From a virus (Duplodnaviria > Caudoviricetes): a stretch of DNA of 34,478 bases. The stretch lies in the IMG/VR virus record IMGVR_UViG_3300011433_000007, positions 1 to 34,478 of that record; one strand, written 5' to 3'. The notes beneath the pieces are model-generated. The model did no database searches. It worked only from the letters and a program-made list of their open reading frames with translations, and was not told the origin of the DNA. Below are positions 1 to 34,478 of the stretch, piece by piece. The position numbers were made by a program, and so were the translations under genes. The first letter of the stretch is position 1, and every line of letters starts with the position of its first letter.

Positions 1-89
1 CCGACTTCTGCGAGAGACATGGCGATCTGTTTCACGTCCGTCAGAAAGTCTTTAGGGTAAAACTGGAATGCTGGACTCGCGCTCGCCAT
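1..89 (-). CDS. DUF1376/YdaU-like replication initiator, N-terminal fragment truncated by the window edge
   Basis: Manual translation from ATG 89 gives MASASPAFQFYPKDFLTDVKQIAMSLAEVG, matching the PAFQFYPxD...MS start of this family. TGATG overlap with the upstream ORF. Not in the ORF track. Confidence 0.7.
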   Translation of the reverse strand, partial: MASASPAFQFYPKDFLTDVKQIAMSLAEV

Positions 90-178
90 CAGAACTCCAG
101 TCGCATCGGTTCTGGTTCCCGCGCCACCCGTGCCGGCGCACAGAAGACTGCCCAGGTGTTGTCTGCTTCGCGTGCCAT
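89..178 (-). CDS. 29-aa small ORF or gene remnant (MAREADNTWAVFCAPARVAREPEPMRLEF)
   Basis: Fills the gap exactly: TAA-ATG junction at 179/178 and TGATG at 91-87. No recognisable motif. Confidence 0.4.
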   Translation of the reverse strand: MAREADNTWAVFCAPARVAREPEPMRLEF

Positions 179-607
179 TTAGAGTTTCCCAGCCAGCCGG
201 CGTCTCTGTTTTTCTCGATACAGCAAGACGCAGAAGTCGATCAACTTGCCGCGCGTTGGACATGACCCGTCGCGTTCTTCTTTATCGCTAGAACTCGGAT
301 CATTTAGTTGTTCTCGTAGAAGGTCCGTAGGGATGGCGATATGAACACCAGTGTCTCCGATAATGAACACCCACATCGCCGCCGTTGTGACATTGATTCC
401 AGACGGGGCAAATACACCAGACCGGCCTTTATCGCAGTGGGTTTCTACGTAGATCCTGTGGTCAAGAAACCGCTTACGCTTTACCTCAACGGCAGCGTTG
501 CCGTTTGCGATCCAGTCTAAAAACTCACCGATCTGTAATTCACCCTGGTGTCCATATGCGAGGTCAATGTCAAATCGCGGTTCTGCCTTACCCAATTGAA
601 TGCTCAT
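179..607 (-). CDS. Putative PD-(D/E)XK-like nuclease-fold phage protein
   Basis: Motif pattern FDIDLAYG..GE...VEVK...IYVE...PSGINVTTA. Start set at ATG 607 (ATGA overlap with the methyltransferase stop). Confidence 0.6.
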   Translation of the reverse strand: MSIQLGKAEPRFDIDLAYGHQGELQIGEFLDWIANGNAAVEVKRKRFLDHRIYVETHCDKGRSGVFAPSGINVTTAAMWVFIIGDTGVHIAIPTDLLREQLNDPSSSDKEERDGSCPTRGKLIDFCVLLYREKQRRRLAGKL

Positions 608-1740
608 GCTGCCTGATTTCCCCACGCATCCCAGCCATCACGCGGGACGCGTGAGAACATTTCCAACTTCGGAAATTCCGGATACATGCGCTCAATCAGT
701 TCGTAGAACTCAACCGGCTTCGCGCTATGTGCCGTGCGTGGTGACTTCACTACTGACGCCGGTCGGTTCGATGGGGCCGGTGTCGGTGGCTGGCCCTTCG
801 TAGCAATCAACAGCAACTCGTGCTGCTGGCGAGCGTAGTAGCCCATCCCGATCTGGTCCTTCACCCACACCATTGACGTCCGGTAGTTAAACCCCCACGA
901 CTCGATCACGCGCATCGCCTCAGCCAACTTCGGACTCGTGGCCCAGAGAAATAAGACCGCGTCATCGGTCGTCACGTCTGCGAGTGGCAGCGCGCAGATG
1001 TCGTCCAGCTCCATCGTTGGATACTGGTTTTCAATGGCGCGGCTTTCCGTCTCGACGTGTTCGTACTTCCAGGGCGGGTCAGCGTAGATGAGTGGGTAGC
1101 GACGGCCAGTAATTAGAGGCGCACTACCACGCGAGATGTCGGCCAGTTTCTCGACTCGTTCCTGCCGTCGCTCTTCTAGTCGCTGAGCACGGATCTCTTT
1201 CGCGGCCTTCAAGATTTCGACTTCCCCGCGTGCCACCAGTGCCTGCTGTTTTGCTCTTGTCAGTTCCGAAGAGATAACGGCCGCAGTGCTTACGGCCACA
1301 TCTCCACGCTCCACAGCCTGTATTAATTCTGGTGCGCCATCATCAAGAACCGCTTGTCCAGTAAAAACAGAGCGCCGCGACACGTTCAATAACTCAGCGG
1401 CCTGCTCCGCTGCATCTTCCCCTGGGTGCAAATTTGCACTTAAGATTTGCTTAATACGCGCCGCCACTATGGTTCGCTGGGATTCGTCCAGGTGCCGCCG
1501 GTGTAGGTTAAGACTAACGACGAACGCCACGAGCGACCCGTGGCCGTCCCACGTCCGATAGTCAGGCTTGACGCCAGCGCGTTCACACGCAAGGAACCGA
1601 TTCCGGCCATCGATAATGCGCCCGTCGTCATGCAGCCAGATCGGTTCTCGTAATCCGTTCGCGGCGATGTCCTGGGCAAGCTCAGACAGTTCTCGCTCGC
1701 CCATCAGTGGAAAGATGTTTGCTACGTCGTGAAACGTCAT
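604..1740 (-). CDS. ParB-like N-terminal domain fused to MT-A70 family adenine methyltransferase
   Basis: N-term LAQDIAANGLREPI...IIDGRNRFLAC; C-term IYADPPW, LFLWAT, WGFNYRT..VWVK..IGMGYY.R..HELLL, HSAKP, LEMFSR..R.GW..WGNQ. Start at ATG 1740 (ATGA overlap). Confidence 0.9.
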   Translation of the reverse strand: MTFHDVANIFPLMGERELSELAQDIAANGLREPIWLHDDGRIIDGRNRFLACERAGVKPDYRTWDGHGSLVAFVVSLNLHRRHLDESQRTIVAARIKQILSANLHPGEDAAEQAAELLNVSRRSVFTGQAVLDDGAPELIQAVERGDVAVSTAAVISSELTRAKQQALVARGEVEILKAAKEIRAQRLEERRQERVEKLADISRGSAPLITGRRYPLIYADPPWKYEHVETESRAIENQYPTMELDDICALPLADVTTDDAVLFLWATSPKLAEAMRVIESWGFNYRTSMVWVKDQIGMGYYARQQHELLLIATKGQPPTPAPSNRPASVVKSPRTAHSAKPVEFYELIERMYPEFPKLEMFSRVPRDGWDAWGNQAA

Positions 1741-2066
1741 TTCACCCCCGCCACAGTCTTGGACTCTGGTGAAGTCAGTCCAGCGCCACAAGCCGAGCAA
1801 ATCTGCATCTCCGATTGTTCACACTCGTACAATTCACACAAAGTCAGCGGCAGTGCGTGTTTGTAGCAGTAGTCGCAATAGATCCACCTGCCACACCCAC
1901 GCGATCTCGTCACCCAAACATGAACCACGTCTTCCTGTTTTGCGAGTCGGAATGTTGGGCGGATGACGCCATTGGGAAGCCACGCTTCGCCACCGGGCCA
2001 TCCTTTCAAACGACCACCACTTAGGTCTTTGAGTGGTATTGACTCGGAAAGATCCAAACACTTCAC
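1737..2066 (-). CDS. Hypothetical protein with CxxC pairs
   Basis: GTG 2066 overlaps the upstream stop (GTGA); CDYC and CSAC motifs. Confidence 0.55.
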   Translation of the reverse strand: MKCLDLSESIPLKDLSGGRLKGWPGGEAWLPNGVIRPTFRLAKQEDVVHVWVTRSRGCGRWIYCDYCYKHALPLTLCELYECEQSEMQICSACGAGLTSPESKTVAGVK

Positions 2067-2446
2067 GTCAGCCTCACCACGTAATGCGTCCCCGCCCGAT
2101 CTTCTACCTGTGTCCAATGCACTTGGAGGATGTGCCGCGTGATCAGGTCATGGCACGGGCCGCACAGGTGCAGCTTGTTTTCTGCTTTGGAGCTCTCCCC
2201 GACGCCACGTCGGCCTGAGCCACCTAAGATGTGATGCACTTCACTGGCCCGCCGCACACACCGCCGCGTGCTTGAGATCGTGGGTTCCGCAAAGCCCCGG
2301 CTGGTGAACTGCTCGCGCACCTCACACTGGCCTTTACTCCTAGCGCGGACTGTTGCGTTCTCGCGGTCCTCGACGGACTGCTTCGCCTTCGCGCGATCTT
2401 TCTTTTGCAAGGCACGAGGTCTGGGTTTTGGAAACGCCATGCTCAT
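2063..2446 (-). CDS. HNH endonuclease-like protein
   Basis: C...C..RASEVHH...ENKLHLCGPCH motif; ATGA overlap. Confidence 0.75.
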   Translation of the reverse strand: MSMAFPKPRPRALQKKDRAKAKQSVEDRENATVRARSKGQCEVREQFTSRGFAEPTISSTRRCVRRASEVHHILGGSGRRGVGESSKAENKLHLCGPCHDLITRHILQVHWTQVEDRAGTHYVVRLT

Positions 2447-2865
2447 GCCGCGTCGTCTCCCAGTGGCCGCGGATCTCCATCGGCTAATGCAATTCGATAT
2501 AACCGTAGCGTTTCCTCGGCATGCTTTACTACTTGCCGAAAGTCCTCTGTGCCTTCAACGGCGTACGTATCCGGCCACTGCGAATAGAGCGCGTCCAGTA
2601 GTCGTCCTAGCGCGTCCTCTAGTTCAGTCGAACCGACATGTTTTTCTGCCCTAAAACTTGACTGGTCTTGCGACTCTCTCATTCTCCGCAACTCTCTCAC
2701 CCGCTCTGATGCTGAACCCAAATAGGGCCGCTTCATCGCGCTATCCCCAAGCGCCAACCAGACGCGCGACAGCTCCTTGCAGCATTCCGTCGTATCCCTA
2801 CATAGCTTCAGTTCACGGCCCGCCCAAGCATCTTCAATACTCGGGTCTAAATCCTTCCAGTTCAT
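2443..2865 (-). CDS. Hypothetical protein
   Basis: Tiles the operon; GAGGT upstream of the ATG. Confidence 0.6.
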   Translation of the reverse strand: MNWKDLDPSIEDAWAGRELKLCRDTTECCKELSRVWLALGDSAMKRPYLGSASERVRELRRMRESQDQSSFRAEKHVGSTELEDALGRLLDALYSQWPDTYAVEGTEDFRQVVKHAEETLRLYRIALADGDPRPLGDDAA

Positions 2866-2866
2866 G

Positions 2867-3094
2867 TCATACCTCGTTCACGTCCCGCGGATCACCATCT
2901 GGTCCCGGCTTCGCTGAATCCTTGAGCGCCAACTGCGTCACGCCCGCGCGCCGCCCCAGACAGTTCACGCACGTCACCTCGCGCCAGTCCCACGTCGTAT
3001 GTCTCAGATGCACCCGATGGGGCCAGCCGCAGTACACGCCCCCGCCATGTAACCAGGGGCCGGGATCGTCGCCAACGTAGAGGTGGACAGCCAT
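2867..3094 (-). CDS. Hypothetical small Cys/His protein
   Basis: Tiles between neighbours; VH...YCG...VTCVNC pattern. Confidence 0.6.
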   Translation of the reverse strand: MAVHLYVGDDPGPWLHGGGVYCGWPHRVHLRHTTWDWREVTCVNCLGRRAGVTQLALKDSAKPGPDGDPRDVNEV

Positions 3095-3097
3095 TGG

Positions 3098-3538
3098 CTA
3101 GCTTGCTGTCCTTTCCAGCACGCGCCGGACCTTGTCGGCAATTGCGTGACACGGTTTGCACAGCCAGAGCACTAGCAACGGACGCGCGTAATCTGGGTGG
3201 TGCTTCTGAATCGGCTTCTGTAGGCCACACCCCTCGCAATGTTCGCCACGCTTCAGCCTGCCATCACGGATTGCGTTATTGGCCGCCTGTTGCGCTTTCT
3301 TTCGATCTGGGAATCGTTGTCTCCACTGCTCAGAGATGCGCTTTTGTAGCGCCACGCGATGAGGCAACCTCGCACGCTCACGGTCGTATTGGCGCACGCG
3401 AGGCTTTGTGTGTCTGTCGTTCCGCATGTCCTGCTTCGTGCAGTCCTTACACTTGCCCAGATGGCCATCACCCATCTGGGGATGCCGGTAGAACTCTTCC
3501 ACCGGCTTCGCCACGCCGCACTTAAAGCAGGTCTTCAT
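3098..3538 (-). CDS. Zn-finger / HNH-like protein
   Basis: MKTCFKC..K..EEFY...CKDC N-terminus; CEGC...KHHPDY.RPL.V.WLCKPCH C-terminus. ATG 3538 with ATGA overlap. Confidence 0.75.
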   Translation of the reverse strand: MKTCFKCGVAKPVEEFYRHPQMGDGHLGKCKDCTKQDMRNDRHTKPRVRQYDRERARLPHRVALQKRISEQWRQRFPDRKKAQQAANNAIRDGRLKRGEHCEGCGLQKPIQKHHPDYARPLLVLWLCKPCHAIADKVRRVLERTAS

Positions 3539-4305
3539 ACGAGCATCGACAGCGAAGCCAGCGCCGGCAACACGTACGGCATCAGCCACGCAAAGGGAAT
3601 GTCCGAATAATCGAGTTCGTCGCTCGGCGGCACATAGCCGGCGTCATCGTCCGCTGGTTCGTTCGCTGGCTCGTCCGCTTGGTCGCGCGTCTTGCGCTGG
3701 AGATACCCGTCCAGATACGCCTGCAACGTTTTGTCGAGCGCGATGGCGTCCCGGTTCGTGTCCGACGACACGTCCTTTAATTCAAACGTCGGCACTCGGA
3801 ACACGATGCGGCCCTTCTTGCCTTCGGTGAAGCCCGTGATCCGCACCGCCTTCTCGTAGAGTGAGCCGCGATGCGCCTTGCGGAACTCCATCCAGGCACC
3901 GAGCGCGGCCCCCTTAAACCGGATCGAGCAGAGCGTCAGCGTCCCGTTCTCGAGCTTCACCGCCACGTAGCAGTTCGCCACGAATTGCCCGCCTTCGTTG
4001 TTCACGCGATCCTTAATGGCTTTGTAAAAGCCCTCGGCCAACGTCCCGCCCTTGAACGCCTTCACCACGAGCGCGTCCTTCGTGGTGTCGCGGACTTCGT
4101 TTGAGTAGATGCCGCTCTGGCTTGCATCGTGCCAGCCGCGCACGCAAGCGAGTTCGTCCAACAGCAGGAACGTGAACGGCAACGGCACGTCCACGTTCAC
4201 CTTCGCGTCTTTGTCGTAGTAGCGGACGCCACCCTTTTCGCCGTTCCATTCCATCCATCGCGCTGAGGGGTTCGGGGCGTTCGCACTGGGATTGCTTCGA
4301 CTCAT
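3535..4305 (-). CDS. Putative single-stranded DNA-binding protein (acidic tail, DIPF motif plus hydrophobic extension)
   Basis: AAGGAG RBS; beta-rich core; acidic tail DDDAGYVPPSDELDYSDIPF resembling SSB-Ct. Confidence 0.55.
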   Translation of the reverse strand: MSRSNPSANAPNPSARWMEWNGEKGGVRYYDKDAKVNVDVPLPFTFLLLDELACVRGWHDASQSGIYSNEVRDTTKDALVVKAFKGGTLAEGFYKAIKDRVNNEGGQFVANCYVAVKLENGTLTLCSIRFKGAALGAWMEFRKAHRGSLYEKAVRITGFTEGKKGRIVFRVPTFELKDVSSDTNRDAIALDKTLQAYLDGYLQRKTRDQADEPANEPADDDAGYVPPSDELDYSDIPFAWLMPYVLPALASLSMLV

Positions 4306-4366
4306 GTCTCTCCTTCTGTGCTGTAACCGGCGCTTGGTGTCGAGATACCCCGTGGCTCTAACCCTC

Positions 4367-5185
4367 CTACGCGCCTTCTTCCTTCCACCACGGCGGCAGA
4401 CGGTTCTTGTCGCGCGTCCCCATACCCTTGTTGTAGAGATCCACCACGGCAGCAGCCACGCACTGCTTCTTGTCCGTCCCAGTGCGTACGCGAATAGCCT
4501 CCGCCTTTCGGAGCAATTCCCGCGCGCCTTGCCGCAGATCGGACAACCTGGTCCCGAGACGCTTTTCGTTGGTGCGCCCGTTGTAGCGGTTGTAGGTGAG
4601 CCCGAGCCCTTCGATGATGGATCGGTCGAACGCCTGCGGGTCGCCGCCGAACCCCAAGTTGATGGTGCGGATCACCTGTCCCAACACAACATCACCCGAT
4701 CGGTCATACACGGACCCGAGCGCCCCGACGGCACTGATGCCGCCCTCATCCTTCTGCCGGCAAATCTTCTGCCCGTTGGACTCCACCGCGCGCTGAATAT
4801 CGCGTTCGCGCTTGCGGCCCGCCGTGACCGACACATGAAATTTGTCGTAGACGGGGATCGCCTTGCGTGCGTCCCTGCCGAGGAAGATTTCAGCCATCTC
4901 GGCATCGCTCAGGTCCTCGTAGACTTCGCAGTCAAACAAGTCCTTCTCTCCAAAGCCGAACTCCTTCAGGGCATAGACGCGATGCTGTCCATCGACCACC
5001 CAGTAGTTGCCGTCACGGTGATTGATTATGGGAAACCCTAACTTGTTCAGATCCAGATCGGCGGCGATCCGGTCGCCGTGCGCCTTGCGAAATTCTCGCT
5101 GCGTGACGAGCGCGGGCGGAATCCGCATCATGCCCAAGGGCACAGGGCGGATCTTTGACGGCTTGCGGTTAGGCTGCTTGGCCAT
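4367..5185 (-). CDS. ParB/Srx-like (DGQHR motif, DUF6551-like) protein
   Basis: QR...LGFPIINHRDGNYWVVDGQHRVYAL; AAGGAG upstream of ATG 5185. Confidence 0.75.
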   Translation of the reverse strand: MAKQPNRKPSKIRPVPLGMMRIPPALVTQREFRKAHGDRIAADLDLNKLGFPIINHRDGNYWVVDGQHRVYALKEFGFGEKDLFDCEVYEDLSDAEMAEIFLGRDARKAIPVYDKFHVSVTAGRKRERDIQRAVESNGQKICRQKDEGGISAVGALGSVYDRSGDVVLGQVIRTINLGFGGDPQAFDRSIIEGLGLTYNRYNGRTNEKRLGTRLSDLRQGARELLRKAEAIRVRTGTDKKQCVAAAVVDLYNKGMGTRDKNRLPPWWKEEGA

Positions 5186-6146
5186 GCTTCTGTTTCTCCT
5201 TGATGAGCTTCTTAATGAAGGCATCCAGCGCCCGCTTGGACGCGATGAGGGAATCAACCCACTCGCCTAAACGCTCACGATCGAGGTCGGTGTAGTTGAT
5301 GAGGTTGGTGCCTTCGGTGAGGTTTTCCGTATCGGCGACGATCTGTTCCACGATGCGGTTTGAATCGTGGAGTTTGGTTTTACCAACGGCGCGATCCGCC
5401 GGTACGTCGATACCTTCCGCTCTCAGAATCGCGCGGCATCCTTCCACGGACAGACCCAACTCAGCGGCCATTTGGCGCGAACTGTATCCTTCTAATGCCA
5501 TTTCGCGCAGCCGTTCCCGCCGACCACGAATGGCGCTCTTGGTTTTGTCGATCGTGGAAAGGCCCATCTCAGAACGAACTGCGGCCACAGTGCTCCCGCT
5601 AGCGCCAACGCGAGCTACAATCTCTTGCGCCGATGCTCCACGCTCGATCAGTTCACGGATGGCTGATTTAGTCGCGGCGGTTTTACGCTGTCGCCCAGTT
5701 AATACGGGTTCACTATGTGTAGTGATCGCGTATTTCGCATAGACGGCCGATACCAGGCTCGGATGACATCCCACCTGTTCAGCCACTTCACGTTGCATCT
5801 TCTCTGGCCAGCATTCGCGCGCAAGCTTGACCGCGTGAGTTTTGTCGGCCCTGGTCAGCCGCTTACCGTGGAGCTTGTTCGCGCCAAGTGCGAACCACAG
5901 TGCATCGTCCTTTGATCCAGCCTTTACTTCGGCGTCGATGTCGCGCGCCTGAATCCGCTGCGCGGCCATGAACCGATGGAACCCATCAGCGAGGTAGTGC
6001 TTGTTCCCGTCATGGAACAGCACGACGGGCGGGAACTGCGCGCCGTTCGTCATCGCCTCGGCGTAGTCGCTCACCACTTGCTGATCGAGGGCTTCGCGGA
6101 TCTGCGTCCCGGCGTCGAACACGATCTGATCGAGCTTCACCTTCAC
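5169..6146 (-). CDS. ParB N-terminal domain protein with HTH motifs
   Basis: TQIR...YAEAM..GAQFPPVVLFHDG..YLADGFHRFMA, N..HGKRLT, followed by HTH-like REVAEQVGCH, QEIVARVGAS, RQMAAELGLS. Confidence 0.8.
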   Translation of the reverse strand: MKVKLDQIVFDAGTQIREALDQQVVSDYAEAMTNGAQFPPVVLFHDGNKHYLADGFHRFMAAQRIQARDIDAEVKAGSKDDALWFALGANKLHGKRLTRADKTHAVKLARECWPEKMQREVAEQVGCHPSLVSAVYAKYAITTHSEPVLTGRQRKTAATKSAIRELIERGASAQEIVARVGASGSTVAAVRSEMGLSTIDKTKSAIRGRRERLREMALEGYSSRQMAAELGLSVEGCRAILRAEGIDVPADRAVGKTKLHDSNRIVEQIVADTENLTEGTNLINYTDLDRERLGEWVDSLIASKRALDAFIKKLIKEKQKHGQAA

Positions 6147-6150
6147 TTGT

Positions 6151-6513
6151 TTAGCTCTCCACCGCGCCCAGATGCGCGTCCGCGTTCAGGTAGTCCGTGA
6201 GCTTCTGATCCGCCACTTCCTGCAAGCTGAACCACGTCTGCGGACTCAGCGTCTGAAACGCCCGGTTCACTTCGTCCCGATGCGCCGCGTTCCGGCTCGC
6301 CTGTGCGTCCTTCTCGAGCGCCACCGCGGCAAAGCTGCCCGCAAGTCGGGCATACCAGAACACATGGTGCATGGCTTCCCCGTTCTTCATCGCGTTCGTC
6401 GCTTTGTGGCCGAAGTGCTCGGCCCATTCAGCCGGCGTCTTGGCGCGTTCAGGGACATACGATTCAGACATCTCAGCACTCCTCTCTGAATGTTTAAGCG
6501 CGGGGGACGTCAT
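6151..6513 (-). CDS. Hypothetical protein
   Basis: GGAGG upstream; tiles the operon; plausible helical composition. Confidence 0.65.
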   Translation of the reverse strand: MTSPALKHSERSAEMSESYVPERAKTPAEWAEHFGHKATNAMKNGEAMHHVFWYARLAGSFAAVALEKDAQASRNAAHRDEVNRAFQTLSPQTWFSLQEVADQKLTDYLNADAHLGAVES

Positions 6514-6516
6514 GGC

Positions 6517-6792
6517 CTATGGCCTCCGCCCAAACCGCAAGGTCTTCGATTTCACACGCCTGACGTCCCATCTGAATCCGGGCGTCTCCCGCTTGCAGTG
6601 CAAGCACTGGAGGTGGAGCTTCCCGTAGCCAAACACCGGGTACTCGACGTGCCCAGAGAGCACGCAGGAGATGCGCGCGAGCCGCCGCGACAATCGCGAG
6701 CCAACATAGCGCGACCAGTACGAGAACCACCACGCAGACAGCGAGCCCCACAAGGGCACCGACGAGAACGAAGCCGGATTGACTGACCACAT
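6517..6792 (-). CDS. Small Zn-binding hypothetical protein (C...GH...QCxxC..ETPG)
   Basis: GGAGG RBS before GTG 6795 / ATG 6792; conserved-looking Cys/His pattern. Confidence 0.6.
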   Translation of the reverse strand: MWSVNPASFSSVPLWGSLSAWWFSYWSRYVGSRLSRRLARISCVLSGHVEYPVFGYGKLHLQCLHCKRETPGFRWDVRRVKSKTLRFGRRP

Positions 6793-7190
6793 CACGCCTC
6801 CCTCCCTGTGAACTGAGCCGGACGCGCCCTCTTCTCTCCCCTCAGAGATCCATCCGGCCCTACAGAGCCGTTTGATGGAGACGCGCCCGGCCACAGACCC
6901 TTCCACGACCGACCCGTGAGAATCCGCTCGATCTGTCGCGTCCGCACGCCGAACCGCTGTGCGATTTGTTTCGCGTGGACACCCTGCGCGGACAGCCGGT
7001 GGACCTGCACCACGTCATCAGGTTCCAACGTGCAGCGCGGGGCCTTGACCGATGGCTCCGTCCACTGGAAGCGCACCTTCTCTGAGCACGCGCTCTTCGT
7101 CGAGGGTGTGGCGAGCTGCATGCGGACGCGGTAGACTTGCGCCTCAAAGCGCACGTCCCGAAGGTAGGCATGGGTGAAGGTCGCCATCAC
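6792..7190 (-). CDS. HTH domain protein (resembles the C-terminal HTH of HNH homing endonucleases)
   Basis: KQIAQRFGVRTRQIERILTGRSWK. Confidence 0.6.
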   Translation of the reverse strand: MMATFTHAYLRDVRFEAQVYRVRMQLATPSTKSACSEKVRFQWTEPSVKAPRCTLEPDDVVQVHRLSAQGVHAKQIAQRFGVRTRQIERILTGRSWKGLWPGASPSNGSVGPDGSLRGEKRARPAQFTGREA

Positions 7191-7738
7191 ACACCACTCC
7201 CAATGAATCGCCCCCTTCGGATTACGGAAATACAGGACTTCGTCACACCGTACTGACGCGCCAACGCCACACAGACACCGCGATACGCAGGCGTGCGATA
7301 AATCGTCAGGCGGTCATGCGGTGAGAGCTGTGTGGTGGTTCGTGGAACCGTGAATCGTCCGCGGCGCGCCGCATCACGCATGTTGTCGGATTGCGTGCCT
7401 AGATAAAGGTGGTCAGGATTTACGCAGACCGGGTTGTCGCAGTGGTGGTTAATTTGCTGGCCGGCTGGGATTGGGCCGCGTAGAATCGCCCATACCAGAC
7501 GGTGAACGCGGCGCGGCTTGCCTCGCCACATGATCTGACCATGCCGCACAGAACCCGAGCCAGTCCGCGCGCCCGTCCAGATCCAGCAGTCGTGGGTCTT
7601 TCTCACCCGTGCCCATAGACGCACAGTGAGGGAGGCGAAGCTTACTGAAAGGCCATTATTGGACTCAGGCCCATTCACGGTTATGGTTGCCCGTCGCTGC
7701 ACACTCTGTTCGCGGCCTGTTCGTGGCGAAAGACTCAT
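7187..7738 (-). CDS. HNH homing endonuclease (HNH_3 type)
   Basis: CWIWTG...VHRLVW...GPIP....INHHCDNPVCVNPDHLYLGTQSDNM plus C-terminal HTH. Confidence 0.9.
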   Translation of the reverse strand: MSLSPRTGREQSVQRRATITVNGPESNNGLSVSFASLTVRLWARVRKTHDCWIWTGARTGSGSVRHGQIMWRGKPRRVHRLVWAILRGPIPAGQQINHHCDNPVCVNPDHLYLGTQSDNMRDAARRGRFTVPRTTTQLSPHDRLTIYRTPAYRGVCVALARQYGVTKSCISVIRRGRFIGSGV

Positions 7739-7944
7739 AACGCGCTCATTTCCGAACCGGGGCCGAAGATGTCCGTCCGTTCTACTCGAAGCACGGCTGC
7801 AATCTTCTCTTGGATGTCTAACGGCGGGACCCAGCCCTGACTCTCAATGCGGGAGATGTCTGCACGGAAGACCCCGACTTTGTCGGCTAATTCCTCTTGG
7901 GTGAGTTCCCGCTGACGCCGCGCCACAAGCACTTTCGTATTCAC
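7735..7944 (-). CDS. Cro/XRE-family HTH regulator
   Basis: ARRQRELTQEELADKVGV.RADISRIE; first gene of the leftward operon; no SD, probably leaderless. Confidence 0.85.
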   Translation of the reverse strand: MNTKVLVARRQRELTQEELADKVGVFRADISRIESQGWVPPLDIQEKIAAVLRVERTDIFGPGSEMSAL

Positions 7945-7949
7945 AGGAC

Positions 7950-7981
7950 ATAGTAAACACTAAGCCACTTGCTATTGTCAA
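7950..7981 (-). promoter_or_regulatory. Candidate leftward (early) promoter TTGACA-N20-TACTAT
   Basis: Consensus -35 at 7981-7976 and near-consensus -10 at 7955-7950, 5 nt before GTG 7944. The 20-nt spacer is atypical. Confidence 0.5.
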
Positions 7982-7997
7982 CCAATTGTTTTACGCT
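7969..7997 (+). promoter_or_regulatory. Candidate rightward sigma70-type promoter TTGCTA-N17-TACGCT
   Basis: 17-nt spacer, TAnnnT -10, AT-rich intergenic region, followed by AAGGAG (8006-8011) and ATG 8019. Confidence 0.55.
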
Positions 7998-8018
7998 GCG
8001 TTTATAAGGAGTGGTTTT

Positions 8019-8513
8019 ATGAAACAGCTAACCCTCGTCGCCGCGCTCGTCGTCCTGCCGTCCGTCGTATTCGCGCAATCACCGATTCCGATCTATGTCT
8101 TCACCACACACGACGCGACAGGGCTGGTCGCGCTCGAGGACACGTCGAAGGAACGGACCACGGCCGTCGCGGACATGAAGAAACGACTGGCGAAGAATCA
8201 GACTGTGCGCCTCGTGGACACGCCCGACGCGGCGACAGTCACCATCGAAGTCGTGGGCGCCGGCATGGAATGGACCAGACAGGGCTCCGCGGTCACGACG
8301 TATGTCGGCAACGGACAGGCCGTCACCAGGCAGGGACCGAACACGCCCGAGGCCAGCGCCCGCGCCATGCTTCGCAGCGGTACGTTTGAGACACAGATCG
8401 ACGCGAGCCTTGGGCCGTTCGGTCGGAGCTATGGCGAGAACCTCGCTCGCAAAGTGGAGACATGGCTCGAGAAGAACAGGGCGACGCTTACCGCTGCACC
8501 GCCAGCACCGTAA
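8019..8513 (+). CDS. Exported protein with Sec signal peptide (moron / superinfection-exclusion candidate)
   Basis: RBS AAGGAG; MKQLTLVAALVVLPSVVFA|Q signal; own promoter; opposite strand to its neighbours. Confidence 0.8.
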   Translation: MKQLTLVAALVVLPSVVFAQSPIPIYVFTTHDATGLVALEDTSKERTTAVADMKKRLAKNQTVRLVDTPDAATVTIEVVGAGMEWTRQGSAVTTYVGNGQAVTRQGPNTPEASARAMLRSGTFETQIDASLGPFGRSYGENLARKVETWLEKNRATLTAAPPAP

Positions 8514-8516
8514 ACG

Positions 8517-8801
8517 TCACGCAACCAGTTCCCATCGATTACTGCAGACCGTGCAGTACGCCTGCGGGGGCCGTCCCTTATCCCGGACGATGTCCACCAG
8601 CTTCTCTTCCCCACACTTCCCGCAGTACACCGCCCCGCGCGTTGTGCGCCCGGACACGTTCAGGACGCGGTCTAGCCCATCACGGTTGCGGTACTTGATC
8701 ACCAGCCAGAACCCTTCCCGATGCGCGCTGTAGATGTGTGCCCCGTGGAGGTCGTCGCACGTTTCGTCGTGTGCCGTAGTCATTACGTTGTTTGCTGTCA
8801 T
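8517..8801 (-). CDS. Zn-ribbon protein
   Basis: CGKC...CTVC..RW; AGGA upstream of ATG 8801. Confidence 0.6.
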   Translation of the reverse strand: MTANNVMTTAHDETCDDLHGAHIYSAHREGFWLVIKYRNRDGLDRVLNVSGRTTRGAVYCGKCGEEKLVDIVRDKGRPPQAYCTVCSNRWELVA

Positions 8802-8805
8802 GGGG

Positions 8806-9066
8806 CTATTCCTGTCGGAACTCATCGAACGCCACGACCATCTTGGACGGGATCTTAGTGACTCTGCCGTACGTGCCGTCGCGAATGTAGTCAGCGGCCA
8901 GCGTGATGTACTTCGACTTCCTCGATCCGCCCACGAGCCAGCCCCACGAGATCACCTCGACCACGTTGTCCGTGAAGGCGGCGATGTCTTCAGCTGGCAC
9001 CCACGTCCGCGTGTCGTCGGCCGCGTCATGCCAGATGATCCGGACGAATGGCTTGTCGTGGGTCAT
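8806..9066 (-). CDS. Conserved-type small phage protein (WxDA...GWL...IP)
   Basis: VRIIWHDA...W...ISWGWL...ITLAAD...KIPSKMV; ATGA overlap. Confidence 0.75.
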   Translation of the reverse strand: MTHDKPFVRIIWHDAADDTRTWVPAEDIAAFTDNVVEVISWGWLVGGSRKSKYITLAADYIRDGTYGRVTKIPSKMVVAFDEFRQE

Positions 9067-9731
9067 GGCGCGTAACTTTCGACGCGAGCGGTTCCGCTCC
9101 GCCAGAGCTTCGGACTGCTGAGATACCCGAGCGACAACAACTCCTGCCGCATGGCTATGTTCTGCTTGACGTCGCCCACCACGCGCTCACGCACCAGCGC
9201 CAGACCCTCCGGCGTGAGGCGATTCGCCGCGCGCCACTTCATCTGATTCATCTGCACTTTCGACTGCTCCAGCCGCAACATCGCGCTCAGTGATTCCTGT
9301 GAGCAGCTAATACCCTTGCGCCGAATCAGGTGACATTTCGTGTCGTGGACCATCTTCGAGTTCAACACAGGCATCCGGCATTCCATCAGCGCCCCGTTGA
9401 TCATGGGGAGATCGTGGCCCAGAATAAAGTGCCCCGTGACCATGTCCGATGCGTCGAATACAGCCACGAATCTACGCAGAATATCCGGCAACTCTGTCTC
9501 GCCCAAGAGATACACGGTGACAGCGTGCGGCTGATCTGTCCATGCCCACGCGATCGTCGTCACCTCGGCCGTGGTGAAGTCGGAGCCGAGATACGAGAGT
9601 GGCCTATTTTCGATGTCGAAGTCGAGCACCCGGAGCGGACGTGCGCTGACGCCGATTCTGGCCGCCCGCACGACGACGCGATGTGCGGGGTCGAGGCTCT
9701 GTGGTGGACGTGGCCGGATCAGGATTCTCAT
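9063..9731 (-). CDS. DnaQ/RNase H-like 3'-5' exonuclease
   Basis: ExoI LDFDIE, ExoII VTGHF...HDLP, HDT, ExoIII-like RVVGDV. Start uncertain (ATG 9731 chosen). Confidence 0.8.
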   Translation of the reverse strand: MRILIRPRPPQSLDPAHRVVVRAARIGVSARPLRVLDFDIENRPLSYLGSDFTTAEVTTIAWAWTDQPHAVTVYLLGETELPDILRRFVAVFDASDMVTGHFILGHDLPMINGALMECRMPVLNSKMVHDTKCHLIRRKGISCSQESLSAMLRLEQSKVQMNQMKWRAANRLTPEGLALVRERVVGDVKQNIAMRQELLSLGYLSSPKLWRSGTARVESYAP

Positions 9732-9924
9732 GGTCGATGTGTATGTCGAACGCGACACCCTCCGGGAGGCCGAGGACCGATCCGCCACTCTTCAACTTTT
9801 CAATCTCCGGCAGTAAGACGTCTTCCTCGAAGTCGATGCGCTCGAGCCCTTGCTTGAACCGGAACTGCGTGCGGAGCAGGAGCTTGAGTTTTCGCTCCTG
9901 CCTGCTGTCTCTTGAAAGTGACAA
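9604..9924 (-). CDS. Hypothetical protein
   Basis: Perfect AGGAGG 4 nt before TTG 9924; N-terminal half looks globular; the tail overlaps the exonuclease ORF. Confidence 0.55.
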   Translation of the reverse strand: MSLSRDSRQERKLKLLLRTQFRFKQGLERIDFEEDVLLPEIEKLKSGGSVLGLPEGVAFDIHIDHENPDPATSTTEPRPRTSRRRAGGQNRRQRTSAPGARLRHRK

Positions 9925-10195
9925 GCCGCCTCCTGAGGTGGGTATTGATGACCACCGCCTGTTCGACGGTGGCCGCCGTCCCCACAAACCGCCGACCTAT
10001 TCGCAGCCGGCGCTTGGCCGCCGTGCGCGCCCATGCCCGTCGCCGCGGGTTCAGCCGTGTGGACTGGGCCCGTTGATTGGACGGCAACGCCTGCCAGTGC
10101 TGTTGGCAGTAGGAACGGCTCCACTGTTTCCGCACCGGGCGCGTCGCCACGCGGCCACAGCCTTTGATGCACAGCCTACCGTTCGCCCTCTTCAT
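9800..10195 (-). CDS. Basic hypothetical protein with CxxxC...CxxH
   Basis: Fills 9925-10195 on the coding strand; Zn-finger-like N-terminus; weak RBS. Confidence 0.45.
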   Translation of the reverse strand: MKRANGRLCIKGCGRVATRPVRKQWSRSYCQQHWQALPSNQRAQSTRLNPRRRAWARTAAKRRLRIGRRFVGTAATVEQAVVINTHLRRRLVTFKRQQAGAKTQAPAPHAVPVQARARAHRLRGRRLTAGD

Positions 10196-10216
10196 AGAGC
10201 ACCCGCTGCAGGAGCC

Positions 10217-10426
10217 CTAGGGCGTAGGGTTTGGGTGTGCCGCCAGCCATGCCGCGTCTTTCGCCAACGTGGAGACGCACGCATCCCGTAACGCGGCGAT
10301 CACTTCCTCACTGGTCGGTTGTGGTGCCGTTGGATCGGGTCGCGTCAGAGCGCCCCGTAGCCAGCCAATGATGGCTGGTAGTTCCTGCACGACGACAGTA
10401 ATGAGTTGACCTTTATCGATCGCCAT
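10217..10426 (-). CDS. Small hypothetical protein
   Basis: TAATG coupling to the lipoprotein gene; amphipathic N-terminus. Confidence 0.7.
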
Positions 10427-10800
10427 TAGCGTGTCACCTCGCTCAGGATGGTCTTGACCAGCGCGATATACGGCCCCAGTAGCGATCGTTCTGACGGCGG
10501 CAGGTTCACCTCCAGCTCGGTCAACCCGGCCAGCACAGCAGGTACCCAGCCCTCTGCCGTAGCCTGGATGATCTTGACGGAGGATTGGTGATACAGCACG
10601 ACGCGCCGTGTCGTCGCCTCTGGCATCAACGGGGGCGTCTGGGCGTTCGCATCGATGGCCGCATCGCGGAGAATGTCGAGCGCCTTGACGACGCGCGTCG
10701 CCTTGAACGCCTGCGTGGCCTCAGGGGTCAGGTTCGGCGGCGGCGTGGCACAGCCCGCCCAGAGGACCGCTAGGATCGGGAGCAGTGTTAGTCGTCTCAT
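10426..10800 (-). CDS. Lipoprotein (spanin-like role possible)
   Basis: GGAGG RBS; [16 protein letters not shown]|C lipobox. Confidence 0.8.
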
Positions 10801-10810
10801 ATGTCCTCCG

Positions 10811-10996
10811 TTAGCGCACAGGTTCGGTCGTGATGTAGCGCAAGACGATATTCCCCGCCGCCTGCGTGAACACGACGTACTTGATCCAGAGCTCTGGAAT
10901 CAACGCCGCGAACTCAGGTAGGGCTGCAATCAGCAGCGCCGCCGAGATGACGTTGAACCAGAATGTTTTCGTGTGCCAGAGTGCGCGATCGGTCAC
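10811..10996 (-). CDS. Holin-like 61-aa membrane protein
   Basis: AGGAG before GTG 10996; W..KTFWFN + TM ... NIVLRYITTEPV pattern of small two-TM phage holins. Confidence 0.75.
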   Translation of the reverse strand: MTDRALWHTKTFWFNVISAALLIAALPEFAALIPELWIKYVVFTQAAGNIVLRYITTEPVR

Positions 10997-11033
10997 GGTG
11001 TCGTCTCCTGTTTTCTCTGGGGGAGAAACTTGG

Positions 11034-12005
11034 TTAGTGGTCGCCCTGAAAATCCAACGCCGCGAACGGTCGGACAAAGCCAGCTTTGAGTCCTCGGATG
11101 AACTCCTTCGCGCACTGGTCGGAGATGGAGCCAGCCGGCAACACGCGGCACTCCAGCCCGAGCGAGCACCCGAAGGCGCCGCCCGCACACTCCGCCATCA
11201 TCACGCCCATCTCGAGCGCCACGCGCGGGTCGGTGGAGCGCGCATCGCCAACGTGGTCCGGGTTCGTGTCCGCAAAGAACATCGGCTCGATGTTGACCGT
11301 CGGCCGGTTCGTGGCTGGCCCAGCGAAGTCCCCGTCCTGCATCTGGCGCAACGGCAGGTCTAGAAACATCTTCGGCGCCTTGCGGACCACTTCGTACTCG
11401 ACCCAGTCCAGGTACGGGTAATACGGGTTGTAACGAGGATGCGTGCCTTCGCCGCGCGAGCCCTGCGACAACAGCCCACTCATGCCGTCAGGGAACTGGT
11501 AGTCGTTCGGGTGCCAGCCGTTCGAGTAGTCCTCGTTCCCCTTGCGCGGGAGCAGGTTCCATCGTCCGCGCATCACGGCGCACGACTCGCGCCAGAAGTG
11601 CTGCTTGTCGCCGGTGTAGTGCTGCATGTCCGCAAGCGGCGCATGGGCGACTCGTAACTTGCGCTCGGCCGCCTTGTCGAAGAGCTGCGCCAGCCGCACG
11701 AAGTAATCCGGGTGCGTCAAGGGCGTCAGCGCCCAGCCGTTCGCCACCTTCCACGGACTTGCGTGCATGCCCACCGTCACCAGCGTGTTGTAGCCGTAGT
11801 CGATGACCTGATCGAGTACGGCGTCGATGGGGTCGCACGGGTAGCCGCCAATCAGGCAGTTCAACAGGTAGTGCGCCGACCAGCCACGGAACTGCCAGTA
11901 CTCGTTTTGGTCCGTCATGAAGTCGCGGCCCTGCACGTGCAGCCAGCCGGATTCCTGGCCCGTCTTCTTCGGTCGGCCGTCGGTGAGGAGGACGAGGCTC
12001 ATCAA
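11034..12005 (-). CDS. Putative clan GH-A (GH5-like) TIM-barrel glycoside hydrolase
   Basis: LHVQGRDF start, YGYNTL, GNE (acid/base-like), VNIEP (nucleophile-like); no signal peptide. Confidence 0.55.
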   Translation of the reverse strand: MMSLVLLTDGRPKKTGQESGWLHVQGRDFMTDQNEYWQFRGWSAHYLLNCLIGGYPCDPIDAVLDQVIDYGYNTLVTVGMHASPWKVANGWALTPLTHPDYFVRLAQLFDKAAERKLRVAHAPLADMQHYTGDKQHFWRESCAVMRGRWNLLPRKGNEDYSNGWHPNDYQFPDGMSGLLSQGSRGEGTHPRYNPYYPYLDWVEYEVVRKAPKMFLDLPLRQMQDGDFAGPATNRPTVNIEPMFFADTNPDHVGDARSTDPRVALEMGVMMAECAGGAFGCSLGLECRVLPAGSISDQCAKEFIRGLKAGFVRPFAALDFQGDH

Positions 12006-12991
12006 TCCACCAACGGATACGCGAACGATTCCGCCGTCTCATCGAAGATGGCCCGACGCCGATCCTCATCGAGGTAGAACGATTCCCACGCGCCCGCCGT
12101 CCCGGCCGGTCTGGACTGGAACGACCCGTCCGGCTGCACCGACAGGACGGTGTCTGTGCCCCTTGGGTACTGGTAGGTAAAATAGCCCGCCCGCCCCGGC
12201 ACCGGGATCAGGCGCTTCTTGGAAATCGAAAAGTTGGTCAACATGTCGCTCTCCTGTGTCGTCGTCGGCACCGTGTAGGCCGCGGCCTTCCACGAGCCAT
12301 CGATCCGGCGAATCCCAAAGTGATCAATCGGCCAGGTGCTCGCCCCGTCGTTGATCTGATAGAGGTACGCCGGAATGTCGTGGCCCTGCCAGAACGCCCA
12401 CTCCTGACTGATGCGCTCGGCCTGCTCGTCCTCGGTCATGTCCACGCTCGGATAGCCGAACTCGGTGATCTGGATCGGCTTCCCCGCCGCGGCCGCGCGT
12501 AGCCACTTCACTTCCGCGTCTCGACTGCTAAACCCCCGATGGGGATTCTCAAACGTCCCGTCGCCGTAGCGATGCGCCGTGATGCCGTACAAATCCGAAG
12601 GCCAGCCACCGCCCGCGTCACGCACCGCATTCAGCCAGGCGAGCGAATCGCCGTCGAGGTTGCTGATCACCCCGCCCCACAACCGCACCCCGTGAGCCAC
12701 GGCGATCTCGACGGCCGCATCCAGTTCGCGCCGATATGCCTCCGGAGGCATATCGCCGTCGAGCTCGTTCTTCCACTCCGCATCCCGCCCAGTTAGATGC
12801 GGCAATCGGCTCGTGTCCCAGATCACCACGAGCGGCTGCGCGCCAGCGTCCACCGACTCCTGCACCATCGCGGTCATCGTGGCGTCGTCCACATGGGTGA
12901 CTTCCATGCGATGCAGCGTGAACCCGAGCCGCGTCACGTCAGCAGCCAGCGGGCCGATGCAGCCGTCGAAGTGGCTATGGAGTCCGAACAT
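12002..12991 (-). CDS. Clan GH-A glycoside hydrolase with C-terminal fascin/beta-trefoil-like repeat
   Basis: EWKNE, ITAHRY, KPIQITEFGYP, YLYQ..D...HFGI; C-term VLSVQPDGSFQSRPAGTAGAWESF. Confidence 0.75.
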   Translation of the reverse strand: MFGLHSHFDGCIGPLAADVTRLGFTLHRMEVTHVDDATMTAMVQESVDAGAQPLVVIWDTSRLPHLTGRDAEWKNELDGDMPPEAYRRELDAAVEIAVAHGVRLWGGVISNLDGDSLAWLNAVRDAGGGWPSDLYGITAHRYGDGTFENPHRGFSSRDAEVKWLRAAAAGKPIQITEFGYPSVDMTEDEQAERISQEWAFWQGHDIPAYLYQINDGASTWPIDHFGIRRIDGSWKAAAYTVPTTTQESDMLTNFSISKKRLIPVPGRAGYFTYQYPRGTDTVLSVQPDGSFQSRPAGTAGAWESFYLDEDRRRAIFDETAESFAYPLVD

Positions 12992-13072
12992 CTATTCGTC
13001 TACGTTCTGCACGATCCACATCAGGCCCAGAAAGAACAGCGCCGCCACCGCGATCGCTAGATAGTCCAGCAT
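12992..13072 (-). CDS. 26-aa single-TM peptide MLDYLAIAVAALFFLGLMWIVQNVDE
   Basis: Manual translation; TAGGA upstream; its stop TAG abuts the next ATG (12991). Below the ORF-track cutoff. Confidence 0.65.
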   Translation of the reverse strand: MLDYLAIAVAALFFLGLMWIVQNVDE

Positions 13073-13081
13073 GGCTATGTC

Positions 13082-13381
13082 CTAACTATCGCAAGGATGC
13101 CTACAGTTACAGTTCTGGGGCGAACACCGGCTGAGGCAGCGTGCGTCCCACTTCCGGTTCTCTGTTTCCTCTGCGTGCTCGTAGCCGGGGTCGCAGGTGT
13201 GCTTGCACTCGCAGAGCTGAATCTGATCCGCCTTGTCTGGAAACTCTTTCCGCATCCGGTCAATGTCCGCTTGCGTCTGGTGGCAGTACTTCTCCACCAC
13301 CCCTTGCATCCACGGTCGCGGCGCTGGTTCCTGTGCAGCCATCACGCCAGTCATCAGCGCGAGCAGTGCCAGTGTTCTCAT
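13082..13381 (-). CDS. Secreted cysteine-rich protein
   Basis: Signal MRTLALLALMTGVMAA|Q; 9 Cys in the mature part; GGGAG RBS and ATGA overlap. Confidence 0.75.
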   Translation of the reverse strand: MRTLALLALMTGVMAAQEPAPRPWMQGVVEKYCHQTQADIDRMRKEFPDKADQIQLCECKHTCDPGYEHAEETENRKWDARCLSRCSPQNCNCRHPCDS

Positions 13382-13566
13382 GCGTCTCCCTTAACTTTGA
13401 TGCCGCGCAGGAACCGCCGATCGTTCTCGGTCAACTTAAACTCTGGCGGCTCCGGCTGATCGATAAACTCCGATGAGCCACACCGACACTTAAACGGCAC
13501 ATGCGCTGGGGACGCATGAAACGCGATGGTCACATCCGTGTCGCACCGAGCACAGAGCAGCGGCAT
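13378..13566 (-). CDS. Small Zn-ribbon protein
   Basis: ATG 13566 just after the endolysin stop; CARC...CRCGS. Confidence 0.6.
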   Translation of the reverse strand: MPLLCARCDTDVTIAFHASPAHVPFKCRCGSSEFIDQPEPPEFKLTENDRRFLRGIKVKGDA

Positions 13567-13567
13567 C

Positions 13568-14038
13568 TCATGGATCGATCTTGAGAAATACATGCCTACC
13601 GATAAAGCATGTAGGTGAGCGTCCCTTTGCCCAAGTAGGCGGTGCTGACTCCCAGAGCGCACGAGTGAGGTAATGATTCGATCCAGAAATTCTGTCGCGC
13701 ACCACACCCGTGAGCAGACCCTTCGCCAGCCAGCGTGTTTCAAGGTCCAGCGCGGTCGGGACAAAACTTGAACGGATGGCATGGTCCCCCACGATCTGTC
13801 GCGCATGGCTCATCAGGGATCGGTAGTTCGCATCGCCGCCGTTCCAGCACGAGAACTGCCACCGCTGCAGGCACACGTCTTTAACAGAGTCCGGCCAGCG
13901 GTCATCAGCGACACGGTTCCGCACGACACACCCTACGGCGACTCGTCCTTCCAGTTCCTCTCCGCGCGCCTCGCCGAGCAACGTCAGCAATAACACGTCA
14001 CGCTCGGTGAGGGCGGCCCGCACCTCGGCATCAGTCAT
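13568..14038 (-). CDS. Endolysin, SleB/Hydrolase_2 cell-wall hydrolase
   Basis: TLLGEARGE...AVGCVVRNRV...QFSCWN...HY...P.WA...IGRHVF. Confidence 0.92.
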   Translation of the reverse strand: MTDAEVRAALTERDVLLLTLLGEARGEELEGRVAVGCVVRNRVADDRWPDSVKDVCLQRWQFSCWNGGDANYRSLMSHARQIVGDHAIRSSFVPTALDLETRWLAKGLLTGVVRDRISGSNHYLTRALWESAPPTWAKGRSPTCFIGRHVFLKIDP

Positions 14039-14214
14039 GGGTGATGGATGCCATTGGAGCGGTCGAGCTTCGCCTCGATGCGCTCGAGCCGGCCCACGAT
14101 GTCATCGTGGCGGGACACGCCCACATCGATGCGTCCCTCTAGCCGGATGAGCCAGGTCAGCGCCAGAATCGTTGGCACACCAATCGCTAACACTTGCTCG
14201 ATCGTTAGAGTCAC
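14035..14214 (-). CDS. Holin-like protein (one TM plus coiled coil)
   Basis: AAGGAG/GAGG before GTG 14214; TM then RLERIEAKLD; directly upstream of the endolysin. Confidence 0.65.
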   Translation of the reverse strand: MTLTIEQVLAIGVPTILALTWLIRLEGRIDVGVSRHDDIVGRLERIEAKLDRSNGIHHP

Positions 14215-14218
14215 GCCC

Positions 14219-14524
14219 TCACTCCTTGTCGACAGTGGGTCTCGCCGCCTCTTTGACGTAGCCTTTCGGTTGCCCCGTCTTCGCATCGATCTCCCACTGC
14301 CAGACAAACCCATCACGCGGCGGTGGCGTACGCTGCTGACGATCCAGTTGCAACTGCACCACGTCGTACTGCTTCTGCAAGTCCGCGAGTTGGATCTTCA
14401 GCCTGACAATCGCCTCGTTCTGGAGACTCACATCCACTCGGCAGGCTTCCAGATCCGTGAGGGCTGGCGCTTGTGCGCCCAGTGACACCACGCAGAGGAC
14501 GCCAAGGAGAATCGCGCGCTTCAC
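14219..14524 (-). CDS. Signal-peptide/TM coiled-coil protein
   Basis: MKRAILLGVLCVVSLGA|Q then a heptad-rich segment; GTGA overlap. Confidence 0.7.
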   Translation of the reverse strand: MKRAILLGVLCVVSLGAQAPALTDLEACRVDVSLQNEAIVRLKIQLADLQKQYDVVQLQLDRQQRTPPPRDGFVWQWEIDAKTGQPKGYVKEAARPTVDKE

Positions 14525-15819
14525 CGGCTCACCCGTATGTCCGTGCCTTCAATCGCCGCCAGCCGCGCCGCCAGCCGGATGTTCTCCTGCTCGAGTTGCT
14601 GGAACCGCGCCTCCATCATCTGCACCTTGTCGGCCTGCTGCCGGATCGCACCCGTGTGCAGCATGGCGAGTTTGGACATATTGACGAAGTGGTGGCCGTC
14701 CTCGTTGAAGGTCACAAGGCCGATACGCTGCAGTTCATCGCGGCCGGCGAGGCTGTCCATGGCCGACGCGAATCGTGCCTTGATCTGGTTCTTGTACGGA
14801 TCGTCAGGCCGCGCCACTTCCACTGCTAACGCGTTCAGCACCTTCGCATCGTCGTGGCTGTCGAAGTTGGTCCACGCCGTACCGACGTCCTGATGGGAAT
14901 CGCCATCGGCGTCGAGGATGAAGCGGGCTGTGGACTGGTCGCGCACCACCAACAGATTGCCGTTGGCTCCAATGCTCGTCGCCGATGTGCCTGACTTCAA
15001 ATAATTATCAAACACCACCACCCCGACCGACGTGGTCGTCTTCGTGGTATCCGCCGTCGTCACGATGGACAAAGGCGCCAGGGCATACGTTCCTTCAGTA
15101 AACGACATAATCTGCACGCCTCCCGAGGCGGCATCGGCTTTGCGGATAAGCCCGAAGGTGTTCGTCTCTGCTTGCGTCGTCACCCCGTGCGCGATGTCGG
15201 AGGACTTGAACGCGATAATCTCATTGTCGCTGGCGCCTTGATTGATCGTGAGACCAATCGTCATGCCGGCGTTGGCAGAATCATTCACAAAGACAATCGG
15301 CGACTCCGTCACGGTGAACACCGTCGTGTTGGCGCCGTTGATGACATTGAACTCGTTCGACGTATTGTTATCACCGTCGATGCTCACATTCATGTCGTTA
15401 TAACTTTGCAGCGTACCGTTCGTGCCGGAGAATCGAATCACGGGTAACGTCACGCCGCTAAAATCGAGAATCGATGACGCATTGGAAAACGTGATCGAAC
15501 CATCAATGGACGTGCCGAACGCAGGACAGGCGCCCGTGCCAGTGCTGATCAATAGACTGCCGACAGCGTGACTGCCGTCGAGCCGCTGAAACGCAGACGT
15601 GCTGGAGGCGCACAAGAGGTCCCCAAGCGCCTGCGACGTGACCGAGATCCCACCACCGCGCAACACGCCCGTGTTGTCGCGCACGTACGTATTCATATCG
15701 GCGGCGGTGAGGATGTCAGAACTGGCCCAGGTTTTGGGCGTCGTCCAGCTTTGAGCCAACACTGGCGTGCTCCCGATGACCATGACGAGACCGAGCATCC
15801 AACTGACACGACGTGACAT
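14521..15819 (-). CDS. Tail fibre/spike-like protein with signal-peptide-like N-terminus
   Basis: GGAGGG RBS before ATG 15819; WTTPKTW...LTAADMNTYVRDN minor-tail motif; G/S/T/N-rich beta body; C-terminal coiled coil resembling the end of S74-type chaperones. Confidence 0.75.
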   Translation of the reverse strand: MSRRVSWMLGLVMVIGSTPVLAQSWTTPKTWASSDILTAADMNTYVRDNTGVLRGGGISVTSQALGDLLCASSTSAFQRLDGSHAVGSLLISTGTGACPAFGTSIDGSITFSNASSILDFSGVTLPVIRFSGTNGTLQSYNDMNVSIDGDNNTSNEFNVINGANTTVFTVTESPIVFVNDSANAGMTIGLTINQGASDNEIIAFKSSDIAHGVTTQAETNTFGLIRKADAASGGVQIMSFTEGTYALAPLSIVTTADTTKTTTSVGVVVFDNYLKSGTSATSIGANGNLLVVRDQSTARFILDADGDSHQDVGTAWTNFDSHDDAKVLNALAVEVARPDDPYKNQIKARFASAMDSLAGRDELQRIGLVTFNEDGHHFVNMSKLAMLHTGAIRQQADKVQMMEARFQQLEQENIRLAARLAAIEGTDIRVSR

Positions 15820-15832
15820 ATTCACCCTCCCC

Positions 15833-17557
15833 CTAGAATTGCAAGGCATCGACGTTTAACTGGTCGGTATCTAGCACAAACCCAGACGTCAGCGGCGGTA
15901 CGGTCGCGAGCCCCCACGTACAGGTGAGTAGCCCGCGATCCTCAACGGTGAGATCCACGGAATGGATCAGCGCCGTCACGCTCGATAAGCCGGTTAAGGA
16001 TTCCGTGATGGTGATGACGTCGCCTGGTTCACGCGCCAAGACCTGCGTCATAAAGTTCGTGGAATAGTTGCCCACGATGGTAATGGAGTTCACCTGATCG
16101 TCCAGGTCGTTGTATTGGTCTTCTAGTTTCGTCGCCCACTCTTGCGCGATCTGGGCATTGCTGAGATAGGGTGAGTCAATATTGATAGGTCGATCCCCAT
16201 AGGACTGCACGCTAATAGCCTCATATGTTTGAGGTCCGTGATCGCGTAGCACTTTACCGACAATCGTCAAAGCAATGATGTAAATCGTAGTCGTCGGCTC
16301 GGCACTGGTGATGTCGATCTTCATCGTCGTGGCAAACGTCGTCTTGACGACGCTTTCATTCACCGCCACGCCACCAGTGAGCGGGTTATCCGATGCCTCG
16401 TACTCGCCGAATGCCTCGATCGGATCCGGAATGCCACCGACACCAATAGACCGGTCATTCGGATCTGTAAAGTTTGTCCACACCTCCACGGTCTCTAATG
16501 GCGGCACCACAATCGGTTCAGACAACCGATACAACTCCTCTGTGTAGTCGGATGACACGCTACGTTTATGGATCGTGACACGGACATGGTTGTACACGTT
16601 ACCGAGATCGGTGGGGATGGACACGCCTTGCATGGAATCAGAGAAGGTAAACTGGCTGGTCTTTGTCGAGCGCGTCTGTCTCGACTCTTTTGTCAGCGTC
16701 CCGTCCCCTTTCATATAGATCAAGGTGTATGGCGAACTGAGCGCCAGGTCCCGCATGATGCTGACCGCCTTGACACCGTCGCCAATGTTGTCGAACACAT
16801 AGGGAAGCGTCTCCATGCCAGTGTCAATACTTCGGAGCACGGGCTGGGCCGCAGTCGGCAACGAATCTAATAACGTCGTCAGTGCGGTGGATTCGTTGGT
16901 ATTAATAAGAAGTGACACGCGCCGCACATCAGCGGCCACGAGGTCGCGCATCCCGTCGTACGAGGTCACAAGGACACTTCGCTCCCCTTTGGGATTCGCC
17001 TGCGGCTCAATCGTATGGACCTTGCCCCGATGCTTCACATACGCCTTGCGGGACGTGATCGTTCCAGTCGCGGGCGTGGTCGGAGTGCCCACCACGGTGA
17101 ACGTGTACGCGTTCGCCGTCGTGACCGTAATCCGCCACGTCCCGTTGTACTCAGGTTGCACGGCTCCAGAGATCGTCACGTAGTCGCCTGTCGCCTTGCC
17201 ATGCGTGGTATGCGCCACCGTCGCCGTCTGGCTTGAACGGGTGATGGTCACCGTCGTCGCCGTGTCACTGGGATGCGAGAACACCACCTGACACGCAATC
17301 CCAAACGTCCAGCCAGTCCGCTTGCTGGCGTGCAAGGGCGAGTAATACCCGAGCACGAGTCCACTATTGCGCGCATCGTTCCGCATCACGAACGTACACG
17401 TTCCTGTACTCGCCACGCAATCCGTTGGGCCGTTGCCATCAATGCCGTAATGGATCGCGATTCCGGCCGACTGGTTCACATCAGACGACGCCACTTCAGA
17501 CCAGATCCCAGTCGTGAACTGCATCTCGACCCGAACAGCCGGAAGGGCGGTCGGCAT
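15833..17557 (-). CDS. Tail hub / baseplate protein
   Basis: Directly after the tape measure (TAATG); beta/Thr-rich; VYNHVRV and REPGDVITI hub-like motifs. Confidence 0.75.
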   Translation of the reverse strand: MPTALPAVRVEMQFTTGIWSEVASSDVNQSAGIAIHYGIDGNGPTDCVASTGTCTFVMRNDARNSGLVLGYYSPLHASKRTGWTFGIACQVVFSHPSDTATTVTITRSSQTATVAHTTHGKATGDYVTISGAVQPEYNGTWRITVTTANAYTFTVVGTPTTPATGTITSRKAYVKHRGKVHTIEPQANPKGERSVLVTSYDGMRDLVAADVRRVSLLINTNESTALTTLLDSLPTAAQPVLRSIDTGMETLPYVFDNIGDGVKAVSIMRDLALSSPYTLIYMKGDGTLTKESRQTRSTKTSQFTFSDSMQGVSIPTDLGNVYNHVRVTIHKRSVSSDYTEELYRLSEPIVVPPLETVEVWTNFTDPNDRSIGVGGIPDPIEAFGEYEASDNPLTGGVAVNESVVKTTFATTMKIDITSAEPTTTIYIIALTIVGKVLRDHGPQTYEAISVQSYGDRPINIDSPYLSNAQIAQEWATKLEDQYNDLDDQVNSITIVGNYSTNFMTQVLAREPGDVITITESLTGLSSVTALIHSVDLTVEDRGLLTCTWGLATVPPLTSGFVLDTDQLNVDALQF

Positions 17558-20229
17558 TACCGGACCAACGCCATCGCGTCCTGCAGGCCGATCTTGATGC
17601 CCTGAATCAGAAGCTTGTTTCGCAGGGCGAAGTCTCGCCGCAGCGCCACCAGTTCATCTTTCAGGGCGCCCACATCGGAGCCGCCAGAGCGGTCGAACTG
17701 CTTGTTCGCCCCAGAGAAGGCAAACTCTTCACGGCCCGCTTCCCCTGCCAGAAACAACGTCGGCTTGGTGACGACACCAGATCCGCCCATCGCCTGCGGA
17801 ATGACCGGGACACGCGGCGCCGAGCTGTTGCTGTTGTCTCCGTAGTCAGGCACCTCTGGTGGAGGCGGCCAGTCCTCCCACGGGGCGTCTGGCTTCGGGA
17901 TCTTCTTCAGCGCCACCCCCAGGCTGTTGGCGATGATGTCAGTGAGCTTCTTGACTTCATCGATGAGCGACTTGAAGCCCTCCGTCATGGTCATGGCGAA
18001 GGAGATGCCTGACTCTTCCAAGTTCTCAATCTTGTTGCCGTTCGCGTCGAGCAATGTGCCGTTCTGGATCATGGCCTCGAGCATCGGCCGCATCGCTTCT
18101 GGCACTTCCGTCCCCATCTTCAGCGCGTTCTTCACGTACTCGTTCACGCTGCCCGCCATCTTCTGGAGCACCTTGGCGTGGTCGGCACCCGCCGAGATCA
18201 GGAGCTGGTAGTCCTTCCACAACTCCTGGGCTTTCTTGTCCAGCTCCTGCTTGGCCCATGCGGGGCCGAGGTCTTCGATGGTTAAGCCGTATTTCTTCGC
18301 CACCTCATCGACGGACTGCATCGCCGTCGCCTGCAGGCCCAACGCTTTGTTAATCTCCTCAATCTGCGCCTTCGTGCTGGCGAGGTCGTTCCGGCCGGTC
18401 TGCTGCGTCAACCGCTTCCACATGCGCTCGCCCTCTTCACCGAGGGCACCGAGCTTCGCGCGCAACGCATCGTAACTGCCGAAGCTGTCCACGATCGCGT
18501 CCTTGGTCTTATTGCCGAACAGGCTCCCAATCCAGCCGGCGAGTTTTTCAAAGGCCGGACCGATCAGCGCCCCGATACCGGGGATCGCCGCGCCCAGCGC
18601 CCCGCCAATCGTGGACCCGAACACCTTCTTCAACCCATCCGTGGCTTTTTGGGTAGCCTTCGCAAATGCACCACCCTCGCCAAATAATCCGCTGCCAATT
18701 TCAGCGCCGAGTGCGTTTATGGCCCCCTTGACTCCGCCGCCACCGGTAAACGCCGCCACGAGTAAACTTGGAAGCTTGGCGAGGCTCTTGGTGAAGACGT
18801 TGACTTTCTCGCCGACGTAAATAACGCCCTTGCCCAAGTCGCCTAGTGAGACCGCCGCTACGGGAATCGCGTGTCCAAATGCGTCCGTCTTAATTTGCGC
18901 GGCTGTGAGCGCCTTGGAATAGTCGTTACTGACCGTCACAAACTCCGAGGTCCGCATAATCAGCGGGGAGGTATTATTGGCCACCGCAAGCGCGGCTTGA
19001 CCCAGCTTAAAGTAGCCGTACCGGATCCGCTCTAACGATGCGTCCACTATTTCGGCGGCCTTCTTGGACTCCTCGGCGGCCTTCTTCTCGACCTGTTCGC
19101 GCTTCTTCGCGGCCTCACTGATCTGGTCGTTCATCTCCTTCGCGACACGGGCCACCTCGTCCATGTCTGCGATCCAGGCCTTCGTCAGGGGGCGAAGATT
19201 CGTGGGCGGCTTTGGAGGATCGAGCGCGGGCATGGGCGAGCCCTTGATGTAGTCGTACAGGTTCTTGTACGCCAGCAATCGCAGGCCCATGTCTGCGATC
19301 CATGACTTCGTGCCCTTCGAGACGCGGTCCTTTAAGTCATCCCACATGTCTCCGATGAGATCGAGCCCCTTTACCTGTGCGTCGGATAGCGTTCTGGCGT
19401 TCTCTGCTACCTTCTTAGCGTCTTCCGTCATCGACGCCGCAACCTTGCTGAATGTCTTACCGAACAGATCCGTGGACGCGTTCGCCGCTTCCACCGGATC
19501 CTCAATCTTTTGAATTGCGATGCCGATCTCAAGCATCATGTCGGCAGGTTTGAGTTGGCGCAGCTTGGCGTAGTCCAGCCCTAATTTCTCAATCGCATCT
19601 TTCCCGGCCTTGCTGTCGAGGTTTTTGAAGAGGGCCTGTGCCGCCAGCGCCATGTCATCCAGCGACACGCTGGCTGGCCGTCCAACAGCTTCCAACTTCT
19701 GAAGGTCTTGCACAGACACGCGCGTCCTTGCGCTGAGGTTGCTGAGTGCGTCGGCATAATCCAGCGACGATGTCACAGCATCCTTCAGGAACGCGACCAA
19801 CTGGACCGCGATGAACCCCTTCGCGAGCGTCGTCAGCGTGGCAAGCGCCCCACCCCAGCCCTTGGAGGCTGTATCTGCGGCCTTCGTTTCCACACCGACG
19901 TTCTTTGTGGCATCGGCCAACTTCTGAATCTCTGGCGGAACTTCTTTCCCGAGTTTTTTCAGCTTCTCGATCGCCTCACTGGTCGCCGCAGACACGCGGC
20001 GCATTTCAGTCTCGGTCAACTTGCTCACGTTCTCGACGTCGCCGATGGCCTTCGCCATCAACGTCGCTTCCTGGATGATCTTCTTGCCGGAGAACGACTC
20101 CGCCATGCGGCTAAGGGATTTATCAACCTTGGCCGCGCCGGTCTCTAGATCCTTAAGCTGTACCTCGGCCTGCTCCACCGCTTTGGTGAATGAGCTGAAA
20201 TTCGCTGTGAAGGTCGCGTTGATTGCCAC
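17557..20229 (-). CDS. Tape measure protein
   Basis: 890 aa, Ala/Lys-rich helical with Gly-rich hydrophobic segments; follows the tail chaperones. Confidence 0.92.
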   Translation of the reverse strand: MAINATFTANFSSFTKAVEQAEVQLKDLETGAAKVDKSLSRMAESFSGKKIIQEATLMAKAIGDVENVSKLTETEMRRVSAATSEAIEKLKKLGKEVPPEIQKLADATKNVGVETKAADTASKGWGGALATLTTLAKGFIAVQLVAFLKDAVTSSLDYADALSNLSARTRVSVQDLQKLEAVGRPASVSLDDMALAAQALFKNLDSKAGKDAIEKLGLDYAKLRQLKPADMMLEIGIAIQKIEDPVEAANASTDLFGKTFSKVAASMTEDAKKVAENARTLSDAQVKGLDLIGDMWDDLKDRVSKGTKSWIADMGLRLLAYKNLYDYIKGSPMPALDPPKPPTNLRPLTKAWIADMDEVARVAKEMNDQISEAAKKREQVEKKAAEESKKAAEIVDASLERIRYGYFKLGQAALAVANNTSPLIMRTSEFVTVSNDYSKALTAAQIKTDAFGHAIPVAAVSLGDLGKGVIYVGEKVNVFTKSLAKLPSLLVAAFTGGGGVKGAINALGAEIGSGLFGEGGAFAKATQKATDGLKKVFGSTIGGALGAAIPGIGALIGPAFEKLAGWIGSLFGNKTKDAIVDSFGSYDALRAKLGALGEEGERMWKRLTQQTGRNDLASTKAQIEEINKALGLQATAMQSVDEVAKKYGLTIEDLGPAWAKQELDKKAQELWKDYQLLISAGADHAKVLQKMAGSVNEYVKNALKMGTEVPEAMRPMLEAMIQNGTLLDANGNKIENLEESGISFAMTMTEGFKSLIDEVKKLTDIIANSLGVALKKIPKPDAPWEDWPPPPEVPDYGDNSNSSAPRVPVIPQAMGGSGVVTKPTLFLAGEAGREEFAFSGANKQFDRSGGSDVGALKDELVALRRDFALRNKLLIQGIKIGLQDAMALVR

Positions 20230-20230
20230 G

Positions 20231-20380
20231 CTATCCCTTGGCCGCCTTGTTCATCATCTGGATCACCGCGTCGTAGTCATCGAGTGACAGGGCACGCACG
20301 TCGTCTACTGTCCAACCAGGGAAGAATCGGCAGATATTGAGGTCGCTGGTGATGTAGTCGGCGTGCCCCGGACGTTTTTT
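20231..20380 (-). CDS. Tail assembly chaperone gpT part (-1 frameshift extension)
   Basis: The -1 frame reads KKRPGHADYITSDLNICRFFPGWTVDDVRALSLDDYDAVIQMMNKAAKG* and ends 1 nt before the TMP start. Confidence 0.8.
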   Translation of the reverse strand, partial: KKRPGHADYITSDLNICRFFPGWTVDDVRALSLDDYDAVIQMMNKAAKG

Positions 20381-20724
20381 CTTTCTTCCCGCGCCTTGTC
20401 CGCGGCTTCGTCATGGGCATCCACGGCCGCCATGATCTCGCTGTAGGTGTCTGGATCCACGTTGTCCAACGCGGACGCGCTGAACGGCACCGGCTTGTCA
20501 GCCGCGTCCCTCAGCGACCACGCCACGACGTATTCCAGGATCTTGGTCTTCCCGACCTGCTCCGGATTCAGTTCCGGCTTCTCGCCCGCCTGCATCGTCT
20601 TCACGAGGCCCGTAAAGATGCGCCGCTGTTCCCCGGCATTGAGCTCGCGCTTCAGCTCCAACCAGTCGCCGTCTGACAACGGCACTCGGACCACGTCTGG
20701 GACTACGAATCTCGATCTCGCCAT
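20305..20724 (-). CDS. Tail assembly chaperone gpG
   Basis: Position between tube and TMP; VVAWSL motif; slippery site; AGGAG RBS. Confidence 0.85.
   Translation of the reverse strand: MARSRFVVPDVVRVPLSDGDWLELKRELNAGEQRRIFTGLVKTMQAGEKPELNPEQVGKTKILEYVVAWSLRDAADKPVPFSASALDNVDPDTYSEIMAAVDAHDEAADKAREERKNVRGTPTTSPATSISADSSLVGQ
20374..20380 (-). other. Programmed -1 frameshift slippery site A-AAA-AAC
   Basis: In-frame AGA AAA AAC fits X-XXY-YYZ near the 3' end of the chaperone gene. Confidence 0.8.
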
Positions 20725-20729
20725 CGGAC

Positions 20730-20978
20730 CTACTCCTGCACGAGAGACGCACTGAACGTCTTTCCCGTGATCTGCAAGCTAGACACTGTCCATACCCACG
20801 GCCCACTCGGCCGAGGTACCACGAACTTCAGTGGCGCTTGCGTCACCATGAAGTCGTCCGCCGACACCACCGTCGCAGTGACGGTCGCTCCACTCATCTC
20901 CCACGATTCGAGGACGGCGGCCTGATGCCACCCCCAGCGCAGTTCGGCCGCCGCCCCTTTCATCGCGAGCTCGTTCAT
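20730..20978 (-). CDS. 82-aa beta-rich tail-associated protein
   Basis: ATG 20978 in TAATG context; MNELAMKGAAAELRWGWHQAAVLESWEM... Confidence 0.7.
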   Translation of the reverse strand: MNELAMKGAAAELRWGWHQAAVLESWEMSGATVTATVVSADDFMVTQAPLKFVVPRPSGPWVWTVSSLQITGKTFSASLVQE

Positions 20979-21010
20979 TACAGGTTCACCTGCACAGACA
21001 GTCGCGGCGT

Positions 21011-21016
21011 TATAAT
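21011..21016 (+). promoter_or_regulatory. -10 box TATAAT for a leaderless HNH transcript
   Basis: Perfect TATAAT 6 nt before ATG 21023; no SD; no clear -35. Confidence 0.55.
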
Positions 21017-21022
21017 TAGTGA

Positions 21023-21589
21023 ATGAATACGCCGAAAACATGCCTGTACTGCCATGGAGCAATCACGACAAGAAACCAGCGTTACTGCTCGAAGCGATGC
21101 ACGCTTGAAGGCAGGAAAGCGTCCACGCCTCCAATTGAAGTGCGAGTGTTGAAATACCTTCCGCTTGCCTTGCCATCCGATGTCTGTTGGGAATGGACCG
21201 GAACTAGAGACCGCAAAGGTTACGGAGTCATCGATGACAGACGGATGCGCCAAATACGCATCACGAGATTCATGTTCGAGAGAACACATGGACCGCTGGG
21301 CGTAGGCATGTGCGTACTTCATAAATGCGACAACCCGCCGTGTGTAAACCCGAACCATCTGTTCGCAGGCACGAAAGGTGAGAACAACTCCGACCGCGAC
21401 AGAAAGATGCGCCACCAGCACGGCATGAAACATTGGAAAGCCAAGCTGACCGACTCTGACATCCCCGTTATTCGACAGTTGCTGCAGGACGAACGTCTTA
21501 CGTTGTCCGACATTGGCCGGCGATACGGAGTTACCTATCAAACGATCTGCGCGATCAGAGACGGTCAGACCTGGACTCACGTTAGTTAA
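21023..21589 (+). CDS. Free-standing HNH homing endonuclease, antisense to the late operon
   Basis: N-term CxxC...YCS..C; CWEWTG...GYG; VLHKCDNPPCVNPNHLF.GT..EN; C-term HTH AKLT...IG..YGV....I..I..G.TW.HV. Confidence 0.92.
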   Translation: MNTPKTCLYCHGAITTRNQRYCSKRCTLEGRKASTPPIEVRVLKYLPLALPSDVCWEWTGTRDRKGYGVIDDRRMRQIRITRFMFERTHGPLGVGMCVLHKCDNPPCVNPNHLFAGTKGENNSDRDRKMRHQHGMKHWKAKLTDSDIPVIRQLLQDERLTLSDIGRRYGVTYQTICAIRDGQTWTHVS

Positions 21590-21592
21590 TTC

Positions 21593-21994
21593 TCAAAGGT
21601 TGACATACCAACTGTTCGCGGCCACGAAATTGCCCGAGACCGTCACGGCGCCATTGACCGGCGCTTCGATCGACACGGACAGCCACGCGACCCCGTACGC
21701 GTACTTCGTCGGTGCCGTCGAGCTGGGATACAGGTACACCTTCACACCGTTCGTGGAGATCGCGCCTGCGAACGGCTTCGTTTCCGTGTCATCCCACGAC
21801 CCGCTGATCGTGCCCGAGAGATTGGGCAACCCCTGCACGAACGTCTTGTTCGTGTCGCCGAACGCCGTGACCTCGAACGTGTCAGAACTGCGATCTAGCG
21901 TCCACGTGTTCAACTTGATGCACTGAGTCGCCACACCCGTGGACGACTCAATCGCCAGATACACCGCCCCTGATTTACCTGCGTATGCAGCCAT
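21593..21994 (-). CDS. Major tail (tube) protein
   Basis: AGGAG RBS; WTLD...EVTAFGD..KTFV.GL...SGTISG tube-type motif. Confidence 0.85.
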   Translation of the reverse strand: MAAYAGKSGAVYLAIESSTGVATQCIKLNTWTLDRSSDTFEVTAFGDTNKTFVQGLPNLSGTISGSWDDTETKPFAGAISTNGVKVYLYPSSTAPTKYAYGVAWLSVSIEAPVNGAVTVSGNFVAANSWYVNL

Positions 21995-22014
21995 TGGTTA
22001 GAAGCTCCTGCGGC

Positions 22015-23106
22015 TCATGCGGCCGCCAATGAAAGGAGCTGTTGTAGATCCCCGAGCACCGTCTTGGTGCGGTGAATCCACGAAGCCTCTGCCACGCGGG
22101 CAGGGAGTGCCGCCGCCAGTCGAGATCGGCCGGCGTCATCCGCCAGCCAGCGTCGAATTAAGGCTGCCGCCTCAATCGGAGAGCGGAACATCGGCACGCT
22201 GTCGCCGAAGACTTCCACTGATTCCGATCGGTAGTCCGAGAGAAAGAACGTGCCGCACGCCGCTAATTCATAGGCGCGCGGATTGATGGATTCTGCATGG
22301 GCAATCTGTGCGGCGTCCGGCCCCCACCCTTGCGAGGTGCGATATAGGTTCAGGCCGATCTTCGCGCGGCGATACAACAGCGTGGCTTGCTCGTTCGCGA
22401 TCGGCCCGCCCTGCAGACACTTCCGAACCTGCGGATTCAGCCGCGACTTTTCCCACGACCCGTACAGGCCGAGATCGATCCCGCTCCAGTCGATGGAGTT
22501 GAACCAGCGCACCCGCTCTCGGAACGCCGTCCCCACGAACACCACGTCATGCGCCGGCACGCTGTCATCAATCGGCAGATCCGTCCGATGCACCATCGGG
22601 TTGAACGCATGCGGGAGATACCCGAATCTCGGATTCACCGCACGAAAGGTCTTGACCACGCTGCGCTCGTTCGTCCATCCGCCATCCACGATCTGCGCCA
22701 CCTTGATCTCAGAGTCGTGATCGTACGGAGACTCGGTGAACAACACGACCACCCTGACGCCGGCGTCTTTCAACATGACGATCACGTCCGGATGCAACAG
22801 CATCGCGGAGACCACCAGCACGACGTCCACGTGATGGCGCAGCGCCATCTCGAGCGCCCCAATGCTCGCGTGGTAGCTCATATCCACGGCGTTGGGCTTT
22901 TCGAGATCGGGCTGGGTTTTCTTGAGCCGACGCCAGCGGTAATGCAACGCGGCACGGGAATCATCCAGGCGTTGATCGAGGCGGTACTGCACCACGTCCA
23001 CGTCGTGAAACGTCAGCCCGTGGTAAAGCCCCCAGTACACTTCCGCCGTAGCCCAACTCGCCCCCGGATGCGCGAGCAAAATCTTGAGCTTTCGCCGCGG
23101 CGTCAT
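22015..23106 (-). CDS. GT-B glycosyltransferase, CgeB / Glyco_trans_1_2-like
   Basis: ESPY, YLPHAFNP..H, DVVFVG...ER, YRRAKIGLN.YR, NPRAYELAACG.F.LSD; ATG 23106 with ATGA overlap. Confidence 0.88.
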   Translation of the reverse strand: MTPRRKLKILLAHPGASWATAEVYWGLYHGLTFHDVDVVQYRLDQRLDDSRAALHYRWRRLKKTQPDLEKPNAVDMSYHASIGALEMALRHHVDVVLVVSAMLLHPDVIVMLKDAGVRVVVLFTESPYDHDSEIKVAQIVDGGWTNERSVVKTFRAVNPRFGYLPHAFNPMVHRTDLPIDDSVPAHDVVFVGTAFRERVRWFNSIDWSGIDLGLYGSWEKSRLNPQVRKCLQGGPIANEQATLLYRRAKIGLNLYRTSQGWGPDAAQIAHAESINPRAYELAACGTFFLSDYRSESVEVFGDSVPMFRSPIEAAALIRRWLADDAGRSRLAAALPARVAEASWIHRTKTVLGDLQQLLSLAAA

Positions 23107-23834
23107 GCCGCCCCCAGCAAGGACCGCACGACCGTGGGCGCGCACGCCGCGCACACGACGTCGGCGTCCATGTCTTCGAGGAAACCGGGTTCACCACAGC
23201 CGCGGCAATCCACAAAGCCTTTGTGATAGCCCTCGGGTGGGCGCGCAATCACCAGGCAGTCCTTCATCCAGATCGGCTTCTGGCCAGTCTTGGCCACCAT
23301 GTCCGCGATCCAGTCGAAGTCCACTTCACACCGCCGCTCGGCACTCACGGGCACCAGGCAGGCACGCGGAGCGGCCACGCAGCAGCCGGAGATGTTCGCC
23401 ACACGCAAGTCCCTGTCGATCCAGAGCCGAAACCGCATCCCTGGCCGGCTCGGCACCATGTCAGGCGGAGCGAGGAACTGAAACAGCACGCAGCGGTTCG
23501 GCTGGAGCTTCTGTCTCAGCCGCGCGATCGCCCCGTCCACATACACGTCGTCATCGCCCAACGCGCAGAAGAAGTCGCCCGTGGCGAGCTCGATGGCCTT
23601 GTTCAGTTGCGGATTGCCATAGAACGCATAGCCACCGTTGTGCGCGACGAAGGTGAAGCCGTAGGACTCCACGAGCGCCTGGACGCGCGGTATCTGCATC
23701 TGCGCCACGAACGTATCCAGCACAATCAGGACTTGATCGTTCGGCTGCAGGGCTTGCCGTTTGATGGACTCGAGCGTGTCCACCAACGTGTCACGGCCCA
23801 TCGTCGGCACGCAGATGGTCAGGCTCGGACTCAT
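23103..23834 (-). CDS. GT2 (GT-A) glycosyltransferase with C-terminal Zn ribbon
   Basis: LTICVPT.GR..L..TLESI..Q, N.AIELATGDF...LGDDD (DxD); CRGC...CAAC. Confidence 0.88.
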   Translation of the reverse strand: MSPSLTICVPTMGRDTLVDTLESIKRQALQPNDQVLIVLDTFVAQMQIPRVQALVESYGFTFVAHNGGYAFYGNPQLNKAIELATGDFFCALGDDDVYVDGAIARLRQKLQPNRCVLFQFLAPPDMVPSRPGMRFRLWIDRDLRVANISGCCVAAPRACLVPVSAERRCEVDFDWIADMVAKTGQKPIWMKDCLVIARPPEGYHKGFVDCRGCGEPGFLEDMDADVVCAACAPTVVRSLLGAA

Positions 23835-24247
23835 GACTGCGACACCACCAGACCGTGACGCTGCACCATGTCGATCAACTTCACGTACATCTGCCGGCGG
23901 GCACGGATCGCGATCGGGATCATCTTTTGCGAATCTGGGACGACACGCTGTTCTTTTGGGCCAGTTCCGCCAGGTTTCTTGCCGCGGTAGCCGTTCTCAA
24001 AGAGATTGGCGTGGAAGGCATTGCTCTTGACGCGCGCACTCACGCCACCGTGACCGATGGCTTCCACGGTGGTCGTCACACCACGCCGCAAGTTGCCTGT
24101 CGGCCCTTGCGGGTACGCCGCCTTCGTGTCGCGCTCGGCCGACTTCGCGGCTTCAATGACGATGTTCGAGGCCTCGCCCGTCAACTCTGCCGGCAGGTTA
24201 TGCAGGGCGTTCTTGAACTCCTGTAAGCCCGTCCACGTCACAGGCAT
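23831..24247 (-). CDS. HK97 gp10-like neck/tail-completion protein
   Basis: GLQEF...L, P..PTGNLRR, A.LFE.G; TGATG coupling. Confidence 0.85.
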   Translation of the reverse strand: MPVTWTGLQEFKNALHNLPAELTGEASNIVIEAAKSAERDTKAAYPQGPTGNLRRGVTTTVEAIGHGGVSARVKSNAFHANLFENGYRGKKPGGTGPKEQRVVPDSQKMIPIAIRARRQMYVKLIDMVQRHGLVVSQS

Positions 24248-24561
24248 CAGGGCGCCACCTCTTCAGCGAGGAGCACCATCTCGTCCCCGGCTTCGTTCAC
24301 CGACTGCACCCCGCGCACGTAGAAGTCCCGCGTCCGATTGATCCGCGCATCGACGTACTGCACCCGCGTGTCAATGGTCACTTCGGGATGGAAGCGCATC
24401 CGGATCTGATGGTCCTGTGCGCGGTTCCCGGAACTGCCAGGAGGCAACGGCTCGATCGCGGCCCAGATGCCTTCGGGAGTCAACGGCGTCCCGCGCGTGT
24501 CGTCCTCCGTGTCCGGCCACCGCGCCAGCGTCACCCACTTGTTGCAGGGACCCGCGCGCAT
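24247..24561 (-). CDS. Head-closure (stopper; SPP1 gp16-like) protein
   Basis: MRAG...VTL, WAAIEPL, HQIRMRF; ATG 24561 in TGATG overlap. Confidence 0.85.
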   Translation of the reverse strand: MRAGPCNKWVTLARWPDTEDDTRGTPLTPEGIWAAIEPLPPGSSGNRAQDHQIRMRFHPEVTIDTRVQYVDARINRTRDFYVRGVQSVNEAGDEMVLLAEEVAP

Positions 24562-25169
24562 CAGAGGCCCTCGTACTGCGGCGGAATAGGGAACACCCGA
24601 TCCGTCCAGAACATCTTCGCGACCCGCATGGCCTGCTCCGAGTTCGGATCCATGCCATCGCGATCCGCGTCCATGTTCCCGATGAGCACACGCATCCCCT
24701 GCTTGATCTCTTCCGGGATCAGATCGCGCGAGGTGTAGCCCACGAGATAGATGATTTCGATCCGCCCAACTTTGCGATCGCCATCCACCGCCGGCCACGA
24801 CTGCCCAGACGCCAGCGCGAGTCGTCCTGGATGACCGATCGTGTCCACGGTGTAGTAACTGGAAGCCAGCGTCTGCTGGGTGCCGTCCGTGTCGTAGTAC
24901 TTGACCGTGGTCACCGACTGCAGCGGGGCCGCCATCGGCAGCGACAACACCGGCACGAAGTCCGACAGGTTCAGCGTGATGGTTTGGGTCAGGAGGCCGC
25001 GGCCCAGATACTTCTCAGCCGCCGCACGCGCGGCTTTGATGTAGCTGGCGACGATCCCGTCTTCCTGGTTCTGGACACTGCGGATCTGTGCCTTCGCCTC
25101 TTCCACCGTGAAGGGCTCGAGCACGGGCGCCGTCGTCACGCTCCACGAGACGTCCGGACTACAGGCCAC
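24561..25169 (-). CDS. Head-tail connector (HK97 gp6-like adaptor)
   Basis: EPFTVEEAKAQIR...YIKAAR..AE.Y.GR.L.TQT, PLQSV..VKY.D, IPE.IKQ. Confidence 0.9.
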   Translation of the reverse strand: MACSPDVSWSVTTAPVLEPFTVEEAKAQIRSVQNQEDGIVASYIKAARAAAEKYLGRGLLTQTITLNLSDFVPVLSLPMAAPLQSVTTVKYYDTDGTQQTLASSYYTVDTIGHPGRLALASGQSWPAVDGDRKVGRIEIIYLVGYTSRDLIPEEIKQGMRVLIGNMDADRDGMDPNSEQAMRVAKMFWTDRVFPIPPQYEGL

Positions 25170-25383
25170 TGACGCGCCCCTTCGGCGGATCGGCTTTCAC
25201 GGGTATCGGTTCAGGCTTCGGTGGTGCCGGCGGGAGTAACGTCGGATCGACGTAGGGGTCAGACCAGCCGAGTTCTTTGAAGGCTGCGACGAGGGCAGGG
25301 TGGCCGTCTGACACCAACGAGACGTCGCCGTTCTGGCAGATGCGGCGCGCAAAGCTCCGCACTACGTGCTCAAGTGCTGTCAT
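25159..25383 (-). CDS. Small Pro-rich protein downstream of the capsid gene
   Basis: GAGGG upstream of ATG 25383; 74 aa. Confidence 0.65.
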   Translation of the reverse strand: MTALEHVVRSFARRICQNGDVSLVSDGHPALVAAFKELGWSDPYVDPTLLPPAPPKPEPIPVKADPPKGRVSGL

Positions 25384-25411
25384 TGGCCGTGCCCTCTGAG
25401 AAGGAGAACCG

Positions 25412-25447
25412 CACAGCCGGGGAAGTCTCATGGCTCCCCCGGCTATG
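25412..25447 (-). terminator. GC-rich hairpin after the capsid gene (terminator or stabiliser)
   Basis: CATAGCCGGGGGAG-8 nt-CTTCCCCGGCTGTG, 14 bp with G-U pairs; pyrimidine-rich tail but no clean U run. Confidence 0.55.
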
Positions 25448-25458
25448 TCTATCTGGAC

Positions 25459-25487
25459 CGTAAGTCGTTTGTTTACAACAACTTACG
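25459..25487. repeat. AT-rich inverted repeat immediately after the capsid stop
   Basis: CGTAAGTTGTT-gtaaaca-AACGACTTACG on the - strand (11-bp stem). Confidence 0.75.
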
Positions 25488-25488
25488 T

Positions 25489-26841
25489 TTACGTTGAGTT
25501 CTGATAACCCTTAACTGGATTGGTTCCCGCGTTCAGCAAGTCGCCGTCCGTCCTGATGAACGCCAGGAAGGCCACCGACAGGAACTCGGCATACCGCTCG
25601 TCCATGCGGATCAGCGTGAAGTCCCGCACGTCGCGGATGATGTACTTCGACAGGTCGCCGAAGATGATCGACTTCGCCGAGATCGTCATGGACGCCATGT
25701 CCTGATTGATGACGATCGGCGCCCCGAAGATCGTGTCGGGTGACGCCGACACCAGGTTCGGGAGCCACAGCGGCCGACTCGAGGAATCGACAATCTGCTT
25801 GATCTTCAAGAGCGAGTTGTCGTTCATCATGAAGGTGCCGGGGCGGCGATACGACGGGTCCACCGCGTGATACAGCGCCAACAGGTTGGCGTAGGTGATG
25901 CCCGTGGTATTGCCCGTGGTCGCCTGCGTGAACGTCGCCGCGTTGACGATGCCGTTCGGCGTGCCCGTGCCTGTGCCCGTGGTGAAGTGGGTGTGCGACG
26001 GCCGCGCCACGCGCTCACCGAGCAACCGGCCCAGCATCTGCGGCAGGTTGACGGCGCTGTCCTGCATCAGCTCAACGCTCACCACGACTTCCTTCGACGT
26101 GTACTTGTAGGCGTCCAACACCAACTGGCTGAACGCGGCGTCCTGCTTCGTGGCGGTCGTGTTTTCCCCGATCAGCGTGCCCACTTGCGTGGTGTCGTTG
26201 ACGGTGGGAATCGGCAGCGGCCCGCCCGTGTCGGTCCGGAGTATCGTCGCGACCTGACGCATCCCGCCGTATTCCAGCAGCGCGATTTCGACTTCGCGCA
26301 TCGCGGCGTCCTGGATCGCGTAGCCGCCCGCGCTGGTGGACGCCTGCGGACCCGCCATCGAGCGGTACTCGTCGTGATACTGCTGCCAGATCTTCATGGC
26401 ATCCGGCGTCAGACCCGTGAGAGCGCGCACCGCCAGCTTGTACGGGAGCTGGCTGCTCTGGAGGTCCAGCCCGACGCGCTTGGCCGCCATCTGCATGTGG
26501 GTCGGGATCGCCTGGCTCTTGGCGCCGCTGATGAACCAGCCGCGCACGGCGTCCTGGTAGTCCCACGCGCCGGCCATCAGCCGCGATTCGATCGGGCCAG
26601 ACGGCGTGGGGTTGGGCTGGGTGATGCGAGCCGAGACTTCGTTGACCCCGCGCTCGGCATCTTCCTGCTTCTGAATCAGGGAGAGGTGCGAGGAGATCTT
26701 CTCGACGTCCGTGTGGATGGCGTTGAACTTCCGCTCTTCCTCGGGGGTGAGTCCTTCGCGCTTCTCGGCGTGAACCTTCGCCAGGATCTCGTTCGCTTCG
26801 TTGACGAGCTGGCCTTTCTTGAGGAGCAAGTCTTGTTTCAT
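25489..26841 (-). CDS. Major capsid protein, HK97 fold with N-terminal delta domain
   Basis: N-terminal coiled coil; GGYAI, VSVELMQDS, G.GTG.PNGI, RPLW, FGDLS.Y.IRD, R.DG; AAAGGGA SD before ATG 26841. Confidence 0.97.
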   Translation of the reverse strand: MKQDLLLKKGQLVNEANEILAKVHAEKREGLTPEEERKFNAIHTDVEKISSHLSLIQKQEDAERGVNEVSARITQPNPTPSGPIESRLMAGAWDYQDAVRGWFISGAKSQAIPTHMQMAAKRVGLDLQSSQLPYKLAVRALTGLTPDAMKIWQQYHDEYRSMAGPQASTSAGGYAIQDAAMREVEIALLEYGGMRQVATILRTDTGGPLPIPTVNDTTQVGTLIGENTTATKQDAAFSQLVLDAYKYTSKEVVVSVELMQDSAVNLPQMLGRLLGERVARPSHTHFTTGTGTGTPNGIVNAATFTQATTGNTTGITYANLLALYHAVDPSYRRPGTFMMNDNSLLKIKQIVDSSSRPLWLPNLVSASPDTIFGAPIVINQDMASMTISAKSIIFGDLSKYIIRDVRDFTLIRMDERYAEFLSVAFLAFIRTDGDLLNAGTNPVKGYQNST

Positions 26842-26842
26842 T

Positions 26843-27004
26843 GGCGTGTCCCTTTCGCTCGCTGGGCACGCCTGATACACAAAAAGGCGTAGCCAAAAGC
26901 GAGCACATCTGTGCTCTGCTATGGGCCACGCCCTTCCGACTCCGCGGGAGAGGTGAGCCGTTTATATCAACAGGCGCCCGGTGAACGCGTCACCGACACA
27001 CCTG
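26843..27004 (-). promoter_or_regulatory. Structured capsid-gene leader, candidate two-state RNA switch/attenuator
   Basis: Five manually identified stems, four of them in mutually exclusive sets; one has a U5 tail and one sequesters the SD (see findings). Confidence 0.65.
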
Positions 27005-27026
27005 AGATTCAAGTAGTCAGGATTGA

Positions 27027-27206
27027 TTATGTCGAGGTCGTTCGCATCGGTCTATTTACTACCGCCGAAATCACCTGCCGAATGAGGGCGGGGATGCTGA
27101 TGTCCTGCTGGCGGGCCAGACGATCGAGCGAGTCGTAATCATGCGCGGCAATCCGAATATCGATCCGAACGGGGTCTGGCACTTCCTGCGGGCGGCCGCG
27201 CTTCAC
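27027..27206 (-). CDS. Ribbon-helix-helix (CopG/Arc-like) DNA-binding protein
   Basis: MKRGRP...VRIDIRI...YDSLDRLARQQDISIPALIRQVI; GTGA overlap with the GT41 stop. Confidence 0.8.
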   Translation of the reverse strand: MKRGRPQEVPDPVRIDIRIAAHDYDSLDRLARQQDISIPALIRQVISAVVNRPMRTTST

Positions 27207-28852
27207 GAAGCCTGTTCCTTCGCCCACCGCTGAAACAGTTCCAGCGAGGGATGAGCGCACCACTCCCGCCAGACGTCCCGGTAGGCCGTTTCCGTGGCTT
27301 CCAGATAGCCCTGACGAATCGGAGAGGCATCGCACTGGTCCCGCAGCCGTGTCCGGATGTTCGCCAGTTCCTGCTTGCGCGTCGTGACCCACGTCACCGC
27401 CGTGTCGATGTACTGCTCCTTCGTCTCCACGATGAAGTCGGTGAGGCCGAGAATCGTCAAGAGGCTCGCCGATGTCCGCTGGATAATCCGGTCGCCAATC
27501 AGCGTCACCATCGGCACACCCATCCAGAGCGAATCGCACGACGAGACGCCGCCTGTCTGAGGCCAGCAATCCAGTGACAGATCCACCTGGCTATACGCCT
27601 GCTTGTGCGCCAGACTCGACGTCGCGAACTGAAACTCCACTTGCGGGGCTTGCGCGCCAAAGTGGGGCAGGATCCACTCCACCAGGCTCTTTGGATAGTG
27701 ACTCTTGAACAACAACCGGCTCTCTGGGAGTCGCTCGAGAATCCGCCGCCACACCTCAAACTCGTCCGCGTTCAGTTTCAATGAACGCTGGAACACGCCG
27801 AACGTCGGACGCTCCGAGAGACACGGCAGCGTGTTGGGCTGCACCGGGAAGCCCGACATGGGTTCGTAATTGATGACGCAGGGCATATACAGCATACGCT
27901 CGACGTGTTCGTGTTGCCGGTCTTCGGGCACCACGACGCGATCCGTCATCAGGTAGTCCATCGCCTTCCAGCCGACCCCGGTCGCATAGCCCCAGCCCGT
28001 GATCTGAATCGGCGCTGGCTTGAAGCAGAACACCGGCAGGCTGTTGCAGGCCGTATACCCGGACAAGTCCACGAGAATATCGATCTGATCGTCCCGGATG
28101 CGATCCCAAATCACCGCATCCGGCCAGAGCTTCCCCGGCTTACGCCGCCCATCTGGCAAGAACCCTTCATCCATCCGGAGATCTCGCCAGCCTCCACGCG
28201 ACTGATAGTCCACCGTCTTGTGGTCGTGCTTGTCGTGGGGGGTCGTGCTGTAGAAATATGGGATGACGCCTTCAGAATGCTGCAACAGAACCCGCTCGAA
28301 GACGGTCGCCGCGGAATGGAACTGGTAATCCCCAGAGACATACCCCACCCGTAACGGCCGCTCCGGATCGCGGTTGTGGTTCGCGTGCCCGGTTCGGCGT
28401 TTGTAATTGTCCGCCCCGTGATACTGCCACCAGAGATCGCGCTCCTTCTGGGCACGCTCCGCCGTGGTACTGGGCAGCGCGTCCACGATCATAATCAGGC
28501 GCGACCGCGCCTCCGCATATGTCGGATCGATCTCCAGTGCCTTCCGAAACGCTTGGATGGCTTCCTGAATCTTCCCCTGCCGCTCGAGCACGGCGCCCAG
28601 GGAGTCGTACGCCATCGGTTGCCGAAACTCCTCGTACGTTAGTAGATCTCGGACAAGAGGTTCCGTTTCATCCCACGCCTGCGCGTCGTAATACGCCTGT
28701 GCCCGCACGATGAGATCCGCCATCGTGCGGAGCTCGGCCTCTGTGCGGGGCTGTTGGCGACGGCCCAGCCGGAACACATCCGAAAACCGGGCCCGCTCGA
28801 GCTTGCCCGCCTTCCGCGTGGACCCGCCGTGGTTGAATCCCCGCTTGCCCAT
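27203..28852 (-). CDS. TPR-containing GT41 glycosyltransferase (OGT/SPINDLY-like)
   Basis: TPR AYDSLGAVL..QG...EAI..FRKALEIDP.YAEA; RPLRVGYVSGDY..HS; DQIDILVDLSGYT; KPAPIQ; FG.F....KL; VDLSLD.WP..GG....DSLWMGVPMVTL.G. Confidence 0.92.
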   Translation of the reverse strand: MGKRGFNHGGSTRKAGKLERARFSDVFRLGRRQQPRTEAELRTMADLIVRAQAYYDAQAWDETEPLVRDLLTYEEFRQPMAYDSLGAVLERQGKIQEAIQAFRKALEIDPTYAEARSRLIMIVDALPSTTAERAQKERDLWWQYHGADNYKRRTGHANHNRDPERPLRVGYVSGDYQFHSAATVFERVLLQHSEGVIPYFYSTTPHDKHDHKTVDYQSRGGWRDLRMDEGFLPDGRRKPGKLWPDAVIWDRIRDDQIDILVDLSGYTACNSLPVFCFKPAPIQITGWGYATGVGWKAMDYLMTDRVVVPEDRQHEHVERMLYMPCVINYEPMSGFPVQPNTLPCLSERPTFGVFQRSLKLNADEFEVWRRILERLPESRLLFKSHYPKSLVEWILPHFGAQAPQVEFQFATSSLAHKQAYSQVDLSLDCWPQTGGVSSCDSLWMGVPMVTLIGDRIIQRTSASLLTILGLTDFIVETKEQYIDTAVTWVTTRKQELANIRTRLRDQCDASPIRQGYLEATETAYRDVWREWCAHPSLELFQRWAKEQAS

Positions 28853-29485
28853 TTACCGCGCCATGAGATTGCGTTGACGTTTCCGCGCCATGTCCAGCGA
28901 CAGGCACCGCCGCACGTCCGAGTTGAAGACGTCCAGGGACCGCTGCGAAAGCGCCACCGAGGTGTCTTTGTACGCGGGCTTGCCCACGATCGACACTTCC
29001 GAGAACAGCATGTCCACGATCTCACGTTCGTACACGCCCTGTTCGTCAGGCTCCTCCGACCACTTCTCGTCGATCACGCGAAAGCCAAACGACATCCGCC
29101 GCACGTCGCCCCGTTTCAGACCTGCCGCGTGATGCGTGGCCAGCCATTCCTGCGTGGGATACAACTCCATCGCCAGGGCCGTACTCGTCTTTCGCAGATT
29201 CAGCGTCCCGGACAGCGTGCTGCCGAGGACTTCCCCGCCGTCGTGATTCCAGTAGGCGTGGATCTCTTCCGCGCTGCGAAGCGTGCGATCGACCGCGGCC
29301 GGCGCGATGACTTCCCGGAACGCAATCTCTCCGAACATCCCGCCGCGCATCACCTGCGACCAGGAATTGAACACGATCGGATTCCCGCGGATGACAGGCC
29401 GTGTGCCGTCCCCGTCATAGTTAAAGAGCGTGGAGGCGTCTCGCTTCTCCACACCCTCAGGCTGCTGCTTAGAGGCTCCGGACAT
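28853..29485 (-). CDS. HK97-family prohead maturation protease (S78)
   Basis: FREVI, WNHD...LG, RGDV..MSFGF, L.EVS.V..PAY..T.V; GAGGAG RBS. Confidence 0.95.
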   Translation of the reverse strand: MSGASKQQPEGVEKRDASTLFNYDGDGTRPVIRGNPIVFNSWSQVMRGGMFGEIAFREVIAPAAVDRTLRSAEEIHAYWNHDGGEVLGSTLSGTLNLRKTSTALAMELYPTQEWLATHHAAGLKRGDVRRMSFGFRVIDEKWSEEPDEQGVYEREIVDMLFSEVSIVGKPAYKDTSVALSQRSLDVFNSDVRRCLSLDMARKRQRNLMAR

Positions 29486-32216
29486 AGGTCATCTCCTCTT
29501 GAACTACTGCATCGGCAATCGCAGCGGGGCGTTCGCGCTCCCACCGCGTCAACAGGTGCTCCAGTGCGACAGGGAACTCTTCGGGATCCCCGCTCGCTAC
29601 CGCACGAATCTGTGCGACAGCGGCCAGTAGTTGCGGACGGACCTTGTTCCGCGTGTAGGTGTCCACATCAACATCTGAGTCGATGTCAATCAGCACTTCC
29701 TGCATGATGTCGCGGAGGGCATCGACGAACCGGTCCTCATGCACCGGCCCCATGTAGAACGACTCCGCCCACGCCAGCAACTTCGCCGGCGTAGTCTGAT
29801 TCCGCCGAGCCCGATCGCACTCGACCACGAGAACCTTGCTCGCTGCGGTGGCGATGACCTTACGACGCGCGGTGATCGTGGCTTGTCGTTTCGCAATGTA
29901 CGTGGCTTTCAATGCCGGCAGGGCAGCTTCAGCGGCCGCGCGTAACGCCTGCTCGGCCTCCAGCTTCGCCACCGTCTCGGCTAGTGCCTGCTCCGTGGCC
30001 AGCCGGTTCGCTGTGGCCTCTTCCAGGGCCTGTGCCGCCGCCCGTTTCTCCGCATACACCGTGGCCGTGGCCGTGTCCAGGGCTGATCGGATCGCCTCCT
30101 GCGCCTGCTCCGCCTCAACGCGCGCCGCCGTCTCTTCCTCGAGCAACTGGCGAGCGGCCTCGGCCTCGTCCGTGGCCTTTCTGAGTTTTTCAGCCGCTTC
30201 AGTGGCTTTCTGGTGGGCTTCGTCCGCCTTCGCTGCTGACGTCGCCGCCTCGGCCATCTTCGCCACGCGATCCGCGTCTACGGCATCCCGTTCCTGCTGG
30301 GCCTCCGCGATCGCCGTCCGTAACTGCTCCACCTGGTTCCAGGCCGCCTTCAACGCGCCCCGCTCCGTCTCGAGCTCTGAGGACGTCACGGTATACCGCG
30401 CCTCCGCCGCCACGAGATCGGCCTGCAGCTTCGTCAGCGCCAGGTCCGCCGCCACGACGGTCTGGTGCATGACCCGCTGATCCGCTTCCACCTGAGCCGC
30501 CCGCGCGGCCATCGCGTTCAATTCAGCCGTGACCCGCTCCAGTTCAAGAGCCGTGGCCGTCTTCGCGGCTTCCGCGTAAAACTGAGCCGCCTCGGCCTGC
30601 GCCCTCAGGTCGTCTGCTGCACGTTGTGTCGCTTCATGCTCGGCCGCGATTTGCCCCGCCCGTTCCGTGGCGTCCATCAGCAGTACCCGAAGCTGATTCG
30701 CCTCGGCTTGTTCCTTCGCCAACTGCGCCCGCAATCCGGACGCATCCACTTCCAGTTCGGACTTCGCCTCTTTGAGGCTCAGGTTGTCCATCTCCACGGT
30801 AGTGATCTTCGCAGCCGTGTCGGCGATGCGCGATTCCACAGCGGCCAGGGCAGTCCTGATTTCCTCCACCATCCGCTGTGACTTCTCCTCGTCGTCGTCT
30901 GACTTCGCGGCTGGTGCCTGTGGAGCTTGCGGCTTCGGATCCGGCGCCACCTGCTTGTCCACGATCTCATCCACGCGATCGAGCGGCTGGTTATTGGACT
31001 GAATGAAGTACTTCTTGCCCGCCCCGTCTGGCAGCGGGTTCATGTCTTCCTTTTCCCGCACATCATCGGCGCTCAGGAACCCGTTCTGGATCCCCTTCGC
31101 GTACGCCTCATACCGGGCCGCGGTATCCCCGCGCAACTTGCTGTCCATGTTGTGCTTGAAGAACTGGATCCGGCGCTCAGACGGCGCGATCAGTTGCCGC
31201 AAGAGTTCCTGTTCCCAACAGACACACCGCGGCTGCAATGTATCCGATGAATACTCGATGTTCATCTGCTCGACGCTGTTGTACGACGTCCTGATCAGGT
31301 GCTGGACCTTGTGCGGCGGCATCCGGAACCACCGGCACATCTCTTCCACCTGGTGCTGGCGGGTCTCGATGAACTGCGCGGCATTCTGATCCACCGTCAG
31401 CCGCTGGAACTTCATGCCCTCTTCGGTCACGATGAACTTGTGCGCCTTCTCGACGCCTTGATGCTGCGCGTTCACCGACTGCCGGAAGTTTTCCAGTGCC
31501 TTATCGGACATGCGGGTGGGATGCTCAAACACCCCACCAAACGTCGATCCGTTCCCGTAGAACGTCCCGCCGAATCGTTCCGCCGCCAACCCGAGCCCGA
31601 TGGATTCCCGCGCCATGTGGACAATGTTCCGCCCAGACACGCCATCGTGCGTCAGGCTCGGCAAGACAAACATCTGGTCCTGCCGCAATACATCCGAGCC
31701 GCCATCCGCCCGCGTGACCTGGAAATACAACCGGCCCAGATCATCGCGCCGCACGTTCACTCGGTCGGGCGTGATCGGCCACAACTGGTGGACCTGCCCC
31801 GACCCATTGCGGACGATCTCGGCGTACCCCATGCCATACGTCAGCGCATTCGAGGTCAAGAGCCCGCGAAACGTGAACGCCGTCATCTCCGGGTTGGGCG
31901 AATCATGCAGCAGTGAGAACAGTTTATGGTCCTGTAAGAGCGTTTTGCCGCCATTCGACTCCCGTTTGTAGAGATTCAGCGGGAATGAGGCAATGTCCGT
32001 GCTGATGTTGTTCACGCACGCCCAAAACACGGAGTACGTGTACGCGGTGGTCTCATTCACCTGCATCCCGGTGCTGGTCGCCGACGTAGAGCTCCAGAAC
32101 CCGGACCGCGCCAACGCCGGATCGCTGGACTGTCCATGCATCCAGTACCCGCGCTGTTCGGCTTGCCGCGCCAGGACCCCAAAGAGATAGGCCAGGAAGC
32201 CCTTTTTATCAGCCAT
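29469..32216 (-). CDS. HK97-family portal protein with long C-terminal coiled-coil extension
   Basis: VFWACV..IS..IAS.P, PNPEMT, AQFIETR, F.MPP, R..EDMNP in the first ~415 aa, then ~500 aa of Ala/Glu-rich helix. Confidence 0.93.
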   Translation of the reverse strand: MADKKGFLAYLFGVLARQAEQRGYWMHGQSSDPALARSGFWSSTSATSTGMQVNETTAYTYSVFWACVNNISTDIASFPLNLYKRESNGGKTLLQDHKLFSLLHDSPNPEMTAFTFRGLLTSNALTYGMGYAEIVRNGSGQVHQLWPITPDRVNVRRDDLGRLYFQVTRADGGSDVLRQDQMFVLPSLTHDGVSGRNIVHMARESIGLGLAAERFGGTFYGNGSTFGGVFEHPTRMSDKALENFRQSVNAQHQGVEKAHKFIVTEEGMKFQRLTVDQNAAQFIETRQHQVEEMCRWFRMPPHKVQHLIRTSYNSVEQMNIEYSSDTLQPRCVCWEQELLRQLIAPSERRIQFFKHNMDSKLRGDTAARYEAYAKGIQNGFLSADDVREKEDMNPLPDGAGKKYFIQSNNQPLDRVDEIVDKQVAPDPKPQAPQAPAAKSDDDEEKSQRMVEEIRTALAAVESRIADTAAKITTVEMDNLSLKEAKSELEVDASGLRAQLAKEQAEANQLRVLLMDATERAGQIAAEHEATQRAADDLRAQAEAAQFYAEAAKTATALELERVTAELNAMAARAAQVEADQRVMHQTVVAADLALTKLQADLVAAEARYTVTSSELETERGALKAAWNQVEQLRTAIAEAQQERDAVDADRVAKMAEAATSAAKADEAHQKATEAAEKLRKATDEAEAARQLLEEETAARVEAEQAQEAIRSALDTATATVYAEKRAAAQALEEATANRLATEQALAETVAKLEAEQALRAAAEAALPALKATYIAKRQATITARRKVIATAASKVLVVECDRARRNQTTPAKLLAWAESFYMGPVHEDRFVDALRDIMQEVLIDIDSDVDVDTYTRNKVRPQLLAAVAQIRAVASGDPEEFPVALEHLLTRWERERPAAIADAVVQEEMTYVRSL

Positions 32217-32218
32217 CG

Positions 32219-33970
32219 TCAGATCACCAACGCGCCACGGGACTCATAGACCGATGGGCCCACCGTGTCGGCCATTGCGCGAGACAGAGCCGTCAACAGT
32301 GCAACCGGACCATCGATCTTGTTATGCGAATCTTTCCCGCCGGCTTTCCGCGGGTAGATTTCGTCTTTGTGATTCCGCTCCACCACGACGTTCCCCATCA
32401 TCCACGTCATGGCAGGGTTCGCATCATGCTGGAGCCCCTTCGCTAATGCGAGGCGCTCCAGCATCTGCATCGATGGATTCATGGTTTCCACCGTCTGGGG
32501 CACCGTGACCACGAAACGGTCAACAGCGTCCCGACCCATGCGCGGCTCAAGACGTCGCTTGAGTCCCTGCTGCATCTGCGCCGCGAGGGCGCGATCGAAG
32601 TCGATCTCTTGCACGGTCAACGTCTCGGTCAACGCGATGATGTCGTCCTCGATGCGCTGGTAATCCGCCTGGTCCCCCGAGGTCTCTGTGACATGCGCGT
32701 CACGCACCCAACCTGACAGTTCAGCGACGGGCGACTTGTCGATCGTGTCAGCCGGTAAGTAGTACTTCCCGAACAACGCGAACTGATCCGGTCCCAACTT
32801 GAACAACACCACCACGGCACAGAAGTCACGCACCTCAGCGAGGTCTACGCCGATCCAACACGGATACTGGCGGAAGTCTTCCATCCGTAGCGATGCATTC
32901 CCGCACGCGCGCCACGCATCCATTGGGAACCACGTGGACTCCGCTCGCACCCAGACGTTAAAGTGCTTCGTCAGGACGTTGTTCATCGAGGCCGGCGAGA
33001 CTTGCGCCTCTTTCACCTTGCGCTCGAGATCGTCCGCCATGACGCTGATGCCGTAGTTCGGGTTCGCCTTCTTCTGGATCTCCGGAAGTCGAATGTCGTC
33101 AGATTTGTCTATCGTGAAATTAATACCAAAATAGGTATCGTCCTCCGCGATCTGCTCCAGCACCTTCTCCAGATAGCCAAGCTTCTGATGGCAGATGCCC
33201 CCAAGGTCTACGCCGGCCGTCGTGATGCCGATCAGCCACGGCTGCAGCCGCGCGCCCGTGCCCGTGTCCAGCACGTTCCAGACCGCCGCCCGCGGATGCG
33301 CGTGGAGCTCATCGACCACCGCACACGAGATGTTTAACCCGTCCAACGTGTTAGCATCCGCCGATAGCGCCATAAACTTTCCCGCCATCGCCGGGACTGC
33401 CAGACTGCGCGACGTCTCCGATCCCAACCTCACCCCGTAGAACTCGCACATCTGCGGCGATCGCTTCGCCATCTCCCACACGATTTCCGCCACGGCTTTG
33501 GCCTGGTCACGCGTGGTTGCAGCCGAATAACACTCAGGCCCGCCTTCGCCGTCTGCCACGAGCATGTACAAGGCGATGATCGCGCCGAGCGTGGACTTCG
33601 CGTTCTTCCTCGGGATCAACACCAACGCGACACGGAACCGGCGCAAGCCATCCGGACGCACCCACCCGAACATCGTCGTCAAGATCCAGCACTGCCACGG
33701 CTCGAGCTGGATCTTCGCCCAGATGTTCCGGCCTTCCTCGTCCTTCCCCATGACGACGGCCTTCGGCCCCTTGATATGCGGCAACAACTCCGCGAACGCG
33801 CAGATGCGCTCGGCCTTCTTCGCGTCCATCGTGAACGGGAAGCCCTCGGTTCCAATCCGTTCCCGATCGCGCCGGTTCCGCTCGCACGCCAGACGCACCC
33901 AGACACACGCCGGGATCTCCCCCGCGATCACGCCGTCCTCGTACGATCGAGCCTTCTCGAGATACGTCAT
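32219..33970 (-). CDS. terL: Terminase large subunit
   Basis: LEPWQ, Walker A PRKNAKST, Walker B VVDELH, ITTAG, GVDLA, KIDG nuclease motif. Confidence 0.98.
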   Translation of the reverse strand: MTYLEKARSYEDGVIAGEIPACVWVRLACERNRRDRERIGTEGFPFTMDAKKAERICAFAELLPHIKGPKAVVMGKDEEGRNIWAKIQLEPWQCWILTTMFGWVRPDGLRRFRVALVLIPRKNAKSTLGAIIALYMLVADGEGGPECYSAATTRDQAKAVAEIVWEMAKRSPQMCEFYGVRLGSETSRSLAVPAMAGKFMALSADANTLDGLNISCAVVDELHAHPRAAVWNVLDTGTGARLQPWLIGITTAGVDLGGICHQKLGYLEKVLEQIAEDDTYFGINFTIDKSDDIRLPEIQKKANPNYGISVMADDLERKVKEAQVSPASMNNVLTKHFNVWVRAESTWFPMDAWRACGNASLRMEDFRQYPCWIGVDLAEVRDFCAVVVLFKLGPDQFALFGKYYLPADTIDKSPVAELSGWVRDAHVTETSGDQADYQRIEDDIIALTETLTVQEIDFDRALAAQMQQGLKRRLEPRMGRDAVDRFVVTVPQTVETMNPSMQMLERLALAKGLQHDANPAMTWMMGNVVVERNHKDEIYPRKAGGKDSHNKIDGPVALLTALSRAMADTVGPSVYESRGALVI

Positions 33971-34431
33971 CCCACCTGGCTCTGGAACGGGTTGACCGCT
34001 TTCGCCTTCGCGCGGCCAGGTTCAGCCTTCCCAAACGGCGCCAAGGCGAATGCCTTCATCGACGCCTCCTCGGTCTTGGCCAGCCGACCATACGCCCCGG
34101 TCAAGGGATGGGCCTTTAGTTCCTGGTGCTCAACTCCAGCCCCGTCCACCGTCACCTTGATAAAGGTTCGGCCCTGCGCCCGAATGGTGTCCCTGGTCTG
34201 CCGGCGCTCCTCGTTCACCTCACACAGCAACCGGAACGCGGTCACGGTGTGCTGGGTCAACGTCCCCTTTTCGATGGCTTTCGGGGCGTTTTCCTGCCAG
34301 AACGCCCGCTGATCCTCGGGCAAATCCTCTGGTGGCTGGGCTAGTTCATGCCCGCGCCCGTCGATCGCCGCCAGCGGCCCTTGCGGCTTCTGGCCCGCGC
34401 CAACCCGATTCCCGCCCCAGTTGCTGCTCAT
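33967..34431 (-). CDS. terS: Terminase small subunit (P27-like)
   Basis: WGGNRVGAGQKP, PPEDL....R.FW, K.HP; GGGGAG RBS; ATGA overlap with terL. Confidence 0.88.
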   Translation of the reverse strand: MSSNWGGNRVGAGQKPQGPLAAIDGRGHELAQPPEDLPEDQRAFWQENAPKAIEKGTLTQHTVTAFRLLCEVNEERRQTRDTIRAQGRTFIKVTVDGAGVEHQELKAHPLTGAYGRLAKTEEASMKAFALAPFGKAEPGRAKAKAVNPFQSQVG

Positions 34432-34478
34432 GCTTTGCTCCCTATGGATACTTGATACACAGTTTGTGTGTCTCCGAG

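Follow-up and report, generated by a model that had tools for sequence, protein, structure and literature searches.

A conserved leader with two alternative folds, predicted to control translation of the major capsid gene, in a group of uncultured tailed phages

In this study, the leader of a major capsid gene was analysed in a virus record of 34,478 bases (the window), which is estimated to be 84% complete, so that 16% of the genome may be missing. The minus strand carries genes for a terminase, a 915-aa portal, a prohead protease, a TPR/GT41 glycosyltransferase and a small ribbon-helix-helix (RHH) protein, followed by the capsid gene. A sequence-only reading of this locus had reported a 185-nt gap between the RHH gene and the capsid start, and this length was confirmed (26842-27026). 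The genes and the promoter at the locus are as follows.

25489..26841, minus strand: HK97-family major capsid protein gene, 450 aa (PF05065, phrog_10, TIGR01554)
27026..27054, minus strand: sigma-70-like promoter by sequence match, with -35 at 27054-27049, a 17-nt spacer and -10 at 27031-27026
27027..27206, minus strand: RHH gene (PF01402), the 3' end of which overlaps the promoter

Among the best 25 matches from the 50,697 records searched, none was a cultured phage capsid with more than 41% identity to this one. To judge from the related loci (numbered with the prefix L), the RHH gene is outside the conserved unit and is present in a few relatives; among the matches listed, tblastn found it in L004, L026, L135 and L092. 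The TPR and GT41 (O-GlcNAc transferase-like) gene lies at 27203-28852 (minus strand), between the prohead protease and capsid genes, and a GT41 gene is also found upstream of the capsid in L001, L004, L018, L025, L099, L101, L107, L027, L114, L040, L041 and L034. Two further glycosyltransferases, at 23103-23834 and 22015-23154 (both minus strand), are located among neck and tail genes, and the glycosyltransferase genes are candidates for virion glycosylation. Elsewhere in the window, an MT-A70-family adenine methyltransferase with a ParB-like N-terminal part is encoded at 604-1800 (minus strand), and a minus-strand gap of about 570 nt (7945-8516), which exceeds the capsid leader in size, lies upstream of an HTH regulator gene.

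Within the leader, two sets of helices can be drawn, one that hides the Shine-Dalgarno (SD) sequence (OFF) and one that frees it (ON). The elements of both sets, from 5' to 3' on the RNA, are listed below.

26971..27004, minus strand: P1, the first hairpin (folded alone, -19.0 kcal/mol)
26924..26959, minus strand: ON1 hairpin (alone, -15.3 kcal/mol), formed by the upstream segment 26959-26945 and the 5' arm of P2, which it captures
26880..26938, minus strand: P2, the long OFF hairpin, with its core at 26935-26883 (core alone, -34.3 kcal/mol; pairing probability about 1.0)
26898..26904, minus strand: segment X in the 3' strand of P2, lying within P2 when OFF and bound to L when ON
26857..26904, minus strand: ON2 hairpin (alone, -24.7 kcal/mol), X and the P2 3' arm paired with L and the anti-SD arm
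26885-26881, minus strand: U-rich run after P2, read from the sequence
26843..26872, minus strand: P3, the SD-hiding hairpin, the loop of which is L (alone, -14.5 kcal/mol; pairing probability 0.92-0.93)
26863-26857, minus strand: L, the loop of P3 and ON partner of segment X
26855-26849, minus strand: SD sequence, inside P3

The RNA start is expected near 27019. The promoter was the only promoter-like site found between 24000 and 30000, and since 1.3 such sites are expected there, the match is weak by itself. Among related leaders, a sigma-70-like site (score of at least 8 of 12) was present 76-107 nt before P2 in 16 of 41, where 0.8 would be expected. A promoter-like site in this position, upstream of the whole leader, means that the transcript would carry the entire leader. 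For this reason, the choice of a transcription start site, one of the triggers suggested from the sequence alone, is disfavoured. Two metatranscriptome runs yielded short pieces of related capsid genes only, with no reads across the leader.

The folding energy of the leader was lower than that of shuffled sequences (z -4.67; none of 200 shuffles as good), and all five hand-drawn helices formed at their proposed places when each was folded alone. In the predicted ensemble of the complete leader, however, the two sets are far from equal. Neither ON helix was complete among the base pairs with a probability above 0.02, and forcing ON1, ON2 or both cost 12.8, 12.8 and 15.0 kcal/mol, respectively. 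The sequence-only reading had named the dominance of one fold with no accessible alternative as evidence against a switch, and this was half borne out: OFF dominates by 15.0 kcal/mol, and the alternative ON set is still conserved in relatives. P1 had been called constant, and its stem does form at 27004-26971, but in this phage its arms join a third fold, and among relatives it varies. The run of five U residues that was said to end the long hairpin is present, although it is partly paired with the base of P2. In the third fold, the P1 arms pair with the anti-SD and with the bases just before the AUG; this fold had the lowest energy when the RNA was taken to begin at 27019, and its probability was 0.07-0.09 when slightly different ends were used.

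The conservation of both sets was examined among relatives. Capsid-based scans turned up 154 loci whose capsid match was usable, and these yielded 87 distinct leaders; a long-hairpin filter kept 65 leaders and dropped 22, and 53 representatives remained at less than 80% identity. Sequence-only alignments of 32 type A and 17 type B leaders served for the anchored tests, and the removal of 5 near-duplicate or truncated rows left 44. Relative to the 53 representatives, this set lacks 10 leaders (with long spacers or divergent) and includes L170 in addition. All 44 leaders belong to HK97-type capsid genes, with capsid identities of 40-100%. The counts given here are of sequences and not of evolutionary events, and the p-values ignore relatedness, which the null controls share to the same degree.

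The order of elements was conserved as promoter, variable P1, segment U, P2, linker, P3 and start codon. The sequence and length of P1 vary freely, the conserved letters sit in the switching helices, and short motifs flank P1 in some leaders. As judged by eye, a GUG or AUG in segment U of several relatives is soon followed by a stop codon, without an SD, and the window has none. Leader types A and B are interleaved on the capsid tree, which was not used to count independent changes, and this interleaving suggests that leaders have been swapped between phages. In type B leaders (L025, L084, L092, L140, L150, L170), a nearly invariant 10-nt motif takes the place of the U-rich run; its sequence is the complement of a short motif close to where the RNA is predicted to start and, via G-U pairs, also of X.

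The OFF helices are supported by compensating changes. The lower stem of P2 was paired in 85.4% of cases and showed double changes in 9 of 12 pairs, with its central pairs invariant in 32 of 32 leaders. The P2a duplex was more stable with its own partner than with the partners from other phages (-20.8 vs -15.3 kcal/mol), and the same was true of P3 (-16.0 vs -11.4 kcal/mol); control pairs were flat in both cases. In type B leaders, P3 was paired in 87.8% of cases, and double changes were seen in 3 of its 5 pairs. Moreover, in L103, L104, L044 and L105, the OFF partner of L is the start-codon region and not the SD, and this masking of the start codon points to translation initiation as the target of the leader.

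The ON helices are conserved as well. In the 44 leaders, with the register taken from the sequence-only alignments, X and L could pair in 276 of 308 cells. In 2000 permutations of the partners, the number averaged 219 and never exceeded 242, and shifted registers reached 30-45% vs 90%. The pair types changed together: position 3 was CG in 30 and UA in 12 leaders; position 4 was CG in 23, GC in 11 and UA in 5; and position 5 presented all four Watson-Crick types (GC 12, CG 11, AU 9, UA 3). X was paired with L in 91.8% of cells as compared with 82.1% inside P2. When helix boundaries were set automatically in the 53 representatives, the score of ON2 was -27.6 with the native partner and -22.1 with the partners of other phages; for the control strand, the two values were -18.1 and -18.5. 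The extension of ON2, in which the P2 3' arm pairs with the anti-SD arm, was weakly supported (p 0.04). For ON1, the anchored energy was -16.3 kcal/mol with the own partner vs -13.1 kcal/mol with other phages' partners, as judged against two null controls; when boundaries were set automatically, ON1 did not stand clearly above its control, as it fell in the top tenth in 7 of 53 leaders and the control in 10 of 53, with median ranks of 0.29 and 0.46, respectively. In one fixed register of seven pairs (an 18-row alignment), the top 3 pairs alone covaried, and the lower part of ON1 has no fixed register. No conserved protein-binding motif was visible on ON1. The covariation that the sequence-only reading had called for was therefore found for both mutually exclusive folds, strongly for ON2, moderately for ON1 and also for the OFF helices.

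These data bear on whether the leader switches at all. One alternative is that the RNA keeps one static fold and that X:L is either a tertiary contact between loop and bulge or a side effect of short motifs that have been duplicated. The dominance of OFF in the predicted ensemble would fit such a leader. In addition, the window holds three similar stem motifs, and judged from this sequence alone, the ON set could be a by-product of these repeats. However, compensating changes in all four pair types are unexpected from neutral repeats. Furthermore, X is already paired inside P2 in 82.1% of cells and the X:L helix usually extends into the stem of the SD hairpin, so the two arrangements cannot coexist in full. 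A static fold is therefore considered highly unlikely, and the leader is probably a two-state translational switch on the capsid gene.

Between P2 and the SD, the U-rich run raises the question of transcription. As an attenuator, P2 and the U-rich run would terminate or pause transcription and ON1 would serve as the antiterminator, with polymerase speed or an antitermination factor deciding the outcome. At least 5 U residues in the 9 nt past P2 were found in 26 of 32 type A leaders, and ON1 precedes and overlaps P2. A run of four U residues, however, occurs in just 9 of 32 type A leaders, and type B leaders lack a U-rich run; moreover, the covarying P3 and X:L lie beyond the stop point and would be needed for translation only. 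Attenuation of transcription thus has a slim chance of being the function, and control of translation is the preferred reading.

The energies of the translational switch were estimated across the 44 leaders. The ON state lay above the OFF state by a median of 14.7 kcal/mol (IQR 11.9-19.8), and by less than 5 in 4 of 44. ON1 formed in 43 of 44 nascent prefixes, and in this phage it was the minimum-energy prefix fold for RNA ends from 26924 to 26894. Moving from ON1 to P2 required crossing a barrier with a median height of 4.7 kcal/mol (in this phage, 6.7) and brought a gain of 14.8, these values being findpath estimates rather than a kinetic simulation. When X:L was forced, the predicted opening of the SD rose from a median of 0.15 to 0.51 in the 44 leaders; changes of more than 0.2 were upward in 24 and downward in 4, and the latter 4 appear to be the start-codon-masking subclade. 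The predicted folds thus bore out the earlier claim that one fold hides the SD, or here the start codon, and that the other frees the SD.

Cleavage of the RNA could, in principle, move the leader between its states. In a processing switch, P2 would be cleaved by RNase III or by an endonuclease of the phage, leaving a 3' product in ON2 and a 5' product in ON1. With its bulges, P2 spans roughly two helical turns, and RNAs starting at 26919-26903 did fold into ON2, as did the subsequence 26836-26906. RNAs that begin at 26923 or further upstream, or at 26899 or further downstream, remain OFF, however. Two cuts in the lower stem would also take away X, and the apical loops of P2 are not conserved. 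Processing is accordingly regarded as a very improbable trigger.

A switch of five overlapping segments is proposed, namely segment U (1), the P2 5' arm (2), X with the P2 3' arm (3), the anti-SD arm with L (4) and the SD (5). In the OFF state segments 2:3 and 4:5 would pair, and in the ON state 1:2 and 3:4. ON1 would form first on the growing RNA, and in the folding model the P2 3' arm would then displace it over a low barrier. Because this barrier is low, RNA left unaided would end OFF, with the SD hidden (the AUG in one subclade). A host-type promoter would fire too early, and capsid translation would be locked until a later phage product is present. This factor would presumably block 2:3 pairing, that is, the lower stem of P2, on the growing RNA; X, once free, would pair with L and unzip the SD hairpin. 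An ON state that is conserved and yet uphill implies a trigger, and a dominance of OFF of about 15 kcal/mol argues for a triggered rather than a balanced switch. Two results speak against a simple cascade. When the P2 5' arm was removed in this phage (26836-26925 folded), P3 persisted and ON2 was not gained thereby alone, and in L235, P3 won even in a 3' fragment. In addition, the third fold opens the ribosome-binding site at a cost of only 5-7 kcal/mol. As a whole, the mechanism is put forward with middling confidence: a default-OFF switch, with an RNA-binding protein of the phage as the predicted factor that would open it by keeping the nascent RNA in its first fold, ON1.

Other kinds of trigger appear less likely. 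A pure kinetic trap is at odds with the low predicted barriers. Against a metabolite, it can be said that conservation is concentrated in the switching helices and that P1, as far as it was aligned, varies freely. An RNA thermometer of the cIII type, judged by the energy gap alone, would face too large a gap (15.0 in the window, median 14.7).

The candidate factors would be the enlarged N-terminal domain of the capsid protein and the extended portal. The N-terminal (delta) domain of this capsid is enlarged to about 165 aa and is predicted to be helical; the HK97 delta domain is a fused scaffold. Its coding region at 26332-26841 (minus strand) holds a clade-specific helical insert. Residues R72, R100, W102 and R160 were invariant in 115 capsid sequences. 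A long N-terminal region, with at least 159 aa before residue 170, is present in every one of the 64 motif-bearing capsids, and the leader architecture was found in 7 of 13 other long-N-terminal capsids and in 0 of 22 short ones. Two loci with long-N-terminal capsids, L142 and L145, share a different common leader without P2. The window portal gene (29469-32216, minus strand; 915 aa) encodes a portal domain to about residue 400, beyond which a long extension shows a weak coiled-coil match of the SMC-like kind. In the ORF lists of 6 loci, portals judged by ORF position were about 545-800 aa in the 5 motif-bearing ones, vs 411-431 aa in five further loci, which are leaderless; the sixth locus, the leaderless L083, has a 707-aa ORF that overlaps the terminase and would be about 410 aa if its start lies after the terminase. 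The correlations of both capsid and portal with the leader may reflect a single clade.

The same capsid domain could act in the opposite direction, by negative feedback. Fresh transcripts would be briefly ON, and free capsid N-terminal domain would bind P2 or speed the collapse to OFF. The distribution of the leader among long and short N-terminal regions, the four invariant residues together with the constant central pairs of the P2 lower stem, and the precedent of P22 scaffold autoregulation are all consistent with such feedback. Nevertheless, the low ON1 to P2 barrier indicates that OFF should form unaided, fold searches with the N-terminal domain yielded only generic coiled-coil matches to residues 1-71 and barely covered the insert, and the correlation may be one evolutionary event. 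Negative feedback is on balance unlikely. As a specific form of the preferred default-OFF switch, an assembly checkpoint could also be envisaged, in which a head protein (the extended portal or the capsid delta domain) would switch the capsid mRNA to ON by binding it as it is made. This form is quite unlikely on present grounds; if it were true, capsid protein would be made only once the nucleating machinery exists.

The specificity of the leader for this gene was assessed by database searches. The statement that no known riboswitch was recognised agrees with Rfam 15, which had no match in the window at the gathering threshold; below the threshold, the leader and 8 relatives gave miRNA or CRISPR hits with E 1.6-4.8. 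A covariance model of the leader matched the capsid leader alone in the window (E 4e-8, this leader being in the model), the next match having E 1.8, and by this model no second copy was found in the genome. Across 100 loci, all matches with E <0.01 ended at the capsid start, non-seed leaders included, and the model had no match in 5 bacterial genomes with distant capsids. A weak match (E 0.03) was seen at L232:442-581 (minus strand), where a long hairpin and a U-run precede an apparent non-capsid gene; it may be due to chance. A DNA-pattern scan returned 41 matches, of which 11 precede this capsid family, all 11 with L, and the 30 without a downstream capsid gene look like chance. A second DNA pattern found L235 and L231, which lie before such capsids and have the promoter, ON1, P2, X:L and P3. 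With regard to antisense action, one 12-nt probe from the P2 3' arm had 3 matches in the genome against 2.4 expected, and two of these were the hairpin itself. No literature on such a phage capsid leader was found. PMC10690425, which catalogues more than ten thousand candidate RNAs of phages, lay outside this comparison and may hold this leader family.

Taken together, the comparisons among relatives indicate that this is a real, conserved two-state leader, absent from Rfam 15, in a widespread group of uncultured tailed phages. Covariation in both states is uncommon for RNA switches, and here it is found on a major capsid gene, with capsids down to about 40% identity. The leader suggests that capsid synthesis is timed or dosed post-transcriptionally from a host-type promoter, and not by a late promoter alone. 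Moreover, the natural compensating variants are ready-made controls, and if the trigger were found, a new RNA regulator of phages would come to light.

Several known systems resemble this leader in part. Rfam 15 contains phage cis-regulatory motifs which, like this leader, are structured and tied to one gene family; none matched here at the gathering level. The P22 scaffolding protein is under translational autoregulation, that is, repression of a message that is translated. The likeness lies in post-transcriptional control of a head-assembly gene; here, by contrast, the default is predicted to be OFF, and protein binding is hypothetical. The lambda cIII mRNA has two alternative structures that are close in energy and sensitive to temperature. 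It is likewise a phage leader with two folds, one translated and one not, but the gap of about 15 kcal/mol in the present leader differs from the close energies of the cIII folds. In phage Mu, Com activates mom translation by opening RNA structure over the initiation region. The present proposal shares a phage protein that opens RNA over the initiation region of a late gene, but it differs in having two long covarying folds of about 120 nt, and none of the 50 window ORFs scanned, in a record about 84% complete, encoded a protein like Com. In the ermC-type translational attenuator and in the control of B. subtilis trpE, overlapping segments alternately hide or free the SD. The leader is built on the same principle, but with five segments where theirs have four and on a phage capsid gene; neither a conserved leader peptide with its own SD nor a repeat array was seen here. 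By analogy, then, the leader would work like ermC, trpE, lambda cIII or Mu mom control, a likeness of action and not a demonstrated membership in any one of these systems.
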